Virus record (IMG/VR): IMGVR_UViG_3300024181_000003
Location: 1-64,000 of that record
Source of the DNA: a virus
Lineage: Duplodnaviria > Caudoviricetes
DNA length: 64,000 nucleotides
Direction: 5' to 3' (one strand)
A program made the position numbers and the translations under genes. How positions within the stretch are numbered: the stretch's first letter is position 1; every line of letters starts with the position of its first letter. Shown here in pieces: positions 1-64,000 of this stretch. The notes beneath the pieces were generated by a model. It had not been told where the DNA came from, searched no databases, and worked only from the letters and a program-made list of their open reading frames with translations.

Positions 1-216
1 CGTGCTTTGAGTTTCCACCACCGTGACCCAAAAACGAAATTGTTCGGTATCGCTCGTCCGTCAACTGTTAGTTGGGAGAAGATAAAAGCCGAACTCGATA
101 AATGTGATCTGTTCTGTATGAACTGTCACATGGAAATCGAAGAAGAAATCTACTGGGGTGTGGCTCAATCTGGTACAGCAGACGACTGTTACTCGTCCAT
201 CGCGCAAGCGAATTGA
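1..216 (+). CDS. HNH endonuclease, 5'-truncated by window edge; 3' end runs into tRNA-Asn
   Basis: Open frame from base 1 (RALSFHHRDP...ELDKCDLFCMNCHME); same motif layout as the HNH at 2688. Confidence 0.7.
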   Translation, partial: RALSFHHRDPKTKLFGIARPSTVSWEKIKAELDKCDLFCMNCHMEIEEEIYWGVAQSGTADDCYSSIAQAN

Positions 217-242
217 AGGTTCGAATCCTTCTGCCCCAGCCA
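154..242 (+). tRNA. tRNA-Asn(GTT) with atypical long variable arm
   Basis: Acceptor TGGGGTG/TGCCCCA, G73, CCA; anticodon arm GACGA-CTGTTAC-TCGTC; T arm GAAGG-TTCGAAT-CCTTC; 17-nt variable region. Confidence 0.85.
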
Positions 243-251
243 ATTTTCAGC

Positions 252-327
252 AGGAGAATCGTCTAGCGGCCTAGGACGGCGGACTCCAAACCCGCCTACG
301 GTGGTTCAAATCCATCTTCTCCTGCCA
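252..327 (+). tRNA. tRNA-Trp(CCA)
   Basis: AGGAGAA/TTCTCCT acceptor, loop CTCCAAA, GGTTCAAATCC, encoded CCA. Confidence 0.9.
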
Positions 328-388
328 AATTATAGTTCGTGCTGAGAATGTTGCCCGGCAGGCAACGCACAGACCACAAAGTATCAAC

Positions 389-474
389 GGTGTGTTGGCG
401 AAACGGTAGCCGCACATGTTTGCTAAACATGCAGCCGAGAGGCTGTGGAGGTTCAAGTCCTTCACACACCGCCA
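389..474 (+). tRNA. tRNA-Ser(GCT)
   Basis: GGTGTGT/ACACACC acceptor, CATGT-TTGCTAA-ACATG, variable arm CAGCC-GAGA-GGCTG, G73, CCA. Confidence 0.92.
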
Positions 475-482
475 AGTTCTAC

Positions 483-571
483 AGAGGACAGCGAGCAACG
501 GTGCTCATCTGTCTTGAAAACAGCGACACGTTTCACCGCGTGACTCGGTTCGACTCCGGGGTCCTCTGCCA
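483..571 (+). tRNA. tRNA-Ser(TGA)
   Basis: AGAGGAC/GTCCTCT acceptor, loop CTTGAAA, long variable arm, GGTTCGACTCC, G73, CCA. Confidence 0.9.
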
Positions 572-615
572 TTTGAAACAAGTACATCAGAGGCCACAGG
601 CCCAAAAGATGACTT

Positions 616-1134
616 ATGAAAGACCACGAAGTGGATAGACATAGAAATATGTCTGCTCAACTAGGAATGCCTCGGGGTACCGCAGCAAACAGGCTTAGAA
701 AGCTGGTTTTGTTTGACGTGCTCCAAAGACACAAAGAGAACAACTGCTATCGATGCGGAAGTTTGATTGTTTCTGCTGATGAGCTTAGTATAGAGCACAA
801 ACAACCTTGGGAAAAAATAGATGTGAAGTTGTTTTGGGATTTGACAAACATTGCTTTTTCTCATTTGAGTTGTAATTGTGGCGCAGCAAGAAAACCATAT
901 AAAGGAAAACCGTCTCGTCAGCGCATTAAGTGCCCCGATGGGATGTCTTGGTGCCGAACGCACAAACAGTTTCTACTTGAGAACAGATTCAGTAAGCACA
1001 ATCAAACTTGGAACGGCATCAAGCGAGATTGTAAAGAGTGCGAAAAGAAATACAAAGACCGCATTCGATACGGCAAAGTTTCGGAGGACAGCGCAGACGG
1101 TCTGCAAACGGTTTCGAACACCGTGCTACCCTGA
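616..1134 (+). CDS. HNH-type endonuclease with C-terminal Cys/His zinc module; runs into tRNA-Ser(CGA)
   Basis: CYRCG...SIEHKQPW...SHLSCNC core, then CRTH...CKEC; AT-richer than flanks. Confidence 0.75.
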   Translation: MKDHEVDRHRNMSAQLGMPRGTAANRLRKLVLFDVLQRHKENNCYRCGSLIVSADELSIEHKQPWEKIDVKLFWDLTNIAFSHLSCNCGAARKPYKGKPSRQRIKCPDGMSWCRTHKQFLLENRFSKHNQTWNGIKRDCKECEKKYKDRIRYGKVSEDSADGLQTVSNTVLP

Positions 1135-1169
1135 AAGGGGTAACTGTTCAATTCAGTTCTCCTCCTCCA
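1083..1169 (+). tRNA. tRNA-Ser(CGA)-like, non-canonical
   Basis: ACGGT-TTCGAAC-ACCGT anticodon arm, ACCC-TGAAAG-GGGT variable arm, AACTG-TTCAATT-CAGTT T arm, CCA; C7.C66 mismatch, T73, D arm GCAGA-CGG-TCTGC. Confidence 0.65.
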
Positions 1170-1172
1170 TTT

Positions 1173-1246
1173 CCCCTGCAGGTGTGATGGTTGCACCTCC
1201 GACTGAAACTCGGCAGGACGTGGTTCGAATCCACGGCTCGGGACCA
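1173..1246 (+). tRNA. tRNA-Phe(GAA)
   Basis: Loop CTGAAAC, CGTGG-TTCGAAT-CCACG, ACCA end; two acceptor mismatches (CCCCTGC/GCTCGGG). Confidence 0.75.
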
Positions 1247-1374
1247 ATTTTGCGGACGGCCTAGCCAGCCTGTCAAGAGAGCAGTGTACCGTTGGCACCG
1301 GGCGCTTTAGCGACACTATCGTTGAAGGCTTGACACACTTCGCAACGTCGCTCTCGCCGCAATAAAATTTCTGT

Positions 1375-1450
1375 TGAGCGATGGTGTAACTGGCAACACG
1401 GTGGGCTTTGAACCCATCAGATAAAGGTTCGAATCCTTTTCACTCAACCA
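1375..1450 (+). tRNA. tRNA-Gln(TTG) copy 1
   Basis: GTGGG-CTTTGAA-CCCAT, AAAGG-TTCGAAT-CCTTT, T1-A72, CCA. Confidence 0.88.
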
Positions 1451-1555
1451 ATCTTTACCGCTTATGCGGGGCGCACGGTACGCCGAAGTTGTGCTCAACC
1501 CAAGTGGGTTGTTCCGAGGTGCGGTACATGGCCCTCGGCATGATGGAGTACCATC

Positions 1556-1654
1556 ATGCTATGTCCCGTGTGCAAACAGCCAAAAGCGTTTTTGATTTAC
1601 TGTCACCGCTTTAGAAAGCGCGTGTGCAAGCCATGTTGCAGAACACGGCACTAA
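1556..1654 (+). CDS. 32-aa zinc-finger microprotein (below the ORF-track cutoff)
   Basis: MLCPVCKQPKAFLIYCHRFRKRVCKPCCRTRH; CxxC...C...CxxC; GGAG 7 nt upstream of ATG. Confidence 0.55.
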   Translation: MLCPVCKQPKAFLIYCHRFRKRVCKPCCRTRH

Positions 1655-1760
1655 AATTTTAACGGCAGCTAGTCGAGGCCAAGGCCCCCGACCCGTGAAT
1701 CCCATTTAGGGGGTTTGCGGTCAGGACCTCCTAAATATGAGAATCTCACAAGGAGTATCT

Positions 1761-2270
1761 ATGAGAGATCATATAATCTCTTTGTCCCACGAGGACAGAG
1801 AGTTCATACGGAGGCTCTTGATGGCACTTACTCAAGACCTAGCAGCATCGATCAGTACGTTGGCAACAGCGGTTGATCAACTGTCGGCTCGTATCGGTAA
1901 CGGTGGACCGCAGTCTGGGTTCAGCGTTTCTGACGCGAACGTACAGTCAGCAATCGACGGCGTGAACGCGCAGACGGCTCGTCTGAATGCTTTGCTTCCG
2001 GCTTCAAACCCGGGCGCACCGCAAATCAGCAACGTGTCGCCTTCGTCAGCCCCAGTAGGAACCCAGATCACAATCGACGGTTCCGGCTTCGGCGCATCGG
2101 CAGGTAGCAGCACCGTGAAGTTCAACGGTATGGCAACCGCGCCGGACGCGAACAGCAAGTGGAGCGACACCCAGATCACCATCGACGTGCCTAACGGCGC
2201 TACGAGCGGTGGCTTGGTTGTGAACGTGAATGGCGTAGACAGTAATGCATTCGCCTTCACCGTAGCCTAA
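1761..2270 (+). CDS. IPT/TIG (Ig-like) domain protein with helical N-terminus
   Basis: PQISNVSPSSAPVGTQITIDGSGFG...VKFNG...WSDTQITIDVP; AAGGAG RBS; alternative start 1821. Confidence 0.75.
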   Translation: MRDHIISLSHEDREFIRRLLMALTQDLAASISTLATAVDQLSARIGNGGPQSGFSVSDANVQSAIDGVNAQTARLNALLPASNPGAPQISNVSPSSAPVGTQITIDGSGFGASAGSSTVKFNGMATAPDANSKWSDTQITIDVPNGATSGGLVVNVNGVDSNAFAFTVA

Positions 2271-2271
2271 A

Positions 2272-2493
2272 ATGGCAACGCTCAACATCAGTACGCAGTC
2301 ATTGACTGCGAACTGGGGTGGTATCCTCGGAGTCGTTCTAGCGGTCTGGAATCAATACAGCCCAACGCTATCGAACTTCTTCACGAACCATCCACACATT
2401 GCACTCTGGGCTTCAATCGGAGCGATGGTAGCAGCTTTCTACGTTCAGGCGACGGCACCCGCAAAAGCGGTCACACCCGTAGCTAAGGCGTAA
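2272..2493 (+). CDS. small 2-TM membrane protein (holin-like)
   Basis: Two hydrophobic segments, basic C-terminus. Confidence 0.45.
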   Translation: MATLNISTQSLTANWGGILGVVLAVWNQYSPTLSNFFTNHPHIALWASIGAMVAAFYVQATAPAKAVTPVAKA

Positions 2494-2534
2494 ACAAAAT
2501 CCCCGGGGCCTAAAAATCCCGGGACTATTTCTGT

Positions 2535-2609
2535 TGCTCTCTCGTTCAACTGGCAGGACAACGGTCTTTGAAACCGTGAATGAAGGTTCGAATCCTTCAT
2601 GAGCAACCA
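2535..2609 (+). tRNA. tRNA-Gln(TTG) copy 2
   Basis: ACGGT-CTTTGAA-ACCGT, GAAGG-TTCGAAT-CCTTC, CCA; mismatches at 6:67 and 7:66. Confidence 0.8.
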
Positions 2610-2687
2610 ATTTAGGTTTTCGGGTAGCTCCCGAGAACTAGATGGGGAGAGCCTATACTCTCCCTGTCGCTCTTATAGGAGAGTCAA

Positions 2688-3182
2688 ATGAAGATATGTT
2701 CGAGATGCGGCGTCCCAAAACACGTTCGTTATTTCGGTTTCAGAACGAATGGCCGTCCCCGATCTTGGTGCAAGAAATGCAAAAGAGAACACGACAGACG
2801 TAGTTACCACACCAAGCCGAAACAAAAAGAGTCTGTGCGAGAAAGCAACAAAGAGCACATAAAACGTAACAAAGACTTTGTTAGAGATCATCTAATGTCT
2901 CACCCTTGTGTGGATTGCGGAGAGGCAGACATCGTTGTTCTTGATTTTGACCATGTTAGAGGCGAGAAGGTAAACAACGTCGCAAACATGGTGAATCAAG
3001 GACACAGCTTAGAATCTCTCAAAGAAGAGATCGCTAAATGCGAAGTTCGTTGCGCCAACGACCACAGACGTCGAACACACGAACGAAGAAAAAGTTTATT
3101 GCCCGATAGTGCAACCGGTAGCACGCCGCTCTCTGAAAGCGGAAGTTTTGGTCCGAATCCAAATCAGGCAACCATTTTATAA
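2688..3182 (+). CDS. HNH endonuclease; last 25 codons read through tRNA-Gln(CTG)
   Basis: N-terminal CSRCG...CKKC zinc finger; CVDCG...LDFDHV...KCEVRCANDH core. Confidence 0.8.
   Translation: MKICSRCGVPKHVRYFGFRTNGRPRSWCKKCKREHDRRSYHTKPKQKESVRESNKEHIKRNKDFVRDHLMSHPCVDCGEADIVVLDFDHVRGEKVNNVANMVNQGHSLESLKEEIAKCEVRCANDHRRRTHERRKSLLPDSATGSTPLSESGSFGPNPNQATIL
3100..3174 (+). tRNA. tRNA-Gln(CTG)
   Basis: TGCCCGA/TCAGGCA acceptor, CCGCT-CTCTGAA-AGCGG, T loop TCCGAAT (C in place of T55), CCA. Confidence 0.82.
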
Positions 3183-3193
3183 AGCAGCATCAC

Positions 3194-3224
3194 AAGCCTC
3201 GGCATAGCCGGGGCTTTTCTTTTT
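3194..3224 (+). terminator. rho-independent terminator closing the tRNA cluster
   Basis: AAGCCTCGGC-ATA-GCCGGGGCTT followed by TTCTTTTT. Confidence 0.8.
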
Positions 3225-3234
3225 GGAGAACAGC

Positions 3235-3594
3235 ATGGCAGCCACTCGTGAAGCAATTCTCGGACAACTCGGCGGTACATCTTGGGCCACGGCACTGCCG
3301 CAAGTGACGCCCAATGGTGTAGCCCCTCAGAATCTTGACATCCTGCAGATCGTCGATATCACCGGACAGAACGTCCTGTTGAACGTCGATTATCTCGGCG
3401 CGGTTCATAACCCGGCGTCCGGTGCTACCAACGGCACCCGCTGCGGCGTGTTCGCAACAACCCTAGGCTCAGGTACCACAGCAGCACTCTTCGCCAACGC
3501 ATTCACAAACCCGGACAACTCTGACATCCTCCAAGTTGTTTCCCCGGGCGGCAACGTTCCCAAGTACATCGACTATCTCGGCGTTTCTCACTAA
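3235..3594 (+). CDS. hypothetical (virion-associated?) protein with two internal repeats
   Basis: DILQIV...VDYLGAVH and DILQVV...IDYLGVSH; GGAG RBS. Confidence 0.6.
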   Translation: MAATREAILGQLGGTSWATALPQVTPNGVAPQNLDILQIVDITGQNVLLNVDYLGAVHNPASGATNGTRCGVFATTLGSGTTAALFANAFTNPDNSDILQVVSPGGNVPKYIDYLGVSH

Positions 3595-3679
3595 GCTGCG
3601 CTATTCCCATGTCGTGGCAGCGTCGTTGTCCTCGTTGTGGGCGTGAACTTCGAAAGTTGAACCCGGCAGACATTCTCGT

Positions 3680-3979
3680 GTGTCTGTGCGGTTGGATATG
3701 GAAATGACTAAGAAAGAGCTTGAGAAAAAAGTTGCAGACCTCGAAGCGAAAGTCGCAGAGCTAACCTCTGCGATGCTCGCTTTGTCTTTGCGCCAAATTA
3801 AAGAGTATGTGTTTCTTCCGGCACAGCAACCAGTCACCGTGCCGAACGTTCCGTACACGCCGTACCCGTATCCGTACATTGGCGACCCAGTGCCCGGCAC
3901 GCCGGGCTACTCGACGATCACATGCGGCACCAACGTGTTGACATCGAAAGGCTCAGGCAACTTTCAAATTTTTCAGTAA
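3680..3979 (+). CDS. hypothetical protein, coiled coil plus Pro/Tyr-rich tail
   Basis: KKELEKKVADLEAKVAEL heptads; PYTPYPYPY. Confidence 0.5.
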   Translation: MSVRLDMEMTKKELEKKVADLEAKVAELTSAMLALSLRQIKEYVFLPAQQPVTVPNVPYTPYPYPYIGDPVPGTPGYSTITCGTNVLTSKGSGNFQIFQ

Positions 3980-4098
3980 AAGTTTCTGTGGCTCAACCAC
4001 AGACAATGGTAATTCGCTAGCACGTTCAAAGCGTCTTCCCAAAAAGCATCCCGCAGGTGGCGAACCTATCGGCGGGGTGTACACATAAGGAAAACCAA

Positions 4099-4713
4099 AT
4101 GCAAGTAGTAGCAGATTTTCAAGTAAATGGTTTGTTCCCGGCTACCGTCGGTGGCACCGGAACGACCGTGAAGTACTTCCCTCGTAACGTAGCCAGCGCA
4201 GCTGGTGCGTCTTGGGTCGCAGCACCTGCAACCCCGTCCTCGACCTCACCGGTCGGCGCACTCTGGGTTCCGGGCGACAACAAGCTGAACGGCCAGCACT
4301 TCCGTGTCAACGTATCCGGCTCGGCAATCGCAGGCGCTTCGGCAGGTTCGGAAACAGTTACTTTCGGCTTGTACGCAGTTACCGGCTCGTTGGCATCTCC
4401 GACCTACACTCTGTTGAACTCGTCGGCGGTTCTGACCCCGGCGGTTGACGGCGTGCAGCACAACTTCTCGATCGTTGCTGACATGTTCGGCAACACGGAC
4501 AGCGGCATCGTCGGCGGTTCGCAGTACACCGTGATCGACAACACCGTAACGGCGACGGCAGCACTTGCCAGCTCGCTGACCGGCATCAACTTCGGTTCGG
4601 GCAACACGTCGCTGTATCAGGCGGCTCCGTTCGGACTCGTAGTCGGTGTGACCTTCTCTGTGTCGAACTCGGCCAACGCAGCCAAGCTGTACCAGTTCAA
4701 CATCGAAGCGTAA
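4099..4713 (+). CDS. beta-rich structural/decoration protein
   Basis: AAGGA RBS; Gly/Ser/Thr-rich; strong phage codon bias. Confidence 0.6.
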   Translation: MQVVADFQVNGLFPATVGGTGTTVKYFPRNVASAAGASWVAAPATPSSTSPVGALWVPGDNKLNGQHFRVNVSGSAIAGASAGSETVTFGLYAVTGSLASPTYTLLNSSAVLTPAVDGVQHNFSIVADMFGNTDSGIVGGSQYTVIDNTVTATAALASSLTGINFGSGNTSLYQAAPFGLVVGVTFSVSNSANAAKLYQFNIEA

Positions 4714-4867
4714 TCGGTACCTCAACGTGGGGGGTTGCCGATTAGGCAGCCCTCGCAAAATCTTTGCATGGCGGCCTGTCAACAACACGATTCGACGACC
4801 CCTGCAATACCGTGTGAAAGCCACAGCATGGCCCGTTACAGCCGGACCTCTTATTCAAAGGGAACCC

Positions 4868-5167
4868 ATGTTCGACCCAGCCAGTCTCACTCTGGGCCAA
4901 ATATCATCAGCACTTCGGGATTTCACAGTTATTGGAGTTTTGGTTACTATCACTTGGAAGTCCAGAGGTCTGTACGAGGGTGCCAGAGGTTTTATTGATC
5001 GTCTGACAACACACATGACCGTGATGGAAACTGGGATGGAAAAGCTGTTGAACAACCACTTGGCCCATATCCAACAGGATTTAAATCGAGTAGCACGGTA
5101 TCAGGTTCGGGCGACAGACTCCGAACAGGATGCGTATGATAAGTTTGATCAGACAGGAACGGAGTAG
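4868..5167 (+). CDS. single-TM coiled-coil protein (holin/antiholin-like)
   Basis: One hydrophobic segment then LLNNHLAHIQQDL coiled coil. Confidence 0.45.
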   Translation: MFDPASLTLGQISSALRDFTVIGVLVTITWKSRGLYEGARGFIDRLTTHMTVMETGMEKLLNNHLAHIQQDLNRVARYQVRATDSEQDAYDKFDQTGTE

Positions 5168-5169
5168 TT

Positions 5170-5358
5170 ATGCCATTTGTTTCGAGGGCACAACAAGGAT
5201 GGGCACACGCCCACCCGGAAGAGTTCGGTAAAAAGAATCTAGCCGAGTTCGATGCTGCGACCAAAGGGTCACACAACCTACCCGAGCACGTTCATAAAGG
5301 CAAGCCGTCTTACAAGATGGCGCACGAAGCACGCAACAAGGCGAATAAAAATGGCTGA
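5170..5358 (+). CDS. small His/Lys-rich hypothetical protein
   Basis: GGAG RBS; MPFVSRAQQGWAHAHPE. Confidence 0.6.
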   Translation: MPFVSRAQQGWAHAHPEEFGKKNLAEFDAATKGSHNLPEHVHKGKPSYKMAHEARNKANKNG

Positions 5359-6184
5359 TGGGCTTGTACAAATCTCCTCTGGTGTACAAAGATGGGCGTT
5401 GGCTTTTGTCGGTGGCAAAGACACGGGTGATCAGCCTAAGTCTTGTTTTAACTGCCCGTTTCTTTATATAAACCAGAAACGTTGTCAAATTCACGGCCCG
5501 GACATCGTTATTGATCGGGTCATGAAGGACGGCGAAGTTTACACGCCTGTGTGCGTTTATCAGCGTGGTGGTACGCCTCTCGCAGTCGGAGATGACGAGG
5601 TCGTCTATAATGTCAATACTCTGGGTGAGAAAGCGGCAGATCAAACTGGGCTAGAGTGGGCCAAGAGTTCTACCGGAACTAATTGCGGTGGATTTAAGCA
5701 AGGGGCACCATGCAAACACTTCCATGTGACGGATGGGAAGGGTGAAGATGGTATCTGTCTCTTGATGTCCAAAGACCAAGATGAAGCCAGCGATGCGATG
5801 TCGGAGCACAAAGGACAGAGCGTTGATTGGGATGATTGCTGTGATGGACACGAAGGCGAGAACATATCTTGGCACGAGGCCCAGAAGTTGATGCCGAAAG
5901 AGAAGGAAGACGTCATGAAGAAGCACAAGTTTGGCAGCACGACCATCGAACACCACGCCGATGGTAGCGCAACGATCGAGCACAACCACGAAGACGGCGA
6001 GGGCATGGGCGTCAAGCACGCCGTAATGGACCTCGACGAACTGCACGACAGCCTCGAAGATCACCTACGTGACCCCGAGGAGATCGAAGAAGCCCTTGAA
6101 AAGAAGGGCATCGACCCGGAGAAAGTCGAGGAAGCAATTTCGCCCGGCATTCACGAGAAGATGGAAGAACTCCTAGAGGACTAA
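5351..6184 (+). CDS. Cys-rich (two HiPIP-like modules?) plus His/acidic C-terminal domain protein
   Basis: CFNC..C..C and C..CKHF..C..CC clusters; IEHHADGS...LHDSLEDHL. Confidence 0.6.
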   Translation: MADGLVQISSGVQRWALAFVGGKDTGDQPKSCFNCPFLYINQKRCQIHGPDIVIDRVMKDGEVYTPVCVYQRGGTPLAVGDDEVVYNVNTLGEKAADQTGLEWAKSSTGTNCGGFKQGAPCKHFHVTDGKGEDGICLLMSKDQDEASDAMSEHKGQSVDWDDCCDGHEGENISWHEAQKLMPKEKEDVMKKHKFGSTTIEHHADGSATIEHNHEDGEGMGVKHAVMDLDELHDSLEDHLRDPEEIEEALEKKGIDPEKVEEAISPGIHEKMEELLED

Positions 6185-6185
6185 C

Positions 6186-6476
6186 ATGGAAGGCATGAAA
6201 AAGCACGCACATCACGGGTTCCACACAACCCACATCGAGCACCACGCCGACGGTTCACACACCGTTCACCACATGCACCACGAGGGTGATCACAAGAGTG
6301 TGAAGCACGCAGCGATGAGCCTCGACCACTTGCATGACAGCATGCAGGACCATCTCGGCACACCGAACCCGGGCGAAGCAGCGGCAGACGCTGGCGACCA
6401 CGGAGTTCCGGCAGCGCAGGCTGCACCGGCAGGATTGCCGATGCCAGCCCCGGCAGCAGGACCGGCAGGAGCCTAA
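6186..6476 (+). CDS. His-rich protein paralogous to the C-terminus of the previous gene
   Basis: IEHHADGSHTVHHMHHEGD...VKHAAMSLDHLHDSMQDHL. Confidence 0.65.
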   Translation: MEGMKKHAHHGFHTTHIEHHADGSHTVHHMHHEGDHKSVKHAAMSLDHLHDSMQDHLGTPNPGEAAADAGDHGVPAAQAAPAGLPMPAPAAGPAGA

Positions 6477-6477
6477 C

Positions 6478-6666
6478 ATGGCAAAGAATCCTTCGCTCTA
6501 CAGAGCGATTCACCACATGCGTAAGGGTGGTTTGCACCGCGCTCTTGGCGTACCCGAGGGTGAGAACATCCCGGCTGAGAAGTTGGCCGCAGCGAAGCAC
6601 TCATCGAACCCCCATGTCGTTCACATGGCCAATTTTGCGTCTACGCTCAAAGGCTTTAAGAAGTAA
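6478..6666 (+). CDS. small basic phage protein
   Basis: KGGLHRALGVPEGENIPAEKL motif, recalled from small phage packaging-region proteins. Confidence 0.6.
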   Translation: MAKNPSLYRAIHHMRKGGLHRALGVPEGENIPAEKLAAAKHSSNPHVVHMANFASTLKGFKK

Positions 6667-6989
6667 TGGGCGTCTGTGTCAAGATCACAGACTTTCTCAA
6701 GGCACGCTCTGAATACCTCGCAAAGGCGTTCAGCGACAACGGCCAACCAAGTTCGTCTCGCTTGCTGACAGTGCCTCACAGTCTAGCTGCGATATTCGTT
6801 TTGATCTATCTGACCATCAAGACCGGGCACTATCCCGGCCTCGATGAAGCAACAGGACTCGGCGCATTTGCGACAGTCCACTATGCGGTCAATCGTGGAA
6901 CCAACATGTTCGGCGGACAGAAGAAGGACAAGCCCGACCAGAACATCGACCCAACGCAGAACGCACAGAACACGCAGAACAAAGTTTAG
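6666..6989 (+). CDS. 2-TM membrane protein (holin-like)
   Basis: SSSRLL start, two hydrophobic helices, charged tail; TAATG coupling. Confidence 0.5.
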   Translation: MGVCVKITDFLKARSEYLAKAFSDNGQPSSSRLLTVPHSLAAIFVLIYLTIKTGHYPGLDEATGLGAFATVHYAVNRGTNMFGGQKKDKPDQNIDPTQNAQNTQNKV

Positions 6990-7065
6990 TACCCGGAGCA
7001 GGGGGTCCCACGGGGGAGCCGGGATAAGCGGTGGTGCCTTGCCAAGGGCCGCTTAGAGAAAGACG

Positions 7066-7959
7066 ATGAAAAAGATGCTCTTGGCTGCAGCACTATTGCT
7101 GTTGTCAACCGTACCAGTCTTTGCAGCAACACCAGCCCCGACATCCAGCGACACGCTGTCTAAGTCAACCTTGGCCGTGTACGTCGGAAGACAGGAGTGC
7201 GCCTACAAGACCGTGCAAACGTTCTTCGGCGGCATCGATGTCTGGTCGTGTGAGTTCAAGTCTCAATTCACATGCACCGCAACCGTGATTGAAGCTCCCG
7301 GCGGCGGCGAGTATGCAGGTCTGACGGCAGGACACTGCTTCTCTTACAAGATGATGGATAAGGGATTCAAGTATTACGTGTCCGACAGCCTGAGTGAGAA
7401 TCCCGTTCTCAACGAGATTCATCTCATCAAGTTCGCTAACGAACCGCGTTACGACTACGCAATTTTTGAGTTCAGAAGTTTGAAGCAGTACACGCCCATC
7501 GAGTTCCAGAGAGAAGGTGTGGCACCACCGCTCGGTACCGAAATCGAGAACGTTAACTTCTCGCTCGGCGTCGTCAAGCAGGTGGTAGATGGCAAGATCG
7601 TCTCGAACCAGATCACTGGCTACGAGGCAGAAGAGCACAGAGATTTGCAGGGGCGTTTCTTTGTTAGCATCGGCGTAGGCCCGGGCGCATCCGGTTCGGC
7701 CATCGTTGACAAGAAGACGCATAAGATCATCGGGATTACAGAAGCTGTCTTCCCGGGCACCCAGATGGCAACGGTCGTTGTACCGCTGGGAGATCAATTC
7801 ATTAACTTCATGGACGACGCTTCCGCTGGTTTGAAGCCAGAGAAGCCGATGGGTCCGGCTGTCCGTTGGACACCAGAGCCCAAGGTTCACGTTCCCACGA
7901 TCTGGGAACTCGCCCAGCAGTTGTGGCAGCGCATTCTCAACAAGTTTCACCTAGGATAA
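7066..7959 (+). CDS. secreted trypsin-like serine protease
   Basis: Signal peptide; catalytic triad motifs TAGHC, DYAIF, GPGASGSAI. Confidence 0.85.
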   Translation: MKKMLLAAALLLLSTVPVFAATPAPTSSDTLSKSTLAVYVGRQECAYKTVQTFFGGIDVWSCEFKSQFTCTATVIEAPGGGEYAGLTAGHCFSYKMMDKGFKYYVSDSLSENPVLNEIHLIKFANEPRYDYAIFEFRSLKQYTPIEFQREGVAPPLGTEIENVNFSLGVVKQVVDGKIVSNQITGYEAEEHRDLQGRFFVSIGVGPGASGSAIVDKKTHKIIGITEAVFPGTQMATVVVPLGDQFINFMDDASAGLKPEKPMGPAVRWTPEPKVHVPTIWELAQQLWQRILNKFHLG

Positions 7960-7961
7960 TT

Positions 7962-8222
7962 ATGCCGAACGACACAGCAGGACCAGAAGGCGCAGCCAAG
8001 GCAGTTGCATCAGCCAAGGCGGCGTTGGCCGAATCGCACAAGCATTTTGGCGACAACCCAACCTACGCTCCCAAGGATACCGGAGTGTCGCACGCACAGA
8101 CGTCGAACGCGCCGTATCATATGGCGCACTCAGGCGGACACGAACCGATCGGTGGCACAACGGCGCAAGAAATCAACAATCGCCGGGCCACTGCTGACGC
8201 AGCGTACAAGTCGCTAGAATAA
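7962..8222 (+). CDS. small His-rich hypothetical protein
   Basis: AGGA RBS; coupled to next ORF. Confidence 0.55.
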   Translation: MPNDTAGPEGAAKAVASAKAALAESHKHFGDNPTYAPKDTGVSHAQTSNAPYHMAHSGGHEPIGGTTAQEINNRRATADAAYKSLE

Positions 8223-8386
8223 TGAACGACGATCTAGTTCAAAAGACGATCGAGCAAGCAAAGCAGAATTTGGCGCAAGCCAGCAACACGACACAGACTG
8301 TGGTCGGTAATCCCACCCAGTCCTTCCAGCCGACAGCATTTCCCATGGCGAAATACAAGATCGCCCGAGCGGCCCGGAAGCAATAA
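8222..8386 (+). CDS. 54-aa hypothetical protein
   Basis: MNDDLVQKTIEQAKQNLAQA...AKYKIARAARKQ; TAATG coupling. Confidence 0.5.
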   Translation: MNDDLVQKTIEQAKQNLAQASNTTQTVVGNPTQSFQPTAFPMAKYKIARAARKQ

Positions 8387-8398
8387 CAGAGGTTTCCA

Positions 8399-10729
8399 AT
8401 GGCACTGACAGATGCCCAGAGAAAGCAGAATCAACGTGATCGAGACGCGGGACTCCCAGAGACGTACAAGCGGGAGGTCAAGCCGTCACGGGAAGAGATC
8501 GAAGTCCGCATCACGCAGCACCAACGTGATATGGAATGGGCGCTGGCACAGGACGCCACAGGCAACTTTTACAAGAGCGAAGCTCGTAGTTGCGTTGACC
8601 TTCTAGCTATCTACGAGGGTGCTGACATCACGGACAAAGAGTCCGTTGAGGAAGAGGACCCGGCGGAAAAGAAGAAGGCCAAAAAGAAAAAGAAGAACAT
8701 CCCGAACCCATCCAAGAGTAAGATCACGATCAAGGCCGTGGTCTACGAACAAGAGATGGAGATCGGTAACGGCGTCAAGGTCAAGGTGACCAAGCCGATC
8801 GAGCCTGATTGCATCGACGATTGCGACCACGTCAACTGTGGCCACGATCATCGCCGTGATAAGGAAGTCGATTACGTCATTTCGTTTCAGCACTGGCTGG
8901 ACCTCCGCGCCAAGGCACGCAAGGACCTGTTCTGGCTGGGCCGCCTACTGGGCTACGGACTGTACCACATGTCCCACCAGTATGTCTGCGAACAGTTCGT
9001 GCAGAAAGATTTCGAAGGCAAGTACTTCCCGGGCTACACGCTAGATGACTTCCATAAGGCGATGCGCCAACAAAAGCGTTTAGCTAACATGGGCACACCT
9101 CCGACAGGCGTCGAGTTGTGCGACATGCAGACCCGTGAAATGCTGTTGCTGGAACCCCGTTCGTCGTACAAGTCGACGATCAACCGTATCGATACGGTTC
9201 AGTGGCTGATCAACTGCCCTGACATCCGTATCATGTTCATCACGGCGTTCAAAGACTTGGCAAAAGAGTTTGCGGTCAGCATCAAGAAGGAACACTTCTG
9301 GCTGCCGTTGAGCGCTGAACCGTCTGCGTTCCAGATGCTGTTTCCAGAGTATATTCTCCGGGGCATCGACGGAACGTCTGAACAAGACATGGAATGCCCG
9401 GCGCGAAATCACCCGCAGCCGCAGGCAAGCGTCTGGGCCACCTCGATGGAGTCGTCATCGACTGGTAAACACTGCGACATTTGTAAGTTTGACGACGCTG
9501 TCGACCCGAAGAACTCTGCTGACGAAGAGATGCGCGAGAAATTGCGCTTCAAGATCGACGGCTACGACGACGTCCGTGACCCGTGGGGATTCACAGATTT
9601 TTGTGGAACCCGCTACTTCACGATGGACTATTACGGCACCCGCCAACTCCCTCAGGAGGAAGACTCCAAGGATGTGGCACCGATACGGTACAGCTGCCGT
9701 GGTTCGTGGATACTGAATCAAGAGGACCAGTTCGCCTACGATCGTGGGGAATTGACCTGCCGCGACATCATCAAGCAGCGGCGTGCTAAACTCGTTCACC
9801 CATATAAGCTAACGTGGGCCGAACTCGACAAGATTCTTAAAAAGAAAAAGCTGCGCGGCTTCAAGAACCAGCAGCTCAACGAAGCGACAGACGAAGCGAC
9901 CGAAGACGTCTACATCAACCAGTTTAATCTGGACGTTCTCCGGGCGCACACGTATGCTCGCACCGCAGCACCGGACTTCACAGAGATGCGTGTTATCCAG
10001 ACATGGGATATCGCATACGGTAAGCATAAGACATCCGATTTCTCCGTCGGCGTCACAGCAGGAATCTACCTGACCAAGCAGAAACAGGAAGCGATCGTCA
10101 TTCTCGACGTGGTTCTCGACAAGTGGAAGTCGTCAGAGCTACCGATGCAAATGGCGGCATTTTACGAGAAGCACAAACATCTGGGCATCCAGAAGGTTTA
10201 CATCGAAGAGGCATTGGGCGTCAGATTCCTGATCAACAACATTAGCAACTTTTGCAAGATTCGTGGTCTGGACTATTCATCTAAGATCATGGTCGTGCCG
10301 ATGTCAACAAAGGCCAACGCCAAAAGAAACAGAATCAAGAACCTTGAGTTCTTGCTCGGCCAAGAACGTTTGTGGTTCGTATCAGGCTCGTGGAACGATG
10401 AAATCTTCAAACAGTTTACGAAATATCGCGGCGGCAAGAGCACGGCGTACCGAAAGGACGACGGGCCAGATGCTATCGCAATCGTAACCGAAAGAATGTC
10501 GCCCACGGCACTGACCAGCAACCCCGACCCGAAGGTAGTAGAACAGGAACACGAGAAGAGACAGCAGAAGGAAGCAATGATGGCTGTCTATAATCGTATG
10601 CACGGCGGACCATCGCCTACAGCACAGAAACCAACTGTGCAGGCACCGGAACCACCACCTACCGACCCCCGTCGTGATCAATTACGGCGACTGATAGGAA
10701 AGATTCTACCGCCCGGGATGAGAATATAA
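8399..10729 (+). CDS. terL: terminase large subunit with N-terminal extension
   Basis: EPRSSYKST Walker A-like, GKHCDICKFDD Walker B, TWDIAY/SDFS/EE/KDDGPDA RuvC-like nuclease motifs; precedes portal. Confidence 0.9.
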   Translation: MALTDAQRKQNQRDRDAGLPETYKREVKPSREEIEVRITQHQRDMEWALAQDATGNFYKSEARSCVDLLAIYEGADITDKESVEEEDPAEKKKAKKKKKNIPNPSKSKITIKAVVYEQEMEIGNGVKVKVTKPIEPDCIDDCDHVNCGHDHRRDKEVDYVISFQHWLDLRAKARKDLFWLGRLLGYGLYHMSHQYVCEQFVQKDFEGKYFPGYTLDDFHKAMRQQKRLANMGTPPTGVELCDMQTREMLLLEPRSSYKSTINRIDTVQWLINCPDIRIMFITAFKDLAKEFAVSIKKEHFWLPLSAEPSAFQMLFPEYILRGIDGTSEQDMECPARNHPQPQASVWATSMESSSTGKHCDICKFDDAVDPKNSADEEMREKLRFKIDGYDDVRDPWGFTDFCGTRYFTMDYYGTRQLPQEEDSKDVAPIRYSCRGSWILNQEDQFAYDRGELTCRDIIKQRRAKLVHPYKLTWAELDKILKKKKLRGFKNQQLNEATDEATEDVYINQFNLDVLRAHTYARTAAPDFTEMRVIQTWDIAYGKHKTSDFSVGVTAGIYLTKQKQEAIVILDVVLDKWKSSELPMQMAAFYEKHKHLGIQKVYIEEALGVRFLINNISNFCKIRGLDYSSKIMVVPMSTKANAKRNRIKNLEFLLGQERLWFVSGSWNDEIFKQFTKYRGGKSTAYRKDDGPDAIAIVTERMSPTALTSNPDPKVVEQEHEKRQQKEAMMAVYNRMHGGPSPTAQKPTVQAPEPPPTDPRRDQLRRLIGKILPPGMRI

Positions 10730-12847
10730 ATGTCTGACCAAGACCAGCGTATAGCGCAGAAGATTCACGATCTCTACATCGAACCGGCGGCGCAGATCAC
10801 CGCAGACAACACATCGATTGACGAAGAGACGAATACGATCACGTACAATGATTCTGCTGCAGTCAAGCTTGTCATTGACGACGCTGAGAGAGTAGACACC
10901 TATCTGAACATTCAGCAGTGGGCTAACGGCTGGACCATGGCCGACCTATTGTACCAGAGCCCGGCAACGCAGTCGGCATTCGACGGCGGCAACCAAGGGC
11001 AGGCATCGGTACCGAAGTACATGGTATCGAACCACATCAGTTCGATCGTGCCGAAGGTTATGGAGGGCATCTTCTACGAAGAGCCGCCGTTCCTTCTTCG
11101 CCCACGTCCGAACACCAAGCAGGAAGTCGTTACGGCCAAGACCGCGATCTTCTCTGCTCAACTCGATGCTATGCACTTCGAGGAAGAGGTCGAGCGTGCG
11201 CTTGAGCAGTGCGCCCTGCTAGGTACCGGCATCCTCAAGTGGGGATACGTCGAGTACACCAAGAAGATGCGCCGCTATCGTCGCACGGCAGACAAGACTC
11301 CGCTGACGCAGGCAGACGGCAAGATCAAGATGATCGACACCCCGGCCTCAGACGAGTACGAGGTCGAGTTCTACGACAAGAAAATTTCACACCCGTGGAT
11401 TAAGTGGACGGATATCCGTACCGTTCTCGTTAACCCGGGCTGCCGCGTGGGCGACATTCGCCGTGCAGGCTGGGTCGTCTACAGAGACTACGCAACCTAC
11501 GACGATCTGAACCTCCTACGTGACGTTGCAGGCTACAACATCCCGTCAGAAGAAATCCTAAAGGATATCTTCCTGAACGGAATTACGAGCGGCGCAGACA
11601 ACATCACCATGACTCTCCCAGAGGGCATGATGGGCTATTTGCAGCACTCGATGCCACGCAACTACAAGACATCAACCGACCCAATGCAGGCCCCGCTTGA
11701 GATTCTTGAGCGTTGGGACAACGACAGGGTAATTGTCGTGCTCTGCTACAACGGTCACAACATTTTGATTCGAAACGAAGCCAACCCGTATGGGAAGATT
11801 CCGTTTCTGTCCTTCAACTGGCGCAATATTCCTGACAACTTCTATGGTCAAGGGCTTGGCTTGTTGATCGGTTCTGAGCAGATCGTTGAGCAGGGTGTAA
11901 CCAACCTAGCTCTCGACCTGCTGAACTACGGATTGCAGCCGACAGCGGTTCGCAAGAAAGGGTTCCAAACACCGACGCAGGACGTAAGATGGCGGCAGGG
12001 CGGCATTATCGACGTTGAAGAAGACGTTGACAAGGCTTTCAAGTTCCTGCAGATGCCACCAGTGCCGGGTGAAGCATGGCAGTTCATTTCACAAGCACAG
12101 TCCGCTGGCGCAGCAACATCGGGCGCTAACGAACAGGTGATTCAGGGTGCGGGTGCCGCAGGCGTTAAATCGCTCGGCATGCGCTCGGGTACCGGAGCGG
12201 CGGCAGTCATTCAGGCAAACGCCAGCCGTCTTGACGGCCCGACGAGCCGTTTCATCAGACAGTGTTTCGTTCCATGGTTGTACATGATGGACGAGTTGAA
12301 CAACTTGCTGTTGCCGACATCGGTAATCAGAGACATATTGGGAGAAGAACTTGGTGAACCGTACTTGGTTGACCACGTTGACTTCCGTAACGCCAAGATC
12401 GAGTACGAAGTTTTGGCAGGCGCACACTTGGGTGCCAAGAAAGAGATGGCTCAGGCCCTCCCGATCGTCATCCAGTTGTTGAACAACCCAACGTTCGTGG
12501 CAAACGCCAACGACGCAGGCTATCAGTTCGACGCACCGGCAATCTTCAAGGCGTTCACCGACGCAGCAGGCTGGAAGTTCAGTCAGTCGTTCCTACGTCC
12601 GATGACACCAGACGAACAGAAGCGTCACCAAGCAAATTCACCAGCAGCGTTGCAGGCCTCGCAGGCCGCAGCCACCCAGAAGATGGCCCAACAGAAGTTC
12701 GAACAGGAACAACAGTTGGAAAACCAGAAGCAACTGGGTAAGGCAGGCAACGAAGCATTCCGTGCCTCAATCGAGCACGCAACAGAACCAGAGCTAATGA
12801 ATGGCGAACCGGGCAATAAAGGGTTTGGTTCGACAACGACTCTATAA
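10730..12847 (+). CDS. portal protein
   Basis: 705 aa after terL; NPYGKIPF...FYGQGLG...QRGGIIDV-type portal motifs. Confidence 0.85.
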   Translation: MSDQDQRIAQKIHDLYIEPAAQITADNTSIDEETNTITYNDSAAVKLVIDDAERVDTYLNIQQWANGWTMADLLYQSPATQSAFDGGNQGQASVPKYMVSNHISSIVPKVMEGIFYEEPPFLLRPRPNTKQEVVTAKTAIFSAQLDAMHFEEEVERALEQCALLGTGILKWGYVEYTKKMRRYRRTADKTPLTQADGKIKMIDTPASDEYEVEFYDKKISHPWIKWTDIRTVLVNPGCRVGDIRRAGWVVYRDYATYDDLNLLRDVAGYNIPSEEILKDIFLNGITSGADNITMTLPEGMMGYLQHSMPRNYKTSTDPMQAPLEILERWDNDRVIVVLCYNGHNILIRNEANPYGKIPFLSFNWRNIPDNFYGQGLGLLIGSEQIVEQGVTNLALDLLNYGLQPTAVRKKGFQTPTQDVRWRQGGIIDVEEDVDKAFKFLQMPPVPGEAWQFISQAQSAGAATSGANEQVIQGAGAAGVKSLGMRSGTGAAAVIQANASRLDGPTSRFIRQCFVPWLYMMDELNNLLLPTSVIRDILGEELGEPYLVDHVDFRNAKIEYEVLAGAHLGAKKEMAQALPIVIQLLNNPTFVANANDAGYQFDAPAIFKAFTDAAGWKFSQSFLRPMTPDEQKRHQANSPAALQASQAAATQKMAQQKFEQEQQLENQKQLGKAGNEAFRASIEHATEPELMNGEPGNKGFGSTTTL

Positions 12848-12859
12848 TAGGGAGTTCCA

Positions 12860-13282
12860 ATGGCTGAGAAGAAAGAACTAGTAACCATACTGTGTCCAGA
12901 TTTGTCACTTGCGGAGAAGACGGCGCTTGCACATACCGTCATGACCCCGGGCTGGCAGGTTGTGATCAAGATGGCAAACGAGGCTTGTCTTCGAGCCACG
13001 CAGGACTGTATAAAACTTGACCCAGAATCCGCAGATTACGAGCGAATCGCAGTCGAAAGACAGCGTCGTGCTCGCAACATCACGGAGTTCAGCGATTTGT
13101 TTATGAGATCGGCCTTTGGTCACAAAGATTCGATCGTGAAACACAACGCGACAGAGGAAAAAGAGGCTGTGGATGCCGTTGCAAACCGCTTCGGCATCCA
13201 CACCACACCACCGGAAGCCGTCAAGAGCATTTACGGCATCCACCCGGCCAAACCGAAGCCGCGTTCGGCCAAGAAGCAGTAA
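12860..13282 (+). CDS. hypothetical head-module protein
   Basis: GGGAG RBS; TPGWQV helix; between portal and scaffold. Confidence 0.6.
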   Translation: MAEKKELVTILCPDLSLAEKTALAHTVMTPGWQVVIKMANEACLRATQDCIKLDPESADYERIAVERQRRARNITEFSDLFMRSAFGHKDSIVKHNATEEKEAVDAVANRFGIHTTPPEAVKSIYGIHPAKPKPRSAKKQ

Positions 13283-13327
13283 AATCCCGACAGGGACGCT
13301 GTAGAATGAATGAACCAAGAGGACAAA

Positions 13328-14608
13328 ATGAGTAAATTTACTCTCGACTGGCTAAAGTCAGTCACGCAGGCCGAGTTTATGGCCGAAGCACGCAAAATTC
13401 AGCAGGGTTCTCAGGAACTCGCCGAGCTAAACGCCGTTCTGTCGTCAGAAGAGGGCAAAAAGATCGCCAGCGACATGCTGAACGACCCGGACTACGTCCC
13501 AGTCTCAAAGCGTGAGCCAACTCCTGAGGAAGCGGAGCAGATCGCAGCTGATATCGCCACCGCCACCGCTCAGGCAGCAGAGCAAGAGGCCGCTCGTGCA
13601 GCCGCCGCAGCAGAAGAGGCCGCCAAGGCCGCTGCAGCAGCCGCCCCGAAGGTCGAAGAGCGCAAAAAGATCGTCGTTGACTATCAAGCAACCGACGAAA
13701 ATGGCAAACCGATTGGCCGCCCGACGCACATCGAGGGCTGGACCAACGAAGAAGTCGTAGAAAAATTGAAAGCGGCGCACATCAACGCCGTCCGATACGC
13801 AGAGCGTGTCAAAACCAACCGCTTCAAGCAATCTGCCGAAGCCGTTGCAGTCATTGAGACGACCCAAGTAGCAAAGCAGATGAAGCAAGAGAGCGAAAAG
13901 CTCGCTGCTGAGGCCGTCGCAGAAAAAGACCCCGTTAAAATGCGGGAGTCGGTCGAAAAATCGGTTCAGGCAGAGCGCGAAGCTCGCATCGCCGAAGAAA
14001 CCGCCAGACAGCACGGCAAGATCATTGCTGACACTTGGATGGAAGACCACAAAGAAGACTTTGTACCTTGTTTGGCATCCTCAAACATCATAGGTGAGTA
14101 CATGAAAGCTAACAATCTTTCACTCACTTATGAGAATCTTGAGAAGGCCTTCGAGGCCACGAAAACTCGACTGCCAAAGGTCGAGAAACAACCAGCAGTC
14201 GAACCAACCCCTGTTACAAAGGTGGACAATCCGCCCGAAGTAACACCCGCAACGCCAGCCGCAGCCCCGGTGTTAATCACGCCGCCTGCCGCAGAGCCAG
14301 CGGTGACAGAACCAACAGCGAACCCGCCAGCGGTGATACCTACCGCAGCGGCTCCCGCCTCGAACTCTACGCCTGTAGCAGCGGACAAATCCGCAGAAGC
14401 TGCCCGTAGACCGGGGGTGAACGGCAGTGTTATGCCGGGAACGATGTCTGCAGCACGTCCCACGGTACAAGCACAACCGACTGACACCAGAGCCACACTA
14501 CTGAAAGAGATTGCAAAGATGCCAGCGCAGGAATACCGCAAGAAGCTTCGTGACCCAAATTACGTCAAGAAGTTGAATGCGGCTGGAATCAAAGTAGTCG
14601 GTTCATAA
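13328..14608 (+). CDS. capsid scaffolding protein
   Basis: Helical Glu/Ala-rich body, Pro/Ala linker, C-terminal basic helix; directly upstream of the capsid gene. Confidence 0.75.
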   Translation: MSKFTLDWLKSVTQAEFMAEARKIQQGSQELAELNAVLSSEEGKKIASDMLNDPDYVPVSKREPTPEEAEQIAADIATATAQAAEQEAARAAAAAEEAAKAAAAAAPKVEERKKIVVDYQATDENGKPIGRPTHIEGWTNEEVVEKLKAAHINAVRYAERVKTNRFKQSAEAVAVIETTQVAKQMKQESEKLAAEAVAEKDPVKMRESVEKSVQAEREARIAEETARQHGKIIADTWMEDHKEDFVPCLASSNIIGEYMKANNLSLTYENLEKAFEATKTRLPKVEKQPAVEPTPVTKVDNPPEVTPATPAAAPVLITPPAAEPAVTEPTANPPAVIPTAAAPASNSTPVAADKSAEAARRPGVNGSVMPGTMSAARPTVQAQPTDTRATLLKEIAKMPAQEYRKKLRDPNYVKKLNAAGIKVVGS

Positions 14609-14643
14609 CACCTCAACGGTGAAACTCTAGGTAGAGAACCGAA

Positions 14644-14732
14644 ATGAGCGGACCAACTCCCTCAGCATCAAACGTATCAAATGTACTCACCGCACAGGCT
14701 ATCCTGTTCGACAAGGAACTTATTCCTAACCT
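14644..14732 (+). CDS. major capsid protein exon 1 (29 codons + CT)
   Basis: MSGPTPSASNVSNVLTAQAILFDKELIPN; joins exon 2 in frame as ...IPNLKGETDAF... Confidence 0.88.
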
Positions 14733-14938
14733 AAATTAACTTTGGGTCATCCGCGAGGATGAGAATTTTCTCTAATGGACTTGAACTCTGAGACTGAGAA
14801 CAAGGCGCAAGCGAAAGCAGCGTGAGAGACTAAATGAGAAAACGCCGAAAGGCGATGCGATAGTCCGTTCTGTTGGTAACATGAACCAACAGAGGTTGAC
14901 AGAAATGATCAACCCCTCGAAAGAGGTAACAAATAAAG
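14733..14938 (+). ncRNA. group I self-splicing intron, 206 nt, no ORF
   Basis: P1 ACCT|AAA:TTTGGGT with U.G at the splice site; P2 TCATCC-GCGA-GGATGA; P3 TTTTCTC:GAGAAAA; P4 CTTG:CAAG; P7 GACT:AGTC; P8 CGCC-GAAA-GGCG; P9, P9.1, P9.2; terminal G14938; P10 AAAG:CTTT. Confidence 0.92.
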
Positions 14939-15881
14939 AAAGGGTGAGACGGACGCATTTGTGGCCGTAGCAGAACGCCGTGTGCAGGGATTGCACATGG
15001 GCATCAACCGTCAGTTCTTCCAGTACAACACCCTATCGGGTGACACTGTACAGGCCGCTGACGGCAACGTTGGAGCACCAGAAGTTATCTCCCAGATCAG
15101 CGCCCCGGCGCAGGTCGGCGAGTGGAACAACTACTCCAACTTCTCGGCATTCGCAATCGCTTCGTCGATTGACGAATTGGTCGGGAACTCGGCAGTCGAA
15201 CTCGGCTATCAGGCCGGTCAGTCGATTTCCGAACTGTACAGCGCAGTAGCAGACAGCGCATCTTCTGTGGACGGCAACGTTTCGCAGAACTCGCTTCTGT
15301 CTTCGCCGTACACGCTTGATCTTGCGACCATCCGCGAGATGAAGCAGCAGCTGGTGTCGAACGACGTGCTTCCTTGCAAAAAGGGCATGTTCTACGGCGT
15401 CATCTCGCCGAACGTTCTGGGCGACATCTACAACGCAACGACCGTCAACAACTCGATCGTTGATTTGTTCAAGCGCACAGACGGCGGCATGAAGAAGTTC
15501 GACGAAATCGCTGGCTCTGACCAGACGAAGGAAATCGAACTGCCGGGCACGAACATCATGTTCCGTCAGACCCCGTTTGTCACGAAGACGGCTAACTACC
15601 AGTCCTCGGGCAAGACCGCATACCGCACCTACATCTTCGGCAACTACGCGATGATCGGTGTGTGGCTGCAGGTTCCGGGCGACACGGACCTTGATGAAGG
15701 CGACTGGCGTACGATCGACTGCAAAGTCGTGACCGACGCTCCTCCGTCTTCGTTCGACCCGACGGCAACCATCGGTGGCTGGGCATCTTACCGCTTCCAC
15801 CAGACGGTTACCCTTCCGCCTGCAACGGGTACCAACACCCAGCGCATCCGCTACATCGATAGCGTTCCGGCTATTCAATAG
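14939..15881 (+). CDS. major capsid protein exon 2 (spliced product 343 aa)
   Basis: Position after scaffold; HK97-like size; 89+943 nt = 344 codons. Confidence 0.85.
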
Positions 15882-15894
15882 CCATAACAATTTC

Positions 15895-15923
15895 TTGACA
15901 CGGGTTGCAACCTGTGCTAAGAT
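15895..15923 (+). promoter_or_regulatory. sigma70-type promoter for the HNH gene
   Basis: TTGACA-17 nt-TAAGAT with TG extension. Confidence 0.7.
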
Positions 15924-15982
15924 TAAGAGTAGGAGGGTGCGCCTAGAACGCATCCTCCGACTCACTCTTTCTAGGAGAGCGT

Positions 15983-16564
15983 ATGACGCAATTAAACGAT
16001 TTGACCGCACGCATTTTTGGTCGGCTAACTGTAGAAAAAAGACTCCCTAACCATACCACGTCTGGGGGCAACTCGGTGGTGATGTGGCTCTGCAAATGCA
16101 TGTGTGGTACAGCGATATCCGTTTCGTCCAACTCATTGGTTGAAAATAAAACAAAATCATGTGGTTGTTTACAACGAGAAAGCACTAGAAAGTTGGGGTG
16201 GGCCAACACCAAACATGGCGGATATTCCGCATCTGCTACATACGAAGAGCAAGTTAAACACCAAGCCCTTGTGAACATAAAAGAAAGAGCCAGACGCAGA
16301 GGCTACGATTCCGATTTGACGGTCGAAGACCTTCCAGAGCTAACGGCGTTCTGTCCTGTGTTGGGTATAAAATATAATCGAGGCTCATTGAAAGACAAGA
16401 ACGCATCCCCGTCGATAGACAGAAAAAACACAAATCTTCCCTATCTTAAAAAGCACAGAGATAATCTTGTTTTCATTTCGCATCGAGCCAACAGAATTAA
16501 AACAGACGCTACTGTCGCTGAGATTAGAAAAGTTTTAGAATACGTAGAAGCACAAGGACAATAA
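15983..16564 (+). CDS. free-standing HNH (His-Me finger) endonuclease
   Basis: FGRLTV..WLCKCMCG..KSCGC N-domain; CPVLG..SPSIDRK..ISHRANRIK; AT-rich. Confidence 0.85.
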   Translation: MTQLNDLTARIFGRLTVEKRLPNHTTSGGNSVVMWLCKCMCGTAISVSSNSLVENKTKSCGCLQRESTRKLGWANTKHGGYSASATYEEQVKHQALVNIKERARRRGYDSDLTVEDLPELTAFCPVLGIKYNRGSLKDKNASPSIDRKNTNLPYLKKHRDNLVFISHRANRIKTDATVAEIRKVLEYVEAQGQ

Positions 16565-16565
16565 A

Positions 16566-17237
16566 ATGGGTGTAGACAATAGAATTGAAACAGTAGCAGG
16601 TTTGAAACACGTCGAGGACCCGATCAGAGAGCATCATGATCTCCCTACGACCCGGGCGACCATCCAAGAAATCTTGGCTGGTGGAACACCCAACTGGGTG
16701 AAGTGGCCCGAAGACTATAAAGAGTACGCTCGTGAGGCTTTTGCAGCCGAGAAAGCAATCTCCGATGAGATGGCCGAGCAGTACCAGATCGAAGACCAAG
16801 AGCACCTGACAAACGAGGTAGCTCGCAAGATTAATCCGATGTCCACTGACCAGTTTTTGTACAAACTTCGTCAGGCTGGCATCAAATGCTTCACTGTCTA
16901 CAACGGATTGCCCCAGACCTTGGGTCTATGGTGCATCCCTCCCAAGCGGACCAGCGTTGCCCGGTACATCTGCTACGTGCAGGACCCGGCAATGTACGAG
17001 TGGTCTGTTCTTCGTGTAGACCGTCACGGCATTCCGATCGGTGAGAAGTTCCGTGGATGGCGCACGGTCATTACTGAACTGATCAAGAAAGACATCCTGA
17101 CCGAATATCAGGCACATCAAGTTTTTGGACACGCCTCTCAACACCCATGCTACGCCCGGTACCAACGCACGTTGTGGGAAATCCGCAACGGCAAGAAGTT
17201 CACCGACGTCGCTATTGAAGAGAAGGATGTCCTTTAA
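16566..17237 (+). CDS. hypothetical protein
   Basis: 223-aa ORF with phage codon usage. Confidence 0.65.
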   Translation: MGVDNRIETVAGLKHVEDPIREHHDLPTTRATIQEILAGGTPNWVKWPEDYKEYAREAFAAEKAISDEMAEQYQIEDQEHLTNEVARKINPMSTDQFLYKLRQAGIKCFTVYNGLPQTLGLWCIPPKRTSVARYICYVQDPAMYEWSVLRVDRHGIPIGEKFRGWRTVITELIKKDILTEYQAHQVFGHASQHPCYARYQRTLWEIRNGKKFTDVAIEEKDVL

Positions 17238-17318
17238 AGGCTAGCCGTTGGCCTTAAAAGTTACGGCAACAATACATGACGCACGTCCAACGCTTGGCCG
17301 TGCAAAAGGACAAAATAC

Positions 17319-17966
17319 ATGTCAGACGTAAAGAAGCCGAAGTCGGTCTTCGATCAGCTTGCCGAAGGCACTGTTCCGACCACCGAGGCAGCACTACCAC
17401 CAGCATCACCCGCACCAGTTGCAGCACCGACAGGCGTTGACAGCAACGTCCTAGCTCAGTTGCTCAACTACCTCATCCTCAAAGAGGGTCGTGAGGCAGC
17501 AGCGGCAGAAGAGCAGTTGGTCAGAGAGAAGGCCCGTCAAAAGCAGCGCGACCGCAACGCCAAGGACCAAGACGCAAAGTCCCTTGTCAAGCAGGCACGT
17601 TGTAAGCACTTGAAGGGCGGCAAGAAAGGTCCTAAGACACAGAACAAGGACTACGCCGTTTATCAGCACGTTTTCATCGCATTCACAACGTACATCCGTT
17701 GCCGTATTTGCGGTATGAAGTGGTTCCCGCAAGACACAATCGATTACCTGATGAGAAACGGTAAGAAGATTTCTAACCACACGAAGATCGGTTGGCGCGA
17801 AGCGGTTGCTATGACCGATGCTTCGACCGACACGATGTCGAAGTCGGAAGCAATTCCGAACGCAAATCCGACCGGAGCGGCGCAGTTCACAGACGCATTC
17901 GGTAACACCACCAACAACAGAGTCACCGACCTAGAAGGCAACCTAGTCGATAACGTCGAGTTGTAA
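17319..17966 (+). CDS. hypothetical protein with coiled coil and C/H zinc motif
   Basis: CKH...H...CRICG. Confidence 0.65.
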   Translation: MSDVKKPKSVFDQLAEGTVPTTEAALPPASPAPVAAPTGVDSNVLAQLLNYLILKEGREAAAAEEQLVREKARQKQRDRNAKDQDAKSLVKQARCKHLKGGKKGPKTQNKDYAVYQHVFIAFTTYIRCRICGMKWFPQDTIDYLMRNGKKISNHTKIGWREAVAMTDASTDTMSKSEAIPNANPTGAAQFTDAFGNTTNNRVTDLEGNLVDNVEL

Positions 17967-17975
17967 GGCACATTC

Positions 17976-17995
17976 GGGGGCAGGCAACTGCCCCC
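17976..17995 (+). terminator. GC hairpin after gene (possible terminator or processing site)
   Basis: GGGGGCAG-GCAA-CTGCCCCC; no U tract. Confidence 0.35.
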
Positions 17996-18112
17996 TCTCA
18001 ATTAAAAATGAACTCCGTCTCGAACACACCTACAACACAGCCAATTTCCCACGGCTGCATTTCTCATCACATTATTGCGCTCTTTCAAACTGCGCTACAG
18101 GTGTTTTAATAC

Positions 18113-18931
18113 ATGAGCCTTGTTCTGACTCCTCTCTTTTCGGATGCTTTGACGACAACTGCGAATCCGTTGAACCCGACAAACTGGACCACGGCCACCG
18201 GGGCAACAAATTTGAAAGTTACCGGCGGCAACTGTGAAGGAACATCAGTAGGTGGTTTTAACGCAGAGTACTGGAGCAATGGCGTCTTCCCGAACGACCA
18301 GTACGGCTCTATCAAAATCACTGGCGCAATCCCGCTAGGCTCAGGTAGCACTCTTCTTGTAGGCGCACGCTGCAACGCGGATGCGTCTCAAGGATTCTTT
18401 TTAGAAGCTTTCGACAACGCCAGCACAGCAGGGCATTTGGATTTGGTGATCGCGGACGCGGCAAGCAACACCCTTTTTGACAGCCCGTCTCTTCCTTACT
18501 CTGTCGGAGATGTGTTTACCATTGCGGTTGTGGGCACAACCGTGTATGCGATTCAAAACGGAGTAGTGATCGGCAGCGTGGTCAGCAGCTTGTATTCGTC
18601 TGGTTTTGTCATGCTGGGAACTATACCCTTCTCTGCCCTAACGGATGTCAAGGCCAATAGTTTCGTAGCTGGCAGCGCAGCGGTCGCCGCTCTTGCCTAC
18701 AGCGTACCAGACTGCCGCAACTCTTATTGCGGCTTGGTGCAGACAACCCACGTATACCCGAATGGCAACAGAACCGTTCAGGGCACCGTGATCTACGACG
18801 TCGAGACCAGCAACAACGCAGCTATACCGCCAACAGATTCGCGGACAGCAGGAGCACCAGTAGACAGTCGTACTGCATCGAACAAACCTCAGAACAGCAG
18901 AACGCCCGGAACCTTTGGGCCGGGAGAGTAA
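18113..18931 (+). CDS. beta-sandwich (lectin-like) virion protein with shared C-terminal D[SC]R-repeat tail
   Basis: FPNDQYGSI beta-rich domain; tail ends DSRTAGAPVDSR...NSRTPGTFGPGE. Confidence 0.6.
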   Translation: MSLVLTPLFSDALTTTANPLNPTNWTTATGATNLKVTGGNCEGTSVGGFNAEYWSNGVFPNDQYGSIKITGAIPLGSGSTLLVGARCNADASQGFFLEAFDNASTAGHLDLVIADAASNTLFDSPSLPYSVGDVFTIAVVGTTVYAIQNGVVIGSVVSSLYSSGFVMLGTIPFSALTDVKANSFVAGSAAVAALAYSVPDCRNSYCGLVQTTHVYPNGNRTVQGTVIYDVETSNNAAIPPTDSRTAGAPVDSRTASNKPQNSRTPGTFGPGE

Positions 18932-19828
18932 ATGCCCCTTGTATTTCACACGACTCACACTGATGCGTTGAACGGCCCGGACTCAACTCTAAACACCACC
19001 ACAGGTGATGGAGTGTTGAAGAGCGTCACCTTCGCGGACCAACCGGTTCTACCGTTGGTTGTCAAGAATAACATTCTTACTCCGTCTGACCCGACGCGTT
19101 ATTGGGGCTACGGAACTTTTGTCAACCCATTGCCGGAAACAGGCGGCAGATGGATGGAGTTTGAAATTGGAAAGTTCATGACAGGTAACTGGCCTGCCAT
19201 AACCGACTCCACGATCACATTTTATTTGTACACAGACCCCAACTTCGAGTACCCCACGTCGTACGCAGGATTTGAGGTATATGCCGGGTACTTTGATGTT
19301 AGTCAGCAGATGAACGTGGCCGTGCTCGACAGCACGACCGATACTTACGACGCGAATCCGCCGCCAGATAATCCGCAAGGCTATTACGGCTTCAAGTACT
19401 GGCGTCCATATATGCCGCAACAGGGCGATGTGTGGCGAATGGCCGTGGTTGGAACAACGTGGTGGCTCTTCTTGAACGGCGTTGAGTACGGCACCGGAAG
19501 TTTTGGCGCGGCTGCTCTCGCAGGCAAGGCGGCCAGTATCTGGCTCGGCGAAGACCCTTTGTACGACGCCGGATTGAACGATCTTGGGATTATAAACTTT
19601 AAGGCAGGCACCGTCGAGTTGAGCGCGTATAGCCAGCCTGACAGTCGAGTAAAATCAAATTATCTTCGCGTGTCGCAAGACACGATGATCTACGATGTTC
19701 AGATCAGCAGCAACCCAACAGTTCCGCCAGTGGATAGTCGCACAGCCGGGGCACCACAAGATTGTCGAGTATCGAGTATCGTGCCCGGAAATAGCAGAAC
19801 GCCCGGCACATATGGGCCCGGAGAGTAG
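18932..19828 (+). CDS. second virion protein with the same C-terminal tail
   Basis: Different N-domain; ends DSRTAGAPQDCR...NSRTPGTYGPGE. Confidence 0.6.
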   Translation: MPLVFHTTHTDALNGPDSTLNTTTGDGVLKSVTFADQPVLPLVVKNNILTPSDPTRYWGYGTFVNPLPETGGRWMEFEIGKFMTGNWPAITDSTITFYLYTDPNFEYPTSYAGFEVYAGYFDVSQQMNVAVLDSTTDTYDANPPPDNPQGYYGFKYWRPYMPQQGDVWRMAVVGTTWWLFLNGVEYGTGSFGAAALAGKAASIWLGEDPLYDAGLNDLGIINFKAGTVELSAYSQPDSRVKSNYLRVSQDTMIYDVQISSNPTVPPVDSRTAGAPQDCRVSSIVPGNSRTPGTYGPGE

Positions 19829-19865
19829 AATTTAATTCGCAAGTCAGATAGCAGTGAGGAAGACA

Positions 19866-20588
19866 ATGGCAGTAGACAAACCCGTCGATCTTAATTCGGC
19901 ATTCGGAGCGATAGTCAGAGCGAAAGAGGCTCTTGAGGAACGGCAACAAGACAGCATCCGTGGACCGCAAGGCCCTAGAGGTGAACAGGGACCCCAAGGA
20001 CCACGAGGCGAAAGAGGCCCGATGGGCTTGCGTGGAGAGACCGGACATCAGGGTGAAGAAGGACCGCAAGGACCTCGTGGCGTACAAGGTAAGCAGGGCG
20101 CAACCGGCCCGATGGGTGAAATAGGACCCAAGGGCGATCGTGGACCGAAGGGTGAACAAGGACCAGAGGGTCCTCGTGGCGAAAAAGGCGAGCCGGGTCC
20201 GCAGGGCGAGCGCGGCGAGCGTGGACTGCAAGGCCCGAAAGGCGACAAAGGTCCGCAAGGTTTGACAGGCGAACGCGGCTTCAAAGGTCCGCAGGGCGAT
20301 CGTGGTGAAACCGGACCACGCGGCGAGAAAGGCGAAAAGGGCGACACAGGTCTGACCGGCAACCAAGGCGAGCGTGGTCCTCAGGGCGAGCGTGGTCCGC
20401 AAGGCATGACCGAAGAACAGATTAGACAGGTTGTGATAGCCGCGTTGTCAGACGCAGGTGTTATCACCGAACAAGCCGCGAAGCTTGTAGCGATTCGCGC
20501 AGAATTGAAGAAGATGATAGCGGAGACTGACGCAAGACACATCAGTGAAGTATCGGCTTTGGTGCGTCGAGTGGACAAACTGTTTTAA
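19866..20588 (+). CDS. collagen-like triple-helix protein
   Basis: 50 uninterrupted Gly-X-Y triplets flanked by helical ends. Confidence 0.9.
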
Positions 20589-20591
20589 CCT

Positions 20592-22178
20592 ATGAGCAAC
20601 TCACTTGTAAGTCCATCACCGAACCCGGGCATGGTGCTGTGCGGAATTTACAACGCCACACCTCCTGCGCCATCAAACGGTCAAGCACTCGGCTTCCAGA
20701 TGGACAGCCAAGGCAACTTGATGGTCAACGTTGTCGCTGGCGGCGGTGGGGGCGGCGGCAACGTCAATCTAACAGGTATCAACAGCGTAGCACCGTCGGT
20801 CACGAATCCTTTGTTCGTGGAGCTATCGGACGGCTCTGCTGCGTTCGGTACAGCAGGTAATCCGCTGAGTGTCAACGTTCTATCAGGCGGTGGTTCAAAC
20901 GCTTCGGTCGGCCTGACAGGCGCGACCGCACCAACGTCCGCAACGGAAACCGGTGGCATAGATTCGGCGGGTAAGTTACAATCTCCTGCGGTCAATCTTT
21001 TGAGTCGTCAGCCGGTCGATACAGACTTTGCTCTTGAAACGATGTCCATGATTCATGGGCATACGACAGCAGGCGGCGGCAGCTACGTAGACGTAAAGGT
21101 CAATCCTTCCGGTTCACTTTCGACACAGGATGGCGCGGACGGCAGCACAGCTGCTGCGGTTCCTTCTCTTGCTATACAAGTTGGTGGCTCTGACGGCACC
21201 AATTTGCGTGCGCTGGCTACCGGCACAGACGGCGTACTGAAAGAGAATCTTGCACAGGTCGCAGGTGCGACCGTAGCGACAGCGGCGTCTGGTATTCAGA
21301 AAGTCGGTCTAACAGACGGTAGCGGAACGGCGATCACAAGCACAGGCGCGGCTCTCGACGTAAACATCAAGAGCGGTATTTCAAACCCGCTTCCGATTAG
21401 TGGTACGGTCACAACGAACGCAGATACGACAATCGGTGGAACTGTTGCGCCGAGTAAAGAACTTTTGGTTGCAGGAAAAACCAACGACGGTACGCCTCAA
21501 TATCAGCCCATTCCAGAAGGTGCTGGCGGTCGCTCTGTTATTGTTGAAGGAATTGGCGGCGGCACAGCAATTCCAGTCACTGGAACTCTGACTGCCGTAA
21601 CAAGCATCACCAACCAAGTTGACGAGAATTTGAAACAAGTCGGCGGTGCTAACGTATCAACTGCAGCATCCGGCGTTCAGAAGGTCGGCGTCGTAGGCAA
21701 CGCAGGCGCGGCGTTTGACGCACCTGTAACAGGCACGGCCCCGGCCAACGCTGTCTATCAAGGCTTGCGTGCCGCAACCACATATCCGACAGCAGGCACA
21801 GACGGCCAGATGGTCGCCTCGATGTCAGACAAGGCCGGACGTTCGGTTGTGGTAGCGAACGCACCCCGTGATTTGATCGGTACTGCGGTCGTATCTAATA
21901 ACTCTACGGCGTCGGGCGTCAGCTTCATCGGAGCAGGCGCATCTGGTGTGTTCAACGACATCATCACATTTATTGCAACCAACCGCTCCTCGACTGCAAC
22001 AGTTATCACTTTGACTGACGGCACTGCGTCGTACACTTTCGCTATCGCCGGAAATGGCGGTATCGTGATCAATTTCCCAACGCCACTCCCTGCAACATCG
22101 TCTGCCACTGCGTGGACAATTGGTAACTCCGCAACGGTTGCTTGCGACTACATCGCGGTCTACGCGAAGAACAAGTAA
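20592..22178 (+). CDS. Gly/Thr/Ala-rich fiber or decoration protein
   Basis: Repeat NLAQVAGATVATAASGIQKVG / NLKQVGGANVSTAASGVQKVG. Confidence 0.6.
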   Translation: MSNSLVSPSPNPGMVLCGIYNATPPAPSNGQALGFQMDSQGNLMVNVVAGGGGGGGNVNLTGINSVAPSVTNPLFVELSDGSAAFGTAGNPLSVNVLSGGGSNASVGLTGATAPTSATETGGIDSAGKLQSPAVNLLSRQPVDTDFALETMSMIHGHTTAGGGSYVDVKVNPSGSLSTQDGADGSTAAAVPSLAIQVGGSDGTNLRALATGTDGVLKENLAQVAGATVATAASGIQKVGLTDGSGTAITSTGAALDVNIKSGISNPLPISGTVTTNADTTIGGTVAPSKELLVAGKTNDGTPQYQPIPEGAGGRSVIVEGIGGGTAIPVTGTLTAVTSITNQVDENLKQVGGANVSTAASGVQKVGVVGNAGAAFDAPVTGTAPANAVYQGLRAATTYPTAGTDGQMVASMSDKAGRSVVVANAPRDLIGTAVVSNNSTASGVSFIGAGASGVFNDIITFIATNRSSTATVITLTDGTASYTFAIAGNGGIVINFPTPLPATSSATAWTIGNSATVACDYIAVYAKNK

Positions 22179-22187
22179 GGTGCGCTG

Positions 22188-22904
22188 ATGGCACTTGCGC
22201 ACGTTCAAAGCAAAGTTAACAGCAATACAAGCACGACGACGATAGCTGGCGCGTACGCGAGTAACGTCACATCCGGTAACTTATTGGTTGTTCTTTGGGA
22301 AATTCAAGGAACGGCACTGACTCAGCCAACCACTGTGTCTATATCTGACACGATCGGCAATGTGTGGATTCCTGTGTACGGCAGCATTCAAAACGTCACA
22401 GGTGTCACCCCGAAAGTATCCGTCCAAGGTTGGTGTTGTGTGACCAAATCGTCCGGTGCAAACACCGTGACGCTAACGTACAACGCCAGCGGTACTGTCG
22501 GGCTGAGCATGCTATGCACTTCTGAGTTTTCCGGGTGGACCGGCACCACAGCTACGATCGACTCTGGTGTATTCGCAACATCGGCTGGCGGCGCTGCCGG
22601 AACCTATGCGTTCCCGACACTGACGTTCGTAACCAACCACGCTAATGAAGTCATTTTTGCTATTGAAATTGTGAGCGGAACAAACTCAATCACGTCAAGC
22701 ACCTATACAGCGCCATTCACAAAAACGGCAACAGGGACGGCGAACCTTAATTGCGGCTATCATCTGCCGGGTGCAGCAGGCACGTATAATGAAAACGGAA
22801 CTTGGGTTACAGCTGCATCATCCAACGGCATTATCGCTTTTGGAGTTGCGATCGCACAGCCGTCACTGTCAAATGCTTTAATGTTGATGGGTTGCGGGAC
22901 TTAG
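22188..22904 (+). CDS. beta-rich structural protein
   Basis: MALAHVQS...VTSGNLLVV; similar module recurs in the 30101 ORF. Confidence 0.55.
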   Translation: MALAHVQSKVNSNTSTTTIAGAYASNVTSGNLLVVLWEIQGTALTQPTTVSISDTIGNVWIPVYGSIQNVTGVTPKVSVQGWCCVTKSSGANTVTLTYNASGTVGLSMLCTSEFSGWTGTTATIDSGVFATSAGGAAGTYAFPTLTFVTNHANEVIFAIEIVSGTNSITSSTYTAPFTKTATGTANLNCGYHLPGAAGTYNENGTWVTAASSNGIIAFGVAIAQPSLSNALMLMGCGT

Positions 22905-22911
22905 GAGATAT

Positions 22912-23244
22912 ATGGCAAAACAGATCATAATTTTGGGCGTCTCTACGTCGCCTCTTCTTAATAACATCAACTGCGTCTTCTGGTATCCGATCACGTCATC
23001 TGCAAAGGCGGTGTCCGGCATCAGCGCATGGCCCGGCGCATCGGCTGCGGAGAATGCTGCTATTCAGAATGGCTCGGTGTTGGAAGAAACGGGTTCTTTC
23101 CAAATCCCTGTCGGCTTCGGTTCAGTAAACACCAAAGCATTTCTGCTGCAGTACTGGACCAACAGAAACACTCAGTTAAACGGTGTTGGGCCCGGCTTTC
23201 TAGCCAACGTGTTTGACGACTCAATCACCGGCTGGAGTGCTTGA
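22912..23244 (+). CDS. small structural protein
   Basis: AGGAG RBS; tail-module context. Confidence 0.55.
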   Translation: MAKQIIILGVSTSPLLNNINCVFWYPITSSAKAVSGISAWPGASAAENAAIQNGSVLEETGSFQIPVGFGSVNTKAFLLQYWTNRNTQLNGVGPGFLANVFDDSITGWSA

Positions 23245-23837
23245 TGCAAAACTCTTACCGCGTCTCAGTCGCTACTGGAACATTGGCAGCTGCGCTGGCC
23301 GCAGGTGCTCAGGTGTTCCAGTTCAAGTGGACCGATGCGTCTAAATTGGCTGTTATAAACAGAATCAGAACCTATTTCCAGCCATTGACGCCGTTCACTG
23401 CGGCGACACTGACAGATCACACATCGTTTGATGCCTTTGTGGCACGAGCGTACGCAGGCGGTGGCGGCGGAACGGCACTAACCCTAACGGGCAACAACGC
23501 GAAGATGCGTACCAACATGAACACATCGTTGGCAGCGATCAACATCTCAACCACGGCGGCGTTGACCCCGGCAACCACTCTGGACTCTCAGCCGTTCTGC
23601 CAGAGCATTCGCAAAGGTAACCGCGTCAATCCCGCATCGGCAACGGAAGAAACCATTCAGCCGGTCGGGGCCGATATCGATTTTTACGCGGACGGTTTCT
23701 TGGATACGCCTCTCGTGCTGGCTCAAAACGAGGGTTTTGTAATCCGTAATCGTACGGTCTGGCCAGCAGCGGGTACCGGTGTGTTGATCGTGGAAGTTCA
23801 CTGGTCGGAAGTATCGGAATACCCGATAGCATCGTAA
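23244..23837 (+). CDS. structural protein
   Basis: TGATG coupling; beta-rich. Confidence 0.55.
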   Translation: MQNSYRVSVATGTLAAALAAGAQVFQFKWTDASKLAVINRIRTYFQPLTPFTAATLTDHTSFDAFVARAYAGGGGGTALTLTGNNAKMRTNMNTSLAAINISTTAALTPATTLDSQPFCQSIRKGNRVNPASATEETIQPVGADIDFYADGFLDTPLVLAQNEGFVIRNRTVWPAAGTGVLIVEVHWSEVSEYPIAS

Positions 23838-23846
23838 AGAGGAACC

Positions 23847-25160
23847 ATGGCAAACAGCATTTCAGGACAAGCGCTAGCAGGCGCAACGATTACGCTGTCC
23901 GGCGCGGCGTCAGCCACGACGACTGCGAATCCGCTAGGTCAGTACAGCTTTTCAGGTCTGGCCGCAGGCGCGTACGTCGTAACCCCGACAAAGACTGGGA
24001 TTAAGTTCACTCCAACCTCGTCTAACCAGACGATTGTTGCTACCGACATTATCGGCGTAAACTTTCTCGGCCAATCAGTCGGCTCACAAGGCTCGACCTA
24101 CACCATTCAAAACATCATCGATCGCGTACAGAGCTTCGGCGACATCGAACCCGTTCTGAATGTCGGTGGCTTCTCTTTGGAGCCTGCGCTGACAATTGCA
24201 AACGACGTCATGAACGCAATCTGCGCCACTCCGTTCCCGCACAAGTGGAACTCGGTCGGACTGCCTCTGTTCTACACATGGTCTTGGCAGCAAGACTACG
24301 CTCTGGTCAACCCGGACGGCTCTTCGGTCTACAACATCGAATGGCTCGAAGATGGCACGGCTATCAACATCAGCAGCACGTCGATTCCGAAGCCATGGTG
24401 CCGCGTTGAGTGCGGACGCAGCCTGCCGATGCGTACAGGCACGTACTCGATGAACTCAGGCACGATGCTTGGCGACCCTGCGTACTTGGCATCAAGCTTG
24501 CCGAACGATCAGTTGTACTACGGCGTGTGGGGCGATGCTAACAACGGCAACTCTACACTCGGAAATAACCCAGTCGCAGGTTCGGTCTACACCAATCCTT
24601 TGACTGCTGTGAACCAACCAGCTAACCCGATCAACCAGATCGTAGATGCAAACGGAAATCTTCTTGTGCTGACCGGATACGGCACCGAGGGCTCGACGGC
24701 ACCGTTGGCTTCGGTCGGCGCACTGCCCGGCACGACAGTATCAGGCACGGGCGCAAGCACCGTCTGGACCGTCGTAGACCCGATCGGCCTAGGCATTCGC
24801 ATTCTCAACGTTCCGTCGCAGACCGGCGTGACGTGGCAGTTCAATCTGTTCGGCCAGATGCCACCAGTTCGTTTCACGTCGCTCGATCAGTCCTTGGCAC
24901 CGTTGCCGGACAAGTACGAACCGTTCTTCCGTGCAGGCTTTATCGCACAGTGCTATCGCTACTCACCTGAGGCAAAGATTCGTGCTAAGTTCAAAGAAGA
25001 GTGGCCGCTGTGGCTCAAGTCTTTGACCGACATGAGAGTCGCACAAGACCGTGAACTAGAAGAGTACTCATTCATTCCAGACCGTGGTGTCATGGGGTCT
25101 GGTCGCCGTCGCAGCACCTTCCAAGGCGCAGCGTGGCCTTACAATTACCCAAGACCATAA
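23847..25160 (+). CDS. head-tail adaptor-like protein with N-terminal Ig-like (carboxypeptidase-regulatory type) domain
   Basis: GATITLSG..GQYSFSGLAAGAYVVTP; YTIQNII..IANDVM..FPHKWN..APLPDKYEPFF. Confidence 0.6.
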   Translation: MANSISGQALAGATITLSGAASATTTANPLGQYSFSGLAAGAYVVTPTKTGIKFTPTSSNQTIVATDIIGVNFLGQSVGSQGSTYTIQNIIDRVQSFGDIEPVLNVGGFSLEPALTIANDVMNAICATPFPHKWNSVGLPLFYTWSWQQDYALVNPDGSSVYNIEWLEDGTAINISSTSIPKPWCRVECGRSLPMRTGTYSMNSGTMLGDPAYLASSLPNDQLYYGVWGDANNGNSTLGNNPVAGSVYTNPLTAVNQPANPINQIVDANGNLLVLTGYGTEGSTAPLASVGALPGTTVSGTGASTVWTVVDPIGLGIRILNVPSQTGVTWQFNLFGQMPPVRFTSLDQSLAPLPDKYEPFFRAGFIAQCYRYSPEAKIRAKFKEEWPLWLKSLTDMRVAQDRELEEYSFIPDRGVMGSGRRRSTFQGAAWPYNYPRP

Positions 25161-25169
25161 CGGAGCACC

Positions 25170-26102
25170 ATGTCATACACGCTACAACAGTCGATCAACT
25201 GGGCACAGACGTTCATTCAGTATTCTCCTATTACTGCGGGTCTTGGCCAAGAGCCTGCGGTGTCCGTGGCATCCATGATCAGAAGCACAATGCTTGGACC
25301 TCCGCAGACGTGGGACTTCAACCGCGCCGAATACACGTTTCAGACCGTCAAGGGCCAGCAGGACTACACGGTTCTGTTCACGGCTATCCCCGATTTCGGC
25401 TATCTTGAAAAGGCGACCCTGACGGACTCGACCGGCAAGGTATGGGAAATCAAAGACGTTTACAACAGCGACCCGTTGGGTGTGGCATCCGATCAACAGA
25501 GACCAGACGCGATTGGATTCCAGAAGACATCGAGCACTGCGTATACGGTTCGTTTTGTTGGAGCGCCGAACGCGGTATACACCGCGACCCTGATCTATCA
25601 AAAGAAGCCTCAGGCGTTCGGGCCGTTCTTTATTAGCGCCTGCGGAACCGCCGCAGCTGGCAACACGACCTACACCGGTGTATTCGACCCGCTGTCGTTC
25701 CCGGCTGGCGCTACAGCCCAGATCACCGGCTTCGTGACGCATACCGGTAACAACGGCTCGTTCGTTGTTGTTTCATGCACCGCGACATCGTTGGTGCTTG
25801 TCAACGGCGCGGGTGTGGCAGAAACCATATCGGCGTACGCAAACAACTTCGACTGGGCACCAATCCCAGACTGGTTCATCGACATCTACAACAATCTGTT
25901 CTTGAGCGAAATGCTGACTGTTGTCGATGATGCAAAATCGCAGATGTACCGCCAGCGCGGCGTGGCCGCATTCCTGACCAAGTCTCAGGGCTTGACGGAT
26001 ACTCAGAAGAACGCATTCATTCAGCAGTGGCTGGCCCGTGATACCGAACGAATGGTAGGGGCTATGACAACGCAGATTAGCACGCAGGCCAAGGCTATAT
26101 AA
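25170..26102 (+). CDS. second head-tail adaptor-like protein
   Basis: YTLQQSI..WDFNR..GQQDY..APIPDWFIDIY; contains an inserted GF..NNG repeat module. Confidence 0.6.
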   Translation: MSYTLQQSINWAQTFIQYSPITAGLGQEPAVSVASMIRSTMLGPPQTWDFNRAEYTFQTVKGQQDYTVLFTAIPDFGYLEKATLTDSTGKVWEIKDVYNSDPLGVASDQQRPDAIGFQKTSSTAYTVRFVGAPNAVYTATLIYQKKPQAFGPFFISACGTAAAGNTTYTGVFDPLSFPAGATAQITGFVTHTGNNGSFVVVSCTATSLVLVNGAGVAETISAYANNFDWAPIPDWFIDIYNNLFLSEMLTVVDDAKSQMYRQRGVAAFLTKSQGLTDTQKNAFIQQWLARDTERMVGAMTTQISTQAKAI

Positions 26103-26105
26103 AAC

Positions 26106-29100
26106 ATGGCATCATTGATAGAACAGAACGGTGGTGGTCCACAGAAGCAGCCGAAGTACACGCCGATCTTCATGGACCGTAGCTTTACGGGAGTCTTCAC
26201 ACAGCGCTCGCCTCTGCACGACCCGTCCGACATCTACACCTCGAAGTACTACGGTGGTCGTCCAGACGCGTTGTGGACAGGTTCGAACGTTGAGTTGACG
26301 AACCGCCTGACTCTGCAGCGTCGTCCCGGCCTCGTTGCGTTCGCGGTCAGCCCGTATCGTTACCCGACCCAGCCGTTGTATTCTTACTCGTTCCAGCTAT
26401 CAAACGGCACGATCAGACTGATCGTTGACACACAGAGCACAGGGCCGTCGGTATCTGAAACCTTGACTTCGGTTACTGCGTCAGTCAACGGCGCGGCAGT
26501 TTACACCGGTACGATCACCGGCGGCGCAAGTAACGGTCTGCGCGGTAGCAGCTTCACGGTATCGGGCTTCGTAAACAGCGCCAACAACGGCGTCTTCGCC
26601 TGCACCGCATCCACAGCCACAACCCTGACCCTCGCCAACACATCTGCGGTATCCGAGACCCACGCAGGCGTGGCCGCAACGATCGTTCTGACATCGGTTG
26701 CAAACGCCAGCGGCGGCACAACAGTTTACACAGGCACGATCACCAACGGCGGCAGCAATGCGTTTGTCGGCATGAAGTTTTTGATTGCCGGTTTCACGAG
26801 CAACGCCAACAACGGTACCTTTGTCGTCACCGCATCGAGCACAACAACGTTGACTTTGGCGAACGCAAACGGCGTATCCGAAACAGCGAACGCCACAGCG
26901 GTGTCTGGTGGCGCGGTCTACTGGGATAAGCAAGACGGTACAGTACAACTTCTATTCGCTAAATCAGCCACCGCAGGCCAAACGCACTTCATCGGGTCTG
27001 GCGGCATTCTATATGCAGGCGACGGTGTTGATACGTTCAAGTACACTCCGCTCAACACCAACGGCACGATCTGGAACTGGGGCATTGTCGCACCAACGAC
27101 TCAGCCGTCAGTCTCGCTGACTCCGTCCGGCTCTGCGGCGACCCGCTGGCAGGCGAACACGAATTTCACGACGATGGGTCTGACAAAGGACACGAACAGC
27201 CCTTCTTTGATCTGGCAGCTTATCAGCGTCAACGCGGACGGCACGAACACCGCCACGTCGCAGTTTGGAACTGCGGGAACCGGTGAGCCGAACTGGGGCG
27301 CTGCTGCGACCGAGGGCACGACACTTGTTGACAGCGGCGTAACGTGGCTCAACATGGGCCCGGTTAGCGCAATCACAACGCTCACGTTTTATACAGACCT
27401 TGGCATCGGCGGCGGATATGCTGCGGAAAACTTCTCTCGACCGGGACAAGGCACAGCAGTCAACGCCGTGTACGGAAACTTCAAGAACTCTGGCGGATTG
27501 GGCGAAACCGCATCGACTCTTCCTGCGTTCAGCGGCGTGTATCCGGGCGGTAGCGGCTACTCTAACGGCAACACCATCTGGCGTGCGATCGGCAGCTACA
27601 ACACACCGACCCAAATGGCCGCGATGCGCTGGAAGCCAACGCATTCGTACTCGACTTGGTCTCCTACGGGCGCTAACGCATCTATCGCGGGAACACCGAA
27701 CTTCGTTCTGACTGGCAACCTGCCTGCGGCATCCGGCACAACTGTTAACCTGTTCATCCCGAAGGTCGGTGGCACATCAGGTTCCGGCTACAACCCATTC
27801 CCATCTACGGGAACGTTCGGCACGACCGTTGATGACGGTCAACTAACGTGGCTCTGCTTGGGCCCTTCTTTGTGGCAGGCAAACTTCGCGTACACACCTT
27901 GGGTTGTACAGGGCACCCCGTTCGGCTGCATCTACGATGGCGCAAACTTCCAAGTCTGCGTAACAGGTAGCGGCGGCGCAACCAGCGGCTCTCACATTCC
28001 GGGCACCGTAATTACGACAGCCACCAGCATCACAGTCACCAACACCAGCACCACCACGACGTTCACGAGAAACTCGGGAAGCTGGTCGTACACCCCGGTT
28101 GCCGGAGAACAGATATTTACTTCTGGTTTTGCGAACGCGGCGAACAACGGCACGTTCAAAGTCGTTTCCGCAACATCCAACACCATCATAGTCAGCACCA
28201 ACACTGGCGCACCGGAAACATCGGCGGTTGGCGTAATTACGTTGAACCCATGGGCAACCACGTACGGCGGCACCACAGTTGATGGCGGTCTTGTGTGGAC
28301 CTGTGTCGGCCAGAACGTACCTTGGGTTGCAGGCTCTGGCACCACAGGCATCTGGCATCTTCCGACGGTCGGCTTCCAGCCACCGGGTCCGAGCGAGCCG
28401 TTCGGCGGCTCCGAGGTCGCAGAAAGCGGATTCGTGCAAGCGGTAACCAACTCCGGCACGTCTGCGGCAAGCGCACCGTCATGGCCGGTTGTAATCGGTG
28501 GCACGGTAACAGAAGCCGGTACGGCTCCGAAGCCAACTTGGCAGACTGCGTCTGCGGTCTCGACTCAGTCTCTTGCGTGGTCGTTCGGTTTGGCATACGC
28601 GTACAGCTTCAAGGCTCGTGCGCTAGACGACTTCTATTCACCGCTTCCGCTTGGCGGCGGCTTCACACCTCCGAACGCGCCGAATCTCGGCATACCGTTC
28701 GGCTCTGAAACGAACGCGATTTCATCTGCGTCCCCGGTCAACCAGATCGTTGGCGCGAACACAGGCTCGGTCAACACGATTCAAGGCGATTATTCGTCAG
28801 ACCCACAGGTTGATACGATCGTAATCTGGCGGTCTGCTGACGCCGCATCCGGCTCAGGCGCTATGTTCGAGTTGACAGAAATCCCGAACGTTCCGGCGCT
28901 GGCAGGCGTGGTCAAGTGGAAGTTTACCGACTTCCTGCCGAGCGTAGCGACCAGCACGTTCCCGGGTTTGAATACTCTTCTACCTGCGCCGATCAACGGC
29001 GTCAACGACCCACCGTTCTCAACCTTCTTGCCGATGGCTTACAACTTCCAGCGCATCTGGGGCGCAGACGGTCAGTTCGTTCCGTTCTCAGCAGGCCCGG

Positions 29101-30101
29101 ACATCGGCGTCGGCAACCCCGACGAAGCGTTCGCGGTTTCTGACTCGCTTCCGTTCCTTGCGCCGGTCACTCGTCTCGTCAAGACTCCACAAGGTCTCGT
29201 AACGTTTCTGACCGACAGCATCGAAGTGATCGCTGGCGGCCCGACAACGTCGTCGTTCTTCTCAGTAACGTGGGCACCGAACATCGGATTGCTGTCGTAT
29301 AACGCACTCGATGTGTTTGCGGGAGAAATTTACTTCTTCTCAAGCGACAACCAGTTCCGCGTCATGACCCCGTCTTTGAACATCCAGAACGCAGGCTTCC
29401 CGTTGGGCGATCAGTTCGCCAACCAGCCGACGTCTGGCGTATCGGACACGACATGGGACCCGGCACAGGTCTACGTGGCATCGCACCAGAACGGCACCGA
29501 CAACTGCATCGTGGTTGCGGACGGCAACACCGGATGGTACCGTCTGAACCCGCGCCAAGCAGGCGCTATGCCGAATCCTGAGCCTGTGTGGTCTCCGTTT
29601 GCATCTATCACGAACGGATGCCAGATGGTTCAGTCGGTCGAAACTGCACCGGGCATCAAGAAGCTTTTGGTCGGTTCACAAATCCAGAACCAGCCGCTGT
29701 TGTACCGCGACCAGACCGTTTACACAGACAACGGTACGCAGTACGGCGCAAGCTTCGAAATGGGCAACATCACGTTGGCTCACCCGGGCCAGTTGGCTCT
29801 ACTCAAGTTTGTCGAGTTCGATTTCTCATCCACGAACTTTAGACCGACGATCAGCTATCTGTTGAACGAAGTAAGCGGAACGTTTACGCCGTTCACCAAG
29901 GCTCCACAGTTTGACCCGCCGTCACTGTACGGAGCAACGATCACACCGACCTCATACAGCCCGAACCGCTATTACTTCTCGGGCAACGCCAGCTTGGCGA
30001 GATGCCGCCACCTTCGTCTCAAGGTGGACTTTGGCACGACTTCAACCGGAGACGAGTTGCTGACAGCGACCATTTTCGGTCGTCTGATGATTGAGACTTA
30101 A
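26106..30101 (+). CDS. tail nozzle/tubular protein (1331 aa) with inserted repeat domains
   Basis: LQRRPG N-terminus, MAYNFQRIW..PDEAF propeller-like core; three GF..ANNG modules and W-x-A...DG..W repeats. Confidence 0.7.
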   Translation: MASLIEQNGGGPQKQPKYTPIFMDRSFTGVFTQRSPLHDPSDIYTSKYYGGRPDALWTGSNVELTNRLTLQRRPGLVAFAVSPYRYPTQPLYSYSFQLSNGTIRLIVDTQSTGPSVSETLTSVTASVNGAAVYTGTITGGASNGLRGSSFTVSGFVNSANNGVFACTASTATTLTLANTSAVSETHAGVAATIVLTSVANASGGTTVYTGTITNGGSNAFVGMKFLIAGFTSNANNGTFVVTASSTTTLTLANANGVSETANATAVSGGAVYWDKQDGTVQLLFAKSATAGQTHFIGSGGILYAGDGVDTFKYTPLNTNGTIWNWGIVAPTTQPSVSLTPSGSAATRWQANTNFTTMGLTKDTNSPSLIWQLISVNADGTNTATSQFGTAGTGEPNWGAAATEGTTLVDSGVTWLNMGPVSAITTLTFYTDLGIGGGYAAENFSRPGQGTAVNAVYGNFKNSGGLGETASTLPAFSGVYPGGSGYSNGNTIWRAIGSYNTPTQMAAMRWKPTHSYSTWSPTGANASIAGTPNFVLTGNLPAASGTTVNLFIPKVGGTSGSGYNPFPSTGTFGTTVDDGQLTWLCLGPSLWQANFAYTPWVVQGTPFGCIYDGANFQVCVTGSGGATSGSHIPGTVITTATSITVTNTSTTTTFTRNSGSWSYTPVAGEQIFTSGFANAANNGTFKVVSATSNTIIVSTNTGAPETSAVGVITLNPWATTYGGTTVDGGLVWTCVGQNVPWVAGSGTTGIWHLPTVGFQPPGPSEPFGGSEVAESGFVQAVTNSGTSAASAPSWPVVIGGTVTEAGTAPKPTWQTASAVSTQSLAWSFGLAYAYSFKARALDDFYSPLPLGGGFTPPNAPNLGIPFGSETNAISSASPVNQIVGANTGSVNTIQGDYSSDPQVDTIVIWRSADAASGSGAMFELTEIPNVPALAGVVKWKFTDFLPSVATSTFPGLNTLLPAPINGVNDPPFSTFLPMAYNFQRIWGADGQFVPFSAGPDIGVGNPDEAFAVSDSLPFLAPVTRLVKTPQGLVTFLTDSIEVIAGGPTTSSFFSVTWAPNIGLLSYNALDVFAGEIYFFSSDNQFRVMTPSLNIQNAGFPLGDQFANQPTSGVSDTTWDPAQVYVASHQNGTDNCIVVADGNTGWYRLNPRQAGAMPNPEPVWSPFASITNGCQMVQSVETAPGIKKLLVGSQIQNQPLLYRDQTVYTDNGTQYGASFEMGNITLAHPGQLALLKFVEFDFSSTNFRPTISYLLNEVSGTFTPFTKAPQFDPPSLYGATITPTSYSPNRYYFSGNASLARCRHLRLKVDFGTTSTGDELLTATIFGRLMIET

Positions 30102-31843
30102 TGGCTACTGACCCGATCAATGCAGAAGCGGGTCTTGGTGAAAACTGGCTGCCGGTAGATCAGAAACCGATCATACCCGGAGCCAGACCCGAGACGCTAG
30201 CAAACCCAGAGAACAGATTCCTGCAGGGAAGCATTCCGCAATCGTTTCAGCTGGGTCCGCACTTCGTTGAAACGGAGGCTATGACTGCGAGCGCACCTCG
30301 GTTCTCTTTGATGCCTCTGGGCGTTCAAGGAAACCCGGTCTCGAACGCAGGCGTAACGAGCACAGCCACAAAGATCGTTCAAAACACCCCGTCAACTCCG
30401 TCAACACCAACCGCGTCTACGATCGAGTTGACGATTCCGGGCATATTCACCCCGACAGATCAGACGGTTACACTGCCGGGACCTTTGGTATTCTCTTTGG
30501 CAACCGAGCCAGCCGGAACGTTCTTTTCTGTTCCTTCCGGCGGATTGGCTGCTGTGGAGAACGTTACCTCTGGTGGCTTGGGCGAAGGCGCAGGCGTCAG
30601 CGGAACGTTGAGTTTGTCGGCTTCTCCAACCACGGCAACGTCTTGGGGAATTTATCTGGCTTCGTACAACGGAACTCTGACGACACCATCAGGTTTTACT
30701 GCGTTTTCCGGTGCGACCTCGCACAACGCAGGATTTTTCAACAGCTTTACAGGGACGTCAGCTGTCGCAATCTCGCAAGCAGTTGCAGCGAACTCAACAG
30801 CTAACGGCATATTTGCGATTTTTAACGGCGCTGCTCCGGGCATCGTTCAACAAGCTTCTGCCGCGTTCGTAGGTGTTACGCCCCTTAACAAGGCTTTCAC
30901 CTCTAACAACACGGCAGGAAACACCATTATCGTGATGGTTTCCGCAATCAACAACACCAACGGCCCGTTCTCTTTGAGCATATCAGACACGGCTGGCAAC
31001 ACATACACCACTATCGGATACGTTCAAACTGGTGGTGTGTGGCAACCGTCCGTGCTACTCGCAATTGCTACAAACATCGCGGCTGGTGCAAACACAGTTC
31101 ATGCGGCTATCACAGGAACAGCGGCTGGTGGAAACTCGGGTGTCTTGACGATCGTTGAATACCCACCTCTGACGGCAGCACCGGCTATTCCGATATTCAA
31201 ACCCATCTTTTCTAGCGACGTGCCACCGGTTAATCTTGGCTCATTCGGTAACGGTGGTGTGTCGGGAATTTTGAAGGTAGGAAACGGCGGCACGGGCTCT
31301 GACTTGGGTGCAACAGGTGGGGCGAGTTTGTTTCTGTCGCAGCTGGGCGCAGGTGCAGCTATTACACCTACTCAGCCGGACTTCTCCGACCTCGCCGGTA
31401 TTCTGAAAGCAACCAAGTATAACAACGTTGCTCTCGTATCGAACGGCATTCCGTCAGAAATAGCAACAGTAGATCGAACAGCACAAACAGCATCGATCGC
31501 AGCAACCAATCTGATTGCCTCGGTTCCGTCAACAGGCCAATACAGACTGTCTTGGAATGCGAAAGTGACCACCGTCGCGGGGACGAGTTCAACTATCGGA
31601 CCTCTGGTGATCACATACACCGATGCAGACAACACTCTTCAAACAATCACGATGGTCGCACAAAACAGCGCCGGGACGATGGAGACCTCAGATTCGGGAA
31701 ACACAACCACTACGGTTATGTTGGGCATGCCGGTGATGTTGAATTGTCGTTCGGCTACAGCTATTCAGTATGCGTTCACCTATGCGTCGAACGCAGCAGC
31801 AACAATGCAGTATAATTTGCACATCAAGCTTGAAGCTTTATAA
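30101..31843 (+). CDS. tail fiber-like protein
   Basis: Gly/Ser/Thr-rich; LKVGNGGTG fiber motif. Confidence 0.6.
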   Translation: MATDPINAEAGLGENWLPVDQKPIIPGARPETLANPENRFLQGSIPQSFQLGPHFVETEAMTASAPRFSLMPLGVQGNPVSNAGVTSTATKIVQNTPSTPSTPTASTIELTIPGIFTPTDQTVTLPGPLVFSLATEPAGTFFSVPSGGLAAVENVTSGGLGEGAGVSGTLSLSASPTTATSWGIYLASYNGTLTTPSGFTAFSGATSHNAGFFNSFTGTSAVAISQAVAANSTANGIFAIFNGAAPGIVQQASAAFVGVTPLNKAFTSNNTAGNTIIVMVSAINNTNGPFSLSISDTAGNTYTTIGYVQTGGVWQPSVLLAIATNIAAGANTVHAAITGTAAGGNSGVLTIVEYPPLTAAPAIPIFKPIFSSDVPPVNLGSFGNGGVSGILKVGNGGTGSDLGATGGASLFLSQLGAGAAITPTQPDFSDLAGILKATKYNNVALVSNGIPSEIATVDRTAQTASIAATNLIASVPSTGQYRLSWNAKVTTVAGTSSTIGPLVITYTDADNTLQTITMVAQNSAGTMETSDSGNTTTTVMLGMPVMLNCRSATAIQYAFTYASNAAATMQYNLHIKLEAL

Positions 31844-31855
31844 GAGGAGAAAACG

Positions 31856-32692
31856 ATGGACATCAAGGTATCTGGAATACAAGGGGTCCCCATCACCGAG
31901 ACCACTCCTACGGATGGTCAGGTTCTTACATATATAGGCGCAAACTCAGACTGGGAACCAAAAACTTCTGTTAATGCGCCGGGTTTTAACGATGTTACCA
32001 AAACTGGATTCAGAGAAGACTTTCTAAACTTCTTAGCTAATACTAATGTTACTTCCGAGATTGCGGTCGGGTGCGACACGGGATGGTTGGCTAATAGAAT
32101 TGTCGGAACTGGCGGCTCAAACTCTTCTGTTAATTTCGGTAGTTCCACTTTTGCAAACCCCGGAACTATTTCTGTAGGATGGGGAAACCCTATTTCTTCT
32201 GGCGACGGCACGGTTTTGTATAAAGCATCGGGCGACGGTACAACTTTTGGTATTTTAGGTGCAAACAGTCCGTGGGAAGCCGATTTTATTTTTGCTGTTA
32301 ATGGGAATACCGATGTTTGTATTCGTGTCGGTTTCTGTGACCAAGGCGATCAAACAGCAGACCCATCAGCCGACGGTTTTTGGGTACGCTATGACACATC
32401 AGCAGGAGATACAAAATTTACTTGGGAGACTAGACACAGCTCAGTAAGTACGGTTAGCGTAACCAATTCTATAAACGTTGACGCTAATTTTCATCATTTC
32501 AAAATTCGTAGCGTTGTGTCTGGAACCGTAGGTTTTAGTGTTGATGGCGGAACCGAATACACAACAACGTCTCACGTTCCACCGAGCCAAGACATGATTA
32601 TGTTCTTACAAGATGTATCCAGAGGTACGCAGGGATTTCAAAGTCTGTTAGTTGATTTTGTTAGTTACTTTGCCACCCCCGGAAGGGCGTAA
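31856..32692 (+). CDS. putative receptor-binding/lectin-like protein, AT-rich
   Basis: PTDGQVLTY...WEP fiber-linker motif; FHHFKI beta-sandwich; T-ending codons unlike neighbours. Confidence 0.5.
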   Translation: MDIKVSGIQGVPITETTPTDGQVLTYIGANSDWEPKTSVNAPGFNDVTKTGFREDFLNFLANTNVTSEIAVGCDTGWLANRIVGTGGSNSSVNFGSSTFANPGTISVGWGNPISSGDGTVLYKASGDGTTFGILGANSPWEADFIFAVNGNTDVCIRVGFCDQGDQTADPSADGFWVRYDTSAGDTKFTWETRHSSVSTVSVTNSINVDANFHHFKIRSVVSGTVGFSVDGGTEYTTTSHVPPSQDMIMFLQDVSRGTQGFQSLLVDFVSYFATPGRA

Positions 32693-32739
32693 CAACACGT
32701 CCTCGTGTACAACCCTCACATCAAATTGGAGTCGATGTA

Positions 32740-33192
32740 ATGATTAGAATAGACGAAGTCAACGACACAGACCGTGATACTCTTGAGTCATGGTCTGTAC
32801 TCGACATTGACCCAGATCATCACGATCTTCGGGCCGACTACTGGTACACCGGGGCGTATGGCACCTATCTATGCTTCAAAATGGCAGACGACAAGGGTCC
32901 GATTGTCTATGTTCGCATGGATAAGGGTGACGCAGACATGTGTCGCTTCCATGCTCAGTTCGCGCCAGCTGGTGTGGTCAGCAAAGAGCGTTTGATTCAG
33001 GCCATGATGTTGGCCTTCGAGATCATGAAGCCACAGCTGAAAGAAGACGGCTTCAACGGCATGATCACAATGACGAAATTCCCACTCCTAGCGGCGTGGC
33101 TGATGAAGTATCAAAAGTTTGTTCGTTTTGAACAGACGGACAACTACAAGTTGGTTTTCGCAACCGAGGTTGCGGGGAGCAAAGGCGCATGA
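32740..33192 (+). CDS. possible GNAT-fold protein preceding the ejection proteins
   Basis: Position equivalent to T7 gp13 / P22 gp14; alternating beta/alpha pattern. Confidence 0.35.
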   Translation: MIRIDEVNDTDRDTLESWSVLDIDPDHHDLRADYWYTGAYGTYLCFKMADDKGPIVYVRMDKGDADMCRFHAQFAPAGVVSKERLIQAMMLAFEIMKPQLKEDGFNGMITMTKFPLLAAWLMKYQKFVRFEQTDNYKLVFATEVAGSKGA

Positions 33193-34001
33193 AGGTAATC
33201 ACCAAGGCAGTTCTCGACATGGAGACAATGGAGTGGATTCACGTCGAGTCCTACGACTACGAGGGGCCGGTTGACCGTTGCTGCGGTTCTTCGGGGGAAG
33301 AGAAGAGTCTTGAGGGCTCATCCTCGGCATTCGCCAAGACTCTGCAGGGAGTTTTTGGTACTGCGCTGGAATCCCAGAAGGGCGTCCTTTCGAAACTCGC
33401 CGGAGTCATCAACAGAATCAGCACAGGCATGACGGGTCCGGGCTACGGGGCTCAAGAACAAGCTGACAGAGTCAACCAGATTAAGACCACGACTGCTGCG
33501 GCAGAAAGAAACACTCAACAGGCTCTCCAAGACCGCTCTGCAGGACAGGTGTTCGGTGGCCAGTCTGATTCGAGTGGCTTGGGACGTACTTCGGCTATCA
33601 ATAAGCAGGTAGCCGGACAGGTCACATCCAACCTTGAGAACAAAGAATCTGATCTTCTCAACCAAGAGATGATTCAGAATTACGAGCAGGGCCGTGCAAA
33701 CGCAGTTACGACAGCCAGCGGCTTGAACACACTGGCAGGTGACTACGGCGCAGAGGCAGGCATGGGCGAGACCGGGGCCATCAACGAAAACCAGATCGCG
33801 TTCCAGCAGGCCAACAAGATCAACCAAGAGAACAACCAGTGGCAGTCGGATTTGGCGGGTCTGGCAACAGGCCTAGTCAAGACGGGCGCATCGGTTGCAA
33901 CAGGCGGTTTGAGTGGCGGCTGGAAGGGCGCACTGACTGCACTTGGCGGTGGAGGCGGCACTCCTAGTTTTAGAGACAGTGGCACAGGACAGCCCGGATA
34001 A
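33189..34001 (+). CDS. DNA ejection (internal virion) protein 1
   Basis: Leader ...YDYEGPVDRCCG; Gln/Asn/Gly-rich; hydrophobic Gly-rich C-terminus. Confidence 0.65.
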   Translation: MKVITKAVLDMETMEWIHVESYDYEGPVDRCCGSSGEEKSLEGSSSAFAKTLQGVFGTALESQKGVLSKLAGVINRISTGMTGPGYGAQEQADRVNQIKTTTAAAERNTQQALQDRSAGQVFGGQSDSSGLGRTSAINKQVAGQVTSNLENKESDLLNQEMIQNYEQGRANAVTTASGLNTLAGDYGAEAGMGETGAINENQIAFQQANKINQENNQWQSDLAGLATGLVKTGASVATGGLSGGWKGALTALGGGGGTPSFRDSGTGQPG

Positions 34002-34058
34002 TCGTAGTTCCCAGATCAACCAATTTCAGTAAGGGCACAGGCCCCATGGAGAAGTTAG

Positions 34059-36032
34059 ATGCCAGTATCAATTCCGGGCAGTATGCAATCGTTCGACACA
34101 CAGTCGAATGGTCAAACGGATGCAGTTGATGCATTGCAGAAGTATATGCAGCCCACCACGCCGGGTCAACCGAGCGGAGATGGTGCTGCGCCTGATCTAA
34201 CAGGCGGCGTCGGAGAGCTACCACCGTCACCGGGCGCGTTCCCGCGTCCCGGGTCGTTCGGTGATAAGCTATCGGACAGCCTACGCTCGGTGATTAAGTC
34301 GCCAGCGGCTCCTGCGGTCATGGCACAGCCTGCTGGATGGGCTAAGATGATGATCGGTGCAACCATGGATGCGCTGTCTGGTAAGGGCGGCGCATTGCTA
34401 GGCAATTTGGGTGACGCGGCAGCAGCCACGGCACCAGTGCCCGAGGGCGGTGGCGCGTTGACCGGCGTGCTGAGAACGCTAGGTGCTGGACAGCAACGTG
34501 CTGCGGCAGAGAAGCAGCAGACCTTTGAGAATAAGTTGAAGACCGACAAGGCTGCGGACGAGCACCTTGAGAACGAAGCTCGCGTTGCTTTACTACAGGG
34601 TCAGACCCGCTTGAACGCAATCAACGTCACCAAGGCTGAGAACGAGGTTCAGGACGGCATCTACAACATGAACAAGACCGTCAGCGATCAACTAGCCAAG
34701 AACCATCACATCGAGAAGGGTGTCAGCCAAGCACAGCTCGACCAGATGTTGAAGGCCAACCCCGACTACTTGAAGACGCATCGTGCGTTGCCGATTGGCC
34801 GTGAAGAGATTCTTGATGGTAGCGGCAAACCGACCGGCAAGTTCGATCAGATGTGGGATGTTATTACTGCAGACCCACTCGATAAGAACCAACATGTTCA
34901 GCCGGATGCTAAGACCGCTTCCGACTGGAAGGCTGCGGGAATCGAAGTTGACCCGAAGCAAAACCTTAGCGCCGACGACATGATCACGTTGAACAATCGT
35001 GCAACCGGAATCTTGCTTGTCAAGAACGCAACCAACAAGGCGAGAGAAGAGGCCTTGACACAGGAACAGTTCGATCAGGTCAAGCAGGACATGGAGTCGC
35101 CTGCCGTCCAGCACGCAATCAGTGCGGACACGGCACGTCCTCTGCAAGGTCTGCAGAATGATTATAACCTGCACGTTCAGACAATTAAGAAGGACCAACA
35201 ACAGATTGCTGCGATCTCCGCTAAGAACCCGAACGACCCACAACTGGCTCAAATACAGTCGGACCTCGCCAACAAGCAGACAGAGCTGGGCGCACTGCAG
35301 CACTTCATGATCTACGGCGTCGATGCCAAGATGCGCGAAGACGAGCAGAAGGCGAGATTCGAAGAAGAGCAGGCAGCGTGGCAGAATCGTCGTGCTGCGG
35401 CCATGGAGAGAAAAGAGTCTGTGGACAAGTCTCTGGCGCAGTCTTACCAGATTCAGAACAAAGAGTTCGACACGATGCGTAAGCCGATCTCCGAGAAGTT
35501 GGGCGAGTACACGAACCTGCAGATGGGCCTTGATATGCGTAACGCAGAAGGCGATGCGATCGTCGCACCTATGTTGCTAAAGGCATTGGTGGCAGGCGGC
35601 GGCGTCCGTATCACTCAGGCCGAAATCAACATGGTGCTCGGAGCACGTTCGTTGCTCGGAACAACCGAAGCGGAAATGAGAAAGATTCTGTCTGGTCAAA
35701 AGTTCTCTGACGAACAGCGTCAGCAGATTCGTACTCTATCCGAGTTTCTGCAGAAGAAGATTCAAGCCAAGAAGCAGATTCTCGAAGCGGGTCAGGCATC
35801 TATCGACGCAGCTGACACCGTTGCTGGACAACGCCAAGCTGTAAGAGATACCCGTCAACAGATCGACGAGTTGGATGCAGGGGTAAATGCAAACAAGCAG
35901 GACCCGGACGTGATCGGGCGCAAGCTTGGTGCCAGCCAGCATGTTTCGACACCAGATGGCAAGACAACGATCTACAACGTCAACAACCAGTGGGTAACCG
36001 CTGACGGCAAGCCATACGTGGCAGGGAAGTAA
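34059..36032 (+). CDS. DNA ejection protein 2
   Basis: 657-aa helical Gln-rich protein in ejection order. Confidence 0.65.
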   Translation: MPVSIPGSMQSFDTQSNGQTDAVDALQKYMQPTTPGQPSGDGAAPDLTGGVGELPPSPGAFPRPGSFGDKLSDSLRSVIKSPAAPAVMAQPAGWAKMMIGATMDALSGKGGALLGNLGDAAAATAPVPEGGGALTGVLRTLGAGQQRAAAEKQQTFENKLKTDKAADEHLENEARVALLQGQTRLNAINVTKAENEVQDGIYNMNKTVSDQLAKNHHIEKGVSQAQLDQMLKANPDYLKTHRALPIGREEILDGSGKPTGKFDQMWDVITADPLDKNQHVQPDAKTASDWKAAGIEVDPKQNLSADDMITLNNRATGILLVKNATNKAREEALTQEQFDQVKQDMESPAVQHAISADTARPLQGLQNDYNLHVQTIKKDQQQIAAISAKNPNDPQLAQIQSDLANKQTELGALQHFMIYGVDAKMREDEQKARFEEEQAAWQNRRAAAMERKESVDKSLAQSYQIQNKEFDTMRKPISEKLGEYTNLQMGLDMRNAEGDAIVAPMLLKALVAGGGVRITQAEINMVLGARSLLGTTEAEMRKILSGQKFSDEQRQQIRTLSEFLQKKIQAKKQILEAGQASIDAADTVAGQRQAVRDTRQQIDELDAGVNANKQDPDVIGRKLGASQHVSTPDGKTTIYNVNNQWVTADGKPYVAGK

Positions 36033-36033
36033 A

Positions 36034-39000
36034 ATGGGACTCAATGACCAGCTAGCACCGCCGCCGGGATTTGGTACTCCGGTTAGCATCGCATCTGCTC
36101 CTGCAAAATCGGCAGCTGCGGCACCTGCTGCGTTAGCACCTCCACCGGGATTCGGCACGCCCGTTGACATCAACGCTCAGTCGCAAGATCAGGGACAAGA
36201 CCAGCAGTCAACGGATACGACGTACAAGCCGTTCGACACAGAAAATGTCGGTAGCTCTCTAGGCAGAATCGTTACGAACAACACTGCGGAAAAAGCAACC
36301 TACGACAAAGTCGCCAAGGAATACGAAGGTCTGTCGGACATCCTGCACGGTGATTTCCACCAAGGTATGTCCAAAATCGTTAGCGGCGGCGACGAGCCTG
36401 TCACCAACATCGGCAAGTACATTTGGGACGCAGCCAAGAAGCACACCGTTCATGCTGTCTCAGGTGAACTGACCGAAACTGCGGTCGGCGCAGCCACCCG
36501 CACAGAAGCGATGCTTCGCGGCTTCAACGACATCAAGGAAGGAAAGTACGCCGAGGGCTTGAAAGAAGTTGTCAGCGCCGCTGCGTCAAACGCAGGTATC
36601 GGCAAGAGTATCGTGCCGGGCTCAGAAGTTGAGAAGGCGTTTCGTCACTACCTGCCGAACTTCTCTGGCATGGCTATGCCGGAAGAGGACCACACTCGCA
36701 CATCTGCGCTACCGACAGTTAACATCAGCCAGTACATCGACAAGAATGCACACCCGGTCTACAAGGCAATTGCTGAAAATGCCGAAGGATTCAGCAGTCC
36801 AGAGAACATCGCCCTGATGGCCGCAACCGACGGCCTAGGTATGATCGCATCTGCAAAGCAGGCAGGCATGATGTCGAGAATGCTGTCCGCTGGTTGGACC
36901 GCGTCCGCAATCCAAGGCGCATACCAGCACATGGGCGCGTTCAAGCAGGCGTGGGACGAGGGCAACGAGCCGGAAGCACTCTACCAGTTCACGCACGGAG
37001 TTTTGAGTGGTGCGTTGGCGACCCGCGCAGGCCAGCACGCAGGCAATTTGAGCACAGAGCCGAGCCTACTCAACGGCAAGCCGGTGTTCGACAAGATCAG
37101 AAACGTTGCTATGGAGCACGGCATACTGAAACCGAACGAATCGGCAGACGCGGCGGTTCAGGCTCTCAAGCCCGGCCCGAAGTCTGTTGACCGCTTCAAG
37201 AAGGATTGGGACACTGCGGTCGGAGACATCAAGGCGTACAGCGACGAGAAGGGTCAGAAGATCAGCACGGTCGGCGACCTGCACGAAGCTGTGCCTGAGA
37301 TGAAGGATGCAATCTGGACGAAGGAAGTCGAGCCTGCGACCAACAAGCATTTGAGCGAAAAAGTCGATATGTCGCCGGTCAAAACCGCCGTTCTTGACGG
37401 AATCACCGACGAGGTTCGTGAGTTCGAACCGGTCGAGACAGCTGCTGCGGAAAAGTTCGCAGAAAAAGTCGGGAAGAGCCGCACTGTCGGGGACGCAACC
37501 GATCTTCTGACGTACATCGACGCCAAACTGAACTCGTACTTTGCAAAGAACCCGGGCGCACGTCGTGTCGATCTGTCAACCAACCCAGAGACCGCGATGT
37601 GGGAAAACGCTCGTCGCACAATCCGTGATCAGTTGTTGACTCACCTTGAGGACGCAGGCGAGGACGGAATCCGTGATGCACGTATCCGCTACGGCGCACT
37701 ATCCGGCCTAGAAGACACAATCACGTCAGCTGCTGGACGTCTGGAGAGAAATCCATACGCAACCGCATCGTTGAGCCATCTGGGTGTAGCTGGCCTGCTT
37801 GGTTCATCGGTCGGTCTTCCGCTCATGATGGCACACAGCCTGTACACAGGCGGCGTAGCTCCTGCGCTGGCAATCGGGGCAGAGTTGTTGAGACGCTACA
37901 ACAAGAACCCGAACGTTCTGACCGAACACGCAATCAAACTGGGCGAAGGTAAAGAGGCCCCGACACCGGGTGCCGCGCCTGCGCCAGTAAACTTTGGACC
38001 GGGCGGCCCACTGGGCGCAGACATGAGCCCAGACCTGCACGCCGGGCTGTCAACCTATCTCGACAAGACTGTCGGCGATCATACGCCGGAAGAACTTGAG
38101 ACGATGTTCCAGCAGAAGCTGGCCGCAAACCGTAAGGGCGGCAGAGTGCTTGACAAGACCGGCTCCGTTCACAACTCGGAAGAGCTAGAACTTTACAAGA
38201 TGCTCAACACCGAGAAGGCGAATGCTGCGGCGGCACGCCAGAAGGAAAACCAGAAGAAGCTCGACGATGCGGCCAAGGAAGAGAAGAAAGCGGCTGCGGC
38301 GGTCGAGAAGATCGGTGAAGAAGGCGAAACCAAGGCCGAGGAAAACGTTCCCGCAGCCAAGGAACTCGTGAAAGGCGCGAAGACGCCGGGCGAGAAAGCT
38401 GCGGCAGACAAAGCTGCTGCGGACAAGGCCGCTTTTGACGAAGCAAACGAAGGCAGCAACGTTAAGACCACGCCGGAATCCTTCAAGAAGACCGGAGAGG
38501 TCAAGACACCAAAGGGCGAGAACCTGAAAACCGAAGAGGGCGTCGAAGGCGACAACCTAGATGAAGACGAGCTGCAGACCGCTCAGAGCAGAACTCCTGA
38601 GACTCAGTTCCAGCAACGCTATAACATGACCGTGGACCACGCAGACGGCACCAGAACCGAGGAGCCCATCGACGCACACTCGTTCAAGCAGGCGTTGAAG
38701 CTTGGCCAGAAGAAGTTCCCTGACGCCAAGAGCATTGAGCTAGGTGCTGCGGACGTAACCCAGATACCGAGACAGCAGGGCTACGTGGTTCCGACAGGCA
38801 AGCATTTGAACACACCGGGCATGACCCGTGGCATGCCGATCGAAAAGACGATGCGACACGAGCTAGGCCACTACATGGTCGGGCACAATGAGGGCTTCGA
38901 GGCAGACGCAATCGAGCGCCACACGCACCCAGATATGCCGAAGTCGGCTAACGCAGCCATTCAGTGGAATTTGCCGGACACCACGCGTAACATAATCCAC

Positions 39001-42000
39001 AAAACGCCCGAGAGAGTCCCGGCACTTATCCGTATGATTATGGGTGGTGTAGCTGCGGACGAGGTGTTTTCTGGTGTAGGCCGCGACGAGCACGGCGTCC
39101 AGCTAGACCCGAGCCGCCCGAGTTCAGACGGCAGTTTAGCTTTGCGTATCATGAAAGAAGCCGGATTCAGCGATGATGTGGCCAAGAAGATGATGAACGA
39201 GGCCATTAACCAAGCAAAAGAACACTTGACAAAGCAGCACGTCTCGGATATAATTAACGAGAATGCCGACGTGCGCGAACCGGGCTTGTCAAAGCAGTAC
39301 CATTTCAGCGGTGAGAGATTAAAGTCGATGGGTGAAGAGGCCCAACGGAGAGCAAATGAAGGAAACAAAACAGAAGCCCCTATCAACAGAGGAGCTGGCG
39401 AAGCAGGCGATCGAGGAAATCAAGAATTCAACGCCAGAGCAGAAGCTGGCAATCCGCCAGCACCTACAGAAACAACTCCTAAAGAAGTAGCACAGGCTGC
39501 CGAGCAGCGTGGTCTGAACCGCCGCTCAGTCGGCAACCCAGAGCACGACCGCATCATCGAAAGCGCTGGTGCTATTCCTGCAGGCGTGGCCTTTCCGGGC
39601 GACCCAGAATCGGAGATCAAACTGTTCCACGACCCAAAGACGGGCTCAACGCTAGGCTTCAAGCCGGGCGAAGAGGTTACCCCGGAAGCGGTTCAGCGGA
39701 AGATGGACGCCAGCCGCAAGCAGTTCGGCGTGGCCGAAACAGTAGCGCCGGAAGAGCACGAACACCTGCTTGACCGTTGGCTGACCGAAAAAAGCGGCTA
39801 CCACCCAGACCTGCAGGCAGTGATCAAGGAAACACGTTCGCTATCCCAGACCCCAGAGGGAATCAAGAACGGCGGCGGATTCATCACACCGGACGGTCAG
39901 TTCTCGATGATGCGGCCCGGCCAGCAGCACCCACAGGTTATCGAAAGAGCCAACGCAGAGCGTCAAGGCGGCCCAGTTGACAACCGTCCCGACTTCCTGA
40001 ACGACACAGGCGCAATTCGTACTCGCTACACAGAAGGTCGTGGCGGTCCTACGCTAGCCGTGTCGATGCCGGAAGATGGTATCACGCCAGCCCAGATCAA
40101 GGCGGTCAGAATGGCCGCTGGTCAGATCGGGAGAAACGCAAACCTGATTTTGGAAACCGCAGGCAAAGAAGGCGTGGCACCCCGCTCAGAGCAGAAAGAA
40201 TTTGCCAAGGTGTCCGACGTTCAGCCGATGCTTGAAAAGCTTGGCATGATCAAGGGCCGGGACTTCGCACAGAAGGCCGTGGATTACGTCAAGGGCGGCG
40301 GATTTACTATCCACCCGAACGGACAAGTTCCGACCGAAGGCCATCAGATCGAAGTGATGCCAGAGCGTCGTAAGATTCTGTCAGGTCCGATCACCGAGGA
40401 CGCAGTCCGTCAGTACCACAACGAAAACAAAGACCTGTTCGATGAGCACCCAGAACTTCACATCGGCGGCTACAATGGCTCGCAGGGTGGTGAACTCAAC
40501 ATCTCCGCACACGGCGACCCAGAGCGTGCTGCGGCTGTTGGCAACAAGCTAGATCAGGAAGCTGCGTGGGACAATGAGAAGAAAGAACTCGTGCCGCTGC
40601 AGGGCAAGAACCAGCAGACTCAGTTCCCGAACTACCCGCTCGAACAGCGTTTGGAAGAACTCAACCCGGGTCGTAATGATTTTAACTTCGGCCACAACGT
40701 TGCTGAACCAGCAGCGCCAACAAATGAGACTCCCGATCAGCAGAAGGGTTTGATCTCTACTGCGCTACCGAAGGGCAAGAAAGCAATCGCAAACCCGCTG
40801 ACATCCGACGTACACATCGGCATCAAATCCGTAACCCCAGAGGCGATGGAGAAGATCGCAGACAAGGTCAAGGAGATGCCCGGCTTCCGTATCGCCAAGA
40901 ATCTCAAGGACCCAGTCAAGGTTGTCAACTCCTACATCCGTCAGTTCGCTGACAACTTGAAAGACGTTTACAACCGTGTTCCAGAGCAGACTCGCCAAGC
41001 CACTGCAAAGTGGTACGAGTCCGCTAACGGAATCGCAGACCGCATGGCCACACAGTTCGGCAAGACCTTGAAGCAAGGTGCTGGCGTACTGGCTGCGCTG
41101 TCTCCGCAAAAGGACTGGGACCAGAACGTGTCGCTTGCAAAGCGTGTCTACGATATCTACCACACCAAGGGCGACATGACAATGACGCCTGAGATGGAGG
41201 CCAAGGTAGGCGACTTGGTCGGTGAAGAGCAGATCGACGAAGAGACCGGCAAAAAGAACCGTAAGAACGACAAACTCGGCAAGCTTGCTGAACAGATCAA
41301 GGGCAAGACCTTCAACGAACTGCAGACTCCGCTTGAGAAGGCGGCGTTCGTACGTTTATACGACGAAGCGCACAACACCGGCGAGGGCCGCAACTTCCGT
41401 TCGATCGACCCGGGCACCGGCGAAGAGGGTGACTTTGTTCGCACAGACAAGGGCAACCCACGCAAGGTCGCTTGGGGCAGCTTGAACGAAATTGCAAAGG
41501 CGGTTTCGATTTTGGACAATGGCAGCCGTGAAAACATCAGCGACAATCTTGGCGAAGCGCACAAGGTCCGCAACTTCTATAACAACATCCTAGACCCGAA
41601 CAATCCGGCTGGACACGTCACCGTTGACACGCACGCCGTGGCTGCGGGACACCAGCGCATGTTGAGCGGAAATAGTCCAGAGGTCGGGGCAAACTTCGGC
41701 CAGTTGAGCGCCGCTGAGACCGGCTTGAAGGGCATGTACGCTGTCAACGCAGAAGCATACCGCCAAGCAGCCAAGGAACTCGGGTTACAGCCTCGACAGC
41801 TACAATCGATCGTTTGGGAAGAAATCCGTAAGCAATTCCCTGACGAGATGAAGCGTGTCGAGAAGCACCAAGACGCAATCAACGACATCTGGCAGTCCTA
41901 CAAGGACGGTAAGATCACTCAGAAAGCTGCACAGGACGCAGTCCGTGATTACGCAACCAAGGCCTACGCAGACATGGTGGCCAACAAGCCTGCGAACAAG

Positions 42001-42081
42001 GGCAAGGAAGAGCCGGGCAAAATTTCGGCGCAGCGTTTCCTATCCCTGATGTCGGGGCTTGACAAATTGGCCGGACAGTGA
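36034..42081 (+). CDS. 2015-aa multidomain (polyvalent) ejection protein with HExxH metallopeptidase and C-terminal enzymatic domain
   Basis: LAPPPGFGTPV x2; MRHELGHY...MGGVAADE; WY..AALSPQKDWDQN..KVRNFYNNI..VTVDTHA..QLQSIVW. Confidence 0.7.
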   Translation: MGLNDQLAPPPGFGTPVSIASAPAKSAAAAPAALAPPPGFGTPVDINAQSQDQGQDQQSTDTTYKPFDTENVGSSLGRIVTNNTAEKATYDKVAKEYEGLSDILHGDFHQGMSKIVSGGDEPVTNIGKYIWDAAKKHTVHAVSGELTETAVGAATRTEAMLRGFNDIKEGKYAEGLKEVVSAAASNAGIGKSIVPGSEVEKAFRHYLPNFSGMAMPEEDHTRTSALPTVNISQYIDKNAHPVYKAIAENAEGFSSPENIALMAATDGLGMIASAKQAGMMSRMLSAGWTASAIQGAYQHMGAFKQAWDEGNEPEALYQFTHGVLSGALATRAGQHAGNLSTEPSLLNGKPVFDKIRNVAMEHGILKPNESADAAVQALKPGPKSVDRFKKDWDTAVGDIKAYSDEKGQKISTVGDLHEAVPEMKDAIWTKEVEPATNKHLSEKVDMSPVKTAVLDGITDEVREFEPVETAAAEKFAEKVGKSRTVGDATDLLTYIDAKLNSYFAKNPGARRVDLSTNPETAMWENARRTIRDQLLTHLEDAGEDGIRDARIRYGALSGLEDTITSAAGRLERNPYATASLSHLGVAGLLGSSVGLPLMMAHSLYTGGVAPALAIGAELLRRYNKNPNVLTEHAIKLGEGKEAPTPGAAPAPVNFGPGGPLGADMSPDLHAGLSTYLDKTVGDHTPEELETMFQQKLAANRKGGRVLDKTGSVHNSEELELYKMLNTEKANAAAARQKENQKKLDDAAKEEKKAAAAVEKIGEEGETKAEENVPAAKELVKGAKTPGEKAAADKAAADKAAFDEANEGSNVKTTPESFKKTGEVKTPKGENLKTEEGVEGDNLDEDELQTAQSRTPETQFQQRYNMTVDHADGTRTEEPIDAHSFKQALKLGQKKFPDAKSIELGAADVTQIPRQQGYVVPTGKHLNTPGMTRGMPIEKTMRHELGHYMVGHNEGFEADAIERHTHPDMPKSANAAIQWNLPDTTRNIIHKTPERVPALIRMIMGGVAADEVFSGVGRDEHGVQLDPSRPSSDGSLALRIMKEAGFSDDVAKKMMNEAINQAKEHLTKQHVSDIINENADVREPGLSKQYHFSGERLKSMGEEAQRRANEGNKTEAPINRGAGEAGDRGNQEFNARAEAGNPPAPTETTPKEVAQAAEQRGLNRRSVGNPEHDRIIESAGAIPAGVAFPGDPESEIKLFHDPKTGSTLGFKPGEEVTPEAVQRKMDASRKQFGVAETVAPEEHEHLLDRWLTEKSGYHPDLQAVIKETRSLSQTPEGIKNGGGFITPDGQFSMMRPGQQHPQVIERANAERQGGPVDNRPDFLNDTGAIRTRYTEGRGGPTLAVSMPEDGITPAQIKAVRMAAGQIGRNANLILETAGKEGVAPRSEQKEFAKVSDVQPMLEKLGMIKGRDFAQKAVDYVKGGGFTIHPNGQVPTEGHQIEVMPERRKILSGPITEDAVRQYHNENKDLFDEHPELHIGGYNGSQGGELNISAHGDPERAAAVGNKLDQEAAWDNEKKELVPLQGKNQQTQFPNYPLEQRLEELNPGRNDFNFGHNVAEPAAPTNETPDQQKGLISTALPKGKKAIANPLTSDVHIGIKSVTPEAMEKIADKVKEMPGFRIAKNLKDPVKVVNSYIRQFADNLKDVYNRVPEQTRQATAKWYESANGIADRMATQFGKTLKQGAGVLAALSPQKDWDQNVSLAKRVYDIYHTKGDMTMTPEMEAKVGDLVGEEQIDEETGKKNRKNDKLGKLAEQIKGKTFNELQTPLEKAAFVRLYDEAHNTGEGRNFRSIDPGTGEEGDFVRTDKGNPRKVAWGSLNEIAKAVSILDNGSRENISDNLGEAHKVRNFYNNILDPNNPAGHVTVDTHAVAAGHQRMLSGNSPEVGANFGQLSAAETGLKGMYAVNAEAYRQAAKELGLQPRQLQSIVWEEIRKQFPDEMKRVEKHQDAINDIWQSYKDGKITQKAAQDAVRDYATKAYADMVANKPANKGKEEPGKISAQRFLSLMSGLDKLAGQ

Positions 42082-42087
42082 TATACT
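42059..42087 (+). promoter_or_regulatory. near-consensus sigma70 promoter inside the 3' end of the 2015-aa gene
   Basis: TTGACA-17 nt-TATACT. Confidence 0.8.
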
Positions 42088-42104
42088 GGCTCTAAGGTGA
42101 ATTT

Positions 42105-42278
42105 ATGACCGACTACGTACTAGACTACATGAAGAAAAACGACATCCCGGTGACTCGTAAGAACTACATTGAGTTGAACTGGATGGGACAGGCTGACCCA
42201 AATCAGCCGTTGCCTGCGGAACTCGAAGCCGAGATGCCGGAAGAACTGCAACATTCTGATCTCAAATCTGAGAAATAG
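42105..42278 (+). CDS. 57-aa acidic protein (candidate immunity/inhibitor)
   Basis: MTDYVLDYMKKNDIPVTRKNYIELNWMG...ELEAEMPEEL; AAGGTG RBS; below the ORF-track cutoff. Confidence 0.65.
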   Translation: MTDYVLDYMKKNDIPVTRKNYIELNWMGQADPNQPLPAELEAEMPEELQHSDLKSEK

Positions 42279-42282
42279 GTCA

Positions 42283-42828
42283 ATGCCCAATCGTATCACA
42301 GATATCAGAGATAGAAGATTCGGTAAATTGGTTGCTCTGACCTTCATGAGGAAATCATTCGCTAATGGATACGGAAAGCGAGTGGTTTGGAAGTGTCGGT
42401 GTGACTGTGGAAGAAAAACGTGGGTTGTGGGGAGCACGCTTCGTAGAGGACGACAGACCAGCTGCGGCTGCTCTCGTAGAAAGCCGCTATCGGCCCAGCG
42501 AGTACTGTATTCTCAATATCGATTCAAAGCCAAGATTAGAAACATCCGATGGTCTTTGTCTTTTAAAGATTTTTGTTTTCTGATTTCTAAACCGTGTTAT
42601 TACACAGGACGACCACCGTCAAACGTTTTTAAAATTCGTCGTAACAAAGGCCAGAAGGTGCTGATCTATAGTGGTATAGATCGATTGAACAACCGCAGAG
42701 GATACGAAAAATCAAATTGCGTTCCTTGTTGCGCCGAAGCCAATCGGGCTAAACTAGCCATGACATCAAAAGAGTTTATAAATTTGTGCAAGGCCGTGGT
42801 AAAACAATCTCAGAAAGGAGGACAATAA
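42283..42828 (+). CDS. HNH endonuclease
   Basis: FGKLVA..WKCRCDCG..SCGC; CYYTG..GIDRLNN..CVPCC..N; same family as 15983. Confidence 0.85.
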   Translation: MPNRITDIRDRRFGKLVALTFMRKSFANGYGKRVVWKCRCDCGRKTWVVGSTLRRGRQTSCGCSRRKPLSAQRVLYSQYRFKAKIRNIRWSLSFKDFCFLISKPCYYTGRPPSNVFKIRRNKGQKVLIYSGIDRLNNRRGYEKSNCVPCCAEANRAKLAMTSKEFINLCKAVVKQSQKGGQ

Positions 42829-42829
42829 C

Positions 42830-43024
42830 ATGCCAGCAACAAAAAACGGGGGCGGGGACGCCCTTGCAAGGGGCGCTATAAGAGCAAAGTTTGGACCAGC
42901 CGAGCGTAAGCTGACGGACAAGCAGTTTGAAGCTATGTTCGAAGGTTTCGATGCGGAAAAGTTCGTCAAGAACGAAGCGCCGAAGGTATCAGGCACCAAA
43001 GAAACAACTCGTAAGAGCCGTTAA
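42830..43024 (+). CDS. small hypothetical protein
   Basis: AGGAGG RBS. Confidence 0.55.
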   Translation: MPATKNGGGDALARGAIRAKFGPAERKLTDKQFEAMFEGFDAEKFVKNEAPKVSGTKETTRKSR

Positions 43025-43782
43025 AGTCTCTCCAAATCCCTCGTATACCGATCGCCGGTAGGCAACGTTGATAGCAGACGTCGCAGACCGGCGATTCTTT
43101 CCTCGATCGTTCCCGTCACATGATAACCGGCCATCCGCTCCTCGTAGGCCCAGTAGCCTTGGTGTGCCACAACTGGCTGCGCCGGATAAGCAACCTTGCC
43201 GTGCATGCTGCGAATCACCCTACGAATTAATCCGTCGTCCAGATCGCTCATCTCGTCCCACTGCGGTGGGAAGCACGTATCCAGATAGCTGCGTAGAAAC
43301 ATAAAGTAGCCGTCGTTTATGTGCGGTACCAGATTCTCCAAAAGTTCACGGGTCAAACAAGCGCCCGGGTTCGTGTAGTAGTCCCCATAAATCTCGGTGA
43401 ACTTTGAGCGGCGTCCGCACGTAGCCAGATATTTACCAGTCGCCAAAGTCTCCAAACTCCAATCCAACCATTCAGGCGTCACAGCCACGTCCTCCTCGAC
43501 CAGAAAGACCCGCTCTGCGCCCATCTCGTAGCCGTTCTTCAACGACTGCAGGATGTTCCAACAGCCGCTTGGTGCGTGGATGTGCGATTCTCTTTCGAAT
43601 ACGCCTGCGCCCCGAGGTGCGTATCTTGCGAAGACCCACATCGCCTCGTCTTTCTTTTCTTGACTGACGTCGTCGAGGAAGACCATTACCGGCGGTAGGT
43701 CGGGGATTACGTCTAGTCGTTCGAGGGTCAACGCAAGGAACTCCGGTCGGTGAGCTACGGGCATTACGATTACCGATTCCAT
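43021..43782 (-). CDS. GT-A fold glycosyltransferase
   Basis: VIVMP..R...L..L, VFLDD, FLVEEDV (DxD-like), VAHQG. Confidence 0.7.
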   Translation of the reverse strand: MESVIVMPVAHRPEFLALTLERLDVIPDLPPVMVFLDDVSQEKKDEAMWVFARYAPRGAGVFERESHIHAPSGCWNILQSLKNGYEMGAERVFLVEEDVAVTPEWLDWSLETLATGKYLATCGRRSKFTEIYGDYYTNPGACLTRELLENLVPHINDGYFMFLRSYLDTCFPPQWDEMSDLDDGLIRRVIRSMHGKVAYPAQPVVAHQGYWAYEERMAGYHVTGTIEERIAGLRRLLSTLPTGDRYTRDLERL

Positions 43783-43893
43783 TATCGCACACGACCTTTG
43801 AAGTAGTCGGCCTTGTCGCTGTTCAGTATCTGCATGGACGAGCCGTGCCAGCAGTGGTCAACAACTCTGACTCTGATGGTGAAGCTTCTCATA

Positions 43894-44139
43894 TTAGTTC
43901 TTTTTCGAACTAGAGTTGCTGCCGCTTCTGAACAGCACGCCAGCCAACATGTTGAGCACGAAGCCCTGCCAGAACGTCACCTTGGTCGCCCCGAAGACAG
44001 CCAGCACGACCGATGGTGCGAAGATGTAGCCGATCGCCCAAGCCGTGAAGAAGCCAAGCAACAGTGACAAACCGAGAAAGACAGCGGTGGCGATCACCAA
44101 CGTCATGAACAAATCAACAAACGATAGAGATTTTCCCAT
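43894..44139 (-). CDS. small membrane protein
   Basis: Hydrophobic; VTFWQGFVL motif; GGAGG RBS. Confidence 0.55.
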   Translation of the reverse strand: MGKSLSFVDLFMTLVIATAVFLGLSLLLGFFTAWAIGYIFAPSVVLAVFGATKVTFWQGFVLNMLAGVLFRSGSNSSSKKN

Positions 44140-44214
44140 ACACCCTCCTATGAACTTGAGTCGTTCGCCGAAGGCCCCCAGCATGTAGGGAGGACCCTCG
44201 ACACTCGAATCGAG

Positions 44215-44934
44215 TTACGGTTTTTGGCCGCTGCCAGTGCCCGGGGTCTGCTTAGGACCGTTGCCGGGGAATGGCGGCTTGTTGACATCGTGTCCGCCGT
44301 TCACTCCACCGTTGCCGGGGATGCCGCAGTCTTGAATACAGTGACCGCCCGGAGGTGGGTTTCCCCCGCCTCCACCAGTACCTCCTCCAGTTCCGCCACC
44401 GCCGCCATTACCGCCTCCCGAGCCTCCGCTGCCGCCAGAGCCGCCTCCTGACCCACTTCCACCACCGCTACCGCCGTTTCCTCCACCATTGCCGCCTCCT
44501 GTGCCACCGCCATTTCCACCGCCGTTACCACCGCCTCCACCTGATGGTGGCTTCGGGGGCTTGACCGTTGGCTTGTGTGCGCCCGGGTGCGTGCCGTAAG
44601 AGAAACAGCCAAGAGGGCTGACGGTCTGAATGAAGGCCGACAGCTTAGGGTGTTTCTGGTACAGACGGTACGCCAGATAGTTGCCGCCGATCAAAATCGG
44701 AAGACCGATCTCGGCTGCAGTCGCCGGGTTCGCTGCCAATCCAATTCCAACTCCGCACGTTGCGCCTGCAATGGCCGCGCGGACGATAAACGGCTTCTTG
44801 GGCCGCTTCGATTTTGCTACAACTGCCGGGCCCGATGGCTGCGTGCCTGCTCCCGCTGGTTCTTGCGCCAAAGCGCCGCCAGCAAGCAACAGAAACGAAG
44901 CCGCTAGTACGAGACATTTGTCCTTGATATTCAT
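44215..44934 (-). CDS. exported Gly-rich protein
   Basis: Signal peptide, hydrophobic segment, about 60-residue GGGN/GGSG tract, Pro-rich ends. Confidence 0.65.
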   Translation of the reverse strand: MNIKDKCLVLAASFLLLAGGALAQEPAGAGTQPSGPAVVAKSKRPKKPFIVRAAIAGATCGVGIGLAANPATAAEIGLPILIGGNYLAYRLYQKHPKLSAFIQTVSPLGCFSYGTHPGAHKPTVKPPKPPSGGGGGNGGGNGGGTGGGNGGGNGGSGGGSGSGGGSGGSGGSGGGNGGGGGTGGGTGGGGGNPPPGGHCIQDCGIPGNGGVNGGHDVNKPPFPGNGPKQTPGTGSGQKP

Positions 44935-44995
44935 AGGTTCGTATCCTTCACTCGTCGCAGCCGCCCGGTAATCCTATTTTGGGGCGGTCTGTTTG

Positions 44996-45367
44996 CTACA
45001 GAGATTCTGGTGACACAAGCTTGGTTACTGTGAATCCCAAATTCTCAAGATCGTTGGCCATTTCGGCGACATCGGTGTCGGTCAACTTCATCGCCAGCCG
45101 GGGTTCGTAGGTCCACTTGGTATCCTCACCCTTAAATCCATAGAAGTATTTCTTGCCCGACTGCAGAATGTAGGTGGCTGTTTTGGCCTCGATCTCGTAG
45201 CGGCGTTGGCGCTCGACCTCGATGCGCTTGGTGAACTGCTGAACCGTCTCGCCGTAATAGACCTGCTTGAACCGGTTATGGTGCTGAACTACCGGGATGT
45301 TATTAGCGCCGATCTCTTTCAGATAGGCCTCGGCGATTACGTGAACGTCTTCGTGAAATTTGCTCAT
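44996..45367 (-). CDS. hypothetical protein
   Basis: AGAGG RBS; phage codon usage. Confidence 0.55.
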   Translation of the reverse strand: MSKFHEDVHVIAEAYLKEIGANNIPVVQHHNRFKQVYYGETVQQFTKRIEVERQRRYEIEAKTATYILQSGKKYFYGFKGEDTKWTYEPRLAMKLTDTDVAEMANDLENLGFTVTKLVSPESL

Positions 45368-45378
45368 ATATCCTCTTT

Positions 45379-45594
45379 CTACTTTTCTCGTTCGCAATCA
45401 ACAACCACGTACGGGCCGGAAGCCGGGTTGAGCACATGGACGGTCGGTGCCTTGTGATCGAGACAGGTCACCACGATTCGCTGCTGCGCCACCTCGTACT
45501 TCAAATTCTCTTGGACAGTGGCGTAGCAGCAGGCGGCCATGAAGAGAAAGAGTGCAATAATCCGCTTGATGCCGAGAATCCTGAGATGCTTCAT
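45379..45594 (-). CDS. small exported or membrane protein
   Basis: Basic N-terminus, hydrophobic core, Cys pair; coupled to the integrase stop. Confidence 0.45.
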   Translation of the reverse strand: MKHLRILGIKRIIALFLFMAACCYATVQENLKYEVAQQRIVVTCLDHKAPTVHVLNPASGPYVVVDCEREK

Positions 45595-46493
45595 GCCGCC
45601 CCCAATCGAAAGCCGAGTCCGGCCTTCTTGGTGAAATCCTTGCGTGCTTCGACGTCTTCGCCGATTCGATCATACAAATCGGTGATCGACTTGTCGGCGT
45701 GCCCGGTCCAGAACTTCACTAGGCCCTCGGGCACACCGGTTTTACGGAGGCGGGTTACACGGAAACGACGCAGAGAGTGGAAGCCCGGCACGCCGACCTT
45801 GGCCAAGTGCTCGTAGGCTGTCATGCGGCGGTAGACGCCGCCGGTCTCGGACTGGAACAGGGGCTTCTGGGGCTCCGGCTGTCCAATCCATGTCTGCAGG
45901 TATTGGTTGAGTTCAGGCGACAGGTCAACGGTGCGCTTGCCAGCTGCCGTCTTGGTGCTGTTCTGTATCTCGCCCAAACTGACCGTCTTAGTGACAGAAA
46001 TTGTCATGTTTTGCTGGTCCCAGTCCTCGGACGTCAAAGCCAGCGCCTCGCCGATTCTAAGCCCGGTTCCGGCCAGCAGGGCAATCAGAGCCTTATCTTG
46101 GCCGATCGCCTCTCCTATGGCGGTCTGTATGCGATCAGGGCTAACCGTAGGGGCCTTCTGGTCCTGTATGACAGGCAAATCGATGAAGTCGTTGTTCCAC
46201 TTGCGGGGGAAGAGTTCGTTACCGTTGGCGTCCACAGCCGCTGAGACGACCGACTTGACTACAGCAACCACCCGGGAGATGGTGGCGGGTGCCAAACCCT
46301 TCCCTGCGAGTTTTGCGACGAAGGACTTGAGGACCCCGTTCTCAACCTTGGAGAGGTCGAGAGACCCGAGGTCCGGCAAAATGTGACAATCGAGAGCGTT
46401 CTGATAGGATGCAACGGTCGAGGGCTTGGCCGGGTTACGCTTGCGGCTGCCGATCTCGGCGATGAATTTCACAGACTGCTCTTGAAAGTTCAT
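45591..46493 (-). CDS. int: tyrosine recombinase/integrase
   Basis: SAM-like N-domain; R (GLRIGE), K, HSLRR, GHA, Y (DLYDR); alternative start 46508. Confidence 0.92.
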   Translation of the reverse strand: MNFQEQSVKFIAEIGSRKRNPAKPSTVASYQNALDCHILPDLGSLDLSKVENGVLKSFVAKLAGKGLAPATISRVVAVVKSVVSAAVDANGNELFPRKWNNDFIDLPVIQDQKAPTVSPDRIQTAIGEAIGQDKALIALLAGTGLRIGEALALTSEDWDQQNMTISVTKTVSLGEIQNSTKTAAGKRTVDLSPELNQYLQTWIGQPEPQKPLFQSETGGVYRRMTAYEHLAKVGVPGFHSLRRFRVTRLRKTGVPEGLVKFWTGHADKSITDLYDRIGEDVEARKDFTKKAGLGFRLGAA

Positions 46494-46514
46494 ATATGCT
46501 CCATTCATGAACCC

Positions 46515-46543
46515 ATTTTACTACGAGATCGGTTTTGTGTCAA
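46515..46543 (-). promoter_or_regulatory. integrase promoter (phage promoter family copy A)
   Basis: TTGACA-CAAAACCGATCTCGTAG-TAAAAT. Confidence 0.8.
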
Positions 46544-46651
46544 CAACTATTTCGTACCAGTACTCTCCTCGACTTCCTGTGTCCAAAAACGAACGTAGTC
46601 TGCGCCACCCCAATCGATTTCCGTTTGCGGGTAGCCGTCTCGCAACAGCGT

Positions 46652-46745
46652 GTGACGTACTCCGTCCCCTGAAAGGGACGGCTTCTCAACCCACGGCAGC
46701 ATTACTGCACCGCCGTTAACGGTTGAAGGCTCAGTCCGAGCCTGA
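46652..46745 (-). ncRNA. second, stand-alone TnpB omegaRNA scaffold (exact copy of IS right end)
   Basis: 46651-46747 identical to 46819-46915 (97 nt); three stems ending in TCAC; followed by a different guide. Confidence 0.8.
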
Positions 46746-46819
46746 GTCGTCCTGACAGAACCCTTGCCACGACGGCAGACGATTTTGCCGCCACGAAGCA
46801 AGAGCCGGGAGACGGTCTT

Positions 46820-46913
46820 GTGACGTACTCCGTCCCCTGAAAGGGACGGCTTCTCAACCCACGGCAGCATTACTGCACCGCCGTTAACGGTTGAAGGCTC
46901 AGTCCGAGCCTGA
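46820..46913 (-). ncRNA. TnpB omegaRNA (reRNA) scaffold overlapping the tnpB 3' end
   Basis: AGGCTC-GGACT-GAGCCT; TCAACC..GGTTGA; GAAG-CCGTCCC-TTTCAG-GGGACGG; ends GTCAC at the right end. Confidence 0.85.
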
Positions 46914-47970
46914 GTATTTCTAAACTGCTGGCGTGGTCTCTTGTTGTTCGCAACCCGCACGAACATTTGTGCAGCCTGTCCGAAAGTTTCTTCGGAGCCT
47001 TCTTGCCGCACTTAGGGCAACGCTGGCTGGTTCCTCGGGGGTCTACTCTCACCAGTTGGCGACCAGCGTATTCTGCTTTGTACGCCAACATGTTTAGGAA
47101 AGACGACCATCCGACATCAGCAACTGACTTCGCTAGCATTCCACTAGCAAGACCTTTGACGTTCAAATCTTCTACGGCGATGAAGCCGTTTGCGTCTACG
47201 ATTTCACGAGACAGTTTATGCTGAAAGTCTCGACGCTGGTTCACGATGTCTCGGTGAATGTTCTGTACGAACTGCACCGCTTTGCGCCAACGCTTTGAGT
47301 ACTTCTTGCGACGTGATACACGACGCTGGGCACGACGCAAACGCTTCTGTGCTGTTGCGAACCAACGGGGGTTATCTACGATTTCACCCGTTGACAACGT
47401 AGCGAATGATTCGAGTCCAACATCAATGCCGACTTGGTTCGTGTTCTCGGGCAACGGTTGTGCCGAGACTTCGCAACTGAAACATGCGTACCAGTGATTG
47501 CCCTCACGCTTGACCGAGACTGTTTTAATTTTGCCATCCACTGCACGGTGAAGTTTGATTTTGATTTCACCAACGCCTTGCACAAACAGATGCTTCTCTC
47601 GCAACTTGTTGCCGTCTCCGTGCGAGGGAAACGTGATGCTGTCATAGCGACGATGCGATTTGAACCTCGGGTAGCCAGCCTTGCCACCTTGTTTCACACG
47701 GCGAAAGAATGCCTTGAACGCTTTGTCTACACGCTTGAGCACGTCCTGCCCACAGTGACAGTTGGGCAGGTTGATGTCTCCCGCTGCTCGTACTTCCGAT
47801 AGTTGGCGGCATTGCTCGAACAGGTTGACCGACTTGCGGTGGCTACGATATGCGTCTCGACGTTCCTGCAACGCTGCGTTATACAGACGGCACGCTTCTG
47901 ACAACTGTCCACGCAGCAGTTCTTGTTGCACTGCCGTGGGGTACAGTCTGTATTTGAACGTCTTTCGCAT
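46870..47970 (-). CDS. tnpB: TnpB RNA-guided nuclease
   Basis: HTH KYRLYPT; RuvC D (GIDVG), E (AVEDL), D (TRDH); CPKC..CSC zinc finger. Confidence 0.95.
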   Translation of the reverse strand: MRKTFKYRLYPTAVQQELLRGQLSEACRLYNAALQERRDAYRSHRKSVNLFEQCRQLSEVRAAGDINLPNCHCGQDVLKRVDKAFKAFFRRVKQGGKAGYPRFKSHRRYDSITFPSHGDGNKLREKHLFVQGVGEIKIKLHRAVDGKIKTVSVKREGNHWYACFSCEVSAQPLPENTNQVGIDVGLESFATLSTGEIVDNPRWFATAQKRLRRAQRRVSRRKKYSKRWRKAVQFVQNIHRDIVNQRRDFQHKLSREIVDANGFIAVEDLNVKGLASGMLAKSVADVGWSSFLNMLAYKAEYAGRQLVRVDPRGTSQRCPKCGKKAPKKLSDRLHKCSCGLRTTRDHASSLEILRLGLSLQPLTAVQ

Positions 47971-48386
47971 TAGCGTCCTTTTTGGTTCTCAATATATTTC
48001 TTGACCGTTGCTTCTGAAACATGACCGACTGTGCCAGCGTAGTACGAACGACTCCACAAGGTTGGCATCCTCGACACCAAGTGCGGGAACTCCTGCCGAA
48101 GTATTCGGCTGCTGGCACCCTTGAGACGGTTGACGATTTCCGCTACACACCTTGTTGGGTCAGATGTGACAAACAGGTGTACGTGGTCCGGCATCACTTC
48201 CATAGTTTCGATGAGCACGCCGTACTGCTGTGCCGTGGCGTACAGGATGTGCTTGAGCCTTGTCTCCACATCACCAACGAGAACTCTGCGACGATACTTC
48301 GGGCAAAATACGATGTGATATGACAGATTGAAGACGGCTCCAGCGTTCTTGGTATAGCGACTGTCCTTCGGTTGCTGTATCTCCAT
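47970..48386 (-). CDS. tnpA: Y1 HUH transposase
   Basis: YHIVFCPKYRR, PDHVHLF, LWSRSYY; TAATG coupling to tnpB. Confidence 0.95.
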   Translation of the reverse strand: MEIQQPKDSRYTKNAGAVFNLSYHIVFCPKYRRRVLVGDVETRLKHILYATAQQYGVLIETMEVMPDHVHLFVTSDPTRCVAEIVNRLKGASSRILRQEFPHLVSRMPTLWSRSYYAGTVGHVSEATVKKYIENQKGR

Positions 48387-48562
48387 GTTAGAAGTCTGCC
48401 ATACTTCTATCCTGTTTGTCAAGTACTTTAACGCCCTCACCTGTCGCCTGAAGGCGACAGCCCGTCGGGCGATTTATTGTCGAGGTCTGTCAGATCGCAC
48501 TTGTCTGACAGCTTGCCGTAGCGCCATACAAAGCCCGGGGTTTTATCGCTCATGATCACTCC

Positions 48563-49123
48563 TTAGAACGGGATGTCGTCGAGGCCGATATCTTGGTGGC
48601 CTTGTTCGTCGATCGCCGAGTCAGGACGCTCAACTTCTTGATCTCGTCCAACCGTCCCAACCAGTACATCCTCGCCATCGGTGTAATGGCCGATTTCAGA
48701 TAGTACCGCAGACGACGCCTCCGATAACGCAGTAACGAGTTCATGATCTTCCTCTATTTCTCCCGGGCCCACAGCGTCACTTCCGGGTGCTCGTCCAGCA
48801 ATTCCTGAATCATCTTTTGAATCTCCCGGCGCATCAGGCCCAGACGGTGCTGCTCCTGTCCCAGTTGGTCCAGCCGGGTCAGTAGCCAGCTCATTTGTCT
48901 CTGCGCTTCGTGTTTGTTCATCGGATTCCTCCATCGCCTTGGCGATATCTGCTATCATTAGCGAACCCTTGTAGTGTTCGGTGACAGCGTCGATCGGCTC
49001 TTCCGGTTTCGGAATGATCGGCTGCGTCAACTCAACAAACTCGCCGTCGACAACGACTCGACGGTCCTGTCTCGGGCTACGTGCCCACTGTCTCAGCCAG
49101 CTTGGTACGTTTCGGTTTATCAT
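48563..49123 (-). CDS. hypothetical acidic protein ending DDIPF
   Basis: C-terminal LDDIPF resembles an SSB-type acidic tail. Confidence 0.55.
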   Translation of the reverse strand: MINRNVPSWLRQWARSPRQDRRVVVDGEFVELTQPIIPKPEEPIDAVTEHYKGSLMIADIAKAMEESDEQTRSAETNELATDPAGPTGTGAAPSGPDAPGDSKDDSGIAGRAPGSDAVGPGEIEEDHELVTALSEASSAVLSEIGHYTDGEDVLVGTVGRDQEVERPDSAIDEQGHQDIGLDDIPF

Positions 49124-49249
49124 TTCAGTCCTTCCTTTCGTAGCGCACTCTTGGCCACGAGTAACAGTTCAAGATAGTCGCAGGCTTCGTTGTACGTATA
49201 ATGCCCGGACAGAAAGTCATACCAGATCGCAAGTCTGATTGAGTTCAGT

Positions 49250-49471
49250 TTATCCATTGGCTCCCTCGTTGTATCCGGTGTGATGGCCTTCGTCGTAGCC
49301 TTCGTTCCAAGTCTGCTTGAGCAAATCCTGCAGAAAATACATGTGGAAACGAGCGTCCGAATCGGTCTTGCTCGTACCGATTATGTGCCCATTGACGACG
49401 AGGTCGAACGACGCCTTCTCTTTGCCGTCCCGTTCTTGCGTCGATTTGACAACTTCAAATTTGATGTCCAT
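49250..49471 (-). CDS. small protein with (E/D)G(Y/F)xx repeats
   Basis: WNEGYDEGHHTGYNEG. Confidence 0.55.
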   Translation of the reverse strand: MDIKFEVVKSTQERDGKEKASFDLVVNGHIIGTSKTDSDARFHMYFLQDLLKQTWNEGYDEGHHTGYNEGANG

Positions 49472-49866
49472 TATGCACCCCACAGCGGAAGATAATCGAG
49501 AATGCCCTCGATCTGCTTCTTGGTTGCGTAGACCGCCAAGCCGGTAATTGGCCGGATGTCACCGTAGACTTCTTTGTTCTCGTCAGCGAACGTGCTCCAA
49601 TCCAGTTTCTTCTTGATTGCCAAGCTTAGAATGTGGCCGACTTCCCGGGAGTCCCGGGCCTGCAAAACGATCGTTGTGATCTCTTGGTAGAGCGGCAACG
49701 CGAGGTGACCGTGTGGAAGCGTGGTCAAACCGGACTCGTGCCGCAGCTTGGCCGCGACATGACAGGCCTGCGCTATCTGGCGGCCCGATGGCTGGACAAC
49801 AGTCCTGCAATCACGTACCTCAACGACAGCTGGCACAACAACGTAGATGCGTTTTTCGTCAGTCAT
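49471..49866 (-). CDS. peptidyl-tRNA hydrolase type 2 (Pth2)-like protein
   Basis: IYVVV..GRQIAQACHV..TIVLQA..FADE..TGLAV..LPLW matches the Pth2 motif order. Confidence 0.75.
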   Translation of the reverse strand: MTDEKRIYVVVPAVVEVRDCRTVVQPSGRQIAQACHVAAKLRHESGLTTLPHGHLALPLYQEITTIVLQARDSREVGHILSLAIKKKLDWSTFADENKEVYGDIRPITGLAVYATKKQIEGILDYLPLWGA

Positions 49867-50035
49867 AGGTCATCATATAGGCCCCGAAGCCAATGAGAAG
49901 AAAAAACACAGAGATGGCGGAAAACAACGGAAACGTGAGCGTAAACCAACCCAGTCCGGCGATAATCGCGGAGCCGCCAACAACACACCCCAACAATATT
50001 GTATAGTTTTTGAAGAACTCGGGAAGCTTGTTCAT
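49859..50035 (-). CDS. 58-aa 2-TM protein, paralog B
   Basis: MNKLPEFFKN...AYMMTYD. Confidence 0.65.
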   Translation of the reverse strand: MNKLPEFFKNYTILLGCVVGGSAIIAGLGWFTLTFPLFSAISVFFLLIGFGAYMMTYD

Positions 50036-50208
50036 CGGAATGTCATCTCGTATGCGATAAGTGCGACTATGGCCAGAAGGAGCAACGGGAAACCGATAAA
50101 CGGGTACAAGACCGCGAACCACATGTACAGCGGCACGCCGACACACACTCCGATAAAGATGCCTAGAGTGTGGAAGAAGTTTTTGAAGAACTCAGGTAGT
50201 TTGTTCAT
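50032..50208 (-). CDS. 58-aa 2-TM protein, paralog A
   Basis: MNKLPEFFKN...AYEMTFR. Confidence 0.65.
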   Translation of the reverse strand: MNKLPEFFKNFFHTLGIFIGVCVGVPLYMWFAVLYPFIGFPLLLLAIVALIAYEMTFR

Positions 50209-50435
50209 GTGTATTGGCTCCATGACCCGACGCTTTCGTCGTAAAAGAATCCAAGTTCGTCCAGACGCTGGCCATCCTTTGTCAGTACGCCCGGGTTGCC
50301 GTCGTTGGTCGAAATCCAAATCTGATCGTGGGCTGACTCGATGAAGTACTGCGTATCCACGCCCTTTTCCATGTATCGGGCCAAGATGGTCAGGGCCTCG
50401 ATAAAGTTGGTGACCGATCTTTTTTCTCTTCTCAT
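50205..50435 (-). CDS. hypothetical protein
   Basis: Coupled ORF ending LDELGFFYDESVGSW. Confidence 0.55.
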   Translation of the reverse strand: MRREKRSVTNFIEALTILARYMEKGVDTQYFIESAHDQIWISTNDGNPGVLTKDGQRLDELGFFYDESVGSWSQYT

Positions 50436-50608
50436 TAGATGCCCCCTCTCGCAACCTTCTGCGCGTACTCGGCTGGCTTCTTACTTTCCGCCCTTGCTAC
50501 CTGCATACCTTGCCAGAATGCTGCCTGTAGCCGCTCCTGGTAGCGTTTGAAGGGCATCGTGATCGTCGCCTCGCGCACCTGCTTCGCCTTCGTTCGCTGC
50601 GGTTTCAT
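50435..50608 (-). CDS. hypothetical protein
   Basis: Coupled small ORF. Confidence 0.45.
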   Translation of the reverse strand: MKPQRTKAKQVREATITMPFKRYQERLQAAFWQGMQVARAESKKPAEYAQKVARGGI

Positions 50609-51501
50609 GGCTTCCTCCGCTCGGCGCGAGGCTTCGGGCAAACATATCCCTGTGCGTGCTTATCTCCACGATGTTCACTCCACGGAAATCCACAGCGATT
50701 ACAGTTCTCATCCGGCTCCGCCGATAGCTGTGGCCGCTCGGCGCGAGCGTGTTTTGTGCCTGCGTAAAAGGCGACCTCGCAATCTTTGTAGATGCCACCA
50801 TGACGCTGACCTTGACTAATCGTTATTAAATCCCACCACTTGTTGAAAGCATCGTGGTCAGAATCACCCATGCACTCACTATCAAGGTCTTGCAAGGGCC
50901 GCTCGGCTGGCTTCTCCGCGAGGGCGGCGAAATTCATCACGATGTAGGATTCCACCGCCCAAAGCTGCTCGGGTGTAAGCGTTAGTCGTTTTGCTTCCAG
51001 CCACTCACGCATAGGCATCGAAACTTGATTTTCTAGCGGCAAAGGCTTCTCCGCGAGTGCGGCGCGCTTTGGACAAACGTACCCTTGTGCGTGCTTGTCC
51101 CCATGATGCTCGCTCCACGGGGAACCGCAGCGGGGGCAATTCTGGTCCTCCGCTGGCGGGGCGAGCCGCTCAAGTAGCTTGCTCTTCCTGTCGTCGTTGC
51201 CGAACTCAACCATGCACTTTGGACAAATATTGTAGTCCTCCGGCGGATATGGCATCGAATCATAGTCACAGTCGGGGCAGGTCCATTTCGCTGACGGCAT
51301 GCCGTCGATCATGTGGCTGACCATCTCTTTCGCTTGCGTATAGTCAAACAGATTTGTCCCTACCGGTTCACTCTTTCTCGGATACGCCGTGTTCTCGTTG
51401 ACCACACGCTTAAAACTAATACCGCCGTCAGGATTAAAGTTTTCAGGCAATCGCCACATAAGAAAACGATTGACCATGTGTTTAATTTGTTCGTCGTTCA
51501 T
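50605..51501 (-). CDS. mosaic protein with three zinc-finger modules, two duplicated
   Basis: CPDC..CPKC; NC.RCG.PWSEH.GDKHAQGYVCPK twice. Confidence 0.6.
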   Translation of the reverse strand: MNDEQIKHMVNRFLMWRLPENFNPDGGISFKRVVNENTAYPRKSEPVGTNLFDYTQAKEMVSHMIDGMPSAKWTCPDCDYDSMPYPPEDYNICPKCMVEFGNDDRKSKLLERLAPPAEDQNCPRCGSPWSEHHGDKHAQGYVCPKRAALAEKPLPLENQVSMPMREWLEAKRLTLTPEQLWAVESYIVMNFAALAEKPAERPLQDLDSECMGDSDHDAFNKWWDLITISQGQRHGGIYKDCEVAFYAGTKHARAERPQLSAEPDENCNRCGFPWSEHRGDKHAQGYVCPKPRAERRKP

Positions 51502-51944
51502 CAGTTCCCCTCGTATCCGTCGATCAGTATGCGGCGATTCGCGCCTTGTGCGTCCACCTGCAACATGCAGGCCTGCCACTTCGGCCCATGGAAATTTATC
51601 GTCTCGTCCCACGTTTTGACGTGGCACATCTCGTGCAGCAGGCTCGTGTACGAGGTCCGCCGGACGGGCACGGTGCGCTTGTTCAGGTGTATGATGAAGT
51701 CACCGCTGGCCGTCTTGGTCGTGGATGCCATAATCTTCGGGTCTGTTTCAGCCAAGTCGATGGTGATGTCTTCCGGCAACTGGCCGCCAAAGTACGCTTG
51801 GTTCGCACCTGCGTAGAATGCTCTCAGGTCGGTGATGTTTGTGCTCCACGGCTCCATCGACGGCTTGGTCTGCCCCATCTGGGTCAGGCCGAGGTAGAGC
51901 ATGGCGGCACCGATCGTGATCAGAATCTTCCAACGCAGTTTCAT
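51501..51944 (-). CDS. membrane-anchored SprT-like zinc metalloprotease A
   Basis: MKLRWKIL anchor; N..YFGGQLP; LLHEMCH; HGPKWQ. Confidence 0.8.
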   Translation of the reverse strand: MKLRWKILITIGAAMLYLGLTQMGQTKPSMEPWSTNITDLRAFYAGANQAYFGGQLPEDITIDLAETDPKIMASTTKTASGDFIIHLNKRTVPVRRTSYTSLLHEMCHVKTWDETINFHGPKWQACMLQVDAQGANRRILIDGYEGN

Positions 51945-52159
51945 TCCTTCACCTTCCAGAGCCGGGGGTTTTTGGCGAACGTTTCGAACTGGGCGTCTGT
52001 GTTCTTTCGGTCCCACTTGATGGTGTCAATCCGATCTTTGATAGCAGCTTTCGCAATATCCGCTCGAATTGGCGCACCGTCCACACGAGCGATAACAGCA
52101 CGAAGGATGCCACGAGGTATAAGATTAAAGTCCTTTTGGTAGTAGACGTCATCATTCAT
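51941..52159 (-). CDS. hypothetical protein
   Basis: Coupled small ORF. Confidence 0.45.
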   Translation of the reverse strand: MNDDVYYQKDFNLIPRGILRAVIARVDGAPIRADIAKAAIKDRIDTIKWDRKNTDAQFETFAKNPRLWKVKE

Positions 52160-52272
52160 AGACCCGTCACTTTCCAGCCTGACAGCCAATAAAGAATCAG
52201 GCCGAAGATTGCCATCTCAATCAGGGTCGCTACTAGCCACGTCGTTGGAATTTGTCTCAGGCGTTTCATCAT
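52156..52272 (-). CDS. 38-aa single-TM peptide directly after promoter C
   Basis: MMKRLRQIPTTWLVATLIEMAIFGLILYWLSGWKVTGL; ATGA overlap with the next gene; ATG 5 nt after the -10. Confidence 0.5.
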   Translation of the reverse strand: MMKRLRQIPTTWLVATLIEMAIFGLILYWLSGWKVTGL

Positions 52273-52684
52273 GACCCATTTTACCACGGTCCTCGCCGGG
52301 TGTCAAGCCTTTTTCGAGAAAAAGACAGTACTCTTCCAGCGCTGCCAGCGCCTCTTCGAATGTCGTGAACGGCCCGTTCTCCATCTGCCAAGCCTCGTCG
52401 TAGAACCACCAAGAGCCGTCCTCGTGTTCGTGGATGGGGTTGCCCGGCTGGTCCGGGTCCGGCACGAAGTCGCAGACCGGTTTTGGCGCTGGCCGAAGCA
52501 GGTCTTCGCTGGCCAACTCGCCGACCGGCTTGACGATCTTCAACTGGCGGCCCGTGGACTCACCTCGGCGGAATACCAGCACTCGCTCGTCGTTCAGATT
52601 TTGCGGCAGGTATTCGCCGTCGTTCAAAATCACCAATGCCAAGGTGCCATCTTTGCCCGGCCCGATTACCATGTCTCCCTCCAC
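52217..52684 (-). CDS. hypothetical protein
   Basis: WWFYDEAW...GPFTTFEEA. Confidence 0.55.
   Translation of the reverse strand: MEGDMVIGPGKDGTLALVILNDGEYLPQNLNDERVLVFRRGESTGRQLKIVKPVGELASEDLLRPAPKPVCDFVPDPDQPGNPIHEHEDGSWWFYDEAWQMENGPFTTFEEALAALEEYCLFLEKGLTPGEDRGKMGHDETPETNSNDVASSDPD
52278..52306 (-). promoter_or_regulatory. phage promoter family copy C
   Basis: TTGACA-CCCGGCGAGGACCGTGG-TAAAAT. Confidence 0.75.
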
Positions 52685-52935
52685 TCGTTGTGAACGAGGT
52701 TGCCGTTGACGTACACCTGAACTTCAAAATTCGATTCGCCGCACGGTGTCTCTTCGTCTGAGAACTCGATGCCTTGTGCCTCTCCAAACATCAGCTTGCG
52801 GTTGCAGTCACACGAGCCGTTGCCCATCTCGTAGTAGAAAGCTTGGTTGTCAACGTACTCGTCCTCGACCGTGGTTCGGTAGTCAACGACCACGCCGGTT
52901 GCGAACTCTCGGATTCTGACGGTTACGGGGTTCAT
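52666..52935 (-). CDS. hypothetical protein with CDC..C motif
   Basis: GNGSCDCNR..PCG. Confidence 0.55.
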   Translation of the reverse strand: MNPVTVRIREFATGVVVDYRTTVEDEYVDNQAFYYEMGNGSCDCNRKLMFGEAQGIEFSDEETPCGESNFEVQVYVNGNLVHNEWRETW

Positions 52936-53174
52936 TTCTTCTCCAGTTTTTCGAGTTTGTCGACGAGTGCGTGAACCCAGTTCCAGCCCAGATATTCGGG
53001 GCCTAACAGTTTTATGGCTCGATCGTAGGACATGTTGATCTCTTCCCACGCCGACTTGTATGGGTCCGGCGAGTAGAATGTCAGATCATGCTCCTTGCCC
53101 TTGTTGAGCGAACAGCTTGTGTATACCGAACACCAACGTTCGCCTTGTCCACACGCCCTGCAATGACGTCCCAT
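52932..53174 (-). CDS. hypothetical protein
   Basis: GGAGG RBS; CRAC..WC..C..H. Confidence 0.5.
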   Translation of the reverse strand: MGRHCRACGQGERWCSVYTSCSLNKGKEHDLTFYSPDPYKSAWEEINMSYDRAIKLLGPEYLGWNWVHALVDKLEKLEKK

Positions 53175-53269
53175 GTTGCCTCCTGTCTAAATCGGAAACC
53201 GTGGCCGCTGGGGAGCCGGTTTGGGCTTCGGTAACTTCGTTGTGTCGATCGGTGGTTGATATACCGACG

Positions 53270-53491
53270 TCATAGGTTCTCGCCCTCGGACTTGCCGTCA
53301 GAAAAACCTTCGTCGTATCCTTCGCCGTGCCCGTCGCCGAATCCCTCATCGTAAGAGTTTCCGATCTCGTCGTTAATGAACCTCGACAGCTGTTCCGCTC
53401 CGAGATATGTTCTCGTCCGGCTGATCACCTTGCCCTCAAGTACGACCTCGAAGGTGCCGTTTGCTGCTTCCCTTACCTGTGTTCGAATCAT
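53270..53491 (-). CDS. small protein with (E/D)G(Y/F)xx repeats
   Basis: YDEGFGDGHGEGYDEGFSDG; GGAGG RBS. Confidence 0.55.
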   Translation of the reverse strand: MIRTQVREAANGTFEVVLEGKVISRTRTYLGAEQLSRFINDEIGNSYDEGFGDGHGEGYDEGFSDGKSEGENL

Positions 53492-54285
53492 CGTCCCTCC
53501 TGTTTAGTGCCCTGCGCCATCGTTTCTTCTTGTTTACCGTACTGTGACGTTGGATGTTTCATCAGCACCCACGATAATCCAAGCGTACTTATTGCGCTTG
53601 TACGGCACACCGAGAGCCTTCAAGAAAAACTCGGTAGTGTCCATCCAGTGCCCAAAAATCAATCGTGATAATGTTCTCATTGTTTCCTCCTGTTATAGAT
53701 AATCTGTTCTTTAGCGTGCTCCACACTTGGGGCACTTACCACAAAAATAATCCTCGTTGCACTTATTGCAGTGCTTGGGTTTCACTTTGTGCTTCATCGT
53801 TTCCTCCTGCTACGAAATGGTGTATTCTACCGCCCCACCACGTTCGCAAGTATGCTGTTGAACCACTCAATGAGTCTCGCAACCACAACGATGAAGCCGG
53901 TGATCACGACCGCGACTGCCCCGATCATCTTCCATTCGTGCTTTGTCATTCGGCCCCCTAAAGTACTCTTGGCGGCACATCGCCGCCCTTTCCCGTCACC
54001 CAGATCGTTATGCACGGCACTAGGTTGACGCAAATCCGCTTGTGAACGTCGGAGATGTGGACCCCGACCCAGAAGCTCTTCCACCGAAATATGATTCCGG
54101 CCTTCATTTGCCTCTCGCATTCTGGTTCAAAATTGCAATATCGTCCAAGTGCTTCTTTTTCTCGAACTGTTTCTCTAAGTCCTTCGCTTGATAATAGCCC
54201 GGGTTGCACCGGCGCATGTGAACTTTAAGGTCTAACACCGTTGCTCCGCACGCAAGACAAATTGGGTATTCATTAGGTCCGTACA

Positions 54286-54723
54286 TCACCACACCTCCCT
54301 GAATGCATCGGCCAGCGCGAGGTGCAACATGCAGGCTTGGAACGCTTCTCCGTGCGCATCAAAATTCTTGCCGTGGCTTTCGATGTGGCACATTTCGTGA
54401 TCTATCGTTAACTCCATCGTGACCGGTGCAGCGTTCATCTCTCGGTCAACAGTTATCCGACAATGCTCTGGTGAGCTGCATATAGTGGAGCCAAGAAGGC
54501 GGCCCAAATTTTCATCAAACAATTTGTCCACCACCACTATTTTCACATCCTCGGGCAACCGGTTGGAAAAATAATCCTGATTCATAATCTTGTAATGGGC
54601 CTCCAACCGCTCGCTGGTCCTCCCGACCACCTTCGGATAGGAGGCGGCAGAGTGAGTTTGGGTGAGGCAACTGTACAAAACTCCAAAACCGATTGCTAGA
54701 AGTATTTTCCAACGTAGTTTCAC
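54286..54723 (-). CDS. membrane-anchored SprT-like zinc metalloprotease B
   Basis: GTG start KLRWKIL; NQDYFSNRLP; IDHEMCH; HGEAFQ. Confidence 0.8.
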   Translation of the reverse strand: MKLRWKILLAIGFGVLYSCLTQTHSAASYPKVVGRTSERLEAHYKIMNQDYFSNRLPEDVKIVVVDKLFDENLGRLLGSTICSSPEHCRITVDREMNAAPVTMELTIDHEMCHIESHGKNFDAHGEAFQACMLHLALADAFREVW

Positions 54724-55037
54724 TCTTTCACCTCTTCTGCGAGCATTTCGACGGCGGTAGCTAGATTTCGCTGGCGGCTGCCGTCGTTCAGAATGATGTG
54801 GTACCAACGACCGCCGTCTGACTTCTTGGCGACAAATGTGCCGCTGCCATCTTTCATCCGAAACTTTTTATAGCCCTTCTCGACGGGTTGAATGTTGACG
54901 AGATCGGTCATACGAATCTGCCTACGAACGCGATAACTCGGCACAAAACAATTTGGACTTCCAGCCACATGCTAGCGATAAAAGGAAGAATCGCTGGCAG
55001 CATGGAAGGAAGTCCGTGTTGTGGGCAGAAAAGAGCT

Positions 55038-55466
55038 TCAAACATTCGGTTCTGGGTCCTTTCGATCGATCGTAACCCCGGTGCCGTAGTAGCCGTTCGA
55101 GTTGCCGTACCAGCGCAGCACGACCGTGCCCTTGGCGGTGCCGATGCGGTAGAAGGTCCACTCCCAACATTCGACATACCGATCACTCATCGGCCCGACA
55201 TCCTTCGGCCAATTAGCAACGTCGCTCTGGGTGCCGCTGTTCGAGTTTTCCTCGGCACGAACGATCGGAGAGCCGATCAGGTCGTTCCAGTCCCCGGCGA
55301 CGTCTTCGAGCGTAACCTGCTCGCAGCAGTCCTGTGAGTGATACATGTAGAACTCGGTGCCGTCGTCAGCCGCGAAGGTGATCTTGTCCTCCATGTCGGT
55401 GACGTAGACAGCCTTCAACGTCTTGCCGATCAGTTCTTCGATTCTGGTGTAGTAGTTGTAACGCAT
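55038..55466 (-). CDS. conserved phage hypothetical protein
   Basis: HSQDCCE..WTFY..T.KG.V..RW.G.SNGYY. Confidence 0.6.
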   Translation of the reverse strand: MRYNYYTRIEELIGKTLKAVYVTDMEDKITFAADDGTEFYMYHSQDCCEQVTLEDVAGDWNDLIGSPIVRAEENSNSGTQSDVANWPKDVGPMSDRYVECWEWTFYRIGTAKGTVVLRWYGNSNGYYGTGVTIDRKDPEPNV

Positions 55467-55473
55467 AACTCTC

Positions 55474-55842
55474 CTAGAGCGGGTACGTGTGCAAACGACC
55501 CTTTGGATTTACTTGGTCGGGACGCAGGCTCTTTTCTGCTGTCCGAGTGTTGCGGAGAACCGCAGACAGCACGGTCGCCCACGCGATTGTCAGACCGGCC
55601 ACCGGCAGACGCTTGTGGCCTTCCTTGACATGCTCCCGGCGCACAGTGCGGTCTAGCGTGCGCTGCAGTTGCTGGTGGGACATGCCCTTGATGGATTTGC
55701 CGAACAGCTCGACGCGTTCACGTTCGGCCTTGGCAGCGGCTGCCGCCTCTTCCTTGGCCTTGAGTGCCGCCGCTTGTTCTTCCGGCGTCATGGGTACTGG
55801 CACCGCTTTGTGTGGCTTTTGGTGCCGATTCGGCTTACTCAT
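55474..55842 (-). CDS. hypothetical protein
   Basis: AGAGG RBS; helical. Confidence 0.5.
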   Translation of the reverse strand: MSKPNRHQKPHKAVPVPMTPEEQAAALKAKEEAAAAAKAERERVELFGKSIKGMSHQQLQRTLDRTVRREHVKEGHKRLPVAGLTIAWATVLSAVLRNTRTAEKSLRPDQVNPKGRLHTYPL

Positions 55843-56254
55843 CGTTGTCCTCTTTCTTGGGCAGCGGTTCCATGCCCAATTCCTTTCGGATTGCGTTCAG
55901 ACGGCCAAACTCGTCGTAGCTGTCCCAACGATACATCCGCTTGTCGAACTCGGTCTGCAGCATTTCGTACCACGTCCGCAACTGTTCGACGTTGTCGAGC
56001 CAAACTGCGCTGTCGTGCATCTCTTTTTCGATCTGTTCGTCTGTCGAGCCGTCGGCTTCCCAGCCATCGCAGCCAGAGCACGAGCCGTAAGACCACTCGT
56101 AGGCAACGTATGCGCCGTCTTTCTTGCCGAAGAAGTGAGCGTGTCCCTGATAATCCGACTCAGAGTTTTCCCACAGCACGTCGTACTTGCCGAATACGTT
56201 GAGTGCGTTGTCGCCGTAGCGGCACGAGTATGCAATTGTTGATGTGAAATCCAT
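55835..56254 (-). CDS. hypothetical protein
   Basis: DYQG..WSYGSCSGCD. Confidence 0.6.
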   Translation of the reverse strand: MDFTSTIAYSCRYGDNALNVFGKYDVLWENSESDYQGHAHFFGKKDGAYVAYEWSYGSCSGCDGWEADGSTDEQIEKEMHDSAVWLDNVEQLRTWYEMLQTEFDKRMYRWDSYDEFGRLNAIRKELGMEPLPKKEDNDE

Positions 56255-56477
56255 TACTTCCTCCGCTTGGTCTTTTGAACTTCGACAAACGACTTGATCG
56301 ACATGCTCTTGGCATCCTCTGGATAGATGTTGTTGTGTCTCGCCAACCCATCTTTCGCCGCAGCCAACGAGGTGTACGCCTGAGAGACGTACTCGCTCGC
56401 TACGGTCGAGTTGTTGGCTGTCGGCCAGCCGCTCGAATAACCTTGGTACCACAGCACGTAGAGTTTGCGCTTCGCCA

Positions 56478-56885
56478 TTAGCCCTCCCACACGTAGCCCT
56501 GTACGGGCACTTCGCCAGTACGCTCTTCCGGCTTGATTGAATCTGCGTAGATCACCAGAACGCTGGGCTTCTTGACATACTCTTTCAGCGTCTGGTAGTC
56601 CTTCGAAAAACTGTAACCGCTCGTGCTTGGACGCTCGACGTACTCGTTGGTTGCGTTGTCGAAGTCGCAGCCGCGCTCGTAGGCGGTTGCCTGTTCGAGC
56701 GTCGAATCTTCCGCGATCGAGTAGTCCTCGCCGCAGCAGGTGCAGGTGACGCGGTTTGGGTTGTGGCCGAAACGGTTGTAGAAAACCGTCACGGCTTCGG
56801 ACTCACCGGCTTCGATGTAGATGTACTCATACGGCTCTTCCTTAGTGCCGCCGCCCGAGTGCATGTCCATGAAACATGTCCACAT
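56478..56885 (-). CDS. hypothetical protein
   Basis: MDMHSGG..P..VTCTCCGEDY; GAGG RBS. Confidence 0.6.
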   Translation of the reverse strand: MWTCFMDMHSGGGTKEEPYEYIYIEAGESEAVTVFYNRFGHNPNRVTCTCCGEDYSIAEDSTLEQATAYERGCDFDNATNEYVERPSTSGYSFSKDYQTLKEYVKKPSVLVIYADSIKPEERTGEVPVQGYVWEG

Positions 56886-56970
56886 ATTACCCTCTTCCTG
56901 TCGGATATGCCACCGACCACGTCGATCTGTAAACTGGCCGAAAAGTCTTTCGCTTTCCACTCTCAACGAC

Positions 56971-56999
56971 ATTATACGCCGGGTTGCCGTCGTTGTCAA
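56971..56999 (-). promoter_or_regulatory. perfect consensus sigma70 promoter inside ORF 56887-57150
   Basis: TTGACA-17 nt-TATAAT. Confidence 0.8.
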
Positions 57000-57510
57000 G
57001 CACTATTTCGCTGGACGAGAACTTGATCGCTTGGCGCTCGAACTCATCGCCCTCGGTGCGGAAACGACGGTAGATGTCGTCTCGCTGGGCCTTGTCTTGC
57101 ATCGTCAGCACTTCGAAATGGTTTACGGTACCGTCTTGGTTTTGAGTCATATTTTCTCCCTGTGTTCTTTGGTTGTCAGGGCTGCGAAGATCACGAACCC
57201 CACGAGATTAGGAATCAAAAGCCACGGTAACGACATGTGGGTTGCGATGGCGAATGCGGACCCTGTGCCCTGCAACAGACCTAGCATGAAACCGTAATAT
57301 GTGTAGCTGGGTTTCATTAATTGTCCCTTACTCTCTGGTACTTGACGGTGTCAGTGCCGTCAGCGTTGTGGATGATCGCGGTGATCAGTTCCTGAGGACC
57401 ACGAAGAGCGTTGCGTTCTTTCCGCTGCTTGCGGAAGAACTCGGCGCTGCCTGCGTTACGACGTGCGAAATGATCTTTGACGTTCTTCTTTCGAGTTGCC
57501 ATTCATCCTC

Positions 57511-58074
57511 CTAGAATACGACGATTTGCGCCGCCGTCAAAACTTTGTTGACGTAGATGTGTCCGTGGACTTCGCTATATCCGTTGTAGTGATGGAGCCC
57601 TTCTACCAGCCCGTATTTTCGTACATAGGCGGATAGGATGTTGGCACCGATTCTGATGTTTTTCTCGGGGTCTGTGAGGTCGGCCCGGTGTCCCCAGACT
57701 TTGGCGTTAACTTGCATGAGCCCAACTGAGCCAAGACCGTCTTTAGCTTGTACGTTACCATGGGATTCGACGGTGACCACACCTGCCAAGAGACGCGGAG
57801 ATAGTCCATATTCGATTGCGACTTTTGCCGTGATCTCGGAGAACGTCTCACGGACGTGATTCGTCCGGTATACCATCCGGGCGGCAGCAACAGCTCGCTC
57901 GTATTTTTTCTTGGCCGCTTGACGGGCTTTTTCGCTTTGCTCACGCTTTACCTCACTTTTGATGTGCGCCTCTGTCACAGGCACGAACTTGATCGGCTTG
58001 GGGGCTGGCGTGACGAACCAGAAAGAGGTCGCCAGAGCCAGATATCCTGCCAGTACGATGAACGTCCGTGTCAT
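57511..58074 (-). CDS. soluble lytic transglycosylase (SLT) with N-terminal anchor
   Basis: VESHG catalytic Glu, GLMQVN, NIRIG..L..Y, YNG, Y..KV. Confidence 0.9.
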   Translation of the reverse strand: MTRTFIVLAGYLALATSFWFVTPAPKPIKFVPVTEAHIKSEVKREQSEKARQAAKKKYERAVAAARMVYRTNHVRETFSEITAKVAIEYGLSPRLLAGVVTVESHGNVQAKDGLGSVGLMQVNAKVWGHRADLTDPEKNIRIGANILSAYVRKYGLVEGLHHYNGYSEVHGHIYVNKVLTAAQIVVF

Positions 58075-58164
58075 AATCCTCCAGATTAAAGTCGGAACCA
58101 TATTTAAGGCCCGGGCATCCCGGGGTAGAGAGGCTGGTTCCGGCCACCCCTCATTTCGTGAACC

Positions 58165-58193
58165 ATTTTACTACAGGACGGCGCTCGTGTCAA
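58165..58193 (-). promoter_or_regulatory. phage promoter family copy B, upstream of SLT
   Basis: TTGACA-CGAGCGCCGTCCTGTAG-TAAAAT. Confidence 0.75.
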
Positions 58194-58719
58194 GCGCATT
58201 TTTCGGGTGCAGCTCGCACCACAGACACAGAGGTGGGTTCTGCTGCTCGTAAAAGGCAATCGGGTCGCCGCAGGAGATGCAGGGCGGCCCGTCCAACTTG
58301 TGGATTATGAGCGGTTTAGCGACAGATTCTTTGTAAGGCATGTCGGCTTGGCCGATGTAGTCGAACAGCTCGCCGGGCTTGTGGGGGATAATGACCGGCG
58401 GCTGCTCCTCGTCCAACTTTTGCTCTTTTTTCGCCTTCTTTACGAGAACGGCGGCCTCTTTCTTGACAGCCAGATTCTTCTCGTACCGCTCGGCCATGGG
58501 TGCGTAGACGGCGTAGGCTTCCTCGGTGATCTCCAAGCCGGACGGTGGCTTGTTTTCCCGAAGCTTCTGCAACACGGGCACCTTGGCGGTATACCAGACC
58601 CATGCTGGCGGCCCGTCGGTCTTGAAGCCAGCCGCTTTGACAGCGGCCAGATCGCCGTGGAAGTCGGTCGAGAACTGCGCCTCGAATCGATTCCAGCCCG
58701 AGTTGTAGCGAATGATCAA
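58171..58719 (-). CDS. hypothetical protein with C-terminal zinc finger
   Basis: CISCG..CLWC. Confidence 0.55.
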   Translation of the reverse strand: MIIRYNSGWNRFEAQFSTDFHGDLAAVKAAGFKTDGPPAWVWYTAKVPVLQKLRENKPPSGLEITEEAYAVYAPMAERYEKNLAVKKEAAVLVKKAKKEQKLDEEQPPVIIPHKPGELFDYIGQADMPYKESVAKPLIIHKLDGPPCISCGDPIAFYEQQNPPLCLWCELHPKNALDTSAVL

Positions 58720-59060
58720 AGTTTACAGTATCCCGGTCCTGTTGAACAAAGTCTGATGAGTGTCGGAGACATCAGTTGGCCACACAAACGACAGCAAATT
58801 TTCGATACGCCTGTTTTTGGCTCGGGGTCTTCGGCGACACAGTAGCCGTTCGCAATGATGCACAACTGGGCCGAGTGTGGAGACATTTGCTTGCCGCAGT
58901 GAAGACAGAATCGAACGCCTTCTGGTGCCTTGGGCGGCACCTTGTCGTCCTTCGTGACCGAAACGATCGGCACGGTCGCCTTGTCCTTGTTCTTCTCAAG
59001 ATACTGCCGCTCTCGTTTGTCAAGATCGGTGGTCCATTCGCGCCATTCTCGTTCGGTCAT
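58716..59060 (-). CDS. zinc-finger protein with duplicated C..CG..MSP motif
   Basis: CLHCGKQMSP and CRLCGQLMSP. Confidence 0.5.
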   Translation of the reverse strand: MTEREWREWTTDLDKRERQYLEKNKDKATVPIVSVTKDDKVPPKAPEGVRFCLHCGKQMSPHSAQLCIIANGYCVAEDPEPKTGVSKICCRLCGQLMSPTLIRLCSTGPGYCKL

Positions 59061-59277
59061 GTTTCTGTGCTCCGAGCCAAGTCTATCAGGGTCAGTTTGT
59101 TTTGTAAAGAGGCGTTCTCTTTACGGAGTTGATCGAGACCTTCGAATACGATCTGCCACATGTGCAGGACATTGTCGAAGTGCTCTTGCTGGTCGGGCTC
59201 CGGGCTTCCGTATTTCTCGTTGATCTCGGTGTCCAGCCAGCCTTGGGCGTAAACAACCGTGCTGAGTTTGTGTGAGT

Positions 59278-59622
59278 TCATAATCCGCCTTCCATGGTCT
59301 TCTTTTTCTTCTTGATCTCTTCTTCCCGTTGTTTCTCCCACTCTTCTTGCAGATGGTGGAAGTAGTACTGATTCTTGAGTTCTTTGTTAACAAAACTGAC
59401 GGCCACGAACATCGAGTGACAGGTGACGCATACCTCGCCGACCTTGGGGACAATAAAATTTTCTTCGCGCAAGGCCGATATCGGCCAACGACAGTATGGG
59501 TTGCTGCACTTCTTGCTGTAGTTCTCGGCTACCGCCGCCATGAACTGCACATTCTTATCGCAAACTTCTGACGCACCCTCTTCTCCGATACGCCACGTCT
59601 TGAAACGATTTTTGTCGATCAT
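59278..59622 (-). CDS. hypothetical zinc-binding protein
   Basis: CSNPYC..CVTCH. Confidence 0.55.
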   Translation of the reverse strand: MIDKNRFKTWRIGEEGASEVCDKNVQFMAAVAENYSKKCSNPYCRWPISALREENFIVPKVGEVCVTCHSMFVAVSFVNKELKNQYYFHHLQEEWEKQREEEIKKKKKTMEGGL

Positions 59623-59623
59623 G

Positions 59624-60004
59624 TCAAGAATTCCACCTTTTAATATACTCCAGAACTTTTAGAAGAAGACCCGGATGATTTTCTTCAAATCCAACAGCGA
59701 AGTTACAATACCAATGAATGAGTTGCCGGACTTTCTTACTTTGATGGTTGTGGTCTGTGTGAGCCTTTCTGAAATTTTCGGGTAGCGGCTCCCCACACAA
59801 TCCGCACAAACCTTCTTGATTTTTATACATTCTTTCTTTGTCGGCCAATGTGATACCGCACACGTATTTTAGATAACGGCCCTGTTTTACGGGGTCTTTT
59901 CTATACGATTCTCTTTTCCGTCTTCTGTCTGCGATTTTTCGGTACTCTTTTCTGTCTCGTATGCGATCGTACGCTCTGGCTTTTTCTTTATCTTTATATG
60001 GCAT
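59624..60004 (-). CDS. endonuclease VII-family His-Me finger nuclease
   Basis: QEGLCGLC..HTDHNH..VR..H..CN..G; AT-rich. Confidence 0.8.
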   Translation of the reverse strand: MPYKDKEKARAYDRIRDRKEYRKIADRRRKRESYRKDPVKQGRYLKYVCGITLADKERMYKNQEGLCGLCGEPLPENFRKAHTDHNHQSKKVRQLIHWYCNFAVGFEENHPGLLLKVLEYIKRWNS

Positions 60005-60540
60005 CAGCTGTTTACTCGCTTTCCCCAACCAGCCGCAAACTTGTTGGTCTGTGGCTTGTTCATCACAACTTTCAAAATGTGTGCAACCAGCGCCGACTTG
60101 TATGAGTTCAGCAACGAGTTCTCCTCGGACTGGTTGATTGCGTTCAGCGTATCTGGTCCGAAACTTCCATCGATCTCGGTGCCGTAGGTCGGGTTGAGCG
60201 TTGCCTGCAACAAACGGACTGCCACGCCGACGCCGAATAGCACGCCCATGTCGAAAAGCTTCTCCGCAATTAACTGGGAGTCGATCTGGGAATAGCCTGT
60301 CTTCCAGTAACCCTCGGCGTACACATCCTCTACCATGTTCTGCAGCGGGACGTCTGTGTCGAGAATCCTCGGGAAGTCTGGGCTGTTCTTGTAATTGTCG
60401 ATGATCTGCCAGCCGGACCAGTTGGCGTGGTTTCTGCGACTGACGCCACGGTACGTTTCACCGCCCGGGTCGCACGGGTCGTTGAGGTAACCGCCCTCGT
60501 TGACCAGAGTCTTGAGAACTGCTTCATGAAAGTTTGCCAT
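60004..60540 (-). CDS. GH108 endolysin with peptidoglycan-binding domain
   Basis: EGGYLNDPCDPGGETYRGV; FDMGV..G..A.RLLQ; DG.FGP.T; GW.KRV. Confidence 0.92.
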   Translation of the reverse strand: MANFHEAVLKTLVNEGGYLNDPCDPGGETYRGVSRRNHANWSGWQIIDNYKNSPDFPRILDTDVPLQNMVEDVYAEGYWKTGYSQIDSQLIAEKLFDMGVLFGVGVAVRLLQATLNPTYGTEIDGSFGPDTLNAINQSEENSLLNSYKSALVAHILKVVMNKPQTNKFAAGWGKRVNS

Positions 60541-61045
60541 AGTATGTTTCCTTTGTGATCGGGTCCTTATCAACTGCCCGAAAATACTCCTTTTCTTCGA
60601 TGCGCTTAATCCAATTGCAGGTTGGGCAAAGTAGTTGAAATCGCTTCGGGTGTTTCAAAACTTTTTTAAGTATCTGCAGGTTCCACAATTTTAACCGATC
60701 TTTGTTTCCGTTCCCTCTTTTATGATCTATATGTAAAATTCTCAAATCTCTGCAGCCTAACGTCTCATCGTCGTTTAAGTGACGACACTTTGGGTTAGCG
60801 CATTTTCCTCCCAAAAGAGTCAAGACTTGTCTTCGCAGTGCTCGGACGTACGCTCTTGTGTAATCACGCAGTTTAACTCTATTCTTAGCGCTCCATAGCC
60901 TCCGATAGCGTATACAAGACGCACACTGCTTTCTATCCTTAGCCAGTTTTCGCTTTCCACACTGCGGACATAATCCTAGTTTTGTGGCATCCTTTCGTTT
61001 TCTCGCTGCTCGATCTTTGGCTGTCATTGTTTTTTCGGACCACAT
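60524..61045 (-). CDS. HNH endonuclease
   Basis: CPQCG..CASC; LGGKC..C..LHIDH..LLCPTCN; AT-rich. Confidence 0.8.
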   Translation of the reverse strand: MWSEKTMTAKDRAARKRKDATKLGLCPQCGKRKLAKDRKQCASCIRYRRLWSAKNRVKLRDYTRAYVRALRRQVLTLLGGKCANPKCRHLNDDETLGCRDLRILHIDHKRGNGNKDRLKLWNLQILKKVLKHPKRFQLLCPTCNWIKRIEEKEYFRAVDKDPITKETYYGKLS

Positions 61046-61662
61046 GACTGATATTTATCGGGATGTGCAATAAACTTTTGCATTTCTACAGGCGAGTAGT
61101 TCGTATACTCAAGTGCGAACAGGCGCTGCCACGGGTTCTTCAACTGCTTGGTCGGGTCGAATGACAACAGTTCAGCGTCCCGCTCCAATCGTTCCGGCTT
61201 GTGGAAGCCGTCCCAGATATTGTGCAGGTGTCCGTGGATGTTGTAGATTGCGCCTGGTGGCAGGATAGCTGAGGGCTCGTGGGTCAGCCACATCTGGCGG
61301 AACATCAAAGAGTCGCAGGCGAACTGAAAGCCGCCCTTCTGCATCCACCATGTGTTTGACTGCGAGCGGTCGTGGTTACCACGGATGAGAATTTTGGTGC
61401 CGGGCAGGTCGGCGATACGGTCTTCCCGTTTACCGATCAGCACGTCGCCCAAGTGGATAACTAAATCCTCTGGCTTGACGGTACGTTTCCAGTTATTCAA
61501 AACCAGTTCGGTAAAATTGGCCGGACGCTGACAGTAGGTCAGCATGACGCCGCCTTCTTTGTCATGGTTCAGATGCGTATCTGCAATCAAGTATACGTTC
61601 ATATTTTCACTATCCTCAATGTAGCTGTCGTGCCAGTCGCCAATTTTATAGAAGTCCGTCAT
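61024..61662 (-). CDS. calcineurin-like metallophosphoesterase
   Basis: DTH, HLGD, GNHD, THEP, HGHLH. Confidence 0.9.
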   Translation of the reverse strand: MTDFYKIGDWHDSYIEDSENMNVYLIADTHLNHDKEGGVMLTYCQRPANFTELVLNNWKRTVKPEDLVIHLGDVLIGKREDRIADLPGTKILIRGNHDRSQSNTWWMQKGGFQFACDSLMFRQMWLTHEPSAILPPGAIYNIHGHLHNIWDGFHKPERLERDAELLSFDPTKQLKNPWQRLFALEYTNYSPVEMQKFIAHPDKYQSCGPKKQ

Positions 61663-62107
61663 ACGCCCCGGCCATGAACAGTCGGAACAGTTCAGCTTGG
61701 TAGATCATGCCGTGCCCGGGGTTATGGGTCGGATGCCCTACATAAGTGCTCTCTAGCGCTGCGTGCGCCATCTCGTGCAGCAAGAGCAGGCAAGCGATCG
61801 ACTCAGACCGTCCGTAGGTCGAGTCAATCCAAATCTCGTTGACCGCCGGTCGCCACGCTGCGTCAGCCTCGTGGCACTTGTTGATCTTTCGAAGCTGGGC
61901 CGGGCTGACCAGCCGGACCTTGACCGTCCGGTTGATTCGGTTGCCGAAAAACGTTTCGTTAAAGCCGTGGAACAGAATTTGCATGTCCTTCTCTTTCAGG
62001 ATATGGCGCTTTTCTCGCTTCGGTTTCTTGGCCGAAACGTCAAGCAGCCTGTCTATATCTTCCTTCGTCAGTTTCTTGAATTTCTTTCTGTTCGACTTGA
62101 ACGTCAT
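61646..62107 (-). CDS. SprT-like zinc metalloprotease C (cytoplasmic)
   Basis: FNETFFGN; LLHEMAH; HG..YQ. Confidence 0.75.
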   Translation of the reverse strand: MTFKSNRKKFKKLTKEDIDRLLDVSAKKPKREKRHILKEKDMQILFHGFNETFFGNRINRTVKVRLVSPAQLRKINKCHEADAAWRPAVNEIWIDSTYGRSESIACLLLLHEMAHAALESTYVGHPTHNPGHGMIYQAELFRLFMAGAYDGLL

Positions 62108-62400
62108 AGTTCGGCCCCCTCTGGAAATCTCGTAGTTTTGAATGCAACCTTTTGTCGCTTTTCTTCTTTTTCTTTCTCCTCACGACAAAACCAGCATTGC
62201 TTCAAACCGTCTTCGATCACGCTCTCCAACACGATTCGCTTATCAACGGCCAACTCATACGCTAGTTGGCTCAACTTGATCTCTGTGTTAAACTCCGGGT
62301 GTTTTTGACAGACCACGTAGAATCTGCCCATCGGGTCCGCAGCACTGACACACTGTATCAGACGACCCTTGGAATTTTCGTATTCCCACTGTTGACTCAT
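62104..62400 (-). CDS. hypothetical protein
   Basis: CQKH..CWFC; ATGA couplings. Confidence 0.5.
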   Translation of the reverse strand: MSQQWEYENSKGRLIQCVSAADPMGRFYVVCQKHPEFNTEIKLSQLAYELAVDKRIVLESVIEDGLKQCWFCREEKEKEEKRQKVAFKTTRFPEGAEL

Positions 62401-63224
62401 ATCCGTATCCACCTCTCCGGTATTAGATCGCTGGTGTCCATCGACTTGTCGAGGAACCAACGCTTCGGCGCAACGATCACTTGGTCCTGTTTTGTTTCTC
62501 CGAGCCATGCGCCCCACCAACTGAATGAACTGTTTGCCATTACAGCGTGCTGGCAACTAGCCATGAGTGTCAGATCGTGCTCTTCTTGGCCATTGTGGGT
62601 CGTTGTTGTCGGACGGTCGCCGCCGATTACCCGCCACTCGTACGGTAGCTTAAAATTGTCTTGAACCCATGCCGGGTCGTCTGAGAATACGAAGACCTTC
62701 GGGTTGACACGCTGCGCCACCAACTCAAGCGCACCCAAATAGTAGTTCATGTCCATCTCGCCGTGGAATGTGTTGCCGATGTAGTCTGTGCGGCGCACGG
62801 TCAAGAATGTCGAACGCTCACCCGCTTCCCAGATATCCCACATGTCCTTGGCGACCTGTCCACTCGTTGGTCGAGTCTTGGGCAAGAAAATGTGTCGAAT
62901 GTCGGTCGAGTGGTTTTTGAAATACTTTTCAGACTGCCAATAGCCCTCGATGCACATGTTGTCGTGAACTCGTTCGTCGATCTTCGGGTTGTACGCGAAG
63001 CCGCTTTCGTATAGCGTCGGTGCAACACCCGTTACTATCTTCTCTCGAACGCCAACCCAACGGCCAAGCATGTAAACACGTCTGAAATCTGTGCTCTCGA
63101 CGTCTGGCACACGGCTGATGTCCAGCTGCATCTCGACGCCTAGACGCTTGGCTTGTGCGTAGCCCATGCTATATTGAAATAGTTGATTTCCCATCCCACC
63201 TTTAAGGACCACGGTGATGCTCAT
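62397..63224 (-). CDS. GT11 alpha-1,2-fucosyltransferase-like protein
   Basis: GGMGNQLFQY, GYWQSEKYF, VRRTDY, FSDD, NSSFSWWGAWL. Confidence 0.92.
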   Translation of the reverse strand: MSITVVLKGGMGNQLFQYSMGYAQAKRLGVEMQLDISRVPDVESTDFRRVYMLGRWVGVREKIVTGVAPTLYESGFAYNPKIDERVHDNMCIEGYWQSEKYFKNHSTDIRHIFLPKTRPTSGQVAKDMWDIWEAGERSTFLTVRRTDYIGNTFHGEMDMNYYLGALELVAQRVNPKVFVFSDDPAWVQDNFKLPYEWRVIGGDRPTTTTHNGQEEHDLTLMASCQHAVMANSSFSWWGAWLGETKQDQVIVAPKRWFLDKSMDTSDLIPERWIRI

Positions 63225-63736
63225 GAGATTCCTCCCTTCCTACGAAGCCAAGCCAATCTTAGTTTTCTTTTGGTTTCTTTAGAAAACTTTCTACCTAACA
63301 AGGCAGCAGAGATTTTGAGTCCGAATCCCTTTGGCTTAGGTTTTCCTTTTTGAGACTTGCTCATTAGCCGTTTTGTTTCTTCGCTGTGCTTAGTGCCCCG
63401 TTTTGCATCTCCGATCTTCTTTCTTGTTTGCGCCGAATGCTTCCCAGCGAGATGCCCACCAAGATCGACGTTGTATCCATTTTGATGGGATAGGGATTGT
63501 AAGCTTTTAATTAACAGTATCTCAGACTTAGAGGCTTCTTTTCTTGTACGAAAACGACTTTCTTCTCCGATAACAAAGTTCTCCACGCCATATTTCCGCA
63601 TCGCTCTATATAGAGGATGGTTTGTTTCTTGTCTCGCTTCGTAGCAATGCTCCCTCCATCGAGATGCCATATCACGAGTCTGTCCAACATACACTTTCCC
63701 GTTTCTGAGATTTTTAATAGTGTAAACAATCCTCAT
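63221..63736 (-). CDS. GIY-YIG endonuclease with NUMOD3 repeats
   Basis: IVY..VYVGQT..R..H..E..GYN; HSAQTRKKI/HSEETKRLMS. Confidence 0.9.
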   Translation of the reverse strand: MRIVYTIKNLRNGKVYVGQTRDMASRWREHCYEARQETNHPLYRAMRKYGVENFVIGEESRFRTRKEASKSEILLIKSLQSLSHQNGYNVDLGGHLAGKHSAQTRKKIGDAKRGTKHSEETKRLMSKSQKGKPKPKGFGLKISAALLGRKFSKETKRKLRLAWLRRKGGIS

Positions 63737-64000
63737 ATCTCATTCCATTTCTCGCCTTTTGCCCTGATTGCTGCGAAGCCCGGGTGTTTGGCGGCCAAGT
63801 ATTTGTACAGCGACTTCTTGTTGTTATCTGCCCAGTTGTTCATGCCTGTGTCGTTGAGTCGATAGTGAAACAACGGCTCGTGGACAACTTCGTGCTTGTA
63901 GCCCTGCTTGAGAATGCGAAGCCACATGTCCCAGTCCTCCCAGCCACGAAGGTTAGGGTCCCAAGGCCCGGCCATAAGAATCGCCTGCGACCGAACCAAC
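63733..64000 (-). CDS. GT2 glycosyltransferase, 5' part outside the window
   Basis: WDPNLRGWEDWDMWLR..EPLFHYR. Confidence 0.85.
   Translation of the reverse strand, partial: LVRSQAILMAGPWDPNLRGWEDWDMWLRILKQGYKHEVVHEPLFHYRLNDTGMNNWADNNKKSLYKYLAAKHPGFAAIRAKGEKWNEI

Follow-up and report, generated by a model that had tools for sequence, protein, structure and literature searches.

Three HNH nuclease ORFs at the start of the window (the 64,000-nucleotide stretch of phage DNA analysed here) lack a stop codon of their own, and each reads to a first in-frame stop that lies inside, or just past, the next tRNA gene on the same strand, as the first-pass annotation had described. We consider it probable that these ORFs, here termed ORF1, ORF2 and ORF3, are free-standing HNH homing-endonuclease cassettes anchored on tRNA genes, and that the overlap is mainly a by-product of this arrangement. 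All three are located inside a tRNA array, on the strand of the tRNAs, and end at or inside the next tRNA. Codon and tRNA coordinates bear out that each of them has a tRNA-derived C-terminal tail; the tRNA-encoded tails are 16-26 residues long and the stops fall 52-83 nt beyond tRNA position +1, the RNase P site. Both non-nuclease ORFs of the same array (1737-2270 and 2272-2493) have their own stops. The assignment to HNH families is based on PHROG matches together with the invariant H/N/H and Cys columns seen in alignments of the ORF1/ORF3 family (A1) and of the ORF2 family (A2). All of the features given below are on the + strand.

ORF1 (1..216), the 5' end of which is cut by the contig end, matched the phrog_2255 HNH endonuclease over residues 2-49 (E=4.9e-17), aligns with its family in A1 and has a CMNCH motif at residues 40-44. 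It overlaps the tRNA at 154..242 by 63 nt: codon 52 begins at base 1 of the tRNA (nt 154), and the last 20 codons along with the stop TGA (214-216, tRNA nt 61-63) are tRNA-encoded. This tRNA, which encodes its CCA end, was called by ARAGORN and by Rfam (48.8 bits). It had been labelled tRNA-Asn, with which its GTT anticodon agrees; however, its variable arm is long and of class II type. The upstream part of the array continues with tRNA-Trp(CCA) (252..327), tRNA-Ser(GCT) (389..474) and tRNA-Ser(TGA) (483..571).

ORF2 (616..1134) is preceded by a 44-nt leader (572..615) that runs from tRNA-Ser(TGA) to the start codon. It matched phrog_23251 with E=2.3e-23 and PF01844 with E=4e-4 (20.9 bits, just under the 21.4 cut-off), and C44, C47, H61, N78 and H83 are invariant in A2. 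The HNH motif of ORF2 is central (residues 44-87) and the C-terminal domain is Cys-rich and zinc-ribbon-like; the earlier claim that the nuclease motif ends just before the tRNA therefore had to be amended for ORF2, where it is this C-terminal domain that ends there. tRNA-Ser(CGA) (1083..1169) starts at the third base of ORF2 codon 156 (nt 1083), giving a 52-nt overlap from which residues 157-172 and the stop TGA (1132-1134, tRNA nt 50-52) are encoded. The tRNA has A8, a small D-loop, a C7-C66 mismatch and an encoded CCA, and neither ARAGORN at default settings nor Rfam at E<=1 detected it. With -ps90, ARAGORN recovered both it and tRNA-Ser(TGA), with no further tRNAs down to -ps80, and its minimum-free-energy fold is a cloverleaf. 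The A8 type is common to tRNA-Ser(TGA) and to the Ser tRNAs of the phage loci L107 and L189. In L107, a close ORF2-family relative likewise runs into a tRNA-Ser, although the frame in which it enters differs from that of ORF2. tRNA-Phe(GAA) (1173..1246; ARAGORN, Rfam) lies 3 nt past tRNA-Ser(CGA).

The ORF3 cassette is flanked upstream by the second copy of tRNA-Gln(TTG) (2535..2609; ARAGORN, Rfam), which is syntenic with that of the related contigs L028, L189 and L191. As a separate observation, the window holds odd or duplicated tRNAs, namely two Gln(TTG), three Ser and the one long-arm GTT tRNA. The ORF3 leader (2610..2687; fold z=-3.8) contains three hairpins, at 2615-2639, 2641-2668 and 2669-2684, the third of which pairs with the Shine-Dalgarno sequence AGGAGAG (2677-2683), and the L028 leader has the same hairpin architecture with compensatory changes. 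ORF3 itself (2688..3182) matched phrog_2255 with E=1.2e-33 and has H89, N124 and H126 as invariant positions in A1. It carries a CANDH variant of the CxxCH motif, in which Asp replaces the fourth zinc-binding Cys (CAND-H vs CANC-H), a variant in common with the homologue at L035. It can be seen from tblastn that homologue alignments to ORF3 mostly finish at residues 130-136, and tRNA-Gln(CTG) starts at the second base of codon 138 (nt 3100). This tRNA (3100..3174; ARAGORN, Rfam 59.6 bits), which encodes its CCA, is wholly within ORF3; the ORF crosses all of it to a stop TAA (3180-3182) that starts 6 nt past the CCA, and residues 139-164 and the stop derive from the tRNA and its 3' flank. The syntenic L028 gene uses the same tRNA reading frame as ORF3, but it stops at tRNA nt 50 and the tails differ. 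Taken with the different frames of ORF2 and its L107 relative, this indicates that the tails are not conserved.

No sigma-70-like promoter was found inside the nuclease ORFs, and the only intrinsic-terminator-like hairpin of the array (3194..3216; 10 pairs, 7 of them G-C, with a T run 3' of the hairpin) is downstream of tRNA-Gln(CTG), where it closes the tRNA/HNH transcription unit. From these two features the nuclease genes and tRNAs are apparently co-transcribed, in which case an RNase P cut at tRNA +1 should sever the mRNA before its stop codon. The cleavage step follows from established tRNA-processing biochemistry, and it is plausible that the nuclease mRNAs are truncated in this way, with consequences for their expression.

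We surveyed about 190 phage loci chosen for carrying these nuclease families, with the ORFs clustered at 80% identity, so that clusters are not fully independent; the nuclease set comprised both query families and five other nuclease ORFs from the same loci. For ORFs located 5' of a tRNA, an overlap with it was seen in 36/67 nuclease clusters against 5/66 clusters of other ORFs (Fisher p=5e-9), and overlaps of >=18 nt for 18/67 against 0/66 (p=2e-6). The nucleases with these longer overlaps belong to several HNH Pfam families and one PD-(D/E)XK family. We conclude that overlap with tRNAs is specific to nuclease genes in these loci and goes beyond chance.

Within the ORF3 family (75 clusters), 15 clusters stop inside the next same-strand tRNA, seven stop 0-11 nt before it and four at 21-120 nt before it, while the ORF2 family (52 clusters) has 10 that overlap the next tRNA, 11 at 0-20 nt and five at 21-150 nt; seven ORF2-family clusters lie 5' of a tRNA-Ser gene. 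In many unrelated phages, members of both families thus directly precede a tRNA on the same strand, and homologues in actinophages and Felix O1-like phages reside within tRNA arrays. The first-pass annotation had held that its proposal would fail if homologues mostly stopped upstream of tRNAs, and here the outcome was mixed: the stop falls within the tRNA in about half of the clusters and 0-20 nt ahead of it in most others. Loss of the stop is therefore frequent among the tRNA-adjacent nuclease clusters but not obligatory. The family tree is poorly resolved, so that it is uncertain how many times the overlap arose independently.

Related contigs indicate that the nuclease genes are mobile elements. 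The junction between tRNA-Gln(TTG) and tRNA-Gln(CTG) holds an HNH gene in the window and in L028, whereas L189, L190 and L191 have 84 or 133 nt of unrelated spacer there instead, so that the gene is sporadically present at one locus with divergent flanks, as is typical of a homing gene. L028 and L191 share 93-100% identity on both sides of a swapped tRNA block of ~1 kb, but only ~45-60% identity within this HNH-bearing block, which extends from Ser(GCT) to Gln(CTG) and has its boundaries at the outer edges of tRNA genes. These two contigs are natural filled and empty alleles that define the exchanged block. An indel made up of ORF2 and tRNA-Ser(CGA), which L028 lacks, also distinguishes the window from that contig, in which only 1 nt separates Ser(TGA) from Phe. 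Over its first 12 nt, tRNA-Gln(CTG) has the same sequence in the window as in nuclease-free L191, with no immunity-conferring change visible at this 5' end. The tRNA-Gln(CTG) genes of the nuclease-bearing alleles (window and L028) are no more alike than those of nuclease-free ones, so that the tRNA may or may not travel with the gene at this site.

The alternative that the first-pass annotation had offered, that these are elements using the tRNA as a homing anchor, is favoured by the comparative data, namely the location 5' of tRNAs, the presence or absence at one junction and the swapped block. We propose that the cassettes lodged in spacers of the tRNA array, each abutting the 5' edge of the next tRNA gene, and that the conserved tRNA genes would serve as the anchor for homing by providing homology arms, probably also the target, and co-converted cargo. 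The repeated location 5' of tRNAs, with the seven ORF2-family clusters ahead of tRNA-Ser genes, is indirect evidence for a target in tRNA gene DNA, and the enzymes may be expected to cleave the DNA of the tRNA array. A cassette ending flush with a tRNA lacks a 3' UTR and, in many cases, a stop codon as well, so that translation would continue into the tRNA as far as the first in-frame stop that occurs by chance, adding a functionless tail of 16-26 residues. The overlap would then reflect tight linkage to the tRNA and compaction, and any limit that RNase P sets on nuclease yield is likely a side effect and not a demonstrated reason for the layout. The by-product explanation by itself leaves unexplained why deep overlaps persist over long divergence.

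A rival explanation, the main idea of the first-pass annotation, is that stop loss was selected: RNase P would generate a non-stop mRNA, trans-translation would tag the protein and the message would be degraded, holding a toxic nuclease to trace amounts and coupling it to the maturation of the tRNA. We regard this as rather unlikely, although several observations fit it. The lack of sigma-70-like promoters in the ORFs and the terminator found only after tRNA-Gln(CTG) mean that mature tRNAs would come from nuclease-bearing transcripts; the overlap is nuclease-specific and has been kept in the syntenic L028 gene and the L107 relative; and the conserved hairpin that hides the ORF3 ribosome-binding site points to tight control of expression. 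Some nuclease-bearing arrays also encode a tmRNA or an RF-1-domain protein. Published work offers both the same proposal, made for T4 SegB and T5 nucleases (PMC2330249), and a precedent in ArfA for regulation through an RNase-made non-stop mRNA (PMC10107115). However, about half of the tRNA-adjacent nuclease clusters, including that of T4 segB (5 nt), still have their stop 0-20 nt ahead of the tRNA, so that the non-stop state is dispensable; the frame of entry and the length of the tail vary freely between the pairs compared; and no tmRNA gene was found on the 77.8-kb contig. The broader version, in which stop-less fusion to a tRNA has been selected as a general governor of dosage in at least six nuclease families, acting via RNase P and ribosome rescue by host tmRNA or by phage tmRNA or ArfB-like genes, we judge distinctly unlikely. 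If true, homing activity would be tied both to the maturation of tRNAs and to the condition of the translation machinery.

It is improbable, in our estimate, that the nucleases are instead domesticated helpers that benefit the phage, for example by amplifying or exchanging tRNA genes against tRNA-cleaving host defences, with the fusion securing co-expression and co-inheritance. SegB, which amplifies tRNA-Tyr and anti-defence loci (PMC13096335), provides a precedent, near-identical contigs differ strongly in array content exactly at the nuclease gene, and the unusual and duplicated tRNAs of the window would fit; but selfish spread accounts just as well for the presence/absence pattern and for the several unrelated nuclease families, and no amplified segments were seen in the window. 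Finally, the ORFs might be dying nuclease genes without stops, chance ORF extensions or products of false tRNA calls. Extensions of 16-26 codons do match the random first-stop expectation, ORF3 has the Cys-to-Asp change and tRNA-Ser(CGA) is below default detection thresholds. Against this, neither the catalytic nor the zinc-binding columns are disrupted, ORF3 is preceded by a strong ribosome-binding site within a conserved leader, the tRNAs form cloverleaves with encoded CCA, and dozens of largely independent clusters as well as phage T5 have the same layout. Together with the enrichment over other ORFs, this makes decay or artefact most improbable, and the survey of phage loci largely refutes it.

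Among known systems, T4 SegB resembles the window ORFs in being encoded by a free-standing gene between same-strand tRNA genes that ends flush with a tRNA, in this case tRNA-Arg. SegB cleaves inside tRNA genes and causes the tRNA region to be inherited preferentially, and its authors proposed that, as tRNA-Arg matures, the mRNA is cut after the last codon but ahead of the stop, with reduced expression as the result (PMC2330249). The association of SegB with tRNAs is widespread, and it is enriched next to them (PMC13096335). SegB is, however, a GIY-YIG enzyme whereas the window ORFs are HNH; in RefSeq its TAA precedes the tRNA by 5 nt, so that, unlike the window ORFs, it has no tRNA-encoded tail; and its activity and homing have been shown experimentally, whereas the window nucleases are predicted homing enzymes.

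In the mRNA of E. coli arfA, an endonuclease cuts the reading frame ahead of its stop codon, and the amount of protein is then determined by trans-translation, much as the first-pass annotation proposed for the window ORFs. RNase III makes this cut, at a hairpin, whereas RNase P at a tRNA is proposed for the window, and arfA encodes a host rescue factor whose regulation is experimentally shown, whereas the window concerns selfish nucleases with predicted regulation. The arfA case illustrates that a non-stop mRNA made by an RNase can be regulatory (PMC10107115).

Phage T5 (NC_005859) has a similar layout. There, the same-strand nuclease ORFs hegC, hegD and T5.069 stop inside the next tRNA as in the window: hegD reads 23 nt into tRNA-Gln(CUG), hegC 14 nt into tRNA-Ser(GGA) and T5.069 24 nt into tRNA-Asn(GUU), so that the overlapped tRNAs are alike in amino-acid identity (Gln, Ser, Asn). 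The T5 tRNA-Gln(CUG) is marked as a pseudogene in RefSeq. The T5 overlaps are shorter than those of the window and none spans a whole tRNA, the proteins are of other families (HNH_3 with or without NUMOD4 for hegC and hegD, a T5orf172 domain for T5.069), and we found no significant similarity between these three and the window ORFs. Lowered expression via transcript processing has been mentioned for T5 F-TflI/II/IV, ORFs in the tRNA cluster (PMC2330249). The layout is therefore not new in kind, given the T5 precedent and the processing idea already published for SegB. Within the literature searched, the survey gives the first quantitative support for the overlap being specific to selfish nuclease genes, and annotators and gene finders should be prepared for nuclease ORFs of phage tRNA arrays whose ends lie within tRNAs, with no need to trim or discard them. 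If the long-standing SegB-type proposal is true, ORF1-3 are unusually clean test cases for it, as stops placed this far past the RNase P site would make a non-stop message unavoidable.

The window, the first 64 kb of a linear 77.8-kb contig, opens with a plus-strand tRNA array that fills its first 3.2 kb. Blastn against phage records returned tRNA-sized matches only, and no close relative was found among sequenced phages. Seven tRNAs in the array were called by ARAGORN and Rfam, and slightly relaxing the ARAGORN threshold added exactly two, tRNA-Ser(TGA) at 483-571 and tRNA-Ser(CGA) at 1083-1169, both of which have a cloverleaf fold, an encoded CCA, an unusual A8 and a small D-loop; no window tRNA beyond these nine appeared down to -ps80. 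Neither default ARAGORN nor the Rfam tRNA model detects these two copies; tRNA-Ser(TGA) is picked up by the tRNA-Sec model alone, at 33 bits. This tRNA-Ser lineage, with A8 for U8 and a very small D-loop, is also seen in two of the phage loci fetched for comparison (L107, 3430-3520; L189, 5208-5299).

The first-pass annotation had claimed that three HNH endonuclease ORFs of the array lack a stop before a tRNA and read into it, and this is borne out. ORF1 (1-216, + strand) crosses into the tRNA at 154-242 with codon 52, its stop being tRNA nt 61-63; ORF2 (616-1134, + strand) enters tRNA-Ser(CGA) within codon 156, with its stop at tRNA nt 50-52; and ORF3 (2688-3182, + strand) enters tRNA-Gln(CTG) in codon 138 and runs through all 75 nt to a stop 6-8 nt past the CCA. 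The tRNA entered by ORF1 has a GTT (Asn) anticodon yet a 17-nt variable arm of class II type. Both other array ORFs (1737-2270 and 2272-2493) have stops of their own. Recoding, by a non-standard genetic code or by suppressor tRNA, has no support as the cause of the 'missing' stops: the nine tRNAs all carry ordinary sense anticodons, and standard stops end the neighbouring ORFs.

ORF1 and ORF3 fall in the PHROG HNH family phrog_2255 (E=4.9e-17 and E=1.2e-33 respectively) and ORF2 in phrog_23251 (E=2.3e-23). As the similarity of ORF1 to ORF3 is weak and ORF2 is differently built, the three overlaps are not copies of one event. In tblastn, the alignments of ORF3 with its homologues mostly stop at residues 130-136, directly before the tRNA start, and the tails are therefore additions derived from the tRNA. 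This agrees with the earlier description of nuclease motifs ending right before the tRNA and followed by a tRNA-derived tail, but in ORF2 the tRNA is adjoined by a Cys-rich C-terminal domain instead of the HNH motif.

The generality of the layout was assessed by an alignment-based scan of IMG/VR for the ORF3 family, which recovered 107 ORFs; at 80% identity these form 75 clusters. Only alignment-based scans yielded relatives; single-protein scans that started from ORF2 or from the protein encoded at 4057-4713 had no matches in viral or metagenome contigs. In 15/75 clusters the ORF3-family stop falls within the same-strand tRNA that comes next, with overlaps of 10-68 nt into tRNAs for Arg, Gln, Lys, Tyr, Ile, His, Trp, Met and Pro; it lies 0-11 nt before the tRNA in 7/75 and 21-120 nt before it in 4/75. 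The 52 ORF2-family clusters include 10 that overlap by 10-63 nt, 11 that stop at 0-20 nt and five at 21-150 nt. Seven lie 5' of tRNA-Ser genes, and in one of these (L107, a close relative with 48% identity to ORF2) the ORF runs 63 nt into an A8-type tRNA-Ser in a frame that differs from that of ORF2. A 10-nt overlap class recurs in which the UAG stop is the tRNA's own U8-A9-G10 (L007, L036, L058, L066, L087, L090 and L095), and a few non-nuclease ORFs share this stop. Homologues in Felix O1-like phages and actinophages also lie within tRNA arrays, their stops falling 5-9 nt and 60-118 nt before the tRNA respectively. No conserved DNA motif was found at the ORF-tRNA junctions besides protein-coding conservation and the tRNA itself. 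In a tree of the 75-column HNH core, strong support was obtained for one of 74 branches; the overlap appears scattered and somewhat clustered, and we make no claim as to the number of independent origins.

Ribosome-rescue functions are encoded in some of the nuclease-bearing arrays (features at 2450-2818 and 1801-2280 in L167, 2572-2936 in L110 and 3189-3455 in L003). An ORF with an RF-1 domain (ArfB-like) ends 15 nt inside tRNA-Gly in L167, where a PD-(D/E)XK nuclease ORF also runs 38 nt into tRNA-Lys; tmRNA genes occur in 5/187 loci, and the one in L110 ends 64 nt before the start of an HNH gene.

As a matched control, we took from the same loci all ORFs of 80 codons or more whose end lies inside, or at most 150 nt upstream of, a same-strand tRNA, clustered them and classed them by family HMMs and Pfam. 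A tRNA is overlapped by 36/67 nuclease ORFs, which span several Pfam HNH families plus one PD-(D/E)XK, as against 5/66 other ORFs (Fisher p=5e-9); for overlaps of at least 18 nt the counts are 18/67 and 0/66 (p=2e-6). We conclude that overlap is a property of nuclease genes rather than of general tight packing. Given the nuclease base rate, three overlaps out of three in the window are unremarkable (0.54 cubed, ~0.16), and three deep overlaps in one window lie toward the extreme side. The same overlap thus does recur across phage tRNA arrays, but relatives whose stop precedes the tRNA by 0-20 nt are roughly as common.

It can be seen from the comparison loci that the nuclease genes come and go. 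The order Trp, Ser(GCT), Ser(TGA), Phe, Gln(TTG), HNH, Gln(CTG) and then homologous downstream genes is common to the window and locus L028, in which the HNH gene also enters tRNA-Gln(CTG), in the frame of ORF3, and stops at tRNA nt 50. Since tRNA-Ser(TGA) and tRNA-Phe are 1 nt apart in L028, ORF2 and tRNA-Ser(CGA) of the window constitute an indel. In three metagenome relatives (L189, L190 and L191) the gap between Gln(TTG) and Gln(CTG) is 84 or 133 nt of unrelated spacer without a nuclease gene. L028 and L191 are 93-100% identical on both flanks, and their other HNH gene is identical at 131/132 residues, whereas identity is only ~45-60% in the stretch that opens with base 1 of Ser(GCT) and closes with the last base of Gln(CTG) (L028 5449-6486; L191 3023-3530). 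This divergent block (Ser, Ser, Phe in L028, Gln, HNH in L028, Gln) has its limits at the outer edges of tRNA genes, and the extra HNH gene and tRNA-Phe of L028 lie within it. Judged from these alignments, the pair is a clean natural case of tRNA-block exchange around a nuclease gene. The footprint is that expected of nuclease-driven exchange, as for T4 SegB, and does not by itself locate the cut. The filled window and empty L191 agree over the first 12 nt of tRNA-Gln(CTG), and at this site nuclease-bearing alleles are no closer to each other than to nuclease-free ones; the Ser tRNA alleles are too diverged for dating.

The window also has a segment, 1247-2534, that is extra relative to L028 and lies between tRNA-Phe and tRNA-Gln(TTG). 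It carries another, divergent tRNA-Gln(TTG) at 1375-1450, preceded by a promoter-like site at 1339-1368, together with ORFs of 177 aa (1737-2270) and 73 aa (2272-2493; hydrophobic by eye), neither of which has a PHROG match.

A simple scan found no sigma-70-like promoter within the nuclease ORFs, and a strong terminator-like hairpin (3194-3216) directly follows the ORF3 stop. The ORF3 leader (2610-2687) contains three hairpins (z=-3.8), of which the third (2669-2684) pairs with the ORF3 Shine-Dalgarno AGGAGAG (2677-2683). In the second (GGGGAGAG...CTCTCCC) the 5' arm mimics this Shine-Dalgarno and the 3' arm is complementary to it. The same architecture, with compensatory changes (GGAGGAG...CTCCTCC), precedes the syntenic gene at L028 5884-5971, and the leader has the look of a switch controlling translation of the nuclease.

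We consider it probable that these ORFs are homing-endonuclease cassettes that would anchor on tRNA genes, the overlap arising as a by-product of a cassette butting against a tRNA. Four observations argue for this: the overlap is nuclease-specific and recurs in nuclease families that are not related to one another and at tRNAs of differing identity; the tails lack conservation; stops just short of the tRNA are about as frequent; and the cassettes are polymorphic and sit within exchanged tRNA blocks. The tRNA-anchored homing elements offered by the first-pass annotation are therefore retained, with the overlap itself taken as incidental. A potential explanation that would give the overlap a function is that it was selected to limit a toxic nuclease, RNase P cleavage at the tRNA 5' end leaving a non-stop message subject to trans-translation. 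The underlying biochemistry is sound and, with the window layout, each maturation of the tRNA would almost unavoidably yield a non-stop message; that state could be selected or merely tolerated, and we regard selection as unlikely. Still less probable is a domesticated role of the nucleases in tRNA-array plasticity, which would be compatible with either account, and decay or artefact is very improbable, as intact motifs, a conserved leader and the survey results all contradict it.

There is ample documentation of HNH genes within the tRNA arrays of phages and bacteria (PMC6409571, PMC8421152). We found no paper that treats the overlap as a general pattern in its own right, within incomplete literature coverage, and the useful additions to the known picture are the survey figures and the filled and empty alleles. 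SegB cleaves tRNA genes and carries the tRNA region along (PMC2330249), and is enriched beside tRNAs and able to amplify them (PMC13096335). Its expression has been proposed to be lowered by tRNA processing that takes off the nuclease stop codon, and the same was proposed for the nucleases of the T5 tRNA cluster (PMC2330249). Checked directly, T4 segB has its TAA 5 nt before tRNA-Arg, while T5 hegD, like the window ORFs, overlaps a tRNA, running 23 nt into tRNA-Gln(CUG), and hegC runs 14 nt into tRNA-Ser(GGA); homology of hegD and hegC to ORF3 and ORF2 was rejected at the BLASTP level. T5.069 (T5orf172 domain) extends 24 nt into tRNA-Asn(GUU), and a GTT tRNA is likewise entered by ORF1. The ORF3 leader, finally, resembles the hairpins that sequester the ribosome-binding sites of T4 homing nuclease genes (PMC2330249).

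Follow-up and report, generated by a model that had tools for sequence, protein, structure and literature searches.

The major capsid gene of the uncultured, soil-type phage analysed here (Caudoviricetes; IMG/VR record IMGVR_UViG_3300024181_000003, of which positions 1 to 64,000, hereafter the window, were used) is interrupted near its 5' end by a 206-nt insert that, judged by its predicted pairings and their covariation among relatives, is a group I intron by structural definition. Taken as a whole, the explanation that we favour, with a probability of about 0.85, is that the capsid pre-mRNA undergoes group I splicing and that the intron moves by collaborative homing with an HNH endonuclease encoded directly downstream. 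It builds on the observed restoration of the open reading frame, the capsid fold of the product, the covarying RNA structure, the guides that are specific to each site and the co-occurrence of HNH genes with introns. Catalysis by the RNA, and its autonomy from protein factors, are what we infer from these. Coordinates of all features are given in Table 1.

The two parts of the gene can be read directly. The ATG at 14644 starts an open reading frame of 31 amino acids that stops at the TAA in the P1 loop, so that, as the initial annotation had proposed, translation of the unspliced message would end just past the junction. The second open reading frame has 306 amino acids when read from GTG 14961, and its frame remains open back to 14937. 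Automated annotation had been predicted to report this part as a truncated capsid protein, which proved to be the case: two deposited automated products (P0001 and P0002, 100% identical and found on 6-8 contigs) are the 306-aa truncated protein. Deleting 14733-14938 yields ...FDKELIPN(L)KGETDAFVAV... in a register identical to that of uninterrupted homologues, and the restoration of the frame is exact. The predicted spliced mRNA encodes a capsid protein of 343 amino acids; at the nucleotide level its exon junction joins ...CCTAACCT to AAAGGGTGA..., and the junction peptide is ELIPNLKGETDAF. A database search with the exon-2 translation returned 290 relatives, mostly of 340-345 aa and unbroken through ...ILFDKELIPNLKGETDAFVA..., and approximately 100 uninterrupted full-length homologues (340-345 aa) read straight over the position of the junction, in agreement with the product ...ELIPNL-KGETDAF... 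of 343 aa previously derived from the window by splicing out 14733-14938. An exact search for the spliced-junction 35-mer in metagenome contigs did not find it.

On the basis of gene order, a structure model and identity to a cultured relative, the host gene is assigned to HK97-fold major capsid proteins; the initial annotation had likewise taken it for a major capsid gene. It follows genes for TerL (8399-10729), portal (10730-12847) and a scaffold-like protein of 432 aa rich in Ala, Glu and Pro (13310-14608). Of 29 full-length homologues, 23 match phrog_1357 'major head protein'. Among cultured phages the only relative is the major head protein of Tunturiibacter phage Tunturi_3, which is uninterrupted and 38% identical; a blastn search with the capsid locus gave no match to cultured phages. 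An AF2 run on a shallow alignment reached a pLDDT of 35, and the matching PDB profile search returned chance kinesin matches; it was replaced by a model of the uninterrupted homologue P0006 built on a deep alignment from a representative search, with a pLDDT of 86.7. The best Foldseek matches of this model are the HK97-fold phage capsids N4 (9e99), GP4 (8h89) and Pan3 (9vye) with E of approximately 1e-12 and TM of 0.6-0.69, the capsids of Moo19 and B2 are also among the best, and 312 matches were obtained at E <= 0.001. Residue 30, where the intron is located, falls in the N-arm of the protein.

Table 1 Features of the interrupted capsid gene, its predicted intron and the neighbouring nuclease gene. 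Positions are those of the window.
Feature	Position	Strand	Remarks
Capsid exon 1 (29 codons + 2 nt; N-arm of capsid protein)	14644..14732	+	Aligns with residues 1-30 of uninterrupted homologues
Predicted ORF-less group I intron, 206 nt	14733..14938	+	R1 139 bits, E = 2e-25; covariation; MFE z = -5.9
P1, exon ACCU 14729-32 / guide GGGU 14744-47 (U14732.G14744 wobble)	14729..14747	+	
P1 intron-side extension AAA/UUU	14733-35 / 14741-43	+	Loop 14736-40 contains in-frame TAA
In-frame TAA in P1 loop	14737..14739	+	Would end translation of unspliced message
P10, AAAG/CUUU	14939-42 / 14740-43	+	
P2 hairpin CAUCC-GCGA-GGAUG	14748..14761	+	Compensatory changes in L004 at 14750/51 with 14758/59
P3 (14766-72/14836-42), enclosing P4, P5, P6, P6a and 5' strand of P7	14766..14842	+	
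P4; P5	14780-83/14801-04; 14786-88/14796-98	+	P4/P5 block 94% paired in family
P6; P6a	14805-08/14820-23; 14811-12/14817-18	+	100% paired in family
P7, 5' strand; 3' strand	14826, 14828-32; 14861-66	+	
P8 (14843-46/14851-54), J8/7 AUGCGA (14855-60) and P7 3' strand	14843..14866	+	
Putative guanosine-binding pair	G14828-C14865	+	Adjoins bulged A14827
P9 (14870-76/14886-92), P9a (14894-99/14909-14), P9b (14915-18/14923-26)	14870..14938	+	
Intron 3' tail UAACAAAUAAAG	ends at 14938	+	Terminates in omega-G 14938
Capsid exon 2	14939..15881	+	AAAG at its start may pair with 14740-43 as P10
GTG chosen by automated gene callers	14961..14963	+	Gives truncated 306-aa capsid
Promoter-like TTGACA-17-TAAGAT ahead of HNH gene	15895..15923	+	10/12 positions, consensus match only
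Free-standing HNH/EndoVII-superfamily endonuclease gene	15983..16564	+	Candidate homing enzyme for residue-30 site

The insert follows U14732, ends in G14938 and has stops in all three frames. The DNA alone permits four equivalent boundaries, as the insert can slide by up to three bases, and only 14733/14938 fits the U...G rule. The P1 and P10 pairings, the U.G pair at the splice site and the terminal G that the initial annotation had read from the letters were all located at these boundaries. Folding of the insert gives -69.8 kcal/mol (z = -5.9 compared to shuffles, with 0 of 200 shuffles as good).

We used a sample of 80 IMG/VR loci encoding relatives of the capsid protein, together with the window's own segment. 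About half of the capsid genes in the 80 loci are uninterrupted and the others carry one to three or more insertions; including the window segment, 47 insertions were found. The set of protein-optimal boundaries includes an exon-end U together with an insert-end G in approximately 40 of the 47, compared to a chance expectation of about 1 in 8, given that each insertion has one to five equivalent boundaries. The inserts of 165-247 nt can all be aligned as a single RNA family. We aligned 29 distinct copies by sequence only (MAFFT) and wrote the structure on from the window sequence, the tested elements being P3, P4, P5, P6, P6a, the P7 pseudoknot, P8, P9 and P9a. Paired cells amount to 98.5%, versus 35-41% with partners slid, and 33 of 43 pairs have changed on both sides (7 of 7 in P3), a value that 0 of 500 shuffles reached. 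This covariation, together with guides that follow the exon, upholds the earlier assignment of the core pairings to group I. One G-C pair of P7 (alignment columns 73/121) is invariant in 29/29 copies beside a bulge at column 72, while the pair flanking it switches between G-C and A-U in a ratio of 15:14; conservation also extends to the As on either side of P5 (columns 25 and 40) and to AUGCRA in J8/7. A P7 G-C pair next to a bulge is the classical geometry of a guanosine site, and the pair would be expected to serve that function here.

The guide sequence differs at each of 11 mapped sites and tracks the exon: GGGU is found for ...ACCU, GGGAAUA for ...UAUUCCU, GCCCUU for ...AAGGGU, GUGGAAU for ...AUUCCAU and GUCCAC for ...GUGGAU. 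Mean P1 length is 5.1 bp with a copy's own exon versus 2.9 bp with foreign exons. These 11 base-exact sites lie at codons 21, 28, 29, 32, 275, 288, 292, 310, 313, 315 and 317, and hits of R1, a covariance model of the core, indicate further sites near codons 289, 306-308, 327 and 339. R1 finds 65 copies in capsid relatives, 65/65 on the gene strand, and one copy only in the 77.8 kb record of the window. An in-frame stop comes early in 32/32 introns examined, the median end of the frame lying 8.5 nt into the intron versus 28 nt for the other frames. Several genes hold more than one copy. The locus L072 (record G001, 97 kb) has three introns at 2828-2999, 3727-3937 and 4064-4273 (172, 211 and 210 nt), three introns of the same family per capsid gene are also present in L065, L066 and L068, and in L035 and L066 two copies stand back to back inside one insertion of approximately 450 nt. 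A second, unrelated intron family was observed at capsid codon 92/93 in L079 (1971-3000) and L083 (2374-3000), where the introns encode ORFs of 309 and 151 aa.

The length of 206 nt given in the initial annotation stands, but its description of the intron as minimal does not extend to the family, which has relatives of 165-174 nt. Short members are those in L007 (2835-2999, 165 nt), L049 (2831-2999, 169 nt), L070 (2823-2994) and L072 (2828-2999), both 172 nt, and L074 (2826-2999, 174 nt). Relatives of 165-174 nt are without P9a and P9b, and some are also without P2.

The mechanism that we propose for the window is as follows. The end of exon 1, ACCU, would pair in the pre-mRNA with the guide GGGU and place a U.G wobble at the 5' splice site, and the core would fold into its P3-P8 and P4-P6 parts with a P3/P7 pseudoknot. 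A guanosine held at the invariant P7 G-C pair would then attack after U14732. Next, the guide would hold exon 2 through P10 and exon 1 would attack after omega-G 14938, giving a ligated mRNA from which the 343-aa capsid protein could be translated. Ribosomes on RNA that is left unspliced would halt seven bases into the intron, at the TAA. As for the DNA, the HNH enzyme may cut capsid alleles without the intron in co-infecting relatives, and the intron would be copied in by repair together with the nuclease gene, so that the intron would persist and spread with the free-standing HNH by collaborative homing.

The nuclease gene starts 101 nt downstream of the stop codon of the capsid gene. Its product matches phrog_374 at 2e-20 and phrog_1035 at 4.6e-10 and keeps all residues that are invariant in the family; its cleavage specificity would, on the proposed mechanism, be for the intron-less site. 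A GC-rich hairpin, GGAGGGTGCG...CGCATCCTCC, lies at 15927-15958 between the promoter-like site and the ribosome-binding site of the HNH gene, and may have a role in regulating or processing the transcript of the nuclease. Since the window carries other HNH genes, adjacency alone would be weak evidence for homing. The slot after the capsid gene (window 15882-16565) varies among dereplicated relatives. It is empty in 14, and otherwise filled with an EndoVII-like gene (PF02945), a GIY-YIG gene with NUMOD3 or an HNH gene of the window type. The locus L004 has an EndoVII-like gene (PF02945; 2876-3364) where the window has HNH, with flanks that are 96% identical on both sides, the left one ending at the capsid stop and the right one resuming at the start of the next gene. 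As L004 shows, the slot is swappable as a nuclease cassette between near-identical phages.

Introns are more frequent in capsid genes that are followed by a slot nuclease (31 of 44 loci versus 0 of 14 with an empty slot; p = 2e-6, ignoring kinship), and each type of nuclease tends to accompany introns of a particular region. Of the 16 loci that have an intron at residues 21-33, 11 contain a window-type HNH, whether free-standing or intronic, versus 0 of 42 others (p = 2e-8, with loci counted regardless of shared ancestry). For the EndoVII-like family, introns at codons 306-314 are found in 9 of 22 loci with it and 0 of 22 without it (p = 0.0014, ignoring kinship); for GIY-YIG, introns at codons 316-327 are found in 7 of 15 and 3 of 29, respectively (p = 0.019, again ignoring kinship); and for the HNH subtype of L081 and L083, introns at codons 290-292 are found in 2 of 7 and 0 of 37 (p = 0.022, kinship likewise ignored). 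In L012, L056 and L038 the window-type HNH lies inside the codon-29/30 intron itself, within the P1 loop and 5' to the guide, and the ribozyme of L056 is 92.7% identical to the ORF-less intron of L074. The HNH tree did not recover the direction between free-standing and intronic copies.

The main competing account of mobility, which we regard as unlikely though the strongest of the alternatives, is that the downstream HNH is unrelated to the intron and merely occupies a nuclease hot spot, the intron being immobile or moving in another way, e.g., by reverse splicing. That the post-capsid slot takes any of three nuclease families, or none, is consistent with a hot spot, as is the presence of a same-site intron in L004 beside an EndoVII-type gene and the pairing of a GIY-YIG gene with the residue-30 intron in L007. 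Reverse splicing, for its part, predicts that guides are common to different sites, and such cases were observed: an exon end ...CCU with its guide is shared between codons 29/30 and 313 (residues 30 and 314), and ...AAGUU between 275 and 315 (residue 316). If sites are colonised by reverse splicing, this sharing is the pattern that would be expected. However, the confinement of window-type HNH to loci with N-terminal introns, and its occurrence inside that very intron in relatives, speak against an unrelated neighbour, and we consider collaborative homing of the intron with the adjacent HNH most likely from the comparison of loci.

A further alternative accepts the RNA as a genuine group I intron but supposes that it is not autonomous, with a chaperone or maturase-like factor of the phage or host being needed for splicing at the rate that a capsid gene demands. 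Reliance on proteins is common among small group I introns, the RNA described here is highly compact and has no stabilising domain of the P5abc type, and P9a and P9b are missing from the relatives of 165-174 nt. On the other hand, the helices are GC-rich, P2 is capped by a GNRA-type loop, the predicted fold is very stable (-69.8 kcal/mol), and a candidate factor is absent from the coding content of the intron. Dependence on a protein seems to us improbable, and self-splicing is predicted for the 206-nt intron.

It is also conceivable, albeit very improbable, that the insert is a dead remnant and that the phage makes an N-terminally truncated capsid protein from GTG 14961. Gene callers choose this GTG, which has a GGGUGAG stretch 12 nt upstream. 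Against a remnant, exon 1 evolves under purifying selection with synonymous changes predominating (80 synonymous and 17 non-synonymous codon differences compared to intron-bearing relatives), residues 31-37, encoded ahead of the GTG, hardly vary among homologues, and the N-terminal region of the protein matches solved capsid proteins. Compensating changes also maintain the RNA helices between very close relatives: compared to L004, with flanks at 96% identity, the intron of the window differs at 33 of 206 positions, mostly as compensating pairs in P2, P3, P4, P5, P6 and P9.

The initial annotation had suggested a search with the Infernal group I model as a check, and here the result was negative. 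Rfam at gathering threshold gave no group I match in the whole window, and RF00028 at E <= 10 gave no match in sub-stretches of 227-701 nt or in the relatives' copies of this intron family. Rfam matches to the L19 leader, sR9 and HOTAIRM1 were rejected as chance hits. As a positive control, RF00028 detects the psbA intron of cyanophage S-PM2 with 87.8 bits, and it detects the introns of L079 and L083 weakly (27.7 and 33.4 bits, with a cut-off of 50). R1 in turn gave no match on the S-PM2 genome, so the S-PM2 psbA intron and that of the window are not one family. A recent survey describes the Rfam group I seed as incomplete and liable to miss phage variants (PMC11878797). Because of the detection of S-PM2, the weak detection of L079 and L083 and the incomplete seed, the miss by RF00028 is apparently a gap in the model's coverage of this lineage and not the failure of a defining feature. 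The absence of an Rfam match is also all that would favour an intein, a translational bypass, a group II intron or an assembly artefact, and these have a negligible probability, given the stops in all three frames (intein), the size of 206 nt, the P3/P7 pseudoknot and the U...G boundaries (group II), the recurrence of the insert in independent samples, namely L004 and the 6-8 contigs with P0001/P0002 (artefact), and the sequence, from which bypass was rejected together with the other three.

The family extends beyond these capsid genes. Stretches with the core motif GACTAA...GATGCRATAGTC number at least 119 in IMG/VR, and among the motif matches listed, 103 copies in 79 loci (L085-L163) were confirmed with R1; several loci (L128, L110, L100 and L134) have 3-4 copies. 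Of ten flanking exons sampled, five encode major head proteins that belong to other, unrelated PHROG families (283, 247/544 and 14242), one encodes a ribonucleotide reductase and one has a weak match to a tail protein. With blastn of the insert against cultured phages, matches were obtained in two gaps that split genes. In MW202674.1 (L002, approximately 16872-17088) a P22-like coat gene is annotated as two CDS with the intron in the gap (R1 93 bits), and in Roseobacter phage CRP-118 (OR420741.1; L001, approximately 35056-35455) the ribonucleotide reductase is annotated as two CDS (R1 84 bits). The capsid gene of the window phage and those of many relatives are annotated as truncated or split, and two GenBank records contain the same error. 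As the family is invisible to the standard Rfam model, surveys of phage introns that rely on the model would undercount.

Capsid-gene introns of phages and genes with three introns are already documented. The major capsid gene of mycobacteriophage LittleE has a group I intron of 819 bp with an endonuclease gene, whose splicing was demonstrated with RT-PCR and N-terminal sequencing, and the tail gene of BAKA has an ORF-less intron of 265 bp (PMC3706429); a capsid-gene intron of lactococcal phage Tuc2009 is cited in the same paper. Similar to LittleE and BAKA, the intron of the window resides in a highly expressed virion gene, with an exon-end U, an intron-end G and a gene that is split in annotation, and both ORF-less and nuclease-bearing forms occur. 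Unlike in LittleE, the intron is ORF-less with only 206 nt, its splicing is predicted from sequence, and the family fills many sites of one capsid gene. For several group I introns in one phage gene there are precedents in orf142 of phage Twort, with three introns according to a title in the reference list of PMC6669764, and in the DNA polymerase genes of Bastillevirinae, with two or three (PMC11878797). Those introns have a mean of approximately 800 nt and many carry nuclease ORFs, whereas the introns described here have approximately 170-250 nt, belong to one family and occupy a capsid gene.

Collaborative homing has been described for the psbA intron of S-PM2 with the free-standing F-CphI, and for pairs in T3/T7-like phages (PMC3984707, PMC6083498, PMC10448857). 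As in S-PM2, a conserved gene with a small ORF-less group I intron is followed immediately by a free-standing endonuclease of the EndoVII/HNH superfamily, although the intron lineages differ, RF00028 finding that of S-PM2 only and R1 missing it. The relatives of the window go beyond S-PM2 in having the predicted end state, in which this intron itself contains a nuclease of this family, while cleavage specificity is here an expectation from the distribution of the genes. As one capsid gene family includes intron-free genes, introns with a free-standing nuclease and introns that contain the nuclease, as well as three nuclease families each associated with an intron site of its own, the route of collaborative homing becomes directly testable.

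The group I intron of Azoarcus pre-tRNA-Ile has approximately 205 nt and is referred to as the 'smallest natural' one; an explicit statement on the smallest group I intron was not found in the literature searched. It resembles the intron of the window in similar length and in a minimal architecture without large peripheral domains. It differs in its host, as the intron of the window is in an mRNA and not in a tRNA anticodon loop, no sequence relationship was shown between the two, and the family described here has members of 165-174 nt. If active, these members would set a lower size limit for natural group I ribozymes, shorter than Azoarcus, and would be useful as small scaffolds.

What is new is thus a compact lineage unseen by the standard model, with many sites per capsid gene, members down to 165 nt and site-specific pairing with three nuclease families. 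A bolder reading, which we put forward tentatively and at less than even odds, is that this is an unrecognised minimal group I lineage specialising in phage major capsid genes and undetected by current covariance models, that its members of 165-174 nt may be the smallest natural self-splicing introns, that it may spread by reverse splicing through a guide of 4-7 nt, and that each of the three nuclease families may fix introns at its own cleavage site. If true, free-standing nucleases and intron-encoded ones would be the two ends of a natural series. Elsewhere in the window, a cluster of six tRNA genes is located at the left end (154-3171; Rfam tRNA 49-62 bits).

Follow-up and report, generated by a model that had tools for sequence, protein, structure and literature searches.

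The window, the whole 64,000-nt stretch of viral DNA that was analysed, carries an insertion sequence (IS) of the IS200/IS605 type that interrupts a soil-phage gene, and a second, gene-less copy of the element's right end (RE) lies 74 nt beyond it. The features of the locus, in the direction of transcription, are as follows.

48479–48553, minus strand: interrupted phage gene, 5′ part, 25 codons, ending CTCGAC; the CGAC at 48479–48482 is the left target/TAM
46820–48478, minus strand: complete IS200/IS605-type element, 1659 nt, with left end (LE), tnpA, tnpB and RE; limits from the IS-free allele L040
48441–48460, minus strand: left-end hairpin CTGTCGCC-TTCA-GGCGACAG, read from the sequence, 18 nt after the cleavage site
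47970–48386, minus strand: tnpA, Y1 (HUH) transposase, 138 aa from the ATG (Pfam Y1_Tnp PF01797, E 2.8e-42)
46870–47970, minus strand: tnpB, RNA-guided nuclease, 366 aa (Pfam OrfB_IS605, Cas12f1-like TNB, HTH_OrfB)
46820–46913, minus strand: proximal RE, predicted ωRNA scaffold unit with three stems (the exact repeat spans 46819–46915)
46800–46819, minus strand: guide 1, AAGACCGTCTCCCGGCTCTT, flank of the complete IS
46746–46819, minus strand: spacer, a 74-nt foreign patchwork whose last AC is common to the repeat
46652–46745, minus strand: distal solo RE, predicted scaffold unit, without LE, tnpA or tnpB of its own
46632–46651, minus strand: guide 2, ACGCTGTTGCGAGACGGCTA, flank of the distal unit
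46547–46651, minus strand: interrupted phage gene, 3′ part, 34 codons and stop; its translation TLLRDGYPQTEIDWGG..STGTK matches the C-terminus of P0003
45591–46508, minus strand: tyrosine integrase, downstream context (Pfam Phage_integrase, E 5e-15)

A promoter-like site, TTGACA-17-TAAAAT, lies at 46515–46543, beside the integrase gene, and a protein-pattern scan with the integrase over viral contigs returned no relatives.

The element fits the IS605 group of the IS200/IS605 family, and the features that place it there are also its points of likeness to IS608 and ISDra2: a Y1 TnpA, a TnpB with RuvC D/E/D residues and a zinc-finger/TNB domain, a subterminal hairpin at each end with cleavage sites at IS608-like distances, a target tetranucleotide, CGAC in this case, on whose 3′ side the element inserts, and a structured scaffold that overlaps the 3′ end of tnpB and takes the right flank as its guide. 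The 138-aa tnpA is called at the same length in sibling contigs and is intact. TnpB (PF01385, PF07282 and PF12323) matches the ISDra2 TnpB structures 8bf8/8exa/8h1j at E 5e-54; the alignment printed for 9yyg, a designed nuclease equal to these in length and in the range matched, places D/E/D at the three RuvC motifs along with the zinc-finger cysteines (GIDVG, AVEDL, TTRD, CPKC..CSC). TnpB is apparently intact, and the element, with TnpA and TnpB, is apparently active. The loop of the left-end hairpin reads TGAA, not TTCA, in L039, L045 and run X6, and 10 nt, the last four of them TCAC^ (^ marks a joint), come after the RE hairpin. In IS608, CL lies 19 nt 5′ of IPL (PMC3201880), a geometry that the left end here resembles. 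Unlike IS608 and ISDra2, this locus has a second, gene-less RE downstream, and with it two RE cleavage sites and two flanks.

The two right ends fall within a direct repeat of 97 nt (46651–46747 and 46819–46915) that is 100% identical and is found at these two places only in the 77.8-kb virus record. Read along the minus strand, the 3′ end of tnpB leads into the RE unit TCAGG..GTCAC (46913–46820), AAGACCGTCTCC.., GGACGAC, a second RE unit (46745–46652) and ACGCTGTTGCGAG... The repeated unit is the entire conserved three-stem right end of the element. TnpA, TnpB, LE hairpin and other left-end sequence are all absent beside copy 2, and the 74 nt upstream of it consist of foreign coding fragments. 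Covariation among 17 relatives backs the three stems, with 95.2% of cells paired as against 77.5% in shuffles and 31–45% in slid controls, and with double changes in 16 of the 26 stem pairs. Both units are complete by this covariation-defined module and fold alike; the right end is accordingly a predicted conserved, structured ωRNA scaffold. An Rfam scan of 46000–49000 at E ≤ 1 returned no family. We discounted a long-range pairing of GUGAU, in the tnpB coding region, with the terminal GUCAC, since the conserved RD codons lie within it and the window sequence disrupts it.

The original prediction had described an exact 97-nt repeat whose second copy holds no transposase, nuclease or left end, and an intact-looking TnpB followed on one strand by what appear to be two identical, complete scaffolds with different 3′ flanks. 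The description holds. The record is a metagenome-assembled contig, and exact repeats near strain-variable sites are error-prone, which is what an assembly artefact, or a plain 168-nt slippage duplication, has in its favour. However, a contig from a separate metagenome record (L044) has the same two-copy arrangement, identical in sequence. In soil runs X1 and X2, Logan k=31 unitigs run across the two novel joints, and the unitig of the repeat is about twice as deep as the flanks; in run X2 the window form (depth 9.8) and a related form with 467 nt between the copies (depth 7) together account for the depth of 17 seen in the flanks. This related form (L045) is resolved by ENA contigs built with k=141, longer than the 97-nt repeat, and the layout is A-B-A with a foreign B, not the ABAB of slippage. 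We give artefact or slippage practically no credence; both are already refuted by L044 and the spanning unitigs, and there is no misassembly.

Sibling contigs resolve four alleles. The IS-bearing ones have identical left joints, and their IS is 100% identical (L037, L038 and L044).

Allele 1 (L040): IS-free, intact 122-aa gene
Allele 2 (L037, L038, L039, L046): IS with one RE, flank ACGCTG
Allele 3 (L045): IS, 467 nt of foreign DNA and a solo RE, in the order IS, 467 nt, RE94, ACGCTG
Allele 4 (the window; also L044): allele 3 minus 393 nt, the deletion extending from the RE tip to the target ATCGAC

The translation of the 5′ part, MSDKTPGFVWRYGKLSDKCDLTDLD, corresponds to the N-terminus of the 122-aa product of the intact gene (P0003/P0009), and identity to the IS-free L040 ends directly after CTCGAC. 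The two sites in L040, CTCGAC^ and CCGAC^ACGCTG, show insertion 3′ of CGAC with no target duplication and a scarless empty site. CGAC precedes three independent joints: CTCGAC^LE, CCGAC^ACGCTG and, in L045, ATCGAC^AAGACC. The IS-free gene had been predicted to encode 83 aa; it encodes 122, with 189 nt between its two CGAC sites. No contig encoding the product of precise excision, a fusion of the N-terminal 25 aa to the C-terminal 34 aa, turned up.

At its right joint, GTCAC^ACGCTG, the distal unit agrees exactly with the one-copy alleles, and in IS-free siblings this place is the CGAC empty site. Finding IS-free relatives to read the empty site at this second junction, as had been suggested, proved feasible: L040 reads GGCCGAC^ACGCTGTTGCGAGACGG. 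The distal unit has the makeup of a solo IS right-end remnant, with a canonical right joint and a non-canonical left limit, which falls within tnpB coding sequence where 8 nt of microhomology lie. In L052 the foreign segment and RE94 are present, and the 1 kb upstream of them has no IS. L036 begins exactly at the RE^flank joint; we rejected it as an IS-less 'type 2' allele, the contig merely starting there. One-copy alleles (L037, L038, L039 and L046) are at least as common, and may either have preceded the two-copy alleles or derive from them by recombination between REs. The plain tandem duplication including flanking DNA, which the original prediction had set against itself, is matched in spirit by these siblings.

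The spacer is composed of 17 nt of an antitoxin-like HTH gene (46803–46819), about 5 nt of filler (46798–46802) and about 50 nt of another genome's ORF (46746–46797). The antitoxin-like part was assigned by alignment to its native locus, L051, which holds a gene 3′ end, the HTH ORF and a PemK toxin; 394 of the 467 nt of the foreign segment align with L051, the match being 99.7% for L045 and 99.0% for L036. Because this match runs unbroken across ATCGAC(G/A)AGACC, the long, 467-nt form is ancestral and the window form is a deletion. It had been proposed that a net 96-nt insert leaves the reading frame of the host gene unchanged. The 71-nt spacer, however, does not come from the host gene, since the window form is the third allele minus 393 nt ending at ATCGAC. 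The spacer segment is also absent from the rest of the phage record.

For the last ~50 nt of the spacer, loose contig ends in runs X1 and X6, from other genomes, match only 46749–46795 and 46740–46797 and then diverge. In X6 the identity goes 8 nt into the repeat: the foreign ORF and the start of the IS unit have the 8 nt ACTCAGGC in common. The native source of this part is represented by a 30-nt loose-end consensus in Logan contigs only, and the searches yielded no full contig of it. A metagenome scan with 32 nt of the spacer matched L052 alone, the native ORF not being among the matches; a search for longer proteins with residues 50–92 of P0002 found no native source, and Pfam had no match to a 38-aa reconstruction of the ORF. 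The ORF may bear a likeness to the GKGxKxR region of tyrosine recombinases, and is distinct from the phage's own integrase.

These boundaries bear directly on how the second copy arose. The original prediction invoked either TnpA acting after CGAC or capture of a 94- or 96-nt scaffold. TnpA could in principle have pasted the 94-nt unit after CGAC, or a second IS at GGACGAC^ could have been partly excised, from the LE to ATAC^. The element's own target, CGAC, does stand immediately before the unit; the internal site ATAC^TCAGG has AC in common with both cleavage sites; and the unit retains the RE hairpin, the 5′ guide tetranucleotide and TCAC, in line with the rules for IS608 (PMC3201880). However, on its right the unit runs into the original phage-gene joint instead of the continuation of the foreign ORF beyond GGACGAC. 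The CGAC that had been read as an IS-type target belongs to that ORF, which natively reads GGACGACTCAGGC in run X6, so that CGAC and the first 6 nt of the 'insert' were already present, as expected for a microhomology joint. The unit also lacks a left-end hairpin, and in IS608 the choice of target depends on a left-end guide sequence (PMC3201880); scans of records other than near-identical ones found no other solo copy of the exact unit. We regard a TnpA-made copy as very improbable. With an original insertion joint on the right and a left joint within 8 nt of microhomology, scaffold capture fares no better, and the identity at ACTCAGGC points to illegitimate recombination, not TnpA insertion.

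We favour the explanation that the locus is a complete IS605-type element with a solo RE remnant 74 nt downstream, left at the original insertion joint, and is probably not the product of scaffold duplication. The IS would have inserted at the CGAC sites of the phage gene, with loss of the 189 nt between the two sites. Illegitimate recombination at the 8-nt microhomology between the start of the RE unit and the foreign ORF would then have replaced everything upstream, leaving a solo RE, and a full IS copy may have been regained upstream when the element re-inserted and IS copies then recombined. A local hop to ATCGAC and recombination between the resulting tandem copies would have removed 393 nt and supplied guide 1 as the new flank; a direct TnpA cut at the RE tip and a downstream CGAC would have the same outcome. 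Neither a second full IS nor two IS copies in tandem were found as an intermediate. Runs X2 and X6 hold right ends with other right flanks.

Right ends that are solo or truncated are frequent in this IS clade. Copies that lack TnpB but retain the whole module occur at L048/L049 and six times in one Acidobacteria MAG, and 5′-truncated right ends with other limits occur in L075 and L079. The remnant's left limit coincides with the beginning of the conserved three-stem module, which is also true of L048/L049, an independent TnpB-less copy. Selection for a unit that works, and not chance, could account for this. A dedicated mechanism, as this common limit might suggest, loses weight with L075 and L079, whose truncations lie at other points. 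Exact-pattern scans with the spacer and the RE 3′ 31-mer over viral and metagenome collections, near-identical records excluded, gave no match, which has no bearing on rarity.

Both guides had been predicted to match the IS-free allele of the phage gene. Guide 2 does so, following GGCCGAC in L040 with an exact match of at least 26 nt. Guide 1 has no target there; its 20 nt follow ATCGAC within the 467-nt foreign segment of L045. The window form and this 467-nt target allele coexist in one sample (run X2). The CGAC-preceded target strings are CGAC-AAGACCGTCTCCCGGC and CGAC-ACGCTGTTGCGAGACG. Read-through tnpB transcripts would bear two complete scaffolds, and each guide would also match a donor joint: guide 1 the one left by TnpA excision at the proximal RE, guide 2 the one left by excision at the distal RE.

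A further reading concerns function and is compatible with an origin by rearrangement: the locus would be a two-guide ωRNA mini-array under selection, in which TnpB processes a read-through transcript into two RNPs and drives against the IS-free allele through guide 2 and the 467-nt allele through guide 1, perhaps as an early step towards a type V-like array. The units are complete and fold alike, TnpB has its catalytic D/E/D, no terminator-like site was found between the scaffolds, each guide has an exact CGAC-preceded natural target in coexisting siblings, and the TnpB-less elements of the clade retain exactly this module. TnpB turns its own mRNA into ωRNA (PMC10278001), and standalone ωRNAs function in trans (PMC10691335). 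Against this, a search of runs recorded as RNA returned no rows holding the stretch, all copies are 100% identical, so that no signature of selection is possible yet, the spacer measures 74 nt in one allele and 467 nt in another, alleles with one copy are no less frequent, and a second downstream RE within 3 kb occurs in none of 29 TnpB relatives; that 94 nt suffice for this TnpB is a presumption. We consider a selected mini-array unlikely.

It is rather doubtful, too, that guide turnover by local re-insertion, with RE remnants kept, is a route to multi-guide arrays and that the two-scaffold allele acts as a double gene drive. If it did, guide 1 would cut the 467-nt allele and guide 2 the IS-free phages, and repair off the driver would spread the driver.

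Cas12 arrays have been hypothesized to arise from serial duplication of ωRNA segments, and irregular ωRNA-like arrays with repeats of >60 bp are known (PMC10691335); TranC transposon–CRISPR intermediates appear in citing papers and PDB names. Like the irregular arrays, this locus has long direct repeats, equal to the scaffold, behind a TnpB-type gene; scaffold and guide are sharply delimited, and the 3′ flanks differ. Where an ωRNA array or proto-CRISPR locus would have several repeats with regularly sized spacers, an origin of these repeats in duplication of a scaffold segment beside the effector, and an immobilised effector with neither transposase nor identical mobile copies, we find two units separated by a patchwork of 74 or 467 nt, the original joint on the right with foreign-DNA microhomology on the left, and a mobile IS with an intact tnpA and, in X2 and X6, REs with other flanks. 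The predicted proto-array spacing does not survive the sibling allele, in which 467 nt between copies is not array-like. The route also differs from the proposed origin of Cas12 arrays in proceeding by transposition and recombination, with the scaffold not split into tracr and crRNA. In being a complete scaffold without nuclease or transposase, the distal unit resembles standalone ωRNAs and PATE-like elements (Altae-Tran et al., per PMC10691335; Meers et al., bioRxiv 10.1101/2023.03.14.532601), with parallels within the clade in the TnpB-less copies (L048/L049 and the six in the Acidobacteria MAG) and the truncated ends (L075, L079). Unlike a PATE, in which LE and RE surround a gene-less core, it has no left end, and it follows its own full element directly, in the same orientation, instead of lying elsewhere in the genome. 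As a whole, the proto-array interpretation is partly supported.

The origin of Cas12 arrays by ωRNA duplication is a hypothesis for which natural intermediates are scarce, and this locus resembled one. Ordinary IS605 behaviour (insertion at CGAC, deletions that extend from the RE as far as the following CGAC, recombination of one copy with another, and an illegitimate joint) can place two complete scaffolds with different guides behind one apparently active TnpB, and tandem scaffolds are, as a caution, no evidence of an array-building mechanism. The IS is also seen carrying 467 nt of foreign DNA, part of a toxin–antitoxin locus, into a phage. Because the four alleles coexist in the same soils, the locus offers a natural test case with known targets, in which a leftover RE as the source of a second guide is directly testable.

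The locus is an IS605 element accompanied by a solo right-end remnant, a further case of an already known type. As originally noted, an exact repeat lies behind tnpB: a repeat search of the region returned a single family of two 97-nt copies (46651-46747 and 46819-46915) that are 100% identical, and the whole 77.8-kb virus record, whose first 64 kb are the window, contains no further copy. Encoded upstream of the two units are a Y1 TnpA and a 366-aa TnpB with OrfB_IS605, Cas12f1-like TNB and HTH domains. This TnpB aligns with structures of ISDra2 TnpB (E 5e-54), and the acidic residues of its three RuvC motifs and its zinc-finger cysteines are present in an alignment to 9yyg, a designed nuclease with the same length and matched range. 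Read from the sequence, with joints here and below marked by a spaced slash, the features are:

Minus strand, 3′ end of tnpB, ..AGAAATAC, preceding unit 1
46820-46913, minus strand, unit 1 (proximal right end), TCAGGCTC..GTACGTCAC
Minus strand, 74-nt spacer between unit 1 and unit 2, AAGACCGTCTCCCGGCTCTT..GGACGAC
46652-46745, minus strand, unit 2 (distal, solo right end), same sequence as unit 1, with 3′ flank ACGCTGTTGCGAGACGGCTA..

Misassembly of the two-copy layout was ruled out by an independent contig and by unitigs. P0005, a 107-aa ORF running through both units, is encoded too on metagenome contig L044 (Ga0247692_1001760), in which both copies and the spacer are identical to those of the window. 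Logan k=31 unitigs from four soil runs were compared with the region; in run X1, separate unitigs cross GGACGAC / TCAGG (46718-46782) and the spacer with RE / AAGACC (46754-46848). The repeat unitig has a depth of 23 in X1 (flanks 11-13) and 29-31 in run X2 (flanks 17).

The reading of the repeated unit as the whole three-stem scaffold stands as a comparative statement, because the right-end alignment gives three covarying stems that are conserved from the start of the repeat. This alignment comprised 17 right ends of the same IS clade: the window, three viral contigs and 13 loci of GTDB genomes (Acidobacteria, Acidoferrales, Chloroflexia, Verrucomicrobiia, Gemmataceae and Dehalococcoidia). 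RNAalifold yielded three stems, of which the second is split into two segments, with compensatory double changes in 16 of 26 pairs. Standard pairs made up 95.2%; shuffles gave 77.5%, with none of 500 reaching the observed value, and a slid-partner control gave 31-45%. The conserved region starts at stem 1, where the repeat of the window also starts, and columns further upstream are unconserved. The final stem (CCGTCCCT-TTCA-GGGGACGG) is similar to the left-end hairpin (CTGTCGCC-TTCA-GGCGACAG) and is followed by 10 nt ending TCAC, a right-end geometry of the IS608 type (PMC3201880).

Searching proteins with the ORF that follows the IS, and then looking up the contigs, recovered four forms of one phage locus, all with the same integrase downstream. 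The IS-free form (a), found in L040-L042, holds an intact 122-aa gene (P0003/P0009) and reads ..CTCGAC / CAATGG..189 nt..GGCCGAC / ACGCTGTTGCGAGACGG..; the empty site is GGCCGAC / ACGCTGTTGCGAGACGG, and the 83-aa empty-site ORF originally predicted is a chimera. Its 189 nt are absent from every IS-bearing allele (window 46547-48553). These alleles are the one-copy form (b), CTCGAC / IS / ACGCTG (L037, L038, L039, L046); the long form (c), CTCGAC / IS / 467 nt / RE unit / ACGCTG (L045 and L036, the latter contig beginning exactly at the RE / flank joint); and form (d), CTCGAC / IS / 74 nt / RE unit / ACGCTG (the window and L044). The last two forms occur together in X2, at depths of ~7 (long form) and ~9.8 (window form). 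The 1659-nt IS is 100% identical among the window, L037, L038 and L044; in L039 and L045 its sole difference is a flipped left-end hairpin loop, plus one more base in L039. This loop (window 48449-48452) reads TTCA in some alleles and the reverse complement, TGAA, in L039, L045 and run X6; with unchanged stems, the difference looks like a hairpin-loop flip. A promoter-like TTGACA-17-TAAAAT (11 of 12 matches; window 46515-46543, minus strand) falls within the final codons of the interrupted gene, immediately before the integrase start.

The spacer is of foreign origin. L051, a contig of a different genome, matches 394 nt of the 467-nt L045 segment at 99.7% identity. The match takes in the last part of a gene, a hairpin in the intergenic gap and codons 1-59 of P0010, an HTH-like ORF of 181 aa; nothing similar to the segment occurs elsewhere in the phage record. 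On L051 (409-1346), P0010, which has no Pfam hit, overlaps the next gene, encoding a PemK/MazF-type toxin, by 4 nt; the two are therefore likely a toxin-antitoxin pair in which P0010 is the antitoxin. Only the first 59 codons of P0010 are present in the phage alleles. Because the L045/L051 identity is unbroken across ..AAGATCGAC(G/A)AGACCGTCTCCCGGCT, the long form, judged from sequence, is the older arrangement and precedes the window form, which equals the long form minus 393 nt (L045 1906-2298), from the RE tip to just past ATCGAC.

The last ~50 nt of the spacer have a source other than L051. Contigs of yet another genome in X1 and X6 match only 46749-46795 and 46740-46797, respectively, with unrelated sequence for >150 nt either side. 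The X6 version, rebuilt from loose ends, reads ..GTCAGGACGACTCAGGC / GCTGCGAGC.. and already contains the CGAC that precedes unit 2 as well as this unit's first 6 nt; both are therefore native to the foreign ORF. The overlap of this ORF with the IS sequence (ATAC TCAGGC TCGG) is ACTCAGGC, 8 nt. We infer that the left joint of unit 2 is illegitimate and mediated by this microhomology. TnpA integration after CGAC, in which that tetramer would be an IS-type insertion target as originally suggested, is unlikely on the same two grounds, the native CGAC and the 8-nt overlap. L052 carries the same foreign segment and RE unit behind another gene (a CapR/DUF4379 zinc-finger protein) with no IS within 1 kb upstream; the solo unit therefore exists without an adjoining TnpB as well.

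Unit 2 meets its right flank at a CGAC empty site, through the canonical joint that the one-copy allele also shows. CGAC stands before three independent joints, and both deletions, of 189 nt and 393 nt, stretch between an IS end and a CGAC site. In the proposed history, the IS would first have inserted into the phage gene; illegitimate recombination at ACTCAGGC would then have exchanged all sequence upstream of the scaffold for foreign DNA, so that a solo right end remained. An entire IS would have been regained upstream by re-insertion, then recombination within the IS between co-infecting relatives. The window form may have arisen through a local hop to ATCGAC and recombination between the tandem copies or, alternatively, through TnpA cutting at the RE tip and the downstream CGAC. 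Either the one-copy or the two-copy forms may have come first; recombination between the two right ends would convert form (c) or (d) to (b).

The proto-array originally proposed, with two guides against the IS-free allele, stands in part: the exact copy is confirmed and guide 2 fits that allele (at least 26 nt adjoining CCGAC), but the spacer is foreign and guide 1 has no target there. The long form does contain an exact guide 1 target, preceded by ATCGAC, within its 467-nt segment. Because the minus strand has no terminator-like site between the units and both fold alike, a read-through tnpB transcript would carry both. TnpA excision with the proximal right end would leave the donor joint CTCGAC / AAGACC.., and with the distal one CTCGAC / ACGCTG..; each putative joint would be covered by one guide, a coherent scheme, inferred throughout. 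Of the sequencing runs that contain this stretch, zero are recorded as RNA.

In none of 29 TnpB relatives on viral contigs do the 3 kb downstream contain another right end. The module often occurs in gene-less copies in this IS clade. In the Acidobacteria MAG JABCZF01, at least six TnpB-less copies (L060, L065, L066, L067, L070, L078) have the same 30 nt before the module and six different flanks on its right, and are PATE-like; TnpB-linked copies occur there too (L058, L061, L062, L064). The clade thus seems to have a reservoir in Acidobacteriota, which perhaps also bears on the phage's host range. L048 and L049, large phage records of 140 kb and 99 kb, have on the minus strand (L048:7432-7700; L049:9414-9650) a copy, lacking TnpB, of the three-stem right-end module of a related IS, the one in L050. 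This copy is intergenic and is preceded by a TGnTATTAT-like -10 and perhaps by a left-end-like hairpin. In neither record does a TnpB match exceed the family's cut-off, and the copy may be a PATE or a gene for a standalone guide RNA. Remnants L075 and L079 are truncated at other points than unit 2. In L030, 71 nt just upstream of tnpB are 87% identical to the RE region (2923-2993 versus 4071-4141), which may reflect a solo right end upstream or LE/RE similarity. At window 46651-46652, X2 and X6 contain right ends of this clade with other flanks (for example GGCCTCGTAGTCGCCTTCGG in X2), so the element occupies further sites in the same soils.

According to published work, standalone omegaRNAs work in trans, irregular omegaRNA-like arrays whose repeats exceed 60 bp turn up occasionally, and Cas12 arrays are hypothesized to have arisen by duplication (PMC10691335); PATEs that encode omegaRNAs have been described as well (bioRxiv 10.1101/2023.03.14.532601). 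The interest of this locus lies in two points: its coexisting alleles record its origin, and both predicted guides have natural targets among the siblings. Were unit 2 shown to load TnpB, the locus would gain sharply in interest.
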